Origin: Bdellovibrionota bacterium
GTDB taxonomy: Bacteria; Bdellovibrionota_C; UBA2361; CAKMMH01
Length of the DNA: 64,000 nucleotides
Direction of reading: 5' to 3'
NCBI GenBank assembly: GCA_050952645.1
Contig: JBMNLI010000010.1
Coordinates: forward strand, 224,001-288,000
Shown here in pieces: positions 1 to 64,000 of this stretch. Every line of letters starts with the position of its first letter. Positions within the stretch are counted from its first letter, which is position 1. Both the position numbers and the translations under genes were made by a program. A model generated the notes under the pieces. It was not told where the DNA came from and searched no databases. It worked only from the letters and a program-made list of their open reading frames with translations.

Positions 1-2
1 AT

Positions 3-587
3 AGCATCACATCTCAATTTACCCCTCCCCTTTATCTATTTTACAGACTAGTCGATGTGCTAGTAGATAGGTTTTCAAGAGGACTATCGGAATTTAATGA
101 GGCTATCGATACGCTTGAAGATTTAGCTATTGAAGAAACTGAGGATTTTAAAATATCCTATATTTTACAGATAAAAAGGAAGCTTACTTATTTAAGACAG
201 ATAAGTAAAGACCAAGAACTAGTTGCGCAAAAAATTGAATACACTACCGATATTACGCTAGATCATTCAATGAAAAAATATTTTAGAGATATTAGAGACC
301 ACACAATCGATATTTCTAAAACCATAGATAAGCAAATTTCAGACGTGCTATCTATTCGAGATGCCTACTTAGCGTTAGTAAATGTAAAGTTAGGCGATAT
401 TATGCGAATTTTAGCCATTATTACTACTATCGCCGTGCCACTAAATGTTATCGTTGGACTTTATGGAATGAACTTTGAGGTTATTCCACTACTACACAAC
501 GAGTCTGGCTTTTGGATAGTATCGGTTTCGATGGTTATAATTTGTGTTTTAATGCTTTTATTTTTTAAAAAGGAGCGTTGGCTATAA
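3..587 (+). CDS. corA: CorA-family Mg2+/Co2+ transporter (5' truncated by window)
   Basis: Frame open from position 3; two C-terminal TM helices with the GMNF signature (GLYGMNF). Confidence 0.9.
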   Translation, partial: SITSQFTPPLYLFYRLVDVLVDRFSRGLSEFNEAIDTLEDLAIEETEDFKISYILQIKRKLTYLRQISKDQELVAQKIEYTTDITLDHSMKKYFRDIRDHTIDISKTIDKQISDVLSIRDAYLALVNVKLGDIMRILAIITTIAVPLNVIVGLYGMNFEVIPLLHNESGFWIVSVSMVIICVLMLLFFKKERWL

Positions 588-1599
588 GGACTTTAACATT
601 TTAAAACGTGAATAACTAAAATTATTTAAAACAAATTTTTGGAACTATTTTTTAAACTATTTTGGAAACTATTTTTTGAAACGATAAAGAATATTTTGAA
701 TCTAAATAGATCCCCCCGCCCTTAGGAAAATCTTAGGAAAAATAGGTCTTACAAAAATTTAGTCAAGACTCTTTTTTCTGTGTGTTGTTTCTGTGTGCTA
801 GGGGTGAGATTGTAGTATAAGAATTTATTTTAAAACGCTTGCACATTATTTGTGTATTAACTTATTTGCATTAACTTGCATTACGGTATATTACAATTTA
901 CATATTACAAATACAAAGCGAGCTATCTTGACTAATAAATAAAATTAACATAAAATAGTCGTTATCTTAAGTGGCTTAGAGTTGATACTTGACTCAAGCA
1001 AAGTTGTAAATGAATTCCCCTTAAGCTGTTAAATATCTTAATCTTAAGGCTTAAAGGAAAGATAAGTAAAAATCTTTTTTCAAAGTATTTCGTATATAAT
1101 TTAAGATATAATTTAAGATTATTTAATTTTATTATTTTAAGCTTCCAATTAGTAATTAACAATTTCTATTAAAATTTTATACTTTAATGCAACATAAAAA
1201 ATGTAATATAAATATATAATTATCGTGCTAATTGCAATGCAAAATGTGCAATGTAAAATGTGCAATGCAAAATTTTATGTATTTTAAAGCTTAAGTTTAA
1301 AGTTTAATTTATTACTTTAATTTTATTACGTAAGAAGAATTATCTTAAAATAATATTTAATAAATTTTAGGTAAGCTTAAAGAAATTCTTTCTTGGAATA
1401 AGTTTTATCGCAAAAAAAATATTATAAATAAAAATATTATAAATATATAAGTGCGAGTAATATAACAAAAATAGCATAATGCATTTGCAGGCAAGCATAA
1501 GAGTTTAAAGCCATGCTATTTTGCAAAAACTTTATAAGAGAATTTCTTTAAAAGAGAATAAAAAATAATATAAAAAAACAAATAAAGGAAAAATTAATT

Positions 1600-2856
1600 A
1601 TGAATTTAAATGAATTAAAAAAGCTAAAAGCTGAGGATTTAATGAAACTCGTTGAAGAGTATGATATAGAAGGCGCAAACAATATGAGGCGTCAAGATTT
1701 AATTTTTAGTATCCTAACTGCTCGAGCAGAATCAAACGGAAACATTTATGGCTCTGGCGTTTTAGAATGTTTGCCCGATGGATTTGGATTTTTAAGAGCT
1801 CCCGATTATAACTATCTCCCAGGGTCGGATGATATCTACGTTTCTCCTGCTCAAATTAGAAGATTCGGATTAAAAACTGGAGATACCGTTGAGGGGCAAA
1901 TTCGCCCTCCAAGAGAAAAAGAGGGAGAGCGTTATTTTGCATTATTAAAAGTAAACTCCGTTAATGATGATAAGGTTGAGGTCTTAAAAAAGAAGACTCT
2001 TTTTGATAACTTAACCCCGATTTATCCCGAAGAAAAACTTAACCTAGAAAGTCAAAAAGGCGGATTTTCCCCTAGAATTATCGATTTATTTTCACCTATT
2101 GGAAAGGGACAACGTGCTTTAATAGTAGCACCTCCAAAAACTGGTAAAACCATATTGCTACAAAATATAGCAAATGCTATTACGGAGAACCACCCAGAGG
2201 TTGTTTTGATAGTGCTACTTATAGATGAACGCCCTGAAGAGGTTACGGATATGGAAAGGTCTGTAAAAGGCGAAGTTATAAGCTCAACGTTCGATGAGCC
2301 AGCACAACGCCACGTGCAAGTAGCGGAGATGGTAATTGAAAAGGCGAAAAGATTAGTAGAGCATAAAAAAGATGTAGTAATTTTATTAGACTCTATTACG
2401 AGGCTTGCGAGAGCTTACAACTCTGTGGTTCCACCTAGCGGAAAGGTGCTTTCAGGCGGTGTAGACTCGAATGCTCTTCAAAAGCCAAAAAGATTTTTTG
2501 GTGCCGCAAGAAATATTGAAGAGGGAGGAAGTTTAACTATTATTGGAACTGCTCTTATCGATACTGGTTCAAGAATGGATGAGGTTATTTTCGAGGAATT
2601 TAAGGGAACTGGTAATATGGAGCTAGTCTTAGATAGAAAACCTGTCGAGAAACGCATTTGGCCTGCTATCGATATCAATAAGTCGGGAACTAGAAAGGAA
2701 GAATTATTGATAGATGAAGAAACTCTACAAAAAATCTGGATATTAAGAAAAGTAATAAATCCTTTAAGCGTTGTAGAAGCTCTAGAATGGCTACTAGACA
2801 AGATGAAAGGCACTAAGAACAATAAAGAGTTTTTAGATATGATGAAAGGGGCATAA
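1600..2856 (+). CDS. rho: Transcription termination factor Rho
   Basis: DGFGFLR RNA-binding motif, APPKTGKT P-loop, [23 protein letters not shown]. Confidence 0.99.
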
Positions 2857-3026
2857 ACTTTAAGTTCTTTATATCTTTTTAGTTCTTCACATCTTTAAAG
2901 TGAAAGAGAAAAAGAAAAAGAAAGAGAAAAAGAAAGAGAAAAAGAAAAGAAAAAGAAGAAAAAAATAGAAAGCAAGAAAAAGAAGCGTTCTCTTTTTTTT
3001 TCTTACAACTTTTCTTATAACTTTTC

Positions 3027-3683
3027 TTACAGCCCTTGCACTATATACCAAAGGCCAAAAAATCCGATTATAGTTTTAAATATAAACAAGTCTGCGAATA
3101 TTTGCCATCTATTTAGAATCTTAGCTAAAAGGCATAGAGAAATATCGCAAAGTAAAAAAACGAATAAAAAAGGGATAGACTTTTCAAAAGCTATTTTTAA
3201 CGAACTTAATATAAAGGTAAATATTTCATTATTCGTAATATTTGCATCTAATGAAAAATAAGTCGCATCTATTATCGCTCTAAAACTTTCTTCAAAGCCC
3301 CCATAGAAAATCCAAACGAACCAAACATACTTGCTAACTAATGTTGAGAAGTAAGATTGCGTCTCTCCTAATATGGGATTTAACACATACGAGGTATTAG
3401 CTCCCCTACCTGCATCGAAAAGCTCCGCCATAACGCTAGCTATATAAACTTTCATAAAGACTTGAACTGAAAATAAAAAACCGATTAGAATTTCATAATA
3501 ATAATTTTGACTTTCTAAAGTATGACCTGCACAAAACACAACAAAGAAAGACATTAGAAACGACAGCACGCACTTAGTTACAGTCGAGGATATACCGCCA
3601 GCTATAGGAACTAAGATAAGGAATGATATAAATCTTAAAAAATAACTAAAAAAACTTGTTAAATAAACATCAAAAGCAATCAT
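3027..3683 (-). CDS. sctT: Type III export apparatus inner-membrane protein SctT/FliR family
   Basis: Hydrophobic 218 aa; FLRF..F...P, AELFDAGRG (G..ID..RG-like) motif; follows an SctS-like gene with a 4-nt overlap. Confidence 0.75.
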   Translation of the reverse strand: MIAFDVYLTSFFSYFLRFISFLILVPIAGGISSTVTKCVLSFLMSFFVVFCAGHTLESQNYYYEILIGFLFSVQVFMKVYIASVMAELFDAGRGANTSYVLNPILGETQSYFSTLVSKYVWFVWIFYGGFEESFRAIIDATYFSLDANITNNEIFTFILSSLKIAFEKSIPFLFVFLLCDISLCLLAKILNRWQIFADLFIFKTIIGFFGLWYIVQGL

Positions 3684-3946
3684 ATACTTAGCGATCCATA
3701 TTTTATTATTTCTACAAATGCACTATTAAAATAGTTGATAACCAAAGTATAAAAATAATTAAAACAAAAATAAAAAGTAGCAAAAACTACGATACACTTA
3801 ACTATATAAGATAAACTTTGCTCTTGGATTTGCGTTATAGTTTGCAAAAATGCTATAAATATCGAGCATAGCCCACTTAGAAGCAATGGAAGCCCAGAAA
3901 CGATTAAAATGATAAGAACTCCTTGAACTAAAAAATTTGTATTCAT
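3680..3946 (-). CDS. sctS: Type III export apparatus SctS/FliQ
   Basis: 88 aa, FLQTITQIQEQSLSYIVK signature. Confidence 0.92.
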   Translation of the reverse strand: MNTNFLVQGVLIILIVSGLPLLLSGLCSIFIAFLQTITQIQEQSLSYIVKCIVVFATFYFCFNYFYTLVINYFNSAFVEIIKYGSLSI

Positions 3947-4030
3947 AAATCACCTTACCAAGCAAAAAAAAGGCTCTTCACGTTTTAAGTGGGTTAAGGA
4001 CCTTAAAATTAGTATCACGCACCCCACGAA

Positions 4031-5923
4031 ATAGGGTAGAGCGAGGGCTATACCCTCTCCCTCCCGTCGCACCGTACGTACGGGTCTCGTATACGGCGCT
4101 CCATTAATATAATATCAAGTAATACTCAGGTAATACGTCAAAGGGTCGATTAAACCAATTCGTTCCTTTGTTTTACGCCCCAATATTTTAGGGCTTAATG
4201 CATAATTCACTACGTACCACGAACTGCGTCTATACCAGCCGAGTCTGCTGTTAGCAACCTTATAGATTTCTTCATTTCTAAAATTGCAACCAAGCATTCG
4301 GTTCAATTTCTTAAGATTTAGATAGATTCGTCTCGGCAATTTCCACTGTTTAAGTATTATAACCCTCACTTTGTGTCTAAGCCATTGACCATATTTATCT
4401 ATAAAAGTCTTAAGAGTTCCTATCTTATAATAGTTTATCCAACCTTTAATTAACCAGCTTAGCTGTTGAAATGTCGAACCTAACGTTCGTGCCATTGCCT
4501 TCCGTCTACAAAGAATTTCTCTAGTTTTATCATAGAGTTTTCGTTTGCGATCTTCAGCAGGTTTACATTTCCAAGTTTTATACCCACTCTTCCAGTAGGT
4601 AAAGCCTAAGAAAGTGCTTTCCGTCGGCCTAGAGATTTTACTCTTACTTGAATTAATTTTAAGTCGTAGCTTACGCTCCAACCAACTCGCAACGGACTTC
4701 ATTACTCTATTAGCAGCCTTTTCACTTCTAACAAATATATTACAGTCATCGGCATATCTAACAAACTTAAGTCCTCTTGCTTCCAGTTCCTTGTCGAGCT
4801 TATCAAGGTATATGTTAGATAATACTGGGGATAATGGACCTCCTTGCGGAACTCCTTTCTCACTTACAGTAAACAATCCATCTTCCATTATACCAGCTCT
4901 TAAGAACTGTCTTATCAATCGTAGTGTCTTCGCATCTTTGATGCGTTCCCTGATTATCGAAATTAATTTGTCGTGATTAACAGTATCAAAATATTTCTCT
5001 ATGTCTAGGTCTATAACCCAATCATAGCCTCTTTTCAAGTACTCAAGAGTTCTATATACTGCTAGATGGCAATTCCTTCTAGGTCTAAAGCCATAGCTAC
5101 TATTACTAAAATACTTTTCGTATCCGCGTGCTAGTATTTGCGCTACCGCTTGTTGAATTACCCTATCTACTACTGTAGGTATTCCTAAAGGTCTCATCTT
5201 ACCATTAGCTTTAGGTATATACACTCTCTTAACTGGACTCGGCTTATAATTCCCTTCACGTATCTGAGATTTTATCTCTTCTCTGTGAACGGCAAAATAG
5301 TCTTCAAGCTCATCTACTGGCATATCATCTACACCAGATGCACCTTTATTTCGCTTAACAGCCTTTATAGCCTCATCTATATTTTTGTCTGATATAATTA
5401 GTTCAATCAATTCCACCTGTTGCTCCTCCCTCTGTTTGTAAAGCTACTAGAAAACACCCCCTCTATCTTCTGCCCCCACAGGTTACGTTCCTGTTTGTTA
5501 GGCATATCTTCAATTTCGGACTCTTCTAGCCTTGCTTACAGTGATTCACAATATATTAACGTTCAACCCTTCCTTGAGTGGTGTCTCAAGTACTATGGTA
5601 TCAACTGACTTCCAGATATAAGCTTTATATCGCACGTGCATAGCACGCTATCTGGACCTCCGGGGTAAGGCATAGTTCTTTCACCAGACAACCTCCAGAT
5701 TTACTCGTTTGGTTTTACGTTTGTCTTTAGGGCTTCGGTTTGTAGCGCAACCTCACCCACCATTTAGCCTTGTATCTGGTTTCTGTTCGTAGGCTCCTTG
5801 GTTTTGATCCGCCACTTCCTTCACTCTAACATTACTGCTTCGAGCTTGTGGCATCACTACACTTGGTGACAACTACCCGTGACGGGACTTTCACCCGCTA
5901 GAACTATGTCGTGCCCGGCACAC
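4031..5923 (-). mobile_element. Group II intron, class IIC (1893 nt)
   Basis: Minus strand starts GTGTGCCGGGCAC and ends CTACCCTAT. Domain V GAGCGCCGTATACGAGACCCGTACGTACGGTGCGACGGGAGG has the CGC triad typical of IIC. The internal RT ORF has no endonuclease domain. Confidence 0.93.
4115..5416 (-). CDS. ltrA: Group II intron reverse transcriptase/maturase (RT + X domain, no En domain)
   Basis: RPLGIPTVVDRVIQQA, SYGFRP, DLDIEKYFDTVNH, GVPQGGPLSPVLSNIYL, YADD, GWINYY; GTG start with GGAGG RBS. Confidence 0.97.
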   Translation of the reverse strand: MELIELIISDKNIDEAIKAVKRNKGASGVDDMPVDELEDYFAVHREEIKSQIREGNYKPSPVKRVYIPKANGKMRPLGIPTVVDRVIQQAVAQILARGYEKYFSNSSYGFRPRRNCHLAVYRTLEYLKRGYDWVIDLDIEKYFDTVNHDKLISIIRERIKDAKTLRLIRQFLRAGIMEDGLFTVSEKGVPQGGPLSPVLSNIYLDKLDKELEARGLKFVRYADDCNIFVRSEKAANRVMKSVASWLERKLRLKINSSKSKISRPTESTFLGFTYWKSGYKTWKCKPAEDRKRKLYDKTREILCRRKAMARTLGSTFQQLSWLIKGWINYYKIGTLKTFIDKYGQWLRHKVRVIILKQWKLPRRIYLNLKKLNRMLGCNFRNEEIYKVANSRLGWYRRSSWYVVNYALSPKILGRKTKERIGLIDPLTYYLSIT

Positions 5924-6094
5924 GCCCAAAAGAAAATTGACTTTAAAGAAATTTGCATAAAATAAATTACTTTAAATATAGTTGTAATTTTTCTTTAAAC
6001 TATAGCTAGTTTTCTACAAAAGCCAATTTTCTTTTAAGCTAACCCAAAAAACAATTTTTCTAACCCACCTAAAACGTGAAGAACCAAAAAAAAA

Positions 6095-6970
6095 TCAATT
6101 TAGAAACGATAAAATTAAAGATTTCCCTAAAAGTAGCCACCCATCTATAAGCACAAAGATTAATATTTTTAATGGGAGAGATACTAAAGACGGCGTAAGC
6201 ATATACATTCCAAGCCCTACTAAAATATTTGCAACGATTATATCGATTATTAAAAATGGAATCAGTAAACTAACACTCATAGCAAAGGCCTCTTTTAGTT
6301 CTGAAAATAAAAAAGCTAAAAGCACTATAGGGAAACTTTCTTCATCTCTAGTTTTTAATTCTTCTTTTTGAACTTTTAAAGCTTCTAAATTTTTATTTAA
6401 AACTTCTTTGCCATCTTTAAAAACTATTTCTTTATTATTTTCTTTATTTTTTTCTTTGCTAATTTCTTTATTACTTACTTTATTACTTACTTTATAACTC
6501 TCATTATTGCTTTCATTATTGCTTTCTTTATTGCTCTCACTATTGCTTTCTTTACTTTTCTCAATATCGTGTTTTTTAACTATATCTTTTTTTATATCTA
6601 CTAAAAGAGCTAACTCTTTTTTCCCTGAATGCTTAAGCATAAAATTTTTCCAAGGAACTGAAATTTTTTTGAAAATATCCATAGCATCATTAAATTTAAA
6701 TTCTTGAAGCTTTACATTTTGAAAGCTTTTAGCGATATCATGCGATTCTTCATACACGGGGTACATTATAAATAGGCTCAAAGAAAATGATAAAACTAAA
6801 ATTAAGATATTCCCTGGGAATTGTTGCGTGCCGAACCCATTTCTTAAGAGCGTAAGCACTATGCTTATTTTTAAATACGATGTGCAAACTCCTAATATAA
6901 TAGGGATAAGCGATACTAATAAAGTTATAAAAATAAACCACATTGGATTTATAGCCATGCTCGTGTTCAT
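6095..6970 (-). CDS. sctR: Type III export apparatus SctR/FliP family, with low-complexity tandem-repeat insertion
   Basis: TSYLKISIVLTLLRNGFGTQQFP, SELKEAF, PFLIIDIIVANILVGLGMYML, PLKILIFVLIDGW; no FliP-type N-terminal signal peptide. Confidence 0.92.
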   Translation of the reverse strand: MNTSMAINPMWFIFITLLVSLIPIILGVCTSYLKISIVLTLLRNGFGTQQFPGNILILVLSFSLSLFIMYPVYEESHDIAKSFQNVKLQEFKFNDAMDIFKKISVPWKNFMLKHSGKKELALLVDIKKDIVKKHDIEKSKESNSESNKESNNESNNESYKVSNKVSNKEISKEKNKENNKEIVFKDGKEVLNKNLEALKVQKEELKTRDEESFPIVLLAFLFSELKEAFAMSVSLLIPFLIIDIIVANILVGLGMYMLTPSLVSLPLKILIFVLIDGWLLLGKSLILSFLN

Positions 6971-7917
6971 ACAGATTGCCTTAAAATAATATTTCTAACG
7001 TTTAAGCCTTTGCTTTTTAAAGTCTCTAAAATTTTTGTTCTCTCTTTATGAAAATTTAAATAATCCTTGTAAGAATTTATAGAAATATTTATATCTACTA
7101 TATTTTGATTTTCTAAAAAATTTAAATTAAATAAGTTTCCAGCCTCTGAGGTATACTCTAAGGAAATACTCGAGCCATTTTCAAACTTTTGAACGCTAAG
7201 CTCATCAATCCTTTCTTGAAACTTTTCAAAGCTTAAGAAACTCTCCGATGCGTTCTTGTTTTTGCTTTGCTCTCCGTTAAACGATGTATCAAAAAAACTA
7301 TTATCATTATTTTGAACTATTACGCTTCTATTGTCGCACTCCTGTAAACTATCGCTTGTGCATTCTAAATTTGTGCTACGCTCGACATCACTTTCTATTT
7401 CTTCTATAAAAGATTTTTCTTTTTCTCCATCTAATTCTTTGACTTTAAGGCTTGCCTTATCTTTTTCAAATAAGTCCTTAAATCTTTTTGACACGATAAA
7501 AGTTTCAATATTTTCCGTCGTCTCTATATTTTCTTTCTTTATTTTTTGAGTTAATTTTATATCTTCTATTTTTTTATAAATAAACTCTAGCATCTTATTA
7601 GACTTATTTAATTTCTTGGTTAAGTCTTGAGTTTTAAGCTCTAGCTCGCTTGCGATCGCCTTGTTCTTTTCTAAATCTTTCGACTTTTCTACGATTCTCT
7701 TTTGCAAAAACTTTAAATTATTTTTTGCGTCTTTATCATCTTTAGTTTTTCTTTCTATAAAAGAGCTTCTTACTCTCTCAAAATCGCTATTTTTTTCCTG
7801 AATTCTCGTTTTTACTTCTTGAAACTTTACGTTTTCTTCTCTTAAGCGATTTTCAAGCTCAAGCTTTGATATAGTGTCGTATTCATATTTTTTTATTAGA
7901 AAATCTTTTTCTTGCAT
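6967..7917 (-). CDS. Coiled-coil protein with FliK/SctP-like C-terminus (putative T3SS stalk/ruler)
   Basis: About 140 aa of charged coiled coil, low-complexity middle, C-terminal beta-rich segment ending ILETLKSKGLNVRNIIL; overlaps the sctR start. Confidence 0.45.
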   Translation of the reverse strand: MQEKDFLIKKYEYDTISKLELENRLREENVKFQEVKTRIQEKNSDFERVRSSFIERKTKDDKDAKNNLKFLQKRIVEKSKDLEKNKAIASELELKTQDLTKKLNKSNKMLEFIYKKIEDIKLTQKIKKENIETTENIETFIVSKRFKDLFEKDKASLKVKELDGEKEKSFIEEIESDVERSTNLECTSDSLQECDNRSVIVQNNDNSFFDTSFNGEQSKNKNASESFLSFEKFQERIDELSVQKFENGSSISLEYTSEAGNLFNLNFLENQNIVDINISINSYKDYLNFHKERTKILETLKSKGLNVRNIILRQSV

Positions 7918-7942
7918 TTTTTAAAACTACGGCTTAAAAAAA

Positions 7943-8236
7943 TTAAATACCATTTTGAAGCTTTCTAACGCTTCCTACGCCTGCTTCTGCTACCCGAGAA
8001 ACGAGTTCGACTTTCATCGCTAAATTATTTACATTTATCTGACAACGCATTAAATCTTTTAACTCGTTCATAGAATTTTTTTGCGTCTCCGATACCTTAT
8101 CGGTTTTTATCGAATCGGTTTTTATCGATGTGAAATGTGATAGATAATCTTTAAAACTCTTATTCGATACAGCATTATTTAAAAGATTATCGTCTAGACC
8201 CATGTTTTTTAATGAATTTAAAAATGAAACTTTCAC
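7943..8236 (-). CDS. Small T3SS-associated helical protein (SctI/inner-rod-like)
   Basis: C-terminus ELKDLMRCQINV..KVELVSRVAEAGVGSVRKLQNG resembles rod/needle-type helical hairpins; first gene of the sctRST cluster; GGAG RBS. Confidence 0.5.
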   Translation of the reverse strand: MKVSFLNSLKNMGLDDNLLNNAVSNKSFKDYLSHFTSIKTDSIKTDKVSETQKNSMNELKDLMRCQINVNNLAMKVELVSRVAEAGVGSVRKLQNGI

Positions 8237-8407
8237 TTGCTTTTCTCCTATCTTTTTTAGTGGTTTAAAAAATTTTACTTTCCTAAATGCTCTCCTAAAT
8301 AAAGATATCGAAGAAAATTTTTAAAAATTTCAAAAAAATTAAAAAAGAATAAAAAAATAAAGAATAAAGAAAATAAAAGAAAAATATCTTAAAGTATATT
8401 AAAACTG

Positions 8408-9709
8408 CTATGCAGTTTTTTCATAGCTTAAAACATCCTTTAGTCCGACTAATAAAAGGAATACTAGCAATACCTCACTATCTCCAATATTATATTCGAC
8501 TAATCCTGCTAACTGAGACGATAAGATTGAAAGTCCGATAATATAGACGTAGTCTTTAGCTTTGCTTTTACCTTGGCTTTCACCTTTAAAAGAATTTTCA
8601 CCTTTAAAGGAGTTTTTAAGGAGCAAGAATATCCAAATTAGATATAAAAATAGATTAAACACACCAAACTCGACTATAATATTTAATAAATTATTATGAA
8701 AATGGTTTAAGTATGATGGAATATCGATAGAGTAGCTAGCAAGATTTCTACTAGCCTTATACCCAACGCCTAAGGGGTACCTAGTCATAAGTTCTCCTGC
8801 AACTTTCCACATTGAAGCACGCCCTCCAGATATAAAAAAATGGCTTTTCGAACTTAGCACTCTTTCTCTAATTGGGGTAAAACTAAAAAACAAGATTAAA
8901 AAACATACTATAACAGGCACTAAATGCTTTCTATTAAATTTAAAAAATAAAATTAGCGTGGCTACTATAACACCTATCCAAGGTCCTCTTTTTAAATTTA
9001 AAGCAAATGAGGCAAAACAAATCGGAGCATACAGCAAAACAAAATTCCTGATATCCGTAATATTCTTTTTCTTTATAACTACGCTTATAACAAAAACACT
9101 TAAAAGCAAAAACGATGCTAAGAGCAATATAGAATAGCTTTCAAAATATTTATGCGAGAACCCAAATAAAAGTCCTATTGTAAATAGACTCATTGAAAAC
9201 ACGCCTTCGCTAGTTTTTATATCGCCTTGACGTAAAAATATAATTCCAAAAATAAGCGGCAATGTTAGCGCAAGTTGCCCAGACTCGCTAAGCTTTCCTA
9301 CAAAAAAGTTCGGAACTAGCTCGCTTCCAAAAGCCTCTTGAAAAATAGTGTGAAATGAAGATATAGTTTGCCCTAAGGCTAGTAGCGAAATTAAAAGCAA
9401 GGCTTTCGATTTATCCGTATACTTAAAAACGGCAGGAATTAGCAAAAAGTAAAAACACAGCGTGCTTAAACTTTTTATACTTTTAAGTGGAGTTAGATAG
9501 CAAAATGAAAAAAGGAAAGCAAAGATAAAAAAATAACTAATATATTTACGTTCCTCAAAAAAGAGATCTTTTAGTTTAAAATCTCTAAGAAGATATATTA
9601 AAATTAGCGGTATTATAAACGCCAAGGCAAAAGATAGCTTAATAGGTATCATTAAAAACGATAAATAGACTAAATACTCTATCTTTCTTTCACTTAAATT
9701 CTTTAGCAT
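8408..9709 (-). CDS. O-antigen ligase (Wzy_C/WaaL) family membrane protein
   Basis: Multi-TM; KRGPWIG, GRASMWK, PLGVG, HFHNNLLNIIVEFG. Confidence 0.85.
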   Translation of the reverse strand: MLKNLSERKIEYLVYLSFLMIPIKLSFALAFIIPLILIYLLRDFKLKDLFFEERKYISYFFIFAFLFSFCYLTPLKSIKSLSTLCFYFLLIPAVFKYTDKSKALLLISLLALGQTISSFHTIFQEAFGSELVPNFFVGKLSESGQLALTLPLIFGIIFLRQGDIKTSEGVFSMSLFTIGLLFGFSHKYFESYSILLLASFLLLSVFVISVVIKKKNITDIRNFVLLYAPICFASFALNLKRGPWIGVIVATLILFFKFNRKHLVPVIVCFLILFFSFTPIRERVLSSKSHFFISGGRASMWKVAGELMTRYPLGVGYKASRNLASYSIDIPSYLNHFHNNLLNIIVEFGVFNLFLYLIWIFLLLKNSFKGENSFKGESQGKSKAKDYVYIIGLSILSSQLAGLVEYNIGDSEVLLVFLLLVGLKDVLSYEKTA

Positions 9710-9881
9710 TTTTTAGAAGCCTTTAAAAAAGTAGTCTTTTAAAACTTATAATTTTTCAAATTTTTGAAACTTTTTTTATAATACCATAATCTTAATATAT
9801 TAGGAGTAGCTTTTTTAAAAAGAAATTAAACTTAAATTTTTTTTAAACCAGTTTTTTTAAACCTATTTAATAGAGAAAAAT

Positions 9882-10223
9882 ATGAGAGCTTTAAAATTAT
9901 TATTATTTTTACTAATTTTGCCATGCAGTATTTTACTAGGAAGCAGCGCCTTTTCAATAACATTAGATGATTCGTTTTTAGGAACGTCTAGCACTAAAAT
10001 AAGAGTTCTCCTTGGCGAGCCTCTAGAAAAAGTTGAGTACAAACTGCTTAACAAGTCTAGCTTTGTATACCCAGAGTACGTTCTATATTTTAAGGATGAG
10101 GCTTTACAAAAAATCGTATATAGGAATGAAGATGAGTTAGCGAAAAAAGATGTAGCTAAAACTCCAAGTGCAGAAAAAATAGATGACAATCCAAATTTAG
10201 TAAACGAAATGTTTTCAAATTAA
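9882..10223 (+). CDS. Small exported protein (SmpA/BamE-like stretch)
   Basis: Signal peptide; GTSSTKIRVLLGEP...YVLYFKDEAL pattern. Confidence 0.5.
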   Translation: MRALKLLLFLLILPCSILLGSSAFSITLDDSFLGTSSTKIRVLLGEPLEKVEYKLLNKSSFVYPEYVLYFKDEALQKIVYRNEDELAKKDVAKTPSAEKIDDNPNLVNEMFSN

Positions 10224-10607
10224 AATTAAAAAAATAATTTTACAAAAATAAAAAAAACTAGAATGATAAAAATAAACACTTGTGTTTTTTGTAAAAAAGT
10301 TGTTTCATTATAGTTGTTGTAACCCGTTTTTATTTTATTTCTTAAAAGCAAATCTTTAGTTATGGATTTGCTTTTTTTTTGCTTAAAAAATAAAATTTTT
10401 ATTTTTATTTTTACACTATAAAAATAGGGGTATTTTCGCATCTAGCAATTTAAATTTATATCTAAATTTCTTGAAAATATTTTTATCAAAGTGAATCTAA
10501 GTAATAAGTAAGTAGTAAATAAGTAGTAAGCGAGTAATAAGCAAATAGTAAATAAATAATAAACGAGCAGTAAATTAAAATGGTTTTAATTTTAGGAACT
10601 ATAAAAA

Positions 10608-11606
10608 ATGGATTTTATAAACGCAAATTTTAATCTTCAAATTTTTGATTATATGATTTCTCACTACCAAGGAAAGTATGCTTTTACGACTATCCTTTCA
10701 ACATTAAATTCTACTCATTATAAATCTGGCGAGCAAATATTCGTTAAAAACGATCTTTTAAAATTTGAAAAGATGCGTAGCGAAGTTGTTCAAGAGCAAA
10801 AGGTATTTTTCGATAGAGGCAAATGTAGCAATGATGATGTAGAATACAGAACTTTAAAAAGTTCATTAGAGCAAATGTCCATGGACTTATTAAATCACGC
10901 TGAAAAAGTAGACCCGATAATCGATGCGACCGACTACTCTTCTGATCCTGAAAAAGTTAATTTTCTAGTAGCATCTTATGGTAGAGTTTGCTACCAGAGA
11001 ATGCACCAATTTAGCTTTAATTTAGACTCTGCTATTACTCTAAATCTTAGGCAAGAAGCTGCAGGATTGCAAAACTTAAGAAGCGTAGCTATTCAAAATA
11101 TGTCGAACTTTGATGGCTTCGTTCAAAATACTATGCTCTCAAAACAATTGATACCTAAAGAAACCTACATCGCATTTTGGGAAGATTGCGTTTCAATTGG
11201 TGCTACACTAAAAGCGGCTTGTCATGATATCGATATGTTTATTAAGCTAAGTGAAAAAGATGATTTTGAATACACAGATTATCCGTATATTCATCAAGAT
11301 GAAATGGCTAGCTGGCAACAATTAAACGTTATCCCACAAAGTATAGGCTACTGGAAAGCTTGCGACTTTACTCCATCGAAAGCCGCACCTTGGATAAGCG
11401 TAAATATAACGGATCCTTTTTTATGTCTTACTAGTTTAAAATATAAACTAACCGTAGATGATACATCTTTATGTATGCAACAAAATATTCCTTTAGTTTT
11501 AGCAAGACGTTGGATAGCCCTTGGCGTTCCGTTAGTAGAGGGAATAGAAAGAATGAAAAAAGGAGAAATGCCACCTCTAGTAAAGGAAGGTGAAAGAATG
11601 CTTTAA
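10608..11606 (+). CDS. Hypothetical protein with C-terminal Trp-spaced repeats
   Basis: 332 aa ORF with AGGA RBS; no recognised family. Confidence 0.7.
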   Translation: MDFINANFNLQIFDYMISHYQGKYAFTTILSTLNSTHYKSGEQIFVKNDLLKFEKMRSEVVQEQKVFFDRGKCSNDDVEYRTLKSSLEQMSMDLLNHAEKVDPIIDATDYSSDPEKVNFLVASYGRVCYQRMHQFSFNLDSAITLNLRQEAAGLQNLRSVAIQNMSNFDGFVQNTMLSKQLIPKETYIAFWEDCVSIGATLKAACHDIDMFIKLSEKDDFEYTDYPYIHQDEMASWQQLNVIPQSIGYWKACDFTPSKAAPWISVNITDPFLCLTSLKYKLTVDDTSLCMQQNIPLVLARRWIALGVPLVEGIERMKKGEMPPLVKEGERML

Positions 11607-11629
11607 AAAACTTAAAGCTTAAAAAAAAC

Positions 11630-11661
11630 TTAAGGCTTTAAGAAAAAACCTAAAGCCTTAA
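11630..11661. terminator. Putative bidirectional terminator hairpin between convergent genes
   Basis: TTAAGGCTTTA-N10-TAAAGCCTTAA flanked by A and T runs. Confidence 0.5.
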
Positions 11662-11668
11662 AATTTTT

Positions 11669-12679
11669 TTATTTAGCGTATCCTTGATTTCTCGCTCTAT
11701 AAAAATCGGTTAGCTTTTGAAGCACACCTGCACAAACGCTTACGATTTTTCCCCACCCAGTAGGAATAAATGAGAAAACTTTTTTTGCTATACCTAACCC
11801 AGTAGATATTTTCTTTGCACATTTATCAAACCAGCCTTTAATTCCCGAGCGAAGCTTATAAGAGCGGCTAGCAAACATTCCAGTGTTGCCATCATATGCG
11901 ACTGTAAATCTTTGTTTCCCATATTTTACAGTAAAATCGTTTTGAGGGTCTTGCCTAAAGTTTGCTATCTTAGTTTCAAAATCAAGAATTTTATTATTTA
12001 ACTCTTCTTGTTTTACAGGATCTTCGATTATATTTTCTTCCATGTTGCTAGGCAAATCTTCGACTGGCCAACCAAACTCTAAGCTCATACTAGCAAGCTT
12101 TTGATTTTGCTCAGGCGTTATATTAGTATTTCTAAGCCTTACAAAATGCCCATCTTTGCTCCAAGCAAGAAAACCATCTTCGCTATTTCCTAAGCCTCCA
12201 TTCGATAAAATTGCTTGCTCAACTACCGCTCGCCACTCATTTACAGAAAAATTATTTGCATTAGCTTTAAATAGCTCTCCTGCAAGCTCGTTTACTTTAG
12301 GGTCGATAATAATTGCACCTAAAATATAATTCCTAGGATTTACGAGCGTTTCACCACTTATTAACGGTGCATTTCTAGCCGATGTATAAGGGTAGCCACT
12401 AAAAGCCGGAATTACATGGTTTAAGTTTGCTTGAGTAGATGATAAATATCTAAGCAAATTTTCATCAATGTTTTTCAATGCAACGTTTTGAGTTGCTATG
12501 TTTTGAGTTGCTATATTGTGAGAGGCGATATTTTGAGTTAACAAATTTTGGCTAGGCATAACATTTTGCATATTTGTTATATTATTACAATTAGCACTAG
12601 TTCCTGCACCCATATTTTGTGCTATTAAAAAATTGTAATAATCTGCTAATTGCCGATTATAAATATTATTAACTTCCAT
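11669..12679 (-). CDS. Hypothetical protein: N/Q-rich N-terminus, amphipathic C-terminal helix
   Basis: 336 aa ORF, AGGAG RBS, QNIA pentapeptide repeats, C-terminal GIKGWFDKCAKKISTGLGIAKKVFSFIP. Confidence 0.75.
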   Translation of the reverse strand: MEVNNIYNRQLADYYNFLIAQNMGAGTSANCNNITNMQNVMPSQNLLTQNIASHNIATQNIATQNVALKNIDENLLRYLSSTQANLNHVIPAFSGYPYTSARNAPLISGETLVNPRNYILGAIIIDPKVNELAGELFKANANNFSVNEWRAVVEQAILSNGGLGNSEDGFLAWSKDGHFVRLRNTNITPEQNQKLASMSLEFGWPVEDLPSNMEENIIEDPVKQEELNNKILDFETKIANFRQDPQNDFTVKYGKQRFTVAYDGNTGMFASRSYKLRSGIKGWFDKCAKKISTGLGIAKKVFSFIPTGWGKIVSVCAGVLQKLTDFYRARNQGYAK

Positions 12680-12796
12680 AAAATCTCCTTTTTTTTAAAT
12701 TTATAAAAAAACTCTTAAAAAACAAAGTTCTTACAAAAGAACTTTATTAAAAGTTTTTTCTCCTATTTAAGTAAGTCGAAGATTTACAGGAAAATG

Positions 12797-12823
12797 TTAT
12801 CGGTTTTAATTTTTAATTTTTTA
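12797..12823 (-). promoter_or_regulatory. Sigma28 (FliA)-type promoter
   Basis: Minus strand TAAA-N15-ACCGATAA versus consensus TAAA-N15-GCCGATAA, about 120 bp upstream of the 336-aa orphan gene. Confidence 0.55.
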
Positions 12824-12838
12824 CACGATTAAAAAACT

Positions 12839-14260
12839 TTACCACTTGTCTTTCTTTCCATTAGCACTATTTATTACGCTCTGTCTTCCAAATAAGTTAA
12901 ATGTTTTTAAAAGTTCGTATGCTTTTTTAAGTTGTCCATCTCGCTCGAATATCTCATCGATAGTAGCTTTCTCAATATCGAAATCATCGAAAACATTTTC
13001 TACTTTTGGAGTGTTGTTTAACTTTCTCATAGTGTCTGCTCCATCATCACCTTCAGGGTTTTTAATCGCCCCAGGGAGATCTTTTTCTTTTATCTCTAAT
13101 GGCTCAGCCTCTTCTTGGTCGTTTATATTATTATGTACATACGTATTATCTTCTATAATAATATCTGGCTCAACGCCTTTAGCCTGAATGGAATTTTCGC
13201 TCTTAGTATAATATAGAGCCGTAGTTAATGTAATAGCTCCGCCATTTGAAAGAGGCGTTATAGTTTGCACCGAGCCTTTCCCAAAAGATTTCGTTCCTAA
13301 AATTAAAGCACGTCCGTGATCTTTTAGTGCCGCCGCTACGATTTCAGAAGCCGATGCAGAACCACCATTTATAAGCACCACTATCGGATAATCTGGCTCG
13401 GTATCTCTTTTAGTCGCATAGAATTTTTGTTTTTGATTTTTTACTCTACCATCCGTATAAACGATAACGCCATCATCTAAAAATAAATCGACTACGTTTA
13501 CCGCTTGTTCTAGAAGCCCTCCTGGGTTATTTCTTAAGTCTAAGATAAGCCCTTTTAATTTTTTGCTCTTATATTCTTTCTTAAAACTTGCGAGCGCCTC
13601 TTTTAAATCTTCCGTGGTTTTTTCCATAAATTGAGTTAAGCGAATATATCCAAAGCCATCGCCTAAATATAATGATTTAACGCTATCGACCGTAATAATT
13701 TCCCTTCTTACTTTTAAGTCTAACAATCTTTTTACGCCCTCTCTACTTACAGTTATTACTACGTAAGAGCCTTTAGGACCTCTAAGTTTTTTTACTGCAT
13801 CTATCAAGCTTAAATTTTTAGCAAACTCACCATCTATTTTTACTATTACATCTCCTGCCCTAACGCCAGCTTTTTTAGCTGGGGAATCGTCCATAGGGGA
13901 AACGACGTATAGAAGCCCGTCTTGAACTGTAATCTCTATTCCCAAACCACCAAACTCGCCTTTAGTTTTTACTTGTAAATCTTTATAGAAATCGGGATCT
14001 AGGTATCCACTATGAGGGTCGAGCGTAGAGAGCATGCCCTTTATCGCCCCTTCGATTACACTTTTAGCATCTATTTTTTGGACATAATCTTTTTTTATTA
14101 TAGAAAGGACATCGGTAAAAATCTTTAACTCGCCATATATATCTGCATCTTGCTCTTTATCTGCATAAGCATTAGGAGCATAAAAAAAAGCAAAACTAGC
14201 GATATAACCACTTAATATTAAACGAAAAATTATTTTTTTTGATAAAAACTTTCTAAACAT
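12839..14260 (-). CDS. ctpA: Carboxyl-terminal processing protease (S41, PDZ)
   Basis: LDPHS, GEFGGLGIEI, DLRNNPGGLL, SASASEIVA, SFGKGSVQT. Confidence 0.95.
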   Translation of the reverse strand: MFRKFLSKKIIFRLILSGYIASFAFFYAPNAYADKEQDADIYGELKIFTDVLSIIKKDYVQKIDAKSVIEGAIKGMLSTLDPHSGYLDPDFYKDLQVKTKGEFGGLGIEITVQDGLLYVVSPMDDSPAKKAGVRAGDVIVKIDGEFAKNLSLIDAVKKLRGPKGSYVVITVSREGVKRLLDLKVRREIITVDSVKSLYLGDGFGYIRLTQFMEKTTEDLKEALASFKKEYKSKKLKGLILDLRNNPGGLLEQAVNVVDLFLDDGVIVYTDGRVKNQKQKFYATKRDTEPDYPIVVLINGGSASASEIVAAALKDHGRALILGTKSFGKGSVQTITPLSNGGAITLTTALYYTKSENSIQAKGVEPDIIIEDNTYVHNNINDQEEAEPLEIKEKDLPGAIKNPEGDDGADTMRKLNNTPKVENVFDDFDIEKATIDEIFERDGQLKKAYELLKTFNLFGRQSVINSANGKKDKW

Positions 14261-14411
14261 AACGGACCTTTAGGGAAAAATCTTAAAACTCATAAACAGA
14301 TTATACAAATAGTGAAATTTGAGCAAGGCAAATTATTAAATATTAAGAAAAATTTTTATTCTTTATATCTTTAAATCTCTAGCCTTAAAGTTTTGCTAAC
14401 TTTAACTAGCT

Positions 14412-15696
14412 TTAGCTAGCTAAGTACAATTTCGGGTCTACGGGTTTTCCATCTTTTCTTATTTCAAAGTAGAAATTATTATTTTGTTCTTTTACATCAC
14501 ATTCGCCCACTAAATCGCCAGCATCTAAAACATCGCCTAGTTTTGCACCGATATTTATAAGATGCGAATATATAGTGTAGTATCTTTCCCCATGGTCTAA
14601 AATAATCATAGAGCCATACCCTGGCATTTTACCATCGAATATCACTTTACCTTTAGCAACGGCGTGTGCTTGCGTTCCATTAGCCACGGCAAACTCTATC
14701 CCTTTAGTAATAACGAAATCTTTAAATTTCTTTACTTGATGTTTTCCAAAAGTTTTTACTATTTTTCCTTTAACTGGAAACGGCAATTTTCCTTTTAAAG
14801 CTAAAAGCCCTTTTCCTGTAAAAGGCTTAACGATTTTTCTTTTTAATTTATCCTTATCTTTTTCCTTATCTTTCTTTTCCTTATCTTTCTTTTTTATATC
14901 TTTAGTTTCTAAGAGCAGCTCTTTTCCGGTAGTAACGGATTTTAAAACTATCTCTATTCTTAAAGCTTGCACTCTTAACTCATTTAGCTCTTTTTCAACT
15001 TGTTTTTCTTTTCTAGTAAGTAAGGCGAGAGTCTCTTTTTTCTTTGCTATTTGTGCTTGTTCCTCGTTATGCATTCTGATAAGTTTATTTTCTAGCTCGA
15101 TATTGTTAGCTAATATTTCTCTTTGTTTATTTGCCTTTATCGCAAAATCTTGTCTAATAGCTAGAAGTCTTACCATTAGCTTTTTATCATATTTTCGTAT
15201 TTTAGAAACGTAAAATGCAACCCTACTTCCATTATTACTTTTATCTGAAAACAAGAATGATAGTAAATCTTGAATAGGTCTTTCCCTATATAATGCTCTT
15301 AATCTTCCTTTTGAACGATTAACTAAAACGACCGCCTCTTTTCTTAATTTCTCGATGCTTTCTTCTAAAGATTTTAACTCTGCCTCGTTTCGCATTCTAG
15401 TTTTCGTTGTTAAATCTTTTTCATTTTTTATTTTTCTTAATTCTTCATTAGATTTATTTATTTGAGCAGTTAAATTTTTTATTTCTATATCTAAATCTTC
15501 TAAGTTCTCTTCTGCTTCTTTAACTTTGATTTTTATTTTATCGAGGCTATTTATATTAAGATTATCTTTTGCGTATGAAAGACTAACGCTTCCTACTACT
15601 AAAAAAAACTACTAAAAAGGTTGCTACAAAGCTTCTTGCTAAAAATAAAAAAAATACGAACAACCAATTTTTTCTATATAGCAATCTTTTATACAT
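14412..15696 (-). CDS. envC: Murein hydrolase activator EnvC (coiled coil + M23-like domain); apparent frameshift in a homopolymer near 15600
   Basis: LPFPVKGKIV, GYGSMIILDHG, FYFEIRKDGKPVDP; downstream of ftsEX. A signal-like N-terminus (ATG at 15696) lies in another frame across an A-run. Confidence 0.85.
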
Positions 15697-15820
15697 AACT
15701 AAAATTTTTCCTAAATTTTATTCTATAATTTTTTTTCTATAAATTTTTTTATAAATTTTTCTAATTTTCCTAGGCTTCTTTTAAATTAACTTTTTAAATT
15801 AAATCTTTAAATTAAATTTT

Positions 15821-16813
15821 TTAAACCTCATCAAAATTTCTTACCGTAAAAAAGCTTGCTAACATTCCTATTAGTAAGCCTAAAAACAAGATAAGCACGC
15901 AATCTAAAAAAGTTAAAAACGAAATACTTTTTTCTACCCAAACTAAAAAATCCGATTTTAGGACTACATTTTTTATAACTGTAGAAACGAAACTTAAAAT
16001 AAAAATTGCAAGCACTCCTCCTAGCAAACCTTGAGTTCCGCCATTTATAATATAGGGCATTCTTAATTGATTATAATCTGCGCCTACTAGTTTCATTACC
16101 TCTATTTCTCTTTGCTGTGCCCATAAGCTTAGGCGTATCGTGCTAGAGATGATAAACCCTGAAACTATTAAAATTAAAATAAATCCTAAGATGGAAATTA
16201 TCCTAAATTCTTTTAACACATCTAAAATTTTTGAAGCGTATCCAAGGTCGTATTGTATTTCCTCTATATTGCGATTTCCTTTTAACATTTTTTTAAGTGC
16301 TACTAAGAAATGCTTCGTATCGCTTTTAGACTTTAAATATACCTCGAGCGAAGCAGGGAGTGGATTTATATCGCCTAAGCCATCTAGAATAGCGGAATTT
16401 TCAGGCATAATTTCTTTAAAATATATCATCGCATCTTTTTTAGAGAGGTACTCTATTCTTTCGACATCTTTTATGGCGCTAATATCCGATTTTAATTTTA
16501 CTAGCTCTTTGCCTTTTATCCTATCTTTTAGGTAAATACTTACTTGTAAATTAGAGTGTGAACTAGATAAAAAATTATCTAAATTATTAACTAGCATCAA
16601 GTAAGAAGAAAAAATAAATAGCGTAAATGAAATCGTTAAGATCGCCATAAGAAATATGACTGGAGTTTTTTTTGCTATTTCTACCGACTGCATAACCCAA
16701 TATAAAAACTTTTCTTTTTTAGTTATGGTAAATTTTTTTTCTAGATCTTTCCAAATATCTTTTAGCCCAAGGGTAAACTTTTCGTTGCTTTTTTGAAACT
16801 TTTCTTCTATCAT
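15821..16813 (-). CDS. ftsX: Cell division ABC transporter permease FtsX
   Basis: NPLPASLEV, ISSTIRLSL..REIEVMKLVGA; coupled to ftsE. Confidence 0.93.
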   Translation of the reverse strand: MIEEKFQKSNEKFTLGLKDIWKDLEKKFTITKKEKFLYWVMQSVEIAKKTPVIFLMAILTISFTLFIFSSYLMLVNNLDNFLSSSHSNLQVSIYLKDRIKGKELVKLKSDISAIKDVERIEYLSKKDAMIYFKEIMPENSAILDGLGDINPLPASLEVYLKSKSDTKHFLVALKKMLKGNRNIEEIQYDLGYASKILDVLKEFRIISILGFILILIVSGFIISSTIRLSLWAQQREIEVMKLVGADYNQLRMPYIINGGTQGLLGGVLAIFILSFVSTVIKNVVLKSDFLVWVEKSISFLTFLDCVLILFLGLLIGMLASFFTVRNFDEV

Positions 16814-17490
16814 TCGCTCCCCCTTGGATTATCGTAGTCGCCTATAATTTTTCCATGGTCTAAAACTATCGTTCTTAAATTTAACTCTTCTATAATAGAT
16901 AGATTGTGAGTTGCCACCACTACGGTTACTCCTGCGGCATTAGCCTCTAAAAGCAGGTCGAAAACGACGCTCGTCATCTGTGTATCTAAATTTCCAGTAG
17001 GCTCATCGGCTAAGATTAGCGATGGTTTATGAATAAGGGCTCGTGCTACGGCTATTCTTTGTTGTTCTCCACCAGAAAGCGTCAAGGGCATATCATAAGC
17101 TCTATCTTCTAGCTTTAAAGATTTTAAGATTTTTAGAGCCATCTCGTGTCTTTCTTTTTTAGGATATCCTTTGATTTCTAAACTATAACAAACATTATCT
17201 ATAATATTTTTATTTAGTAGCAATTTATAATCTTGAAAGACTATGCCAGTGTATCTTCTTAAAGTAATTAAATCTTTTGGAGTGAAATTTTTCATATTTA
17301 CATTATTTATAACCATTTCACCTTGAGTAAGTTTTTCTTGCCCAAGCATTAACTTTAAAAGAGTGCTTTTCCCAGCGCCAGACGCCCCTGCTATAAACAG
17401 AAAATCACCTTTTTTAACTCTTAAGCTTATCCCCCTAATGGCTTCTTGGTGTGGAGGATATGTTTTAAATAAATTTTTAATTCTTATCAT
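16810..17490 (-). CDS. ftsE: Cell division ATP-binding protein FtsE
   Basis: GASGAGKST, GIVFQDYKLL, LSGGEQQR, LADEPTGNLD. Confidence 0.95.
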   Translation of the reverse strand: MIRIKNLFKTYPPHQEAIRGISLRVKKGDFLFIAGASGAGKSTLLKLMLGQEKLTQGEMVINNVNMKNFTPKDLITLRRYTGIVFQDYKLLLNKNIIDNVCYSLEIKGYPKKERHEMALKILKSLKLEDRAYDMPLTLSGGEQQRIAVARALIHKPSLILADEPTGNLDTQMTSVVFDLLLEANAAGVTVVVATHNLSIIEELNLRTIVLDHGKIIGDYDNPRGSE

Positions 17491-17680
17491 ATAAATATAT
17501 TTTTTAATCTTTAAAAGGGGGACTCTTAATTGAGCCTAAGACTAGCACCTATAAAAAATATTTTAATATTAGAATTATTTTACTGCAAGATATCAAAAAC
17601 TAGCGCCATCTTCGCTATGCACGCCTTAAGAGAAAATTAAAAGAAAATTAATTTTAAGAAATTAAAAAATTTAGACGCCT

Positions 17681-17730
17681 AGCAATTAAAAACTAAAGGT
17701 CAAGCTGTCAGGCTGTGGATAATTTTCTTA
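17681..17730. repeat. 50-bp second repeat family copy (other copy 43293-43342), containing a DnaA-box match
   Basis: 43/50 identity to 43293-43342, all differences transitions; TGTGGATAA at 17714-17722. Confidence 0.7.
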
Positions 17731-17768
17731 AAGACCTTACTAGGCAAAAATAGCGTCTTATATCTCTC

Positions 17769-17793
17769 TAGCCCACTCAAAACGTGAAGAGCC
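17769..17793. repeat. Right end of MITE-like repeat
   Basis: TAGCCCACTCAAAACGTGAAGAGCC, just downstream of tyrS. Confidence 0.8.
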
Positions 17794-17836
17794 AAAATCT
17801 TTATATTTAATATATTATATTTAATAATCTTGATAT

Positions 17837-19150
17837 TTAATTAAAGTATACTTTAAGGAATATTTTTTTTCCTTTACGAAGCAGAACGAAATCTTTATCT
17901 ATTGGTTTTGTGATTATTGCGTTTATATCATTACATACTTTATCGTCTATATATGCGCCCTCTTGCATAATAAGTCTACGAGCTTCTCCTTTTGATGATA
18001 CTAAGCGAGAGTTATAAAATAAATCTAAAACATTTATGCTTTCTGAAATTTTATAATCGCTAGTAGGTATATCTTTACTAGTTAAGGTCTTAGTGCTAAA
18101 AAGATCTTTAGCAACGGCTAGTGCCTTATCTGCTTCTTCTTTACCGTGGACTAATTTAGTAATTTCAAATGCCATGGTGCGTTTTGCTTTTATTATGTCT
18201 GATGAGCATAATTCTTGTATTTCTTTTAGGGGGATAGTAGTAAATAATTTTAATAGCATTTCTACATCTCCATCATCGACATTATAAAAATACTGGTAAA
18301 AATCGAATGATGTAGTTTTATCTCGTGCCACCCAAAGCGTTCCTGAAGCGGTCTTTCCCATTTTTCTACCGTCTTTAGTTAGTAGTAGCGGGCAAGTTAA
18401 GCCAAATATTTCATTATCTATTTCGTTATCTATTTCACTATCTATCTTGCTAACTTCGCTATTCTCATTAGAGTTATTTTTAACTAGCGAGTTTTTTCCT
18501 GAATTTAGAAACTGCATTTTTCTATATAAAGATGTACCTGCGACTATGTTTCCCCATTGATCGCTTCCTCCTATTTGCAGAACACAACCGTATTCTTGAT
18601 TTAAGTATACGAAATCGTAAGCTTGCATTAGCATATAGCCCATTTCGAGGAAAGTTAGTCCGCCTTCTTTTAATCTATTAGCGTAAGACTCTGTTGCTAG
18701 CATTACATTTACATTAAAATGAACGCCTACTAATCTCATAAAATCGACGTAATTGTAAGAATTTATCCATGTAGAGTTATCGAGGATAATGGCAGGGTTT
18801 TCGCCATCGGTTTTAACAAAATTTTTTATAAGTTTTTTAACCTCTTCGATATTAGCTTTAACTTGCGTTGCTGTGAGCATTTTTCGCATATCGCTTCTTC
18901 CGCTTGGGTCGCCAACGAGTGCCGTAGCTCCACCTATTACGATAATTCCTCTATGCCCAGCATCTTGCAAGTATCTAAACATCATAAGCGCAAAGAAATG
19001 TCCTATATGCAAGCTATCTGCCGTAGGGTCTATTCCTAAATAAAATGTAAAACTTTTATCTTCTTCTAGTAGTTTTTGCACTTTATCCATGTTAGTGCAT
19101 TGGTATATATATCCTCTATTTTTAAGTATTGTGAATAACGTTTCTTCCAT
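17837..19150 (-). CDS. tyrS: Tyrosine--tRNA ligase
   Basis: YLGIDPTADSLHIGH, QIGGSDQWGNI, KMGKT, C-terminal S4-like domain. Confidence 0.97.
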   Translation of the reverse strand: MEETLFTILKNRGYIYQCTNMDKVQKLLEEDKSFTFYLGIDPTADSLHIGHFFALMMFRYLQDAGHRGIIVIGGATALVGDPSGRSDMRKMLTATQVKANIEEVKKLIKNFVKTDGENPAIILDNSTWINSYNYVDFMRLVGVHFNVNVMLATESYANRLKEGGLTFLEMGYMLMQAYDFVYLNQEYGCVLQIGGSDQWGNIVAGTSLYRKMQFLNSGKNSLVKNNSNENSEVSKIDSEIDNEIDNEIFGLTCPLLLTKDGRKMGKTASGTLWVARDKTTSFDFYQYFYNVDDGDVEMLLKLFTTIPLKEIQELCSSDIIKAKRTMAFEITKLVHGKEEADKALAVAKDLFSTKTLTSKDIPTSDYKISESINVLDLFYNSRLVSSKGEARRLIMQEGAYIDDKVCNDINAIITKPIDKDFVLLRKGKKIFLKVYFN

Positions 19151-19386
19151 CTTCGTTTATTTATCCTTTTATTATTGTTTCTTTTTGTTATTATACCTTT
19201 TTATTATTTTGTATTTTTATTATTTTATATCTTTATTATTTTTTATCTTTTTAATTAAATTTATTTTTAATTATTTATTATTTTTATGCATTTAATTTGT
19301 ATACAGTATTTTTATTAAATATTCAAGCGAAAGGCTTTAATAGCTTTGAGTAGAGAGTAGTTATAATTATTTCTAGTCTAAATTTT

Positions 19387-20049
19387 CTAGTCTAAATTTT
19401 TAATATAGCTAACTATATCTTTAAGTGAGTGAAAAACTTTATAGCTAGAGGTTTCTAGGACATCTTTATGTTGTCCGCCACGTGCTACGAGAAAGCAATC
19501 TATATTTAAGTTTTTTGCGACTTCAGCATCGTGCAAGGTATCTCCTATCATTAGAACCTCGCTATCGTTAAAATCTTTTTTTTCAAACCATTTTAAGCCC
19601 TTTTCGATTTTACTACCTGCGCTATCGTTATCAGAACCTATGATATCTATAAAATAATCTGTTATATTTTTTTCTTTAACGCATTTTATAAGCATATTTT
19701 GTTCTAGTGCTGATAAGATTGACAAGCTTACATTGTAGTTTTTAAAAAATTCTAAAATTTCTATTACATCATCGAACAATTCGCATTCATCTAAGCGTTC
19801 AAAATATCGTTTATGGTATTTAGTAGATATTTTAGTGTAATCGTATTTTGTAGTATCGAAGCCGTATTTAATATAAAAATCTATAACGGGGTAAGAGAGA
19901 TTTTTTTTATATTCTTCAAATGTTATGTGCGGCATACCGAGTTCTTTAAAGATTTCGGCGCAAGGCTCATAACATATTCTAGCATCATTTAGCAGGGTGC
20001 CATTCCAATCGAAGATTACGTGTTTATATTTTAAATTTTTCATAAGCAT
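19387..20049 (-). CDS. HAD-family hydrolase (phosphoglycolate phosphatase-like)
   Basis: IFDWNGTL motif I variant, MIGDTLHD. Confidence 0.88.
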   Translation of the reverse strand: MLMKNLKYKHVIFDWNGTLLNDARICYEPCAEIFKELGMPHITFEEYKKNLSYPVIDFYIKYGFDTTKYDYTKISTKYHKRYFERLDECELFDDVIEILEFFKNYNVSLSILSALEQNMLIKCVKEKNITDYFIDIIGSDNDSAGSKIEKGLKWFEKKDFNDSEVLMIGDTLHDAEVAKNLNIDCFLVARGGQHKDVLETSSYKVFHSLKDIVSYIKNLD

Positions 20050-20118
20050 AACTTTCTTTTGTTTTATTTTAAGTTTTTAAAATAAGCTATAAATAAATTT
20101 TTTAAAAGAGTTTTTTAT

Positions 20119-21693
20119 TTAATCATCTATTTTGAATACTTTAAATCCGACATCTAAGTTTTTTGTAGTTAAGGGATTTTCTTTTTTAATTTTTATTCCA
20201 GCTCTTTTGATGCGTTCTTTACCTATTTCGCAAATATTTTTAAATCCTTGCGTGTAAGCTTTACTTTTTTCGTCGCATTTTTCTGGGATTTGCACCATTA
20301 TAAATTTTCTATTTCCTTTATCTTTAGCGTTTAGTTCCATTGTAGCGTGTGCGGTAGTAGCTGAGCCTGAGAAGAAGTCGAGAACAGCACTATTTTTGCA
20401 ATTATATGTAGCCATATTTATTAAGTATGATATTAAGGAGATGGGTTTCGAGTAATCGAAGGGAACTCCTAAACTTTTCATTTCTTCGTTAGCGTCTGTA
20501 TTACATTTTACGCCGCATTCTTCGCTATTTATGATATCTGATGGTGCTATAAATTTATTTTCGTTATCTATATCTGTGTAGACTGTGGTGATATTTTTTT
20601 TAATCTCGAAAGTTTTCCCACTTTTTATGTATTGGTTAATTTTTTCTTGTCCCCAAGCTGAGTTTGCTATTATTCGCACTTGGTGTTTATTTAGGCCGTT
20701 TTCGCATATGATATCGTCTAGGAGTTCTACATTGTAGGTTCCGCCGTAGTATCCTTTTAGAAAATCTTTTTTTATTCTTATAGAGTTTTTAGCAAAAGTG
20801 AGTTCTTGTTTTTTATTTGGCAAGTGCCATAGTGGTGCTTGTTTATTGTATGAGGCTTTACCGTAGAGCTGTATTTTTATTTTATTATAGTATGCTAGGA
20901 TGTATTCGTATTTAGTGCGAACGCTTCCTGAGAGGCCTGGAGCTTTTTTTACTCTATTCCATTTAAATGTTGCTATAAATGAGTTAGCGCCGAAGATTTC
21001 GTCGCATATTTTTCTTAAGTTTGCCACTTCGTTATCGTCGATGCTTATAAATATTACTCCGTCATCGGTTAGTAATTTTTTTGCTAGGATTAGTCTAGGG
21101 GTTATCATTGAGCACCAGTTTGAGTGGTATCTTCCATCTAGGGTAGTATTTTCGTTATCGGCAAAATTTTTTATATAATCTTTTTTTGACTGAGTAAAGT
21201 TATCGTTATAGAGAAAATCGTTTCCTGTATTATATGGTGGGTCGATATAGATTACTTTTATTTTTCCTTTATAATTATTTTGCAATATTTTTAGTGCGTC
21301 TAGGTTATCGCCTTCGATGTATAAGTTTTCTGTGGCATTCCAATTTAAGCTTTCTTCTTTTTTAGGAATTAGTTTTTTTGTTGTTTTAGTATTTGCTTTT
21401 AAGATTGACGCTTTTTTCCCTACCCAATTAAAAGAATAGCTTTCGGTTTCTTTTTTAGTTTCATTTTTATTTTCATTTTTAGTTTCTTTAGCTAAATCAT
21501 TTAGAATCATTAGCTTTAGTGTTTCAAGTTCTACAACCTTTACCACCTTTCCATTTTTATCTTTTATCTCCGCTACAAAGCCAGCACAATCTGCAAAGCC
21601 AGTGCAATCTGCAAAGCCATCTAATGGCAAGGCAGTTAGTTTGTTAGAAGGCAAGGAACGCAGATTGTTTAGGTTAGGAGTTTTAGTTGTCAT
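20119..21693 (-). CDS. mod: Type III R-M Mod-like adenine DNA methyltransferase (true start may be downstream)
   Basis: NLYIEGDNLDALK, IYIDPPYNTG, FISIDDNE, LDFFSGSATTAHA, DVGFKVFK. Confidence 0.9.
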   Translation of the reverse strand: MTTKTPNLNNLRSLPSNKLTALPLDGFADCTGFADCAGFVAEIKDKNGKVVKVVELETLKLMILNDLAKETKNENKNETKKETESYSFNWVGKKASILKANTKTTKKLIPKKEESLNWNATENLYIEGDNLDALKILQNNYKGKIKVIYIDPPYNTGNDFLYNDNFTQSKKDYIKNFADNENTTLDGRYHSNWCSMITPRLILAKKLLTDDGVIFISIDDNEVANLRKICDEIFGANSFIATFKWNRVKKAPGLSGSVRTKYEYILAYYNKIKIQLYGKASYNKQAPLWHLPNKKQELTFAKNSIRIKKDFLKGYYGGTYNVELLDDIICENGLNKHQVRIIANSAWGQEKINQYIKSGKTFEIKKNITTVYTDIDNENKFIAPSDIINSEECGVKCNTDANEEMKSLGVPFDYSKPISLISYLINMATYNCKNSAVLDFFSGSATTAHATMELNAKDKGNRKFIMVQIPEKCDEKSKAYTQGFKNICEIGKERIKRAGIKIKKENPLTTKNLDVGFKVFKIDD

Positions 21694-21762
21694 AGGGGGG
21701 CTTCCTTTTTTTTTATAAAAACATTTTTTTTATTTATATTTAACATTTCTTTTTTATATACC

Positions 21763-23355
21763 TTATTTGCTTTGAAGTTCCTTAAAAATTCTTCTTAATT
21801 GCAAAATTGACTCTTTTAAATCATCTCTTGAATATTCTCTTTCAGAATTATTCTTCTTCATCTTATCTTCTGGGTGATGCATAATATTTCTAATGTAAGT
21901 AGGTAAAGTAGCAAGATAAGGGTTCTTCCCAGATTTTTTATATTTAGGCAACCCTTTTTCTTTCAACCAATTATCAAAATCTCTTATTGTCATATCACCT
22001 GCCTTAACATTCAACGCCCCATACAACTCATTATGATATTCTTCGCTTATTTCATCGAATGCTAAAAAATTAACTTCGTTTAATGATGGATACGCAAGAC
22101 TACCTTTTTCAACTTTTGAAATTCTCTCTTTGCCATCTTCTTTTTTATTTACGATTCTTATATTTGAAAAATCTAGCTGTTTTGCACCATCTTTAGCGGT
22201 TTTTTCTTTATCTAGTTTATCTAGCTGTTTTACTATAAAAGCACTATGAGTAGTTAATATCACTTGAATATTTTCATTGTCTGATAAACTCTTTAAAGCA
22301 TCTATTAAAATTTTTTGATTATTTGTATGTTGTGATGTTTCAGGTTCTTCTATGGCATATATAACGCCATTTTTTGTTTTTTTATTTTCTTGTGCTTGCC
22401 TTTCTGCCTCTGCTCTAAAGAAACTTAATAAAATAAGTCTTTTTACACCACTTCCTCTTTTATTAATTGGAATATTATCTCCAAAAATAGAAACTGATTT
22501 AAATACACTACTCCAAGCAAGTTTGTCTGTTGGTGGTATCACAGGCTTTAATTCTTCAGCTATTTTTTTATCAAAATCTTCTAACTTTTTTGATGTCCTA
22601 CTAGATACGTCTTCTAATCGCTCTTTAACTTCTTTAGCAATCTCATCTAATTTATTTATAATATTATCTTCTTTAAAAATCATATTTACCGCATTTTTTA
22701 ACGGATCTTGCACTTCTGAATCGCTATCGGTATTTTGTCTATCAGATTTAAATAATGAATACGCTGGTAAGCAAGCATTTATTTTTTCCCATATCTGTTT
22801 TGCGTCTTCCTTAGATACATCTATTTCTTTAATATCTAATTTAAGATCATCTTCATAATGCTTCCAAATGGCTTCACGCATCACGGAGTTAACTGACCGA
22901 TCTGAACAATCAATATTGTTATCTTCAATAATTTTTTTTAACTCATTTTGTTTTTTTAATAATAAGTCCGAACAATTAGGATTAGTAGGGTGATTGGCTC
23001 TAATCCAAATTTTCGGAGTACCTGCGTTTTTATATCTTTTAATTATCTCTAAAGATTTATCGTCATTTAACAAATACTCTTTTTCTAAAGGTACCGTTTC
23101 AATCGTCCCCTTCAAAACACTTACTTTCTTATCGTTTATATTATCTCTCAAAACTAAAAGCGCTTCGTCATATGGGTCAACACAAACTATTTCTTTACAA
23201 AATGGCAAAATCCTTTGTGTAAATCTCCCAGTTCCAGCTCCTACTTCAAGCACCTTTTTATCATGAAAGTCTATCCCAAGCTCAGCTAAAACTTGCATCT
23301 CTTTGTTTTTAGGGTCGTAGCACTTCGCCCATTTATCATATATAGTACAATCCAT
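21763..23355 (-). CDS. Chimeric protein: class I SAM-methyltransferase N-terminus fused to an ABC-type (AAA_15/21-like) ATPase C-half with HEPN-like tail
   Basis: VLEVGAGTGRFT (SAM motif I); RGSGVKRL signature, IYAIEEPE Walker B, ILTTHS; YIRNIMHH (Rx4H); no Walker A. Confidence 0.75.
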   Translation of the reverse strand: MDCTIYDKWAKCYDPKNKEMQVLAELGIDFHDKKVLEVGAGTGRFTQRILPFCKEIVCVDPYDEALLVLRDNINDKKVSVLKGTIETVPLEKEYLLNDDKSLEIIKRYKNAGTPKIWIRANHPTNPNCSDLLLKKQNELKKIIEDNNIDCSDRSVNSVMREAIWKHYEDDLKLDIKEIDVSKEDAKQIWEKINACLPAYSLFKSDRQNTDSDSEVQDPLKNAVNMIFKEDNIINKLDEIAKEVKERLEDVSSRTSKKLEDFDKKIAEELKPVIPPTDKLAWSSVFKSVSIFGDNIPINKRGSGVKRLILLSFFRAEAERQAQENKKTKNGVIYAIEEPETSQHTNNQKILIDALKSLSDNENIQVILTTHSAFIVKQLDKLDKEKTAKDGAKQLDFSNIRIVNKKEDGKERISKVEKGSLAYPSLNEVNFLAFDEISEEYHNELYGALNVKAGDMTIRDFDNWLKEKGLPKYKKSGKNPYLATLPTYIRNIMHHPEDKMKKNNSEREYSRDDLKESILQLRRIFKELQSK

Positions 23356-23468
23356 ACCTGCTTAACCGTTTTAAATGTTTAGAATATAACGATTGTACAC
23401 CATTAGTGACCATTTTCGCCATTATCCTTATACCTCCCCCCTCCTCTCCTTAAAGCTTTCTTCTTAAA

Positions 23469-24300
23469 TCACAAAAACTTTAGTGCATCCTTAATCTTAT
23501 AACTATGCCTTTTTCTTTTACTAAAATAATTCACTTCTTCATAGCCTATGCTTAAAAGCTTTTCATAAGCCTCTTTAAATCCAGCTCCCACTCTATCTGG
23601 GGAATGAGCATCTGATGATACTACTACTGGAATTCCTCTCTCATACGCCATCTTTATTATAAAATCATCTGGATATAAAGAAGGAGGCGTAAATAAAAGC
23701 CCTGCCGTATTGACCTCCATGCATATCCCTTCACTCTGTATAGCATCTAAAAGTTCTTCTATCTCTTTTTCTAATAGCTCAGGTCTCCAATATTTATAAG
23801 GAATATGATACTTAATATAATCTAAATGGGCTATACAATCGAAAAGCCCACTAAGCGCACTATCAATTACATCTCTAAAAATCTTTTTTAACGTTTCTAA
23901 AATGTCCCCCTTGTAATAAATATTATCCCATAAATACTGCTTTGTAGCATGCACGCTCCCTAAAATATATATCATATGGTGCATAATTTATTATGCTTCT
24001 TAAATAATCCATGTCTTGATTATTATGCACAAAGTCTACCTCTACTCCTAACCTAATATCTAATGCATCGCCTATATATTCTTTAGTAAATTTTATTAGT
24101 GAAAAATATGAGTCAAAGATTCTTTCAGGAATCGTCCAAAAATCTTGCACCCAAGGATACTTCACTACTGGTGCATGGTCTGTAAAACAAATACCTTTAA
24201 AATTTTTCTCTATCGCTACTTTTGCATAATCTACAGGCCAGCCAGTAGAATGCATAGAAAGCGGCGTGTGCATATGTGAGTCGTATATTACTTTTTCCAT
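23469..24300 (-). CDS. PHP-family histidinol phosphatase (HisJ/HisK-like), split by one frameshift
   Basis: DSHMHT, FTDHAP, LGVEVD, LGSVH, IAHLD, MEVNTAG, SSDAHSP across two overlapping ORFs. Confidence 0.85.
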
Positions 24301-24510
24301 AAACTTATATCTTTACCTTATATCTTTAAGTTATATCTTTAATTAATATCTTTAATTAATATCTCTTAATATCTTAAGTGATATCTTAAGTCTAATTAAA
24401 ATTTAAAACATCATCACCTATAAATCGTTAAAAACAAATTATTTAAAATAGATTATTAGCACAGCTAAAATTTCTAATAAACGCTTATTAAAAAAAAATT
24501 AGAAACTTTT

Positions 24511-25039
24511 TTAAACCCAAAATACTCTATCTTCTTTTCTCTCTTGTCTAGCAGGTTTTTCTCCGTCTATATATCCTAAAACGCAATTTCCCACTCCCTC
24601 GTATTCTTCACTAATGCCTAGAGCCTTTAAAAACTCCTTTCCCGCTTTCGTTTCAAAACTTTCCTTTGCTCTATGTATCCAACAACTACCAATATTTAAA
24701 CTATCGGCTGCTAACATTAAATTTCCCATCACTAAGCTTCCATTATACCCTTTAGTCAAAGCATTTTTTTATCTAAAACCACAAGAACTACTGGGGCTCC
24801 ATAAAAAGGATCAAACCCATCAGGGAAGCCTCCAACTTTACCATTAAGTTTTGAAAGCGCATCACGTTTTTCTTTGTCAACTACTGCGATTATATCGATG
24901 ATTGTTCACCATGCCCACTAGGAGCATAAAGCCCAGCGGTTATTATTTTGTCTAATATTTCTTTTTGAAGCATCTCGGATTTATATTTACGAACACTTCT
25001 TCTTTCTATAAGTGCTTTAATTATATTATTGTTTTCCAT
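24511..25039 (-). CDS. Nitroreductase family protein, frameshifted
   Basis: 5' part reads MENNIIKALIERRSVRKYK..AGLYAPSG; 3' part GSLVMGNLMLAADSLNIGSCWI. Confidence 0.8.
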
Positions 25040-25107
25040 ATCAATTTCTTTTCATTCTAAAAAAAATAAAATCAAAATTTATAAATATACTATTTAAGTA
25101 TATCTTA

Positions 25108-26912
25108 TTATATTTTTCTAAATACCACTACTAATATAAAAGGTAGTGAGCAAAAAACGGCGTAATTATAACGAAACTCAGCAAAAACTGGCGTTGGCAA
25201 GTAAAAGTGAGCCTACTACCATAATAAGGGGAATGCAAAGCATCGCACCGAGATTATCTTTTCTTATTATCGCAAAAAATAATGATATTAGCAAAAGCCA
25301 ATTAAAAAAACCGATAGAGATTAAAGGTTGTAATAGTGGAAATTTTTCAAAACTCTTTAGATAATTATTAAATTTTGCTTCAAACCATTTAGAGTTTACG
25401 GTTTTTTTAATTCCTAAATCGTTTTTCTCTACACTCCCCCACCACTTCCAATAATGATAGCCCGAATTTAGGTAGCCTCTAGTTTGGTCTATCCAACCTT
25501 TAAAGTAAGATAAGGGGTGTTTTAAAAAGCGTGAAATATAAAACTTTAAAAACTCTGCTTTGTGATTCTTTATATAATTTTGATTTCCTTTTTTGTGAAT
25601 CATTACTTTAGTTTTACTAAATATGTAAGGTATATATTCGCTAGGCACTTTTTCTACATCTATAACGTTGCTTAAAAGTGCTATCTCATCTTTACTTAAG
25701 TCCCGATTGTCTTTTATATCTCTTGCTATCTGCTGGGCTGGAATGGCTATCGCTTCTATAAGTGCTGGCTGTTTAACGTTTAAAAATTTTAACACGGGAT
25801 ATTTTAAAATATAACTACTACACAATATAAAAATCATTAGAAAGATATTTTTTTATTTTTTATCTTCCACAAAATAAAAAAGAAAATCGTTGTAAAAAAG
25901 AAAATCGTTGTAAAGAAAAATGCGAAAAGCCCGTTGCTTCTAAAAAGGCAAAATCCAAACCCCGATAAAACAAAACCTATATAATTTAAAGATTGAAATT
26001 TTAAAATTTTTTATTATCCTAAAAAAGAATACTATAAAAAGTAAGACTAAAGCACCAAAGAGGACATCTTTCCACATCGTAAAGCTATACATAATATTAT
26101 AAGGCATAAGTAGGAAAAATACACAAACTAGCACTAAAATCCATTTAGGCGCGCGAATTCCAGAAAGCGTAGCGAGAGTAAAAGCAAAAGAAAACGCCAT
26201 AAATAACACTGAAAATACCGAGTAGACGCATACCGCTTTATTTATATCATTAAAAAAAGAAAGCCCCTGGAGTGATGAAAACTTTTATTATCATCGTATG
26301 GTAGAACGGATGGTGGTTTGTGTAGTAGCCTTTAAGGATTTGTCCTAATTGGTCTATGCTATCTAGTGAAAGATTCCCTGGGAATTCACATAAGAAAAGT
26401 ATCGATAAATTTAAGATTACCATACTTAAAAAAGAAATTAAGAAAACTTTTAAAGGCTTTGCTACATTTTCCGACTTATCCCAAAATATCTTTTCTTTAT
26501 AAAAAACCATCACTAGAAAAATATTTTTAAAAGCGAAAAATAAGCCTAAGAAAATAAGTAGCATTACAAGATTTTTATTTAACACGATTTCAGTAAATAG
26601 CTTATAATTTGAAAATGTAATCATTAATGAAAAGAGAATTGAAAAGATATTTATAATTATATTTTCAAATTTAGAAAAATTAGAAATGTGCAAAAAGTTT
26701 TTACTGTTTTTTATATAAAGGCATATAAATGATGCGATAAGCTATTAAAAAATAAGGCATAAAATAAGCATCTGATAGAGTTAGAATAGAAAAACTTCCT
26801 AACATACTTATCGTTTCAAAAATTATTTTCACTAGATTTTTATTAGACCTTTGATTCGTCTTTTGATTTACCTTTGATTTACCTTTTTATTTACTCTTTG
26901 ATTTACTTGCAT
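25108..26912 (-). pseudogene. DUF6020-like multi-TM membrane protein (possible GT-C), broken by several frameshifts
   Basis: Fragments PGNLSLDSIDQL..TNHHPFYHT, TMWKDVLF, IPAQQIAR and PVFAEFRY are collinear; ends approximate. Confidence 0.65.
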
Positions 26913-27247
26913 AAAAAAGAACCTATTTAAAAAAATTTATTTTCTTTTTGTTTTTTGAAAATAACAAGCAAATTAATATTATGATGCAAACGCTATATAA
27001 AAGCAATTAAGGACATTTATTTTATACTTTTAAAATCGTTTAACTTACCTAAATTTACAAAATAAAATTAAAGCAAAAAATAATTTTTCTTAAAAATACG
27101 ATTTGTTGTATAATAAAAAGTTGTTGTTTAAAAGAGCTTTGCCTTTTTAAAAAGTTTTTAAAAGGTCTTAGCTTTTTTAAAGTTAGTGAAACACTGATTA
27201 ATGTCTAAAATTTCTAAAAACTGATATAAGAAGCTAATTTTTTCAAG

Positions 27248-28393
27248 ATGTTTAAAAAAACTCTTGGAATTATGCTATTAATCAGTGTTTCCTTAGGTTC
27301 AATAAATTCCATAAACCCCTTTGTGGGTAGAATAGGAAGAAAGATGTCGGGAATAAATTCTACAAGTCGTCTAGCGGAATGTGCCACGGCTATAATGCGG
27401 GCTTTAGCTAATCACCCTACTTTTAGTTCGCTGTTCGATGAAAACTTCAACCCAACCTCTAAATTGAAAAAACTTACAGGAAAGTATCTTCCAAGCATAA
27501 AACTTGGAGAAAATGATGAAAGGCTTGGGGCTGTTTTAGAAGTTAACGGAGAAACGCTTGACACTATTTTAGTGTCTCACAAGGAAATGCTTGACACCAT
27601 TGACGGCATCAATGATATTTGGCAAGCTGTCTACAAACTAGGTCAAGGGCAATATCGATATGAAATAGCTAAAAGCGGAAACTGCACCTTTGAAGATGAA
27701 GATCTAAATGAGCTTCTCAAACTCACACTAGCAAAACAGCCATTCCTAGCTGAGATGCAAGGTGCTACAGTGTTGGCTTTAGGTTGCACAGTTAATGGCT
27801 TTGCAAGTCGCGTCTCCTTTCTCTTTAATGAGTTAGTAGAACAAGATGAAACCATTAAAGATCTCGTGCTATTAGCGGGGAATAGAAGTTTAGGCGAAAA
27901 AGAGTACGAACTCTTACGAGAACATTTCCCTAAAATTCATAAGAGCTCCACGACAGAGACTCAGGCGTTATGGGAAATAATAAGCGACGTAGACAACGTA
28001 AGAAGCTTGCTTAGATACTGTGGAAACAGCAAAGAAAGAGTCGAAGCTTGTCTAGAAATTTACGAGTCTCTTAAACATAATGGCAATATTCGTTTAGCCG
28101 TTGACGAAAAATCCCCAAAGCCAACCACAGAAAGCACGATGGATAAATTCATCGAAGGCAGAAAAAATTTATCCGAAGAAAAGCTAGTCGGCGTTTCATC
28201 GGGTATATACGGAGGTAGCCAACTTTTAGGATTAATTCATCCATGCTTAAAAAACAGCGTGATGCCTAAAGGTTTTTACATTATATCTAATGGCGCTAGT
28301 AATGTTGAGACAAAACAGTTTCTTCACGACTTGGCTATTACAATATACAGAACCAGATGTATCCGCAATGAATTAGAACGCATCTGCTCCTAA
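27248..28393 (+). CDS. Exported hypothetical protein, YdcF/DUF218-like motifs
   Basis: Signal peptide; LGCT..RV, LLAGNRSL, TETQ, KPTTEST; GC visibly higher than neighbours. Confidence 0.6.
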   Translation: MFKKTLGIMLLISVSLGSINSINPFVGRIGRKMSGINSTSRLAECATAIMRALANHPTFSSLFDENFNPTSKLKKLTGKYLPSIKLGENDERLGAVLEVNGETLDTILVSHKEMLDTIDGINDIWQAVYKLGQGQYRYEIAKSGNCTFEDEDLNELLKLTLAKQPFLAEMQGATVLALGCTVNGFASRVSFLFNELVEQDETIKDLVLLAGNRSLGEKEYELLREHFPKIHKSSTTETQALWEIISDVDNVRSLLRYCGNSKERVEACLEIYESLKHNGNIRLAVDEKSPKPTTESTMDKFIEGRKNLSEEKLVGVSSGIYGGSQLLGLIHPCLKNSVMPKGFYIISNGASNVETKQFLHDLAITIYRTRCIRNELERICS

Positions 28394-28449
28394 ATTTTCT
28401 AGAAGGTTTTTTTAGCCTTTAGGAAAAGCTTGAGGCTTGCATTACATAA

Positions 28450-28525
28450 GGTTAGGGGGGAAAGGAGAGAGGAGAAAAAAAGATTTTAAAAATTTAAGTT
28501 TTTTCTTTCTTTCCCTCCCCTAACT
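28450..28525. terminator. Long purine/pyrimidine hairpin between convergent genes
   Basis: GGTTAGGGGGAAAGGAGAGAGGAG...TTTCTTTCTTTCCCTCCCCTAACT. Confidence 0.4.
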
Positions 28526-28768
28526 CTTGCTTACTAGTGCTAAGCTTTATCCTTTTTATTTATATTCTAAATCTTTCTTTCTTTTACGTATAACTCGCTT
28601 AAAATAATTTTTAAAAAAAGTTTAAAAACACTCATATAAATTATTAAAGTATCAGACGCAAAGCAAAGAAAAGCTTTAAGATTTTAATTATCAAAATTAA
28701 CTACTAATTTATTAACTACTAATTTATCTATTAATTCTTATTTAATTTTTTCTTAAAAATAAATGATT

Positions 28769-31700
28769 TTAAGAAATTTTACAAACTTGAATAACCACAC
28801 TCCCCTCATTTACCTCTATAACATTTTCTCCTTCTACCACATCAAGCTTTTCTGTTAATGAAAGTGCTAACGTTTCAGACATAATCTTTTCTTTAAACTT
28901 ATCTACCGCTTCTTTTACTAGCTCTAAAGAAGATGATATCCCAACACTGATTTTTTGCTCTACTGCAAAACCACTATCCTTTCTTAATACTTGTAAATTT
29001 CTTATAATCTCTCTTACTATCCCCTCTAAAATTAAATCATGCGTTAAATAAGTGTTTAACGCCACATAGACACCATTTTCTTTGCCAGTTTTTATATTTT
29101 CTTTCTCACACGTAAGCTTAGTAAAAATTTCTTTTGAAAGCTCCTCTTTAAAGCCCTTTATAAACAAAGGCTTATCTTCGTTAAAATCCTTTACTAGCTT
29201 TTGCATATCTTCAAAAGTTAAACTACCTAATAAATCCTTTACCTTTTGAACATCTTTCTTTAAAACACTTCCTGCAACTTTAAAATTCAAAGTTAAATAC
29301 TCATCGACTAACGCACTCTCATCTCTTATAAACTCTATATCTTGAATATTAAGCTCCTCTAAAATTACAGACCTTTGACTATTTATAAAATCCTTATGTT
29401 CATTATTATCCGTTAAAATATATAGCTTACTTAGTGGCTGGCGAACCTTTAAATTAGCCTCATTTCTTACTCTTAAAGCTAGCGTGATAATATCTCTTAA
29501 AACTTTAGTATTATTTATGATTTCATCATTATCAAACTCGCTGTTTTCTTTTGGATACCCAAAAAGCAACACGGTTACTAAATCATTTTTTTCATATTTT
29601 TTTATAATATTTAAAAAGATATCTTCACACATAAACGGCACTATCGGAGCTAACACTCTAGTTATAGTTTTTATAACTTCAAACAAACAGTAATAGCCTA
29701 TTAGCTTATCTTCCGTATTAGATGATTTCCAAAATCTTCTCCTATTAATTCTTATATACCAATTAGAAACATCATCTATAAAAAACTCTAAATCTTTCAC
29801 CATCATATTAGATTGGTAATTGTCCATGTAATTCTTAGCATTTCTTATAAATTGATTGTTCCTAGCTAGAAGCCATAAATCGCTTACCGCAAACTTGCTT
29901 TTATCAATTTTAAAATTCTCTAAATCTGGCTTATCAAGCGAAGCATAAGTATCAAAAAATGTGCATATGTTATTAAACGACATTAATTTTCTTCTAGCCT
30001 CATCTAACAAGCCCCAACCAAACCTAATATCATTAGTGTAATTTGCCCCAGCATAAAGGTAGCGAATCGTATCGGAGCCTACCTTATCAGCAGCCTCATG
30101 AAACTTAATATTATCTTTACTAGTCTTAGAAAATTTAGAACCATCCTCTTTTACAAGAGCACTAAATCCTAACACTCTTTCATACGGCGCTTTGCCCTCT
30201 AAAACTACACTCATAAATAACAGTGAATAAAACCAAAGCCTAACCTGCTCTCTCATTTCAGTTATAAACTCTGCTGGAAAATACTTTTCCCACTCCTTTT
30301 TATTTGTAAAATATTCTTGCGTCGAAAAAGATACTATACCTGCATCGAGCCAAACATCTCCCGTATCTAACACTCTAGAAACCTCACTTTGACAATCTGG
30401 GCACAAAATATTTATTTTATCTATAAACGGTCTATGAAGCTCAGGAAGCTTGTCTACCATATCTTTATTTGTAGCTAGCGCTCTTAGCTCTTTTTTAGAA
30501 CCTATAACAGTTAATTTTCCACACTTATCACAAACGTAAAATGGAAGAGGTAGCCCGTAAAATCTTTTTCTTGAAATATTCCAATCTCCCATATTTGTAA
30601 GCCAATCTTGCATCCTTTTTCCTAAATATTCAGGCTCCCAATTAACCGTCTTTGAAGCATTTATTAAATCTTCCCTTATGTCATCTACCTTAATATACCA
30701 AGCATCTATAAGCCTAAAAATAATCTCCTCTTTGCATCTCCAACATATAGGATAAGGGTGAACTATTTCTTGAAGCTTATAAACCATATTCCTATTTTCT
30801 AAATCTTTAAAAATTATATCTCTTACATCCTTAACATTCTTTCCAGTTAAAAATCCAAACTTTTCTAAAAATATTCCGTTATCATCTACGGGCATTATCT
30901 TAGGAAGTCCAAGCTGCTCGCCTAGTTCAAAGTCTTCAGCACCACATCCAGGGGCGATATGCACAACGCCACTTCCCTCTTTTGCACTAACCTCATCCCA
31001 AGAAACTATTTTATGAACGAAGCCTTGCTGGGCTTCAAAATCTTCAAAACACGTAGTATATTCTTTTCCTATCAGCTCACTTCCTTTAAAAAATCTTACT
31101 ATCTCTACCCTATCATCACCTAAAACACCTAAAGCTTCTTTACCTAAAATTATATGCTCATTATCAGATTTTACCTTCACCTCGCAATAATCATTGTTTG
31201 GATTTACAGCAAGAGCCACATTGCTAGAAAGCGTCCAAGGAGTCGTAGTCCAAACTATAATCTTTTTGCTTTCTCCTTTTATAGGAAGTTTTAAAAATAT
31301 CGATGTGTGTACTACGTCCTTATATGAACCCGTCATCTCATGCTCCGATAGCGATGTTCCGCATCTTGGGCACCACATCATCGGACGATACGACTTGTCT
31401 ATCATTCCTTTTTCATTACATACTTTTAAAAAATGCCAAATAGCCTCTATGTTATAATCTTTGCCAGTATAATAAGAGTCGTCCCAATCGGCCCATTGAC
31501 CTAAGCGCTTAGATTGCTCGGTAATTATTGAAGTGTATTTTTCTACTCTTTCATTGCATCTTTTAGTAAACTCTTCTAACCCATAGTCCTCAATATCCTT
31601 CTTAGTTTTAAAGCCTAACTCTTTTTCTACTTCCACCTCTATCCAAAGCCCTTGAGTATCAAATCCATTTCTAAAACGAACATCATACCCATTCATCCAT

Positions 31701-31915
31701 TTGTATTTTAGAAAAATATCTTTTAACGTTCTTCCAAATGCGTGATGAATCCCCATTGCACTATTTGCAGTAATAGGTCCATCTAAAAATCTGTAAACCT
31801 TTCCGCCCTTAACGCTTTTTCTTAAAGCTTCATAACACTTATTATCTTCCCAATACTTTAGTATCTTTTTTTCGGTTTCTACTAAACTATTTTTTTCTTT
31901 TTGACTATCACACAT
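28769..31915 (-). CDS. ileS: Isoleucine--tRNA ligase, type 2, non-canonical GIHH/KFSKT motifs
   Basis: DGPITAN..GIHH, WTTTPWTL, GSGVVHIAPGCG, DWNISRKRFYG, KFSKT, SNWYIRINRRRFW, KVRQPL. Confidence 0.96.
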   Translation of the reverse strand: MCDSQKEKNSLVETEKKILKYWEDNKCYEALRKSVKGGKVYRFLDGPITANSAMGIHHAFGRTLKDIFLKYKWMNGYDVRFRNGFDTQGLWIEVEVEKELGFKTKKDIEDYGLEEFTKRCNERVEKYTSIITEQSKRLGQWADWDDSYYTGKDYNIEAIWHFLKVCNEKGMIDKSYRPMMWCPRCGTSLSEHEMTGSYKDVVHTSIFLKLPIKGESKKIIVWTTTPWTLSSNVALAVNPNNDYCEVKVKSDNEHIILGKEALGVLGDDRVEIVRFFKGSELIGKEYTTCFEDFEAQQGFVHKIVSWDEVSAKEGSGVVHIAPGCGAEDFELGEQLGLPKIMPVDDNGIFLEKFGFLTGKNVKDVRDIIFKDLENRNMVYKLQEIVHPYPICWRCKEEIIFRLIDAWYIKVDDIREDLINASKTVNWEPEYLGKRMQDWLTNMGDWNISRKRFYGLPLPFYVCDKCGKLTVIGSKKELRALATNKDMVDKLPELHRPFIDKINILCPDCQSEVSRVLDTGDVWLDAGIVSFSTQEYFTNKKEWEKYFPAEFITEMREQVRLWFYSLLFMSVVLEGKAPYERVLGFSALVKEDGSKFSKTSKDNIKFHEAADKVGSDTIRYLYAGANYTNDIRFGWGLLDEARRKLMSFNNICTFFDTYASLDKPDLENFKIDKSKFAVSDLWLLARNNQFIRNAKNYMDNYQSNMMVKDLEFFIDDVSNWYIRINRRRFWKSSNTEDKLIGYYCLFEVIKTITRVLAPIVPFMCEDIFLNIIKKYEKNDLVTVLLFGYPKENSEFDNDEIINNTKVLRDIITLALRVRNEANLKVRQPLSKLYILTDNNEHKDFINSQRSVILEELNIQDIEFIRDESALVDEYLTLNFKVAGSVLKKDVQKVKDLLGSLTFEDMQKLVKDFNEDKPLFIKGFKEELSKEIFTKLTCEKENIKTGKENGVYVALNTYLTHDLILEGIVREIIRNLQVLRKDSGFAVEQKISVGISSSLELVKEAVDKFKEKIMSETLALSLTEKLDVVEGENVIEVNEGSVVIQVCKIS

Positions 31916-32030
31916 TTTATATATTTCTCCTTATATATTTCTCAGGTTATATTTATATAATTATATAAATATAATTTAGCTTTTTTAAACTTACGTTTTT
32001 TAAACTTAAACGCTTTCTTTTAAGCTTCCA

Positions 32031-32423
32031 CTATTTATTTATAAACTCCATATCTATTTGTATATCTTCTTTTAGTGCTTTTTTTACTGGGCAAGCCTTT
32101 GCGACAGCTTTTAAAACTTTTAATTCTTCTTCGCTTATAGGATTTTTAAACACAACTACTAGTTTTATAGAGCTAAACGCATAAGCTTTCATATCCATCA
32201 CTCTTGTAGCTACAACCTCTAGACCATCTACTGAAATTCCACGATTTTGAGCACTAAAAGCTATCATGCTAGCCGTGCAAGTAGCAAGAGATGCGGCTAA
32301 AAGATCGGTTGGGGAAATACCCTTACTATCATCTTTTGCATCCGTTAGAAAAGTCTGCTCTGTATCGCTATGCGTAGCTTTACACTGTAAATTACCTATA
32401 TATTCTACTTTAAAATTTGCCAT
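32031..32423 (-). CDS. OsmC family protein
   Basis: SPTDLLAASLATC ... ACPVKKAL two-Cys pattern. Confidence 0.88.
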   Translation of the reverse strand: MANFKVEYIGNLQCKATHSDTEQTFLTDAKDDSKGISPTDLLAASLATCTASMIAFSAQNRGISVDGLEVVATRVMDMKAYAFSSIKLVVVFKNPISEEELKVLKAVAKACPVKKALKEDIQIDMEFINK

Positions 32424-32788
32424 AATATTAATTTCCTTTAATTAAAAAAAATAAATGTTCTTCACACTTTTAAAAGGTTCTTTATATTTTTTTCTAGCTT
32501 ACATAAACACCTAAACTTTACGCTACTAAATTATGCTACTAATTTACGCTACTAATTTTTTACACTACTAAAAAGCACTAGCTTTAAAACATCCTCTAAA
32601 AGCAAGAGGGATGTAAAACACAAGGCATAACGCACGAGGGCATACAAGGAGCATAAAATAAAACTTAAAAAAAACATAAAGAAGCGTTAAAAAACTATAA
32701 AAACACGCCTTTAGATAGTTTTACACAATTTATGTAGCTTTAACAATGAATTTATTAAAAAAAACGAAACCTCTTTAAACTAGCTATT

Positions 32789-33553
32789 TTAAGAAACATT
32801 AAAAAAAACTTTTATTCCGAACTTATCTTTTTTAACATCGTAAACCTTTATATAATTAGAAGATTTAAAAACTTGAATACTATCACTTGGAGCGTATAAA
32901 TTATAAATATAGTTTTTAGGCGTTATCTCTAAATAATGTAGCCAACGCCTAAGGGACAAAAAACTTATATTCCAATTTGCTAAAAAAAGTATCGGCCTTT
33001 CTTGCCCTCTAAACTCTGTAAAGTTTCGTCTTAATATTAAATATTTTCTAAAACTTTCACTCTCATTTGCAGGACTTAAATTTTTAGTAGAAAGAAAAGA
33101 AAAAAGGATACGCCTTTTAGGAAGCTCTAAATAGCCTGTATAAATAGGATTAAAAAAATTATTATTTAACTTAGCTCTATTTTTTCCAAGTTTAAATTTT
33201 GAAAGGATAGTTAAATTAGAACTTAAACTTTGAGAATATTTATAAAACTTTTGAGCACCATTTAAATCGACAATATCGCTACTTGCTATATTTTTATCCT
33301 TGCTCTTAAGCTTACTTTTTATTACGTATAAATCTAAATCTTCCTTTAAAGCATTAACTAAAATATTATCTCTATCTTCTTTTTTAACATCTTCTAAGTC
33401 TAAAAAACATGCGGAATAGAAAGGCTCGCCATCAGATAATTTATCAAAACTATTATTTTCAAATAGTAAGGCTATAAGATAAAAGAATAAGAATAAACTA
33501 CATAGTGCTATTAATATTTTAAAGAATATTTTTAAAAACTTTTTTAGCTTCAT
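32789..33553 (-). CDS. Membrane-anchored hypothetical protein
   Basis: 254 aa ORF, N-terminal TM helix. Confidence 0.6.
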   Translation of the reverse strand: MKLKKFLKIFFKILIALCSLFLFFYLIALLFENNSFDKLSDGEPFYSACFLDLEDVKKEDRDNILVNALKEDLDLYVIKSKLKSKDKNIASSDIVDLNGAQKFYKYSQSLSSNLTILSKFKLGKNRAKLNNNFFNPIYTGYLELPKRRILFSFLSTKNLSPANESESFRKYLILRRNFTEFRGQERPILFLANWNISFLSLRRWLHYLEITPKNYIYNLYAPSDSIQVFKSSNYIKVYDVKKDKFGIKVFFNVS

Positions 33554-33565
33554 AATTTTTAAGCT

Positions 33566-33766
33566 TTATAGTTTTTTAAGCGACTCTGGGCTAAAAAAAG
33601 ACTCTACTCCATTATCCCATAAAACTTTTATCATATACTCTGGTTCAGTCGATTCTTTTTGATTAGGTTTTCTTAGTTCTGCACGAACTTCTTTTACTGT
33701 GCCGCAAAGTTGCTTACCCTCTAATCTTTGAACTTTGTCTCCCTCTTTAAAGTTGCATTCTCCCAT
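33566..33766 (-). CDS. Small hypothetical protein (SH3-like beta barrel?)
   Basis: 66 aa with AAGGA RBS; FKEGDKV..GTVKEV..IKVLWDNG. Confidence 0.6.
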   Translation of the reverse strand: MGECNFKEGDKVQRLEGKQLCGTVKEVRAELRKPNQKESTEPEYMIKVLWDNGVESFFSPESLKKL

Positions 33767-34116
33767 AGTAATTTTCCTTTATAAAAAAAATATGTTCCTT
33801 AAAACCATAGAAAAACATTTTAGCTCAAAACTTAAAAATGAACAACGTAAAAGAGTTTAAGTAAAATTTATTATAGAGAGCTTACACAGAAAGCTTAAAT
33901 ATTATAAATAGCGATATAAAGAAATACTCTTAAAATACGCACTATTATCAATATATTATAAATAATATTATAAAAAACGCCCTTTAATTGTAATAAAACT
34001 TTTACAATTAAATAAACAACCTTTGAAAAGATAACTCATCATAAATATAAACATTATTATTATGGCATTGTAGTTATGCATTATAGTTATGCATTGAAGT
34101 TATGGAGTGATTTTGT

Positions 34117-35391
34117 ATGTCAAAAGATTTGAAAAATATGATTGATGATGAAGATCTTTTTTGCTCTTTTTGTGGTAAACATCAAATAGAGGTTAAAAAA
34201 TTAGTAGCAGGTCCTGGCGTATATATCTGCGATGAATGTGTAGAGCTTTGTTCAGAGATTCTAGAAGATAATTTTGATGATGACGATGATTACAAACCAA
34301 AGAATATTCCAACACCTGCAGAAATTATGAAACAACTCGACGAATATATTATAGGTCAAGAATACGTTAAAAAAGTTTTATCCGTTGCCGTTTATAACCA
34401 TTACAAAAGACTTGAAAATAATGCCAAAGCTAAAAAACACGATGTAGAACTTCAAAAGTCTAACATTCTTTTAATAGGTCCAACTGGAAGTGGGAAAACA
34501 CTTCTTGCGCAAACTCTAGCAAAAATATTAGATATGCCCTTCACGATAGCAGACGCTACTAGCTTAACCGAAGCTGGCTACGTAGGAGAAGATGTAGAAA
34601 ATGTCTTAGTATCTCTTTTACAAGCGACAGATTACGATGTAGAAAAGGCCGAAAGAGGAATAGTCTATATCGATGAAATAGATAAAATCGCAAGAAAAAG
34701 CGACTCTCCATCGGTTACGAGAGATGTTTCAGGGGAAGGCGTGCAACAAGCACTCCTTAAACTTATCGAGGGAACCATCGCAAACGTTCCGCCAAGGGGG
34801 GGAAGAAAACATCCACAACAAGAATTTATTCAAGTAGATACGAAAAATATTTTATTTATCATAGGTGGCGCATTCGATGGCTTAGATAAAATCATAAATC
34901 AAAGAATCGGAAAAAAGAATTTAGGCTTTGGTTCAAAAGTAGAAAAGCAAGATAAGATAGATGAAAATATTTTAGAACACTTAGAAAGCCACGACTTAAC
35001 AAAATATGGAATGATACCTGAATTTATAGGCAGAGTTCCCGTAATAGCAACGCTTAAAGAATTAGATAAACCTACTTTAATAAAAATCTTAACTGAGCCT
35101 AAAAATGCTTTAATAAAGCAGTATGAAAAACTTCTTTCTATGTGTAATGTAAATTTACAAATTACTAAAGAAGCTCTTGCAGAGATTGCTTGTCAAGCGA
35201 TAGAAAAAAAGACTGGCGCTAGAGGATTAAGAAGCATAGTAGAGAAAGTAATGCTTGATACCATGTTTGAAGTGCCAAGCCACCCAGAAATAAAAGAGGT
35301 AATTATAAATGATAAGGTTATAAAAAACGAAGAAAAACCTAAAAAACTTTTACACAAAAAGAGTAGTAAGGAAGCTCTAGCGGCAAGTTAA
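34117..35391 (+). CDS. clpX: ATP-dependent Clp protease ATP-binding subunit ClpX
   Basis: CSFCGK zinc finger, [23 protein letters not shown] loop, GARGLRS. Confidence 0.99.
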
Positions 35392-35423
35392 AAAAATTTT
35401 TAAGCATATTCTCCTAATTTCAG

Positions 35424-35486
35424 TAGGCATCTTTTTATATTTTAAATTTTATTTTAAACTATATTTTTAAGATGCCTATTTTTTTT
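35424..35486 (+). terminator. Putative terminator after clpX
   Basis: TAGGCATCTT...AAGATGCCTA followed by a T run; long AT-rich loop. Confidence 0.4.
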
Positions 35487-35603
35487 CTTATATTAAAAAA
35501 AATATTTTTTAAGGAATTTTTCTATTAAAATTTTTTTATTTTAACAAAAGACATAAAAGGCCAAAAAATTAAAATCGAGATTTAAAATTTAAGTATTTAT
35601 TTT

Positions 35604-36017
35604 TTACTCACCACCGTATAAATATTTTCTAGTTTCTTGTGGAGGCAAACCGTGTGGAATTTCACTTTCTACTTGCTGCCTTAAAATATCGATTTCACGC
35701 TCTTTATTGTATATATCTTGTTGATTGTGCCTAACTCTTTCTAAAAACTCTCTTCTTTGCTTTTCTTCATCCTGTCTTTCTACAATAGCGCCTGTAATAC
35801 CACCTGCAACAAGGCCGATAGCTGCTCCTAATAGTGCGCTTTTCCCTGGGTCGCCATCGCTAATCACGGCTCCTATACCTGCTCCCGTTCCTGCACCTAT
35901 TAACGTTCCTGATAAAGCTCCAACTGGAATTGAACTGAACATCGATTTTAATGTAGCACAACCTGTAATATTTACTGCCATACTTATTAAAAGCAATACT
36001 AAAACGAGTTTTTTCAT
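35604..36017 (-). CDS. Glycine-zipper lipoprotein
   Basis: Lipobox ITGC; GALSGTLIGAGTGAGIGA / GAAIGLVAGGITGA. Confidence 0.85.
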   Translation of the reverse strand: MKKLVLVLLLISMAVNITGCATLKSMFSSIPVGALSGTLIGAGTGAGIGAVISDGDPGKSALLGAAIGLVAGGITGAIVERQDEEKQRREFLERVRHNQQDIYNKEREIDILRQQVESEIPHGLPPQETRKYLYGGE

Positions 36018-36053
36018 ATATTGATACCTTTATAAATTAAGAACTACAATTTT

Positions 36054-36080
36054 TTATCGGCAAATTTGCTAAAATGCTTC
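36054..36080 (-). promoter_or_regulatory. Sigma28-type promoter candidate
   Basis: Minus strand GAAG-N15-GCCGATAA (perfect -10), 36 bp upstream of the glycine-zipper gene. Confidence 0.45.
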
Positions 36081-36143
36081 TTGTATTTTTTATATTTTTT
36101 TATATTTTTGTAAACTTCTAAAATTTGATATAGAATAACTTTT

Positions 36144-36830
36144 ATGAATAACTCTGTAAACCCATATGTTAATAAATTAAAAGAGCAAAGCGAATATATA
36201 ATTCCTTGCTATTCTAATAAGATACGAGATGAAGATGTCGCTATTTTACAAGAAAAAATATCAAATTTTAGCGATATTAGTGTCAGCGATATTGATGCTA
36301 GTAATATTATAGTGGAAGTTTGCTCAGGTTCAGGAGCGCATCTTATAGAGCTTGCTAAAAAATTCCCTCTATCTTTAATAATTGGTTTTGAGCTTCGCTT
36401 CAAGCGTATTTTTAAGACTGCACAAAAAGCTAAAAGAGAGAATTTAAATAATATAATACTTATAAGAAATGATGCTAGAAACTTAAATTTATGGTTTAAA
36501 GAACGTAAAATTTCTAAATTATTTATAAATTTCCCAGACCCTTGGGATAGAGATAGATGGATAAAACATAGAGTGCTTTCTAAAGAATTCTTTGATAATT
36601 TAAGCAAATTATTAAAGAAACACGGCGAGTTTTTATATAAAACTGACCACACAGAACGCTTTTTAGAAACTAAACTATTACTAGAAGAAAACAATTTATT
36701 TAATATAGTAGAATATTCAGAAGACCTATATAATAGTCCTTATATAGAAAATAATATAAAGACTGAGTTTGAAAGTTTATTTTTATCACAAGAATTAAAT
36801 ATTAATTATTTAAAAGCCGTGAAGAAATAA
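36144..36830 (+). CDS. trmB: tRNA (guanine-N7)-methyltransferase
   Basis: EVCSGSG, NFPDPW, KHR, YKTDH, KTEFE. Confidence 0.92.
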   Translation: MNNSVNPYVNKLKEQSEYIIPCYSNKIRDEDVAILQEKISNFSDISVSDIDASNIIVEVCSGSGAHLIELAKKFPLSLIIGFELRFKRIFKTAQKAKRENLNNIILIRNDARNLNLWFKERKISKLFINFPDPWDRDRWIKHRVLSKEFFDNLSKLLKKHGEFLYKTDHTERFLETKLLLEENNLFNIVEYSEDLYNSPYIENNIKTEFESLFLSQELNINYLKAVKK

Positions 36831-36950
36831 TTTGGCGTTTAAATTTTCTTTAAAAACTTTTCTTTTTCAAAACTTGGTATATCATATAACCATTGTTATT
36901 TTGTATGTTATTTTATATGTTGTTTTATATTTAAATAGAGGAAATTATTT

Positions 36951-37754
36951 ATGAAAAAAAGTTGTTATTTGCTAATTTTCTTTGCTTTGCTTTCACTATG
37001 TTTATGTTTTGTAGCTTGCACAGACGATGATGATGACAGCGGCAGTGATAATTCGGCTCAAGCTGCTGCTTGCGATGAGCTAGGGTTTGGAAAATCTTAT
37101 ACTAAAATTATAAATGGTGCTACTTGCAATACTGCTAACTCTGCCGTAGTGGGATTAGATATCGTGGATATATATGGCGATAGTGGAGTATGTTCGGGGA
37201 CTATTATTAGTAGCAACGCAGTGCTTACCGCCGCTCATTGTTTTGAAAACGATGCTATTAGCGTAAAGATTAAGGCTGGGGATAAAGTTTACAATGCGGT
37301 ATCTGTAGTGGTGCACCCTAATTATAATCAAGGCTATGCAAATAAGTATGAACACGATTTAGCGATAGTAAATATTAGCAATACTTTTCATATAGCACCT
37401 ATGCCTATCATTACAAGCACTACTGCTAATCAAGGAGAAACCGTAATCATTGCAGGATTTGGTCAAGATGAAAGCGGAAAAACGGGAACTCTAAAAGCAG
37501 CCTATATGAAAGTTAACAGGACTACATCTTTAGGCTTTTATACGGTTTATGATGATACGCACACTAATGTTTGCTTTGGAGATTCAGGAGGCCCTGCTTT
37601 TGGATATGTAAACGGAGTGCTAGGAATTTTAGGCACTACTAGTTATGGAACTAAGACCGATTGTCTTTCAGGAGATGAAACTTTTTTCCCTAGCTTAAAA
37701 TTATCGAAAAATGCTAATTTTATCTTATCGAATGCGAGTGCAGGACAAATTTAA
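36951..37754 (+). CDS. Trypsin-like (S1) serine protease lipoprotein
   Basis: Lipobox FVAC; IING activation site; LTAAHC, HDLAIV, CFGDSGGP catalytic triad. Confidence 0.93.
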   Translation: MKKSCYLLIFFALLSLCLCFVACTDDDDDSGSDNSAQAAACDELGFGKSYTKIINGATCNTANSAVVGLDIVDIYGDSGVCSGTIISSNAVLTAAHCFENDAISVKIKAGDKVYNAVSVVVHPNYNQGYANKYEHDLAIVNISNTFHIAPMPIITSTTANQGETVIIAGFGQDESGKTGTLKAAYMKVNRTTSLGFYTVYDDTHTNVCFGDSGGPAFGYVNGVLGILGTTSYGTKTDCLSGDETFFPSLKLSKNANFILSNASAGQI

Positions 37755-37761
37755 AAAATAA

Positions 37762-37852
37762 TTCTTCACGTTTTAAGGTAGGCTTGATTAAGGTAGGTTA
37801 GAAAAATTGTTTTTTTGGAAGATTAGCTTAAACCACTTTAAAACGTGAAGAA
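37762..37852. repeat. MITE-like hairpin repeat, full copy between convergent genes
   Basis: TTCTTCACGTTTTAA ... TTAAAACGTGAAGAA. Confidence 0.88.
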
Positions 37853-37862
37853 CTAAATTTTT

Positions 37863-38243
37863 TTATTTATTTATAACTTTATTTACAATCTGCCCAGTGT
37901 TGCTATCGAAAGTATATTCTTGGCCTCCTGCATCATGTTTTGCCGTAACTGTAAATGAGTCTTTTTTAGCAGCTACAGATATTTGAACGCCTTTAGAAAT
38001 ATTTTTAATACTTGGGAGACCTTTACAAGAATCGTTTTTACAAGCAAAATATTTTTCTTCATCTATATAATAAAGTTCTTCAGCAGTTGAAACATTTTTT
38101 AAATCGGACAGTGCTCTAACATCGTAAGCCTTTTTCTTATAATCCTTGTATGCTGGAACTGCGATACCTGCTAAAATCATTATAATACACATCGTTATAA
38201 GAAGTTCTAACAATGTAAAACCATTTTGAGTGTTCGTTTTCAT
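37863..38243 (-). CDS. Type IV pilin-like protein
   Basis: GFTLLELLITMCIIMILAGIAVPAY prepilin cleavage/methylation motif. Confidence 0.92.
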   Translation of the reverse strand: MKTNTQNGFTLLELLITMCIIMILAGIAVPAYKDYKKKAYDVRALSDLKNVSTAEELYYIDEEKYFACKNDSCKGLPSIKNISKGVQISVAAKKDSFTVTAKHDAGGQEYTFDSNTGQIVNKVINK

Positions 38244-38290
38244 AAAAATTACCTCTTTTTTTTATTAAAATATTTTTGTTAAAATAAATA

Positions 38291-38361
38291 GGCTCTTCGC
38301 ACGCATTAAAGTAGCTTTAAGAGAAATTTACTTCTTTGCTAGGATTAAAATGCACGAAGAG
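38291..38361. repeat. Degenerate MITE-like hairpin repeat
   Basis: GGCTCTTCGCACGCATTAAA ... TTAAAATGCACGAAGAG. Confidence 0.55.
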
Positions 38362-38584
38362 ATAAAAAATATGCTACATATTATAAACATCGAAAATAAC
38401 ATTATTAGTGGTTCAAAATTATGAAGTTTTTTCTAAAACCTTAACTTTTAAGAACTTTTATGTTATAATATACATTTCTCTTTACAGCATCTAAAATCGA
38501 AGGTTATTCTTAAGTTTCTTATTTGTTTTTCTTAAATTATGCTCACTTAACTTTTTTGATTTTCCCTTTAAAGGATAATAACTT

Positions 38585-39430
38585 ATGATTATTAAATTTT
38601 TATTAAATGCTACAATATTTTTTTGCTCGACATTGTTTTTAACTACTAATGCTTTTTCAAGTGAAGAAACACTCGAAGCTTTAAGATTAAAAGAGGAGAA
38701 AATATTAAAAAGTTTAAATAAAAAATATTCTCTAGGTAAAGAACTTAATTTATCAAATAGTAAAGAAATAGATAATTTAATAGATAAACTAGAAAAAGAA
38801 GCACTTAATAACGACATCGATAAAATTTATAACAAGAAAACTTATAATGACAAAACTTATAATGAAGCATCGGTAAAAATTAAAAACGACTCGCAGCTTA
38901 GAAAGTTATTTACCAAAAGAGTTGCTAAAAGAAGAGATTTAAGAAAAAAAATATCTTTAAGAAGAACTAGAGATGATAAATTAAAAGATGATAAGTTAAG
39001 CTCTTCTACCATATTAGCTAGCAATATAAAAAATAAAATAGGCAAAAACAAGATCGACACAGATTTAAATGACTGCATTAAAAAAGCAGATTTAGTTTTA
39101 GAAAAAAGTAAAAGTGATAGTTCTAAAAGAACTATTAGCAAAGAATATTTTACTATTACGGATGATTATTTTGCTGAAAGTGAACGTGATGATGGCACGT
39201 CTTTCGTTTATGTAGCGGATGATGTAAGCTTACACACGCTACCGTCGCTTTCTTCTAAGCTTATTTATTTAGTAAAAGCAAACACGAAGTTAAAACTAGA
39301 TAAAAATCATGGCGCTTGGTATAGAGTAAAGAGTGCAGACAATAAGTATGGCTGGATTTTAGGCGATATGCTACACTTTAGCGACCCTAGTTCTTTGTCT
39401 ACCTTGAAAAATAAAGGAAAAGGATTGTAA
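38585..39430 (+). CDS. Exported protein with C-terminal bacterial SH3 domain
   Basis: Signal peptide; VSLHTLPSLSSKLI...GAWYRVKSADNKYGWI. Confidence 0.75.
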   Translation: MIIKFLLNATIFFCSTLFLTTNAFSSEETLEALRLKEEKILKSLNKKYSLGKELNLSNSKEIDNLIDKLEKEALNNDIDKIYNKKTYNDKTYNEASVKIKNDSQLRKLFTKRVAKRRDLRKKISLRRTRDDKLKDDKLSSSTILASNIKNKIGKNKIDTDLNDCIKKADLVLEKSKSDSSKRTISKEYFTITDDYFAESERDDGTSFVYVADDVSLHTLPSLSSKLIYLVKANTKLKLDKNHGAWYRVKSADNKYGWILGDMLHFSDPSSLSTLKNKGKGL

Positions 39431-39499
39431 ATTATTGTAGTTCAAAATGTACACTAATTTTGAAAATTTAAAAACAGAAGAACTTAATTACATATTTAC

Positions 39500-39589
39500 G
39501 GAGAGATGGCCGAGCGGCTGAAGGCACACGCTTGGAAAGCGTGCATACGGTAAAACGTATCGAGGGTTCGAATCCCTCTCTCTCCGCCA
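39500..39589 (+). tRNA. tRNA-Ser (GGA)
   Basis: GGAGAGA acceptor stem, anticodon arm CACGC-TTGGAAA-GCGTG, long variable arm, GGTTCGAATCC, encoded CCA. Confidence 0.97.
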
Positions 39590-39664
39590 TATATTTACTA
39601 AAATCTTTTTCTAGAATTTTTGCGGATTGTCGAATTTATAGGAGCTATAATAGTAATGTCTCAA

Positions 39665-40522
39665 ATGAATAATAAGGAAGCACTAGCGATTGTAAATAAT
39701 AAAACTAGATGGCGTATAAGAGAAGTGTTATCAGAAGCATGGAAACTAACACAAACTAAAGGTGTAAAATCTGGCATATAGCGTAGTCTAATTAAAAGCT
39801 CAATTATATCAACACTAATAATATTAATAGCTTTGGCAGTATGTACGTGTCTATTCATGCTTTCAATGTTTTATTTGATTTTTTTTGAAATTCCTGGAGT
39901 TACAACACTTTCTAGAATTTATTTTGAATTTGATACAATATTAGGAACATTAATAGTAGTAGCAGCGGCAACTACAACCTTAATCTCTGCGATAGCTATA
40001 CTCATGATAATTTATGCTCTATCTGCTATACCTAGACTAATTTATGCTTTTATTATGATTAAAAACATCGAGGTAATAAAGACAAATAATGCAGATTATA
40101 CTAATTTATTAAGTGAACTTAAATCATATCTTAAAACTGCTAAAATGTTTTTGTTGCTACCAATTTTAATTTTACTAATATTAATAATATTAGAAGTAGG
40201 GTTAAGTTCATCACCACTTTATATAATTGCTTTTGCTAATTTTATCATACTTAACGCATTCATAATGTGTTATTATATTATTACTTTTACATTAACTAAT
40301 ATTTTATTAAATAATACTAGCGATTTTAAAGGCATTACTAAGGAATTATTAGTTTGCACAAAGACTATACTATCAAGACCTTTTAGCTACATAATTTTAA
40401 CTTTAATCATTTTATTGATAATAATCTTATTAGGCATTCTCGTTATACCACTTATCTGGCTTGTGCCATTTTTACATTGCGTTGGGGCTGTATTGTATAC
40501 TAAGGAAAATTTTGATAAGTAA
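39665..40522 (+). pseudogene. Membrane protein with an in-frame TAG at 39779-39781
   Basis: ATG 39665 is in the same frame as the 229-aa ORF, with one intervening TAG (…SGI*RSLI…); multi-TM. Confidence 0.6.
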
Positions 40523-40728
40523 ATTTAAAAATAAACTTTTCTCTGCCTTTAAATGTAAAATTTAATTTTCATTAAATAACTAATTAAAATAATTAAAGAA
40601 AGTTTAAAAAATACTTATATAAATTATCAAAATCTTTTGCTTAGTAAGCTTTTTTTTAAGCTTTTTTTTAAGCTTTTTTTTAGCCTTTTTTTATAGCCAT
40701 GCATACTATAAAAACTTAAGAAATTTTA

Positions 40729-40791
40729 GTTCTTCACGTTTCTTAAATTCTTAAAGCTTCTCTCTCGAATCAACTTAAAACATGAAGAACC
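40729..40791. repeat. MITE-like hairpin repeat between convergent genes
   Basis: GTTCTTCACGTTT ... CTTAAAACATGAAGAACC. Confidence 0.8.
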
Positions 40792-40805
40792 AAAAAAATT
40801 TTACT

Positions 40806-42901
40806 TTAGATGGACATTCTACCATCGGCAGCTAATGAAACTTTTCCTTTTTCTCCAACGAAGAACGGGTTGATATCCATTTCTTTTATCTCAGGAAAAT
40901 CTATAATTAACTGACTTACTCTTTGAAGAACGTCTGCAATCTTTTCAACATCGTATCCAGCATGTCCTCTAACACCAGCTAAAATAGGGTAAGATTTAAT
41001 AGAAGATATCATTTCCATAGCATCGCTTTTTGAAAGAGGTGCTAATTTAAACACTACGTCTTTCATAACCTCTACGAAAATTCCTCCAAGACCAAACATT
41101 ATCATAGGACCAAATTGTGGATCGCGCGTCATACCGATAATAACCTCTTTTCCACCATCGCACATTCTTTCTAAATACGTTCCTACAATGTTTGCCTTAG
41201 GATGAGATTTTGCTATTCTCGTAGTCATCTCTTCAAAAGCAGCTTCCACTTCTTCCTTAGATTTTAAAAATAACTTAACGCCCCCAACATCAGATTTATG
41301 AACTATATCTGGTGAAGAAATTTTCATAGCTATCGGATAGCCCGCTTGCTCTGCTATGTTTCCTGCTTCTTCTTTACTCTTAGCAAGCCCTCCTTGTGGA
41401 ATATCGATGCCATAAGCTTTAAACATAGCCTTAGTTTCAACTTCTCCAAGTTGTGTTAAGCCTTTCTTTTTAGCGTCTGCTAAAATCTCTTCTACAGCTT
41501 TCTTATCTACATTAAACGATACTTGTTTTTCTTCTTTTTTATTTAACCACGTGCCGTAATCTAGCATAGTTTTTAATGTCGTAATGGCTCTTACTGGGTC
41601 TGTAAAGTTAGGAATTCCGTTTTTGCTTAACACGTCTCTACCCTCATCTACTATTACTCCCCCCATCCATACAGCAAGCACAGGTTTTTCATGCGTCATA
41701 TTTTTTGCTATCTCTTCGGCCGACTCGACCGCTTTAGTCATAGCTTGTGGAGTTAAGATAACTACAACTGCATCTACATTTGGATCTTTTTGAGCCATAA
41801 TTAAAGCCTCTGCATACTTCTCTGGGCTTCCATCACCTAAAATATCTATAGGGTTTGCCACAGATGCCGCAGCCGATAATTTTTCTGCTAGTTCTTGCTG
41901 TAAGGTTTTATCTAGAACTGCCATATTCATTCCTGAATTTTCAACGGCATCCGTTGCCATAATTCCCGGCCCTCCAGCATTAGTAATAACTGCAACATTT
42001 TTTCCTTTAGGTGGTTTTTGCATAGATAGTGCAAGGGAGATATCGAATAGAGACTCGAAGCTATGCGCCCTAATTACTCCCGATTTATGGAATGCAGAAG
42101 AGTAAGCAACATCTGCCCCAGCTAAGCTTCCCGTATGAGATGAAGCCGCCTTACTTCCCGATGCAGTAGTTCCAGATTTAAAGATAACTATCGGTTTTGT
42201 TTTAGAAACTTTTGAAGCGATATCCATAAATTTTGCACCATTATTGATACTTTCAAGATAGCAAGTAATAACTTTTGTATCTTCATCTTCTGCTAACGCT
42301 TCGATAAAATCATTTTCATCTAGGTCAGATTTATTTCCCATAGAGATAACTTTTGAGAAGCCTACTTTTTCTTTTTCTGCCCAGTCTAAAATTGCGGCGC
42401 AGAGTGCTCCAGATTGCGACAAAACTGAAATGCTACCAGTTAAAGGCATTTGTTTTGCAAATGAAGCATTCATTTTATGGTGAGCATTTATTATACCTAA
42501 ACAGTTTGGCCCTAGCAATCTAACGCCTTTTTCTTTACAAATATCTGCTATTTCTTTTCTAGAAGAGCCCCTTCGTGGCTTACCTCTTTAAATCCTGCCG
42601 TAATAATACAAATGGCTTTTGCACCTGCTTCAATACTTGCTATCGTAGCCGATTTCACAGCTTTTGTAGGAAGTGAAATTACGCTTAAATCGACAGGCTT
42701 CCCGTACGTTTGTAAATCGGGATAACATTTAAGACCTAATATTTCATCTGCCGATGGGTTTACAGGAATTATATTTCCTTCAAATTTAGCATCTACTAAA
42801 TTATAAACGATCTCATATCCAACTTTCCCTGGGGTTCTAGAAGCTCCTACAACTGCTACGGTTTCTGGATTAAATAAATCTTTCAACATACCTTTTGACA
42901 T
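40806..42901 (-). CDS. ADP-forming acetate--CoA ligase (alpha/beta fusion), frameshift near 42550
   Basis: VAVVGAS, GPNCLG, SQSGA, ASSHTGSLAG, TNAGGPG, NPIDI, HKSDVGGV, DINP. Confidence 0.92.
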
Positions 42902-43142
42902 ACTATAAATCCTTATAAATAAAATGAAAAAATTAAAATAAAATTCTTAAGAAATTTTAGCGTTTTTTAGAATTTTTTACGAACTTTATATAATAAAATT
43001 ATTATAACACATTATAAAAAAATTTAAAAATGGTTGAATTAACAAAAACGATACTTCGATACAAGATTTAATAAAAATAGCATCATCACAACGAAAAATG
43101 GAAATGCGTTTATTTATACTATAATTTTATGCAAAAGAGAAT

Positions 43143-43168
43143 TGTTGCATTAAGTATTACAATTTAAG
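43143..43168. repeat. Isolated IS30-like inverted-repeat end
   Basis: TGTTGCATTAAGTATTACAATTTAAG resembles IS30-family 26-bp IRs and the IR at 43867-43892. Confidence 0.4.
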
Positions 43169-43260
43169 TTCCTGCTTCAGACTGTAAAGTTAAAATTACT
43201 TTTAATTGATTAAAAAACAATCACGCTTATTGATAAAAAAATAATTCTAGAGAAATGCTC

Positions 43261-43342
43261 GAAAAAGTTATCCATAACTGATAGCGAGGTCGAGCAATTA
43301 AAAGCTAGAGACCAAGCTGTCAGGCTGTAGATAACTTTCTCA
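43261..43342. repeat. Hairpin of the second repeat family
   Basis: GAAAAAGTTATCCATAACTGATAGCGAGGTC pairs imperfectly with GACCAAGCTGTCAGGCTGTAGATAACTTTCTC; the 3' half recurs at 17681-17730. Confidence 0.65.
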
Positions 43343-43464
43343 TAGAGTTTCAGCTTTCAGTCTTTCTGAAATAAACTAAAATCTATAACTAATTATTGAA
43401 TAGTCTAATGATATAATTTTTTTATGTAAATAGCTATCCCCAACCCAACTAAAGCAGTAATTTT

Positions 43465-43892
43465 CTATGCCGCTTTTAATTTAGCTTCTATTAGCTCTAA
43501 TTTTTTATCAAATAACTTCTGAGGAGTTGTTCCCCCTAGAATTCGCCTCGAATAATTATTTAAGTGGTTTTCTATCTTCGCAACCTCTTCTTTGCTTACA
43601 GTGGAAATCTTCGTCTCTTTCTTTATAAAACGACGAATCTGCCCATTTAGTTGCTCATTAGTGCCACATTCATAAGAACAATTAGGATGGCAATAATAAA
43701 TAGTAGTTCTCTTTAATCCTCCGAAAATAGAGCTTTCTAACGCTTCAAAATCTAAAAACTCTCTACCATTATCTACTGTTATTGTTTTAAAAATTGTGTC
43801 AATATAACACTTGTTTAGTTTATTAACGCTTTAACAGATTAGTCATGGATTTTCATTAGCAAAATGTGTCGCATTTTACCTTACAACTCGCC
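43465..43892 (-). pseudogene. IS30-family transposase remnant with left IR
   Basis: Minus strand reads IFKTITVDNGREF..IYYCHPNCSYECGTNEQLNGQIRRF..LNNYSRRILG; IR-like GGCGAGTTGTAAGGTAAAATGCGACA at 43892-43867. Confidence 0.85.
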
Positions 43893-43935
43893 TGAAATAT
43901 AAGGCAAAACACGGGTAAGCTTATATGATAAATTT

Positions 43936-43963
43936 GGCTCTTCACGTTTTAAGTGGGGGCTAA
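43936..43963. repeat. Left end of MITE-like repeat
   Basis: GGCTCTTCACGTTTTAAGTGGGGGCTAA, downstream of cmk. Confidence 0.8.
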
Positions 43964-43981
43964 GGAGAAATTGTTTTTAAC

Positions 43982-44678
43982 TTAAATAACTCCTTTTTCT
44001 TTTAAAATGGAAATCATTTTATTTATGACTGTCTCTATACCATCATTAGAATTATCTATTATATAAGCGTCTTTCGTCGGCACTGTAGGAGAAAGCGCCC
44101 TATGTTCATCTCTTTCATCTCTTTCTATTATTTCTATCTTCATATCATTTTTAAGCTTTTCTAGTTCTTCTTTAGATAATTCTTTATTACTGCTTAATTG
44201 TTTTATTCTTCTCTTTATTTTAGTTTCAGTATCTACTTTTATAAAAAATTTTACATCGGCATCTTTAAATACGACACTACCTACATCACGCCCATCGATA
44301 ACTATGTTAGAATCTTTAAATGCGTTTCTCTGTGGTTCAATTAAAAACGTGCGGATAGGTTCTAATGCACTCAAAATGGAAGTCATCTCGGAATTTTTAG
44401 GCGTATAAAGATACTCCATAACATTAAAGCCATCTAAAAGCATCACAGCAAAAGAGTCTTCTAGCACTAACTCGAAAGTGTGTTTTTCAAGCTCATTTAA
44501 AACGTCTTTAATATTTTTATGATCTACATTATTTTTTTAAAACTACATAGGCTACCGCTCTATATAAAATGCCAGTAGTTAAATAAACGAAACCTATTTT
44601 TTTTGCGAGCGTCTTAGCAAGAGTGCTTTTGCCAGTTGCCGACAAGCCGTCAATAGCTAAAACTTTTCTTTTTTGCAT
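43982..44678 (-). CDS. cmk: Cytidylate kinase, frameshifted in the 5' part
   Basis: 5' part [31 protein letters not shown]; 3' part [28 protein letters not shown]. Confidence 0.88.
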
Positions 44679-44778
44679 ATTTGATTGCATATTCGATTGC
44701 ATATTTGATTTTGAATTTTTGCGGTACGTTATTTTTGATTTACTTAGAATTTATTTAGAAAAATATTTATTTAAATAA

Positions 44779-44933
44779 GGCTCTTCACGCTTTTTGTAGA
44801 GATGACAAATTCTTTTAAATTAACTCTTTTAAATTAACTCTATTAGCTTAACTCTATTAAACTAGCTTTATCAAATTTTAGATAAAAAGCTTTTTAACAA
44901 GAAAATTTATACACTACAAAAAACGCGAAAAAC
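44779..44933. repeat. Degenerate MITE-like hairpin repeat
   Basis: GGCTCTTCACGCTTTTTGTAG ... CTACAAAAAACGCGAAAAAC. Confidence 0.6.
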
Positions 44934-44938
44934 TTTTT

Positions 44939-45115
44939 TTATTCTTCTACTTTTATTGCATCACAAGGACAAGCATCGATACAAGCTAAGCAATCTGCAC
45001 ATTGTCCTTCATCGATTTGAGCTGCTCCATCTACCATATTGATAGCGCCACAAGGGCAAGCATTTACGCAAGCTTCACAGCCAATACAAGTATCTTTATC
45101 TACTTTAGGTGCCAT
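44939..45115 (-). CDS. 2[4Fe-4S] ferredoxin (58 aa, not in the ORF track)
   Basis: MAPKVDKDTCIGCEACVNACPCGAINMVDGAAQIDEGQCADCLACIDACPCDAIKVEE; AAGGAG RBS. Confidence 0.95.
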   Translation of the reverse strand: MAPKVDKDTCIGCEACVNACPCGAINMVDGAAQIDEGQCADCLACIDACPCDAIKVEE

Positions 45116-45690
45116 AATTAAAAATTCTCCTTAAAAAGTTATAAGTAATTATTACAAACTAATTTATTACAAACTAATTTATTACAAACAACGAGAAATA
45201 ATATATTATTTTTACATTTTTTTAAAGTTATTTTTAAAAGTTGCCTTTAGCCCAAGTTTAAAAAAAACTACTATATTTAAAAAAACTTCTATACCTTAAA
45301 AAAACGCAAAGCTAGTTTAATACAAGTTTTTAATAATGTATATAAAGCTTTTTATAAAAAAATTTTATAAAAAATAAAGATGTTAGTTTTTATAAAGAGA
45401 TATCCTGCTTTTTAATTCCAGCTATACTAGTGTTAAAAACCAGAATGGGCATTTTATATATTTTCATCAGTAATTTCAGATAGTTATAATGCAAAATGAC
45501 TAAGATTAAAATTTCATATACCACTTATAAAACCAAAAGTGCATATTTAAACTACATTTTATTCAAGTTTAAATCTATGGAGTTCTCTTATCGCTTTAAT
45601 GCTATTTTTCTTTGACAATTATTTTAGATAAAGCAATTTGGCATTAGGAGAGCTTCCGTTTTTTATATTTTTAACCTTAAAGGAAAATTA

Positions 45691-47032
45691 TATGAAAACT
45701 AAGCAAATTTTATTATATGGCGTTATTTTATCATTATTATTTACTGGATTATTTACTAGCAATGCTTTTTCATCTGGATTTTACATATTAGAGCAAACTG
45801 GGCGTGGTGGTGGAAATGCTTTTTCAGGAACTACTACTGGCTATGGAGATGGAAGCGAGGTGTACTTTAACCCTGCCGCTATGTCGACATTAGATGATAC
45901 GACCGTATCGGCAAGCACGAGTTTAATTCAAGTAAATGCAAGATTTCACAATAGAAACTCGACTAACGCTCTAGGCGTTCCCGTGCAAGGAAATGGCTCG
46001 AATGGTGGTGGAGTTGCCGTAACGCCAAGCACGTTTATAGTATCTCCTATAACGGATAAATTAAATGCGGGCTTTGGTATTACTGCTCCTTATGGAACGA
46101 AATAAAGTATAACGAAGAGTGGATAGGGCGTTATAGAGCGGATAGCACAGATTTAAAAGTTATAACTTTTTCTCCAGCACTATCATATAAATTAACTGAC
46201 AATTTCTCATTAGGTGCACACGTAGGAATAAACTATGCTAAGGCAAGTGTCAGCAATGCCGTAGACTTTGGGACTATCGGAATGAGAGTTTTAGGGACAG
46301 AGCAAGGAGCGGCTTTAGGGCTTTCTCCTCAAGGAAATGATGGCTACGCAGATCTTGAGGGAGATGCTTGGGCTACAAACTATGGGTTAGGCGCTTTATA
46401 TACTTATGGAGAAGATAATAGAAATAGGATTGGTATTTCATATAGGACCAAAACTGCTTTCGATGTAAATGGAGATGCACGTTTTACGGTTCCAGAGGAA
46501 GTTTCATTTTTTACAGCAATCGAATGTTTTTGTAAATGCACAGTAAGCGCGCACATAACTATGCCTGAACACGTTACACTAGGTAAAAAATATTGGATAA
46601 ACGATAGGTTTGGACTTCAAGCTGAGGCTAGATTGGATTAGGTGGAGTAGATTTAAAGAGCTTCGTTTTTCTTATGGCTCTTCACAGCCAGACAGTGCTG
46701 AAAAGGAGGACTGGGATGACACATTTAGGTATTCAGCTGGTGCGTTTTATAAACTTACCGATGATTTAACTTTGAATGCTGGTTATATGTTTGACGAATC
46801 GCCCGTTCCGTCTAATAGGCGTTCACCAAGAATTCCTGATAATGATAGGCATTTAATAGGGGCAGGAGCAACGTATGATTTAACTGAGAATCTTGCTTTG
46901 AGTGCTTCTTATATTTACATCATCGTAAATGATGCCTCAATTCATGCAAAAGATGCTATAGGAAATACCTTAGATGGTAGATACGACCTTGGTATCCAAG
47001 TAGCAACTCTTGGGCTTACTTATAAATTTTAA
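45691..47032 (+). CDS. FadL/OmpP1 outer-membrane long-chain fatty acid transporter, two frameshifts
   Basis: Signal peptide, SGFYILEQ, YFNPAAM, APYG, RSPRIPDNDRH, C-terminal YKF; reading frame breaks near 46100 and 46630. Confidence 0.88.
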
Positions 47033-47060
47033 ATAGAAAAAAAAATTTAAAATACAAAAA

Positions 47061-47202
47061 GGCTCTTTATGTTTTAAGGCGTGAAGAGTTTTTTTTGTTC
47101 TTCACGTTTTAGATGGGTTTAAAATTCTTAAAAATAGCATCACCTTACCCCACGAGGGCCAAAAGAAACTGTTTTTCTAACCCACTTAAAGCGTGAAGAG
47201 CC
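47061..47202. repeat. Short palindrome plus full MITE-like copy (47097-47202) containing an intron-free target-like junction
   Basis: GTTCTTCACGTTTTAG ... TAACCCACTTAAAGCGTGAAGAGCC; internal ACCCCACGAG|GGCCAAAAGAAA matches the joined intron flanks ACCCCACGAA|GCCCAAAAGAAA. Confidence 0.88.
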
Positions 47203-47250
47203 ATACTTTATTACTAAAAATAATATTTATATAAAGTGAAAATTTAAACT

Positions 47251-48552
47251 CTATTCGATAATAATAGACTTTACCCTTAAAGACAATAATCTTTTATCTT
47301 CATCTTGGCTATTTTCTGAATGTGGCGAAGTGGCATCTAGCATAAAAAACTCTATTACTAAATTATCATTTCCTAACGGCGGTATATCAAAATCAATCTC
47401 AGTAATACTACTATCAATATTTCCAAAAAATACGGGAATACCAAAAACTAAAATAGAAACTCTCTGCGTTTCTCTCATCACCCCACCTAAAAAAACTTTG
47501 CATTTTAAACTTTGATTAGCCTTATAATCTTCTATCTTAGCTCCGAATAATAACCTTTTACCATCCGCCCAAGTGTAATCTTTTTCAGGGATTGAAAGCC
47601 CCGAAAAAATATAGGGTTTTACCGAAAAATCATTTTTTATAGCATTAAGCATAGTATTTAGCTCATACGAAACTAGCTTAACTTCAGAAAAACTTATGCT
47701 TTGAAACATTAAACCTAACAATCTAACATCTTCAGATACATTAAAACTCTTAGGAGAAAAAGCATTTTTTAAAAGAATACGAATAAAAACTATTTTCGTT
47801 CTTGGCACTACAAAATAAAATTTAATACCATCTAAAGATGCCACTTCATCGTGAAAAACTAAAACATCATTAGCAAAGATTTGCACATTTTGCGAATCAT
47901 TATTTATCGCTGATAATTTTGCATCAAAAAACATTAAACATTCTTGCTTATTTTCAAAATTAAAAGCAAACATCACTTGCTTAGCATCTGTCCAAGCCCC
48001 TATGCTTTCAGCACTAGATACTCCAGAAATCAAATATGGCAAAAAATTTTGCTCATTTTTTAAAAAACTAATTTTCTTTTGAGATGAAATGCTATTTACT
48101 TCACACCTTTCAAACACTAAACTTTTAATGCAAAGGGAAAGCTTTCGCTTATCTTCACTCTCGCTAAGTTCATAGGGAGAAATTGCATCATTTAAAATTA
48201 GCCTTATCTTTACCTTGCCATCAAAAGGCTTTGAAAAAATAAAATTGATTTTCTTTTCTACACATTCGCTCTCTTTTATTGTTTCATCAAAAGCCACGAT
48301 ATCATTAACATATATTTTAACATTTTGAGATTCATTATAAACCGTTAGCAAATCAAAGCTTCCTACAATCACTTGCACATCGTCTACAAAATTAAATGAA
48401 AGTTCTATCTCATTTTCAGATGTCCAAGCAAATCCATCTTCAGGCTCAGAAATCCCATATTCAAAATAATTTATTATATTATATTTATTACTAGAGAAAT
48501 CTAGCTTAGTTCCTAGGCTATATTCTTTGAAATTAAAATCATAAAAATACAT
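47251..48552 (-). CDS. Protein of three tandem beta-sandwich-like repeats (glycan-modification associated)
   Basis: Three ~140-aa units with G.S..E....W(T/A) and SP......ED.R.L.L motifs. Confidence 0.7.
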   Translation of the reverse strand: MYFYDFNFKEYSLGTKLDFSSNKYNIINYFEYGISEPEDGFAWTSENEIELSFNFVDDVQVIVGSFDLLTVYNESQNVKIYVNDIVAFDETIKESECVEKKINFIFSKPFDGKVKIRLILNDAISPYELSESEDKRKLSLCIKSLVFERCEVNSISSQKKISFLKNEQNFLPYLISGVSSAESIGAWTDAKQVMFAFNFENKQECLMFFDAKLSAINNDSQNVQIFANDVLVFHDEVASLDGIKFYFVVPRTKIVFIRILLKNAFSPKSFNVSEDVRLLGLMFQSISFSEVKLVSYELNTMLNAIKNDFSVKPYIFSGLSIPEKDYTWADGKRLLFGAKIEDYKANQSLKCKVFLGGVMRETQRVSILVFGIPVFFGNIDSSITEIDFDIPPLGNDNLVIEFFMLDATSPHSENSQDEDKRLLSLRVKSIIIE

Positions 48553-48603
48553 GGCTTTAGTTTATCCTAAAATATTTTATCATAACATATACAAATTATT
48601 TAA

Positions 48604-48628
48604 TTCTTCACACTTAAAACGTAAAGAG
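48604..48628. repeat. Collapsed MITE-like palindrome
   Basis: TTCTTCACACTTAAAACGTAAAGAG. Confidence 0.5.
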
Positions 48629-48668
48629 TAATTTTTATCGCCTCTTATACTATATTTTATACTATTTT

Positions 48669-49619
48669 TTATACTATTTTCTTTATATGATGCTCAGTAT
48701 AATTTTCCCTATGGCTTATATCTACAAGTAAATTACATATAAAACCAGTTGCTATAAACTGCAAACCCATGATTAAACATAGCACTCCAAGCAAAAGAGC
48801 AGGTCTATTTCCGATACTTTGCTCAGTAAAACACCAAACCCCAGTTAAATAAGCACAGATTAAAAATCCAATACTTGAAAACAAAATTCCTAACTTCCCA
48901 AATAAGTACATCGGTCTATCGTTATATCTAAGTAAAAATGTTGTCGTTAAAGAGTCGAAAAGTCCACGCAAATATCGCTCAAAGCCGTACTTAGATTTTC
49001 CATGTTTTCTTGTTTTATGCTCTACCGTGATTTCCGTTATTTTAAATCCTTCTCGATGAGCTAAAACTGGAATATACCTATGAAGCTCTCCGTAAAGGTC
49101 TAGCGACTCTATTACTTCCTTTCTAAAACATTTAAAACCACAATCAAAATCATGTAAGTTTACACCCGATAATTTTTTAGTTACGTAATTAAATAGCTTC
49201 GAGGGTAGCTTTTTCTCCATCGGGTCTAACCTATTAAATTTCCACCCTACTACTAAATCAAACCCCTCGTCTATTTTTTCTACAAACCTGGTCATCTCGC
49301 TTGGCTCATCTTGCAAATCGGCATCGAGCGTAAAAACGATATCCCCTACGGCGTGGCGAAACCCCGCATCGAGTGCAGGCGATTTTCCGAAATTTTTTCT
49401 AAAAGAAATTAAATGAACGTTTTTATCTTTTTCTATTAAACTTAAAATTTTACTTTCAGTTCCATCTTTACTGCCATCATTTATAAACCATATTTCATAG
49501 TTTAAAACTTGCCCCTTTTCTTTCATTACATTAAAACTTGCTAACAATTTATCGTGTAGCTCCTCTATCGAGGCTTCTTCATTATACGCAGGAACTATTA
49601 TAGAAATTTTTCTATTCAT
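48669..49619 (-). CDS. GT2 polyprenyl-phosphate glycosyltransferase (ArnC/GtrB-like)
   Basis: IIVPAYNEE, NDGSKD, RKNFGKS, LDADLQD, HDFDCGFK, two C-terminal TMs. Confidence 0.92.
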   Translation of the reverse strand: MNRKISIIVPAYNEEASIEELHDKLLASFNVMKEKGQVLNYEIWFINDGSKDGTESKILSLIEKDKNVHLISFRKNFGKSPALDAGFRHAVGDIVFTLDADLQDEPSEMTRFVEKIDEGFDLVVGWKFNRLDPMEKKLPSKLFNYVTKKLSGVNLHDFDCGFKCFRKEVIESLDLYGELHRYIPVLAHREGFKITEITVEHKTRKHGKSKYGFERYLRGLFDSLTTTFLLRYNDRPMYLFGKLGILFSSIGFLICAYLTGVWCFTEQSIGNRPALLLGVLCLIMGLQFIATGFICNLLVDISHRENYTEHHIKKIV

Positions 49620-49676
49620 CTTTCACCATTTATATAACATCATCATAAATCAAATTATAATCTGAAATTTTAACAC

Positions 49677-52079
49677 CTAGCCTTTTGCAGTATCGTTAAC
49701 TAATTTAATCTCACCTCTCTTTACGAAAGAATGCTTAGGTTTTATTGTAAATTCATAGTAATAATTATTATAAAATTTGTGTTTTAGCACAAGCCTTGCT
49801 TTAACAAAGTTTTCTTTGGTATTTTTTTTAAGCTTTATTTCCTGATTATCAGACAATTTAACTATATTATCTATAGGGCCTGATGATAAATTAAAAGCAA
49901 TTCCCTTTAGCGGTCTTCGAGAACTAATAATTAGACCTTGCTTATTATTGTAAGCAGTCCAGTATTTAGTATAATCCTCCCCTAAAATATTGTAGTAATC
50001 CGTGTAAGGGCCTTTCCAAATATAACTCGTTCTATCTATTGGTATCTTAGCCGAAGGTCCTATCTCGAGAATCTTATGTAGTTGCGTAAGCTCAATAGGT
50101 AAAATTTGCATTCTTTTTCTATTTCTAAACAACGAGGCACCTCTTAAAGCTTGGTTCATTGGGGTAAATAAAAAATAAAAAAATATTAAAAACGCAAACA
50201 AACTACCACATATAGTCCTTTTTAAAGATATAACGGGAACTAAAAATAAGAACGCTACTAGTATCTGTAAAAGATATCTATTCCCTAGAGATTGAGCTCC
50301 TCCATAATAATTATCATAACCTTGAAGCATAAAAAATAATATATGTCCTAATATTCCAAATAAAATATACCAATTTTCCTTTACATCTCTATATCTCAAA
50401 TTAAAAAACACTAAAAATAAACAAGGAAAATAGATTAGCGCTCCAGTTTGTCTACCAACTAAAAAATAAAAAATATTATATAAAAATGCTTTATAATCTT
50501 TTATCGCAATAATCGATTTGCTAACAATCGATGAAGTTCCAGTTTTTATATATTTTATTAGAGTAAAAATGTTTTCCTGTGTAATTTCCTCATCGTTATA
50601 TACTTGTATGTATGGAAAAAGCCCTCGAAAGTAATATCTAGTTCCACCATAAGGAGAAAACGAGCCTATTTCGCTAATATGATAAAAAGTAGGTATTAAA
50701 AATGATACGATTAAAATTCCAGTAAAAATCAAGATGTTTTTAAAGCTTTCTTTCTTATAAAAATTATCGAATAACAATTTTAAAAAACAGAAAAATGCAA
50801 ATGATAAAAATGGCGATCTTGAATATCCTATTATTCCAAATAAAAATGCTGACAAAATTAAATATTTTTTATCACGAGAGCCTTGTATATATTTTGTAAA
50901 AACAAATAAACTTAAGCCTAGCATAAAGACATTAAAAATATCTATGAAACACTCGAAAATATATCCCCATAGAACCGACAAGCTAATAAAGAGCAATGAA
51001 AATATGTATGATAAAACTTTATGATTTTTTCTTGATAAAAAGGCGTGCGATAAATAGATTAAACCATATAGACAAATTAAATTTAAAATCTCTAAACCAT
51101 TTGCCCCAAATAGCCAAACGAAAGGAACACCTACAAGACCGTATAAAATTGTTTTTGAAAAATAAAAATTATTATTATAATAATTTAAAAACAACCCTAC
51201 TGGGCCTCGATTAAAACCTGCCAAATAAAACCTTACTAAATCTTTTTTTTCGTATAGATTATTCATATCATACAAGAAGCTATAAGCTTGAGAAATATAC
51301 ACAGCCTCATCGCCAGTTATAATTTTTAGCGAGTTATTCAAATAATTTAGAAAAACTCCTATCGAAGTTATAACTACAAATAAACTTACTAAAAAAACTA
51401 GCTTGTAAGATTTAGTATTGTTAGACTTTAATATTAGAAATGCCACAGCCGCTATTAGCAATGAGAAGCAAATATTTTGCAAAACCCTACTACTAGCCTT
51501 ATACGTCCACACTTCTAATTTTGAAATTTCTAAGTCTACATTATCGTGGGTAAAAAATCTTAAATGCATCTCTTTTAGATGATTTTTTCCTACGTATAAT
51601 TTCGTTGCCACTCCTTGCACGCTATGGGTTAGCTCTATATTTATTTGATTTTCATCTTTATCAAAATTTTCTCCGTGCAAATCAACGTGTAAAAATTTAG
51701 GGGTATTTTGATTTGCTACATTTTTATTTTTTATGACAAATTTTAAAAACAATTCTTCATTTTCAAGCTTAATTAGTCTATAAAAAACATTTCCGTTATT
51801 TTTTATTTTATCTTCTGCTTCTCTATTGTTTACTTTATTTATGATGAGTTTATTATTTTTTATAAGAGCGGATACCGAGTTTTGTTCAACATTAAAAGAT
51901 TTAAACTTTATATCAGTTTTTTTAAGGTCTGAAACATGTAGATTCGTATTAGTATAAGTTAATATTAAAAATGTAAAAATAAAGAAAAATATAACAAGAA
52001 TTATAGAACAAGCATTAAATCTTTTTAAAATACGCATATATATATACCTTAAAGATGCTAGAAAGAATTTTTTTAGCAT
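49677..52079 (-). CDS. Large multi-TM membrane protein, probable GT-C glycosyltransferase
   Basis: TGDEAVY acidic loop after TM, about 13 TMs, GNRYLL; adjacent to the GT2. Confidence 0.65.
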   Translation of the reverse strand: MLKKFFLASLRYIYMRILKRFNACSIILVIFFFIFTFLILTYTNTNLHVSDLKKTDIKFKSFNVEQNSVSALIKNNKLIINKVNNREAEDKIKNNGNVFYRLIKLENEELFLKFVIKNKNVANQNTPKFLHVDLHGENFDKDENQINIELTHSVQGVATKLYVGKNHLKEMHLRFFTHDNVDLEISKLEVWTYKASSRVLQNICFSLLIAAVAFLILKSNNTKSYKLVFLVSLFVVITSIGVFLNYLNNSLKIITGDEAVYISQAYSFLYDMNNLYEKKDLVRFYLAGFNRGPVGLFLNYYNNNFYFSKTILYGLVGVPFVWLFGANGLEILNLICLYGLIYLSHAFLSRKNHKVLSYIFSLLFISLSVLWGYIFECFIDIFNVFMLGLSLFVFTKYIQGSRDKKYLILSAFLFGIIGYSRSPFLSFAFFCFLKLLFDNFYKKESFKNILIFTGILIVSFLIPTFYHISEIGSFSPYGGTRYYFRGLFPYIQVYNDEEITQENIFTLIKYIKTGTSSIVSKSIIAIKDYKAFLYNIFYFLVGRQTGALIYFPCLFLVFFNLRYRDVKENWYILFGILGHILFFMLQGYDNYYGGAQSLGNRYLLQILVAFLFLVPVISLKRTICGSLFAFLIFFYFLFTPMNQALRGASLFRNRKRMQILPIELTQLHKILEIGPSAKIPIDRTSYIWKGPYTDYYNILGEDYTKYWTAYNNKQGLIISSRRPLKGIAFNLSSGPIDNIVKLSDNQEIKLKKNTKENFVKARLVLKHKFYNNYYYEFTIKPKHSFVKRGEIKLVNDTAKG

Positions 52080-52332
52080 TACAAATTTATTGAGATAAAA
52101 CTAGCGCCTAAAACTAGCATAGAGAATATGTTTTATAAAGCCTAAAAAAGAGAGCTAATAGCGGTTTAGGCAAAAAACTCCATCTAAAATATATACACTA
52201 ATTAACCTTAAAAATAAATAGGTTAAAAAATACATAACTTTAAAAATACATAGCTTAAAAATTTACGAGTTTACTTTGAGGCGTATTAAAGTTTTTAGTA
52301 AAAACAAGGAATGATTATTTAGAAGCTAAAAA

Positions 52333-53505
52333 CTACATTTTATTTAGAATATGCTCTATCTCAAAAACCGATATAGGCATATTTATTTTTGCTTGCAACT
52401 TATCTAGAGTAATCATAGGATTTCGTTTTCGCTCATTAGTTATAATATCGATACATTTATCTATAGTATCAAACGTTAAATTGCTATTTTTAACGTGAAT
52501 ATAAGTATCATTAGATGCCTTAATAATGCTATCATACAAACCTAGCGAATCATCGAAGTCCTGTTTTAATTGAGCTTTGCCGTGAAAAAGATTATTTTCT
52601 TTTATACTTTCTAACATTTCTTTCCAACTCATTTCTCTATTTGATTGAAGTAGAACTTGAACCATAGCAGTTTTAAATTGTAATTTTGCACTAACCACTT
52701 TTTTATCTTTTATTTCGATAAGCCCTTGAGCTTCTATTTTAGGCATCAATGTATTTATCTTAGCATAATTAAGTCCGATAATTTCATAAAAGGAATTTCT
52801 AAAAACTTGCATAGTGCAAGGAAGAGCTATCTCTTGAAAGATATCGTTAAAACATTCGCTTATATCGATATCATCGATATCATCTTTTTGAAACTCAAAA
52901 TCTTCTTCAAAATCAAATATATTTTTTATAAATTTATAGAAGGTATCGCTTTGGAATCTAGAATATAGCTCAGGCATTTCTAATTTCATATCGTGAGAAT
53001 CGTTATTTTTTAAGTAATTTCTATATCTCGATGGACTATAAAGAAGAACGGTTCTTAACTCTTTTAAAAGGCCGTTTTTAAGTCTTTGAATAGCAGTCTC
53101 TTTAAGATTGTTTTTAGCTTGATAATTTTTTACATCACTTTTTTCATAAATAAATATTTCAAATAGCTCTTGGTCTTTTTTCTTTAAAGAGTTTCTATAC
53201 TCTAACACTTCGAGAAGTTCTCTTTGTATACTTGAAAAGCTTATAGGAGCTATAAATTTTCTAATACAATCTGGCGAATTTAAAATCTTATCTTTAAGCT
53301 TAAATATTAGTGGCTTTAAAGATGGCTCACTTGAAATTAAATTTTTATACTTGTCTAATTTTTTATCATCTAGACAGATTATATCCATAGCACTATTATT
53401 ATAAATTCCATTTTTCTTAAGCTTAGCTAAGACACTTCTTTCACTTTTGTTTAATTTATGTACTGCTATAGGATGTGTGTATAGCTCGTTATTTAAATTT
53501 TCCAT
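52333..53505 (-). CDS. Hypothetical protein
   Basis: 390 aa ORF; no motif recognised. Confidence 0.65.
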   Translation of the reverse strand: MENLNNELYTHPIAVHKLNKSERSVLAKLKKNGIYNNSAMDIICLDDKKLDKYKNLISSEPSLKPLIFKLKDKILNSPDCIRKFIAPISFSSIQRELLEVLEYRNSLKKKDQELFEIFIYEKSDVKNYQAKNNLKETAIQRLKNGLLKELRTVLLYSPSRYRNYLKNNDSHDMKLEMPELYSRFQSDTFYKFIKNIFDFEEDFEFQKDDIDDIDISECFNDIFQEIALPCTMQVFRNSFYEIIGLNYAKINTLMPKIEAQGLIEIKDKKVVSAKLQFKTAMVQVLLQSNREMSWKEMLESIKENNLFHGKAQLKQDFDDSLGLYDSIIKASNDTYIHVKNSNLTFDTIDKCIDIITNERKRNPMITLDKLQAKINMPISVFEIEHILNKM

Positions 53506-54126
53506 TCGATACCTTACATTTATTATTTTTATTCATACTATTTTATCTATTATTTTTTTATCTATTATTTATTATTTATTTATTATCTATCTACTACCAA
53601 CCTATTTTCTATTTTATTATTTATATGTTTTATATATCTGTTAGTTATAATTTTATTTATAAATTTTCTTCTTAGTTTATTTACTAAAAAATTTTTTATG
53701 TCCGTTTACTCGTTATTTATTAACTATTTTACTAACTATTTTACTAATTATTTTACTAATTATTTTGTTAATTTTTTTTCTTAATTCGTTAAAGAAACTA
53801 CGAGTATTAACTATAATATTCGATGCAAAAAATTTTTATTCGTTGCTAAATTTTTATTATTTTCTGCATATAATAATTACAATTTACAATTACAACTGAG
53901 CAATATAATAATCGCATAATTATCAATTAGCGTTTTATTTTATCTACTAATTTACTTATTAAATTCGATTTTTATTTTAATATTTTCTAAACTGCTTTAT
54001 AATGATTTTGGAAATGTAGTTTTATTTTTTAATTATCATTCGAGTTGTTGATTCGAGTTGTTAGTTCAGATTATTAGTTCAAACTGTTAGTTCAAAGAAG
54101 TATAGGTTGTATATTGGGAGTTATTT

Positions 54127-55296
54127 ATGCGAATAGCGTTAATGTCTTGGGAAAGCTTGCACTCGGTGGGTGTTGGTGGCGTAGGAGTTCATGCTACGGA
54201 GCTTGCCGCTGGGCTTCAAAGGTTAGGGCATGAAGTTCATGTATTTGTTAGGATAGGTCAAGGACAAAGAGAGTATGATTGTATCGATGGAGTTCATTAT
54301 CATCGATGTGCGATGGAATTAAACAGAGATTTCGTTCAAGAAATGAATAATATGTGCAATAGTTTTGCGTGGCGTCTAGGGGAAGTCGAAAGTGGTCTAG
54401 GGGGAAGATTTGATATAGTTCATTGCCACGACTGGCTTACGGAAAAAGCACTAGTTCAAATAAAAAATAACATGCATAGAAAGACCGTTTTTACGCTCCA
54501 TTCGACTGAGTTTGGAAGATGTGGTAATAATTCCTATTCAGGGCAATCTGAGCGCATTAGTCAAATAGAAGCAGAAGGGGCATACGTAGCGGATAGGGTT
54601 ATCACAGTTTCTGGCGTATTAGCAGATGAAGTTAAAAGACAGTACAATGTTCCAGATTGGAAGTTGAGAATGATTTATAATGGGATAAATGTTCATCGTT
54701 ATGATGGATTTATAGACCCTGCTATTTGTAGGAGAACTTATAGCATTGGACCTATGGATCCTATGGCGCTTTTTGTTGGAAGATTAAGCATTCAAAAAGG
54801 CCCAGATTTATTAGTAGAGGCGATACCAGAGATATTATCTTTTAGGGGTGATGCAAAATTTGTTTTTGCTGGCGATGGTCATATGAGACAATCGCTAGAA
54901 AACAGGGCAAGAGAACTTAACGTTTTGCATGCTTGTAGGTTTTTAGGTTCTATGAGTCCTGATGGTGATTTGATAAATCTTTTTAAAAGCACAGATTGTG
55001 TAGTAGTCCCTAGTAGAAATGAACCGTTTGGGATAGTAGTTTTAGAAGCTTGGGCAGCGGGGAAGCCCGTTGTGGCTACGGTAAATGGAGGACCTAGGGA
55101 GTTTGTAACGCATAATAAAAATGGTTTTTTAATTTACGATCATAAAGAATCTATAGCTTGGGGGGTAAAAGAGATATTTAGAAACTTTGAACACGCTAGG
55201 TGGATGGGACAAGAGGGAAGAACCACCGCAGCTTACGGCTTTAGCTGGAATAAAATAGCTAAGCGGACTGAAGGGGTTTATTACGAGATTTTATAA
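54127..55296 (+). CDS. GT4 glycosyltransferase
   Basis: SWE..GGVGVH, HCHDW, FVGRLSIQKG, PSRNEPFGIVVLEAW. Confidence 0.93.
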   Translation: MRIALMSWESLHSVGVGGVGVHATELAAGLQRLGHEVHVFVRIGQGQREYDCIDGVHYHRCAMELNRDFVQEMNNMCNSFAWRLGEVESGLGGRFDIVHCHDWLTEKALVQIKNNMHRKTVFTLHSTEFGRCGNNSYSGQSERISQIEAEGAYVADRVITVSGVLADEVKRQYNVPDWKLRMIYNGINVHRYDGFIDPAICRRTYSIGPMDPMALFVGRLSIQKGPDLLVEAIPEILSFRGDAKFVFAGDGHMRQSLENRARELNVLHACRFLGSMSPDGDLINLFKSTDCVVVPSRNEPFGIVVLEAWAAGKPVVATVNGGPREFVTHNKNGFLIYDHKESIAWGVKEIFRNFEHARWMGQEGRTTAAYGFSWNKIAKRTEGVYYEIL

Positions 55297-55413
55297 GGTA
55301 TTTAGAATAAATGTAGGAAAAGTAATAAAGAAAAGTAATAAGAAAAGTAATAAAGAAAAGTACAGAGTGGTATAAAATTAAGTAAAAGAAAAAATTAAAA
55401 AGATAAAAAATTT

Positions 55414-55700
55414 GGTTCTTTGACGTTTTAGAGGGGTTAGCTTAAAAGAAAATTGGCTTTTATAGAAAACTAGCTATAGTTTCAAAAAAAGCTATAACTA
55501 TATTTAAAGTCAATTTATTTTATGCAAACTTCTTAAAAGTCAATTTTCTTTTGGGCTTCGTCGAGGATTAGCAATGCTAATTTTTTAGAATTTAAAACTA
55601 CTTTTAAACGGGAGGAAGCATCTTGCTTCTTTGACGTTTTAGAGGGGTTAGAAAAGTTGCTTTTTTCTAGGTAAGCTAAACTACCTTTAAACGGGAGGAT
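55414..55700. repeat. Two tandem MITE-like copies; the first is the intron-free homologue of the intron-bearing copy
   Basis: GGTTCTTTGACGTTTTAGAGGGGTTAG at 55414 and a similar start at 55625; 55414-55556 aligns to reverse-complemented 5924-6085 and continues TTCGT exactly like the 3' exon. Confidence 0.88.
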
Positions 55701-55780
55701 AAAAAAAATAAGGCGTCCTTTCGTAAAAAAGGGCGCCTCTTAGGAGCGGTCAGATAGGGATTTATAATTCCTAAAAAATT

Positions 55781-55810
55781 CGGCATAGTCGTTGATATTC
55801 GGCTATGCCG
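55781..55810 (-). terminator. Terminator hairpin after the recombinase
   Basis: CGGCATAGTCG-N8-CGGCTATGCCG flanked by A and T runs. Confidence 0.7.
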
Positions 55811-55819
55811 TTTTTTCGT

Positions 55820-57529
<1,710 letters not shown>

Positions 57530-57733
57530 CTACCTTGAAGAAGTCGAGTTGATTTCCGTGGGTTTATATGAACTATCAGATAACTTTGAAAGGCTTTTTG
57601 CGTTGACTGTAATCAGTCGTTTCAGCTTGGAATATGCACTTTCCTTTGCTGAATCGCTTACTCGTGATTCCACCACATAGACCGTACCTCCGATATCGGA
57701 TTTGGTTGTGCGGCTGTTACTTTGATTTTCCAT
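57530..57733 (-). CDS. tnpW: Transposon-encoded TnpW-family small protein (possible directionality factor)
   Basis: IGGTVYVVES..SAKESAYSKLKRLI; AGGAGG RBS; immediately upstream of the recombinase. Confidence 0.75.
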   Translation of the reverse strand: MENQSNSRTTKSDIGGTVYVVESRVSDSAKESAYSKLKRLITVNAKSLSKLSDSSYKPTEINSTSSR

Positions 57734-57808
57734 ATCGTGACCTCCTGTCCGATGTTTTGAAGGAACTGGCACTGAGCCGAATTGATGACCCAGTACCTAA
57801 TCCATTAT

Positions 57809-58708
57809 TTAAGCTTTTATTTGTAATATTTTCAGAGCATCCGGTTGAATTAGCTTGCCATCCAATCTTTCGTAAGCAGAAAATCCAATTTGCCCCTGCA
57901 ATGCATATAACTCACTTAATTTCTTTATTGTTATTGGCTGACGCTCAATCAGCCAGTAATACGATAGATCTCCGAATACAATGCTTTTTGCTCCTGCTGA
58001 TACTGTAGGCATATATGGAGAGGTAACTACAGGCTTTCCGAAGATGGTGTTATCTGAAGTATTCCATAGATAACTGCCATTTGTATCTTTAAGGGTTCTA
58101 AGAAGCATGGATGTATTATCGTGCATGATAAACACAGCGTTATTTCGGTATTCATCTTTTAATGAAAAATACAGAGAGATAATCTCGTCAAAAGAGATGG
58201 TAGCACTATCTGCTGTAGTTACATCTGCGTCTGCCGTAAGTATACCTGTAGGCTGTGTTGTGCCATTTCCATTAAGTAATGCATTTTCCTCAGCCTTGCC
58301 AAAACGCTTCGCAAAATCACCCATCAGATACTTTTCAAGATTAAAGTTCATATCGGTGACGAATGAGCGGTTTAGCTTGACAAGAGATGCCAGCTTGTAT
58401 GATTTCACCAGAAACTGTGTAAATGTATCGGCATTTTCGGGAATTGGATCTCCGTCTTCAACCCAATCTGCTGTCCCCGTTGAGGATACCGCTTGAATTT
58501 TACCTTCTGCAGAAGATAGATTGATAACAGTAGCAAATCTACGGAATACATTCTCCTTTGCCAAAGCAGTGTTAAAGCCTTCTCTGAACTCATCTGGTGC
58601 GACATAGGCTCCTACATTATCAAAGCCCTCGCTTAGATTTTGATTGTTTTCTTCTTTTCCTTTCATAACATTCCAAAACGCTCTATTATAAGTTGTTGAT
58701 GTTGCCAT
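57809..58708 (-). CDS. HK97-fold phage major capsid protein homologue (short N-terminus)
   Basis: GAYVAPDEF, GNGTTQPTGIL, YRNNAVFIM, LKDTNGSYLW, GKPVVTS, FGDLSYY, ERLDGKL. Confidence 0.92.
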   Translation of the reverse strand: MATSTTYNRAFWNVMKGKEENNQNLSEGFDNVGAYVAPDEFREGFNTALAKENVFRRFATVINLSSAEGKIQAVSSTGTADWVEDGDPIPENADTFTQFLVKSYKLASLVKLNRSFVTDMNFNLEKYLMGDFAKRFGKAEENALLNGNGTTQPTGILTADADVTTADSATISFDEIISLYFSLKDEYRNNAVFIMHDNTSMLLRTLKDTNGSYLWNTSDNTIFGKPVVTSPYMPTVSAGAKSIVFGDLSYYWLIERQPITIKKLSELYALQGQIGFSAYERLDGKLIQPDALKILQIKA

Positions 58709-58737
58709 AATCGTTTACCTCCTAAATTTTATTAAAT

Positions 58738-58836
58738 GTGGGGTATATACCCCGTTTGAAACCGCGTTTTTTTACACGTTGCCCCACGCCCGTTGTCCAG
58801 ATGAAAAGGTGTGGAGATTTGACCTCCCCTAGGGGC
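58738..58836 (-). other. Putative phage cos packaging region
   Basis: Minus strand CCCCTAGGGGAGGTCAAATCT...GGACAACGGGCGTGGGGCAACGTGT...CGCGGTTTCAAACGGGGTATATACCCC resembles the HNH-terS intergenic cos region of Firmicutes cos siphophages (pattern recall, not a search). Confidence 0.55.
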
Positions 58837-58886
58837 AGGTATTAACACATGGAGTTGTATCCATTGTTTTCACTGGTTTTAAGCTT

Positions 58887-58974
58887 TGTAGCAAGATGTA
58901 GCAGGTAAAAACTAAACTCTCTATACGAGAGCGATTTTTTATATAACCTGTTTTTCTTGCTACAAGCTGCTACA
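58887..58974. other. Putative replication origin with inverted iterons
   Basis: TGTAGCAAGATGTAGCAGG ... CTTGCTACAAGCTGCTACA flank an AT-rich core directly downstream of the primase-helicase. Confidence 0.6.
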
Positions 58975-58980
58975 CTGTGT

Positions 58981-61303
58981 TTAAATAAGAAGAAATTCTT
59001 CTTCAGTCAGCTTATATCCGATAAGCATTGTGGTCATTCCACCACCAGAACGTGGTCGTTTCCGTTCTACACGGGCGATAGCTGTTAAGGCTTGTTTGAA
59101 GTTTCTTGCATTCTCCGAATAACAGCCATTGGCACTGCACCAACGCTGATACCGGCCATACACTTCGGATGTCCGCACCTCACTGTTAGGACTTTCCTCC
59201 AAGGCATCCTCGAAAAATAATGCTATTTTATCGCTGTCACGCTTATAAGCCTCCGTTGCTGTCTTAACGGAAACAGGTAAAGTCAAGCCTTCCTTCTTTA
59301 ACAGCTGATAGCCTTCAATTAGCCAGTTGAGGATAGCACTCTGATTCTTCGGTTTGGCGAATTCGCGTTTTAAGTTTTTATCCTGCTCGCTTTCATCGAA
59401 GTGTCGTTCAAAAGGGATAATCACCACTCTGCCACTGGAAAACAGCGTCATATCCGTAATAACGGGCAGATAATTGGTGTTGATATACAGCTTAAACTTT
59501 GGTGAAAAGTCAAAAGAATTCTCATGTAGAAACCTTGCGTTGATGGTGTCACCACCCGTCATGCTTTTTACCTGTGCAGCATTTAGGACAAGTCCTCTGC
59601 TAGGTTCGGAGATATTCACAAAGCGTACTCCTGCAAGCCGGGCAATATCTTCACTTGGACTTGAACTGTTATTGTTCTTTTTCAGACTGATAGTCTCCGG
59701 CCTTGCGGTACAGCCATAACTGCCTAACACCTTAAGAACGCTCTCACATAGCGTACCTTTACCGTTTCGAGTTGTAGCACCATAGAGAACAAACAGGCAT
59801 TCATACCGAGTGTCTCCGCTGATACTGTAGCCAAAGGCTTTTTGGAGGAATTTTGCCTTTTCCTCATCTCCGCTCATAATCTCATGAATAAATCTATCCC
59901 ATCGCTCACTTTTTGCTTCTGGGTCATATTTAACACCAGATATCTTTGTAAGTCTGTCCTCGCTGTTGTGGGGACGAAAATCCATAGACATTAAAAACAA
60001 GGTGCCATTGGCACAGTTGAGCATCTGCGGGTCTTGGTCAAATTCAGCCATTGATATGGGATATACGCTCTGTGCATCCTTAAGTACCGTTTCTCGGTAT
60101 CTTCTTGACTGCCACTTTCGGCAATAGTCAATGTATGCCTTTCTTTGATGTTCATCCTGAATAGTCAAAGCATAGGTTAGCAGTTGGTTAGCCAATGATT
60201 TACACATTTCCATCACTTTGAGATTACCGACATCAGGAATCCAAATGCCATTCTCATAGCAAAACCACATCTTCCTTTCGGGAACAAAGCGGGCTAAAGA
60301 TTTATAATAATCAGCAAACAGCCTGCTTGCCCCAATATCCGTCCAAGGGTAGCGATCGTTACTCTCAGGCTTAAAGTCAGCAAGGGAACATTCTCCAAAA
60401 TCTTCTGTAGCTGATGAACGCTTACCACCTGGTTTGTATATTTCAGTAGCATTTGCGATTGCTTTTTCTATGGTTATCATTCCATAAGTGCTGCCAGACT
60501 GCGGTCTATTCCATTTATCCCTCATTAAGCCGCTTTTTCGGAAAAGTCTGTCCATCTGTCCAATATCCCTGCCACACCAAAATGCCAGCATACCGCAAAG
60601 TGCCAAATCAGCTTCACTGGCAGAAGCATAACCAGATGTATCTCCCTGCCATAATGCTTTGAACCTTTCTCCATTTGCCGATTTTAAAGCCTTCTCAATA
60701 ACAGACTTGTCAGACAAATAGGATTGACTTTCTGCATCCAGAATTTGCTTCACAGGGGTAGGACGCAACATATACTTGTCTAGTATCATCTGTAATTCAT
60801 ACGATTTCTCCGCTATATCACCATCTGCAAACATATTTCCCGTTACGGTAACAAATCGGTTTGTTGCCCCTGATACATAGATCTCAACTCCTAGCTTTCT
60901 GTGTTGACATAGTATTTTGCTTTGTCGAAGTCATAGCCTGTGGCCTTAAAGAAAATATGAAGCCCTTTTTCAGATGGACTGTGTTCCATATAGCAACCAC
61001 TAAAAGCCTCTACAACATTTTGGGTAACAGGCTTAAGCTTACCACCACTATCAAAGCAATCATCTAAGTCGATAACACATATGTCATTACCCACCAAAAA
61101 TCCGATACTATCATAATCACTTATAGCAGCTACCGCTGAACTAAAATCTTTAAATGTACCACGTTGATTTGGTTTTGCCCTTTTCCTGTTACCGGGTTAT
61201 AGGGAACTTTGGTTTTTCTACCACTTCGCTCTTCATATTTCCAACAGCAAAACTGTGGCTTACTTTTGAGTATCTGTGGCAAGTTATCATATTGTGGTTT
61301 CAG
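58981..61303 (-). CDS. Primase-polymerase / D5-type SF3 helicase (P4-family primase), two apparent frameshifts in the 5' part
   Basis: N-terminal [56 protein letters not shown]alker [13 protein letters not shown] start after AGGAGGTGA. Confidence 0.88.
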
Positions 61304-61891
61304 TTATTTCACCTCCTTGCCTGTTAAAAATGACCCGAAACGCTACTGTTCCAGAGAGTTTGCCTTGTTGGACACAACCTCGTTATCTTTCAAGGAATAC
61401 GCTCGGAATTATCGTCATGGCATATTCTGCTTGAAGTATCTCTTGCATTTCGGGGTATTCAGTTGTCAAGGAGCAGTGAGAGAAAAACTATGCTTTCATT
61501 GGGGGATTATTTTTCCTCTCACCTTATAGCCTTGGTAGAACACATTAGTTGAGGATTTTAGAAAAAAATCTTTCTTCCTCATTCATAAGCGAAGAATTCT
61601 ATTGATTCGAACCCCTAAAATAAAAAAACAGCCTGTCTGTTTTCCAAGGAAAAGACGGCTGTAATGCTTATGCTTTTGCTCAAATTTGAGCGAAAGTGGT
61701 ATTAAATTTAAGAAGGCTGAATGTTATAACTTTGCCTTTGGTTTTACAAATAGACTTACAGACATTTTTGTCTAAAAGTATTTATTTAAATAAAAACAAA
61801 AATAAAGGCATACACAACTATCATTATCTTTGTTAACATTGTAAAATTACTTCACAAACACAGAATTATCATGTTATTTTTGAAGAAAATG

Positions 61892-61900
61892 TGCTATAAT
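61892..61900 (+). promoter_or_regulatory. Extended -10 promoter for the xre-hsd operon
   Basis: TGCTATAAT about 30 bp upstream of the xre ATG. Confidence 0.5.
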
Positions 61901-61930
61901 GGAAAAAACATATATAAAGAGGTGACCAAG

Positions 61931-62152
61931 ATGACCGTTAGCTATAAAAAGCTTTGGAAATTGTTGATAGACCGCGATATGAAGAAGAAAGATTTACAAG
62001 CTGCTGCGGGAATAAGTCCATCGTCAATTTCAAAGCTTTCTAAAAACGAATATGTCAGTATGGACGTTCTTGTAAAGGTTTGTACGGCACTTGGCGTTGA
62101 TTTTAAAGATATCATGGAATTAGTGCCTAATATGGTTGAAGAAAGGGAGTAG
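61931..62152 (+). CDS. Cro/CI-type (Xre, HTH_26-like) regulator
   Basis: [44 protein letters not shown]. Confidence 0.9.
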
Positions 62153-62156
62153 AGTT

Positions 62157-63726
62157 ATGGAGAATAACAGAAAAGAACAGGAACGGGCGGAATTACACCG
62201 CACGATATGGAATATGGCAAATGATCTAAGAGGCAGTGTAGATGGATGGGACTTTAAGCAATATGTTCTAGGAATGCTGTTTTACCGCTACATATCTGAA
62301 AATATTACTGCCTATATTAACGCCGGAGAATGGGAAGCTGGCAATACGGAATTTGATTATGCTAAGCTATCCGACGAAGAAGCAGAACAGGCACGAGAGG
62401 ATTTAGTTAAGACAAAAGGCTTCTTTATCTTACCCAGCGAGCTTTTTGAAAATGTCCGAGCTCGTGCAAAGGACGATGAAAACTTAAATGAAACACTAGA
62501 ACAGATTTTCAGTAATATAGAAGCATCTGCCCAAGGAACAGAGAGTGAAGATAATTTCAAAGGTCTGTTTGACGATATTGATGTTAACAGCAATAAGCTA
62601 GGTAACACTGTAGTAAAGCGTAATGAAAAGCTGGTTAAGCTAATGAATTCTGTTGGAGAAATGAAGCTGGGAGATTACAAAGACAATACCATAGATGCAT
62701 TCGGTGATGCTTATGAATTTTTAATGGGTATGTATGCATCCAATGCCGGAAAAAGTGGTGGTGAATACTATACGCCGCAGGAGGTTTCTGAACTCCTTAC
62801 CCACTTAACATTAGTAGGAAAAACTGAAGTCAACAAGGTATATGACCCCGCTTGCGGTTCTGGCTCTCTACTGCTAAAGTTTGCAAAAATCTTAGGAAAA
62901 GAAAATGTACGTCAAGGTTTCTTCGGTCAAGAAATCAACATTACAACCTACAACCTGTGCAGAATTAATATGTTCCTGCACGATATTGATTATGACAAAT
63001 TTGATATTGCCCTTGGGGACACACTAACAGATCCGCAACATTGGGATGATGAGCCTTTTGAAGCCATTGTATCAAATCCACCTTACTCTATTAAATGGAA
63101 GGGCGACAATGATCCTATTTTGATTAATGATCCCTCGCTTTTCTCCAGCGGGAGTATTGGCTCCTAAATCCAAGGCAGACCTTGCTTTTATTATGCATAG
63201 TCTCTCTTGGCTTGCAACAAACGGAACAGCGGCTATCGTTTGTTTCCCCGGTGTAATGTACCGCGGAGGCGCTGAAAAGAAAATCAGGCAGTACCTGATT
63301 GACAATAACTATATCGACTGTATCATTCAGTTACCGGATAACTTGTTTTATGGTACCAGCATTGCTACCTGCATTATGGTGCTGAAGAAGTCTAAATCAG
63401 AAAATAGCACCTTATTTATCGATGCATCAAAGGAATTTGTCAAGGTTACGAATAACAACAAGCTGACACAGGAAAATATTGAGACCATTCTTAACGCATT
63501 CAAAGATAGAAAAGATATAGAGCATTTTGCTAGGCTTGTGCCAAACAGTGAAATAGCTGAACAAGATTATAACCTGTCTGTTTCAACATATGTGGAACAA
63601 GAGGATACGAGAGAAAAGATTGATATTGTTGCCCTCAATGCTGAGATAGAAAAGATTGTGGCGAGAGAGCAGATTTTACGGGAAGAAATAGATAAGATTA
63701 TTGCGGAAATTGAGGTGGGCAAATGA
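62157..63726 (+). CDS. hsdM: Type I R-M methyltransferase subunit (EcoR124/type IC-like), +1 frameshift near 63135
   Basis: [40 protein letters not shown]; an extra C in GATCCCTCGC joins the two ORFs as NDPRFSPAG. Confidence 0.95.
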
Positions 63727-64000
63727 GTAAGTTAGATGAATTGATTGCTGAACTTTGCCCTGATGGGGTGGAGTATGTTCGACTTGCGGAATGTTGTGAT
63801 ATAGAGGACAATAAACGGAAGCCTGTTAAATCATCATTACGCATACCAGGTGACACTCCGTATTATGGTGCTAACAATATCCAAGATTATGTTGAGGGAT
63901 ATACGCACTATGGACAATATGTACTAATTGCAGAAGATGGCTCTGCAAGTCTTGAAAATTATTCTGTACAATATGTAGATGGTTTCTTTTGGGCTAACAA
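63723..64000 (+). CDS. hsdS: Type I R-M specificity subunit (truncated by window)
   Basis: ATGA overlap with hsd[41 protein letters not shown]. Confidence 0.9.
   Translation, partial: MSKLDELIAELCPDGVEYVRLAECCDIEDNKRKPVKSSLRIPGDTPYYGANNIQDYVEGYTHYGQYVLIAEDGSASLENYSVQYVDGFFWAN

Follow-up and report, generated by a model that had tools for sequence, protein, structure and literature searches.

How an intron that lacks an endonuclease comes to occupy many sites in one genome, and whether it travels with the mobile repeat in which it lies, are questions raised by a 64,000-nt stretch of the genome of a Bdellovibrionota bacterium (assembly GCA_050952645.1, contig JBMNLI010000010.1, positions 224,001 to 288,000; hereafter, the window). 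A sequence-only reading of this window took the intron for a group IIC intron that homes into a dispersed MITE-like repeat, and suggested that the repeat supplies the intron with homing sites while the intron may in turn be carried along by MITE transposition. The analysis presented here places both elements in the context of the whole genome (1.95 Mb in 17 contigs, designated C below), of public sequencing runs (designated X) and of related introns. The public runs were examined as contigs, whose depth is not a measure of copy number.

The intron and the repeat that carries it

The assignment to group IIC is borne out by Rfam matches, the CGC triad, the AGGAA motif, an EBS1-IBS1 pairing of 3 to 4 bp, a stem-loop 5′ of the insertion site and an intron-encoded protein (IEP) devoid of endonuclease domain (Table 1), the hallmarks present here being those given for these introns in the accessible portion of PMC1702495. 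Domain I is compact, RF02001 being matched over positions 1-170 of 170, and no second EBS/IBS pairing was noticed in it upon inspection short of a full structure model. In Pfam, the IEP matches RVT_1 and GIIM alone. Its top matches among the solved structures of the PDB range from 1e-88 to 1e-107, with LtrA at 2e-47, and the best of them include the GsI-IIC RT (6ar1, 1.2e-99) and 7uim (4.9e-107), which we take to be the E. rectale IIC maturase; the corresponding tree contains no labelled reference IEPs. The window copy misses a C at 5659 that is present in 8/8 public runs and in the other nine genomic copies, and this gap is probably an assembly error. Splicing and retrohoming competence is suggested indirectly by the existence of ten near-identical copies at precise junctions.

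Table 1. Position of the intron, its carrier repeat, related repeat copies and flanking genes in the window. The slash in site sequences marks the insertion point.
Feature	Position	Strand	Remarks
Group IIC intron	4031..5923	-	1893 nt, GTGTG...CCCTAT; 1 of 10 genomic copies
D1-D4-3 match (Rfam)	5670-5841	-	106.7 bits
Domain V (CGC triad) and domain VI (bulged A at 4037)	4031..4101	-	Rfam RF00029, 42.1 bits
RT/maturase ORF of the intron	4115..5416	-	433 aa, YADD, endonuclease domain absent; TIGR04416, 410 bits
AGGAA motif, domain I	5816..5820	-	Typical of IIC introns (accessible portion of PMC1702495)
EBS1 GCUA, Id3 loop	5743..5746	-	Assigned from covariation with target sites
ISL3-type MITE, interrupted by the intron	3972..6085	-	221 bp when empty; ends match ISL3 IS at C10:339480-341339
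Target-site duplication, copy 1	3964..3971		8 bp; A8 on +
Target-site duplication, copy 2	6086..6093		8 bp; A8 on +
Terminal inverted repeat, right end in intron orientation	3972..3996	+	~25 bp
Terminal inverted repeat, left end	6061..6085	-	~25 bp
Internal inverted-repeat module	5924..6039		116 nt; AT-rich outer stem closes multibranch loop; one site per strand
Forward site, occupied	5924..5927	-	IBS1 GGGC; IBS3 = T at 4030
Mirror (reverse) site, empty	6036..6040	+	AAGC/T; filled in 3 other genomic copies, also in public runs
Long-form copy, decayed and empty	55440..55561	+	Internal module 55440-55556; forward site between 55556 and 55557
Short-form copy	47096..47202		107 bp, without internal inverted repeat; junction GGCC/C
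SctR/FliP-family type III/flagellar export gene	6095..6970	-	Upstream flank
SctS/FliQ-like export gene	3680..3946	-	Downstream flank; below curated cut-off

As previously proposed, removal of the intron restores a hairpin element, which measures 221 bp and bears terminal inverted repeats of ~25 bp between two A8 runs. Four lines of evidence identify this multicopy, non-coding repeat as a true and, judging from sequence comparisons, recently mobile ISL3-type MITE, namely the excess of its end motif, its target-site duplications, the existence of an ISL3 insertion sequence with the same ends, and presence/absence alleles. Genome-wide, the end motif is matched 175 times compared with 0, 1, and 1 times in three composition-preserving shuffles, and its occurrences define 48 paired elements, chiefly of about 104, 222, and 270 bp, a ~160-bp class also sharing the ends. 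A perfect 8-bp duplication flanks 15 of the 48, against a mean of 0.76 (maximum 6) in 2000 re-pairings of the flanks, and at least 7 of 8 bp are duplicated in 25 of them; by length, perfect duplications amount to 15 at 8 bp, 3 at 7 bp, and 0 at 9 bp. The 1860-bp ISL3 element at C10:339480-341339 has the same ~24-bp ends and codes for a transposase (PF01610, 173 bits). This is the only full ISL3 found, and its transposase ORF is frameshifted near the 5′ end in the present assembly, possibly because of a sequencing error; a second copy is reduced to a 290-bp left-end fragment (C17:340016-340300). MITEs of the 270-bp class derive from the right end of ISL3, with which they have 220 bp in common, and never contain the intron, and the internal arms are absent from the autonomous ISL3. 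Finally, one contig of run X3 (record 19) joins position 3970 to 6087 across 6 nt of different sequence; this allele is devoid of both elements, and the MITE insertion at the window locus is thus polymorphic.

The two further copies of the junction reported in the window fared differently. The intron-free 18-nt junction at 55544-55561 is exact and lies inside a decayed family copy. The one near 47147-47168 does belong to a true family member, but this is a 107-bp short form devoid of the target stem and probably unusable as a target. Outside this genome, neither the MITE end motif (0/3) nor an ISL3 transposase (0/3) was detected in three genomes of the same family (80-92% complete), and a MITE DNA query against 20 relatives returned two weak matches (E about 2e-4 to 4e-4), both in one of the 20.

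The intron is co-oriented with the sctR-sctS type III export operon; being located inside an operon, it may be transcribed, unlike the terminator-borne copies. Export genes of the type III/flagellar type, SctR/S/T-like and below strict cut-offs, span 3027-8236 on the minus strand, and the SctR-like protein contains a long insertion of low complexity made up of Lys/Glu/Asn (about 6380-6600). Elsewhere, the window harbors a tRNA gene with a long variable arm (39500-39586, plus strand) and two ORFs of about 330 aa each without Pfam match (10608-11606, plus strand, and 11669-12679, minus strand).

Target sites and their supply

The genome contains ten copies of the intron, with identities of 99.66-100%, nine of which reside in the repeat family: six at the forward site and three at the mirror arm on the opposite strand. 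The forward sites read GGGC/T in five cases and AGGC/T in one, the latter where a shorter module of 54 nt is repeated in tandem, while the three mirror sites read AAGC/T. The tenth site, TAGC/A at C15:58210, is foreign to the family and follows an unrelated GC-rich, terminator-like hairpin. The enrichment for the repeat, on which the sequence-only reading had staked itself beforehand, is therefore there, nine of the ten copies lying inside it. Its expectation that each copy would occupy the same nucleotide of the repeat holds for six of the ten and fails for the three that use the opposite strand at the mirror arm and for the one at the unrelated hairpin. What the intron targets is the internal inverted repeat together with a 4-nt IBS1, not the ends of the MITE. 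In a census of the family, 62 modules retain both arms (one being called on both strands and one overlapping); nine are occupied, and 8 of the 37 modules of the long class are. Tandem arrays of the MITE, holding up to 6 modules, are found at C10 about 108200-112600, C7 about 145000-147600, C9 42960-43770, and C17 about 233800-236300, and 3 of the 9 family-borne introns sit in them.

At every occupied site, a stem that closes with a T-run is followed by N-R-G-C and this by T or A; in predicted folds the stem ends 0-2 nt before IBS1 at 10/10 sites. EBS1 (GCUA) is complementary to TAGC and compatible with N-R-G-C at all ten sites, and the commonest IBS1, GGGC, forms just two Watson-Crick pairs and one G-U pair with it and is partly paired with the opposite arm in the fold. 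Among relatives, the hypervariable EBS1 loop changes along with the four exon bases before the junction: across 10 distinct EBS1 variants, Watson-Crick pairs form at 28 of 40 EBS1/IBS1 positions, compared with 13.1 after shuffling (5e-5, a value obtained from kin that are non-independent). As single-stranded DNA, the 116-nt module folds well on both strands (z -4.6 and -4.2). At the family sites, the stem is AT-rich and 10-18 bp long, and the loop measures 24 or 71-82 nt; a multibranch loop of 74-82 nt is unlike that of a terminator. This geometry and the weak pairing of GGGC both tell against the account favored below. Conservation of the arms across 44 distinct modules is a circular observation, since the census chose modules by their arms. 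The intron sense strand lies on the G-rich strand in 8 of 10 copies (P=0.055), a weak bias, the forward arms themselves being evenly distributed (30/62). Insertion of class C introns into the lagging-strand template is reported in the accessible portion of PMC8919778; the bias fits this behavior, which would explain which arm is used.

To what extent does the predominance of the repeat reflect supply rather than preference? Under a hairpin-plus-IBS model, 98 arm sites of the family are compatible and 9 of them (9%) are used, in keeping with the earlier proposal that the repeat provides many homing sites. A strict genome-wide scan retrieved 247 terminator-like hairpins, of which 20 have a compatible tail and 1 (5%) is used. 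Per-site use of repeat and terminators is hence similar, and target supply largely explains the 9/10 bias. Under looser site models, the family represents 24-58% of non-coding candidates yet holds 9/10 introns (binomial P <1e-4 to 0.035), an excess to be read as post hoc, the site models having been drawn up after the occupied sites were known; the long stem or another feature of the repeat may be favored. Short forms with an R-G-C/T junction, about 12 of 23 regex matches, are never occupied, but since only about 1 occupied copy would be expected among them, they are uninformative as a control.

A stronger version of preference would be that the IEP or the intron RNA has adapted to a sequence or shape specific to the repeat, beyond a generic hairpin and EBS1 match. 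Such specialization would account for the nine sites in the family, for the residual enrichment under all four hairpin models, for the TTCTTT motif found in the 3′ arm at all ten sites, and for the recurrence of repeat junctions in runs X4, X6, and X7. We nevertheless consider it unlikely. One copy has inserted at an unremarkable terminator-like hairpin that EBS1 matches perfectly, per-site use is alike for both kinds of sites (9/98 vs. 1/20), and the C of TTCTTT occupies different registers in the terminator-like site and the MITE sites. Moreover, given the hypervariability of EBS1 across the clade, no special adaptation is required for the intron to fit the repeat.

The symmetry of the module has a further possible consequence. 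Junctions at the mirror site occur in runs X4, X6, and X7 and forward junctions in X4, and one contig of run X5 (record 7, 172 nt, depth 7.6) shows the first 28 nt of the intron at both ends in opposite orientation with 116 nt between them. This contig hints at a module filled at both arms; it stands alone and may be a chimera of the assembly graph, and no doubly occupied module is found in the present genome assembly. On this basis one may tentatively, and with more doubt than confidence, picture the MITE as a two-door, self-renewing landing pad that the intron enters from either strand, regardless of the replichore on which the MITE has landed, and in which both doors can be filled at once, so that two introns of 1.9 kb each flank the 116 nt in back-to-back arrangement, with an intron perhaps specialized for the long AT-rich multibranch stem. 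If true, this would extend the set of structures known to serve as IIC targets and would make the copy number of the intron depend on the expansion of the MITE.

Independent homing or carriage by the MITE

Occupied MITEs are no more alike than other members of the family. They are 6-25 substitutions apart over about 170 nt (mean 7.9%), which is not below random sets (P=0.19), and the nearest neighbor of each is an empty copy. Of the 37 rows of the MITE tree, 8 are occupied, and in each of 200 bootstrap trees this state has to change 8 times. The introns, for their part, differ by 0.07%. A single MITE site in a Ser-rich gene family provides the complete series of states: five copies are without MITE, three have a MITE without intron (one whole, two partial), and one has both, the empty alleles containing a single copy of the target octamer. 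This multicopy family, whose products have a long Ser-rich tail, occupies C6:22900-25900 and at least 8 other loci, and the MITE breaks some copies at one shared site. Taken together, the divergence of the MITEs against the near identity of the introns and the three-state series point to independent homing into MITEs that were already in place, as far as sequences can tell.

These data run against the idea that the intron has been carried by MITE transposition. In that scenario, a composite of ~2.1 kb, MITE plus intron, would have been moved by the ISL3 transposase, at least some copies arising by co-transposition. The composite is near the 1860-bp ISL3 in size, its ends and 8-bp duplication are intact in the window copy, the X3 allele described above lacks both MITE and intron, and an intron SNP is common to the three mirror-site copies. 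Yet no two occupied MITEs are alike, the three introns that share the SNP sit in MITEs 8-25 substitutions apart, and the sole ISL3 transposase found is frameshifted, albeit possibly through a sequencing error. We regard co-transposition as very improbable overall, and the comparison of sequences largely refutes it for the eight copies placed on the tree. The nested partnership envisaged between MITE and intron likewise finds no support, occupied copies being scattered; the relationship is most likely one-sided, the intron parasitizing the MITE.

The SNP itself (window position 5399, alignment column 529) is present in the three mirror-site copies and in no other copy of the genome, and runs X3, X6, and X7 are fixed for it. 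It is tentatively read as an older intron allele; its sharing is not what independent homing would predict. The pairing of the mirror orientation with one intron allele, in 3/3 genomic copies and in runs X6 and X7, could instead suggest that gene conversion or recombination between MITE copies spread the intron at the DNA level without an RNA step, and the same could be said of the three occupied modules within tandem arrays and of the mirror copy at C7:31508, which has no MITE part right after the intron. Spread of this kind should homogenize the flanks, but the flanking MITE haplotypes are not homogenized among occupied copies; one site lies outside the family altogether, and a mirror-copy allele in run X3 (record 20) has a forward-type 3′ flank. 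DNA-level spread is accordingly hardly credible as the origin of the copies.

Several copies show later rearrangements or noteworthy surroundings. In the mirror-site copy at C7:31508-33401, the 3′ MITE part is gone from 2 nt past the junction, possibly by deletion or by recombination between intron copies. A 1.86-kb insertion sequence (C10:108923-110780), presumably IS1634-like, whose inverted ends measure ~25 bp and which is flanked by a duplication of 5 bp, splits the ORF of one intron copy, and the IS-intron junction recurs in runs X2 and X5. At C7 about 130430, the sequence that follows an occupied MITE resembles the start of an RNase P RNA gene.

Origin of the intron and comparison with known systems

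The sister of the IEP is an Erysipelotrichaceae protein, 77% identical, nested inside a Bacillota clade (100/100; midpoint-rooted tree), and a search of the three genomes of the same family yielded no match to it. We infer from this phylogeny that the intron was transferred from Bacillota. Among 160 related loci, 47 close ones were examined, yielding 38 distinct 5′ junctions (9 had no 5′ junction); a short hairpin, mostly terminator-like, lies within 50 nt of the site in 36 of the 38.

The most plausible account, in which we place considerable confidence, is that the class C intron, which lacks an endonuclease, multiplied to its ten near-identical copies via ordinary class C retrohoming; in nine of these, it lies immediately 3′ of one or the other arm of the MITE inverted repeat. 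The MITE family would have spread earlier, by means of an ISL3 transposase and tandem duplication, and the intron would have come from Bacillota, where its relatives sit after terminators. The intron RNP would then recognize the base of the stem in single-stranded DNA at the replication fork, EBS1 would pair with IBS1, and reverse splicing would be followed by priming on the nascent strand, the arm located on the lagging-strand template being the arm mostly used. The MITE family would thereby become the main supply of sites, since terminators that end in an R-G-C tail are scarce in so AT-rich a genome.

The closest functional parallels are the terminator-type introns B.h.I1, GsI-IIC, and E. 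rectale IIC, which like this one have the CGC triad, the AGGAA motif, an EBS1-IBS1 pairing of 3-4 bp and a stem-loop at the place where IBS2 would be expected, and have no En domain. Unlike in these introns, a single repeat of transposon origin contains 9/10 sites here, its stem is AT-rich and long-looped, and one element offers sites on both strands. Class C targets are described in the accessible portion of PMC1702495 as terminator motifs or other inverted repeats, and the available part of PMC7306698 portrays class C introns as sheltering behind terminators and as little associated with mobile elements. The IIC-attC introns, likewise of class C, use the imperfect inverted repeat of another mobile system (PMC4424553, accessible portion), whereas here there is no integron or attC, the host is an ISL3-type MITE, and other members of the clade sit at terminator-type hairpins. 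An identity as an IIC-attC intron was itself considered and rejected, the targets being ISL3-ended repeats or a terminator-like hairpin, not attC. The MITE also has a counterpart: a 187-nt MITE of Microcystis aeruginosa mobilized by ISL3 has GGCTCTTC-type ends as in ISL3 elements and 8-nt direct repeats, as here; the accessible text of that report mentions no intron (PMC11448079), whereas in the present genome several size classes share the ends. A literature search that included the accessible portions of PMC4853749 and PMC2828477 found no account of a IIC intron homing into a MITE, and an earlier description may exist.

The mechanism is thus a known one; the target is unusual, in that a dispersed, two-sided, AT-rich and long-looped stem supplies 9/10 sites. 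A class C intron, probably acquired horizontally, reached ten copies via a MITE family in a host with few suitable terminators, which suggests that target supply from another parasite can set the copy number of an intron. The locus also constitutes a ready test of the DNA stems that IIC RNPs accept, being AT-rich, long-looped and used on either strand.

Changes of EBS that open new sets of targets, as here, are known from the IIB introns of Thermosynechococcus elongatus (PMC2882425, accessible portion), which use EBS2 and long target sites in contrast to the 4-nt EBS1 plus hairpin of the present intron. Within the clade, one Allobaculum genome contains six related introns (L013-L016, L022, and L025) with three EBS1 sequences, each of which roughly fits its own site, indicating EBS1 diversification within a single genome.
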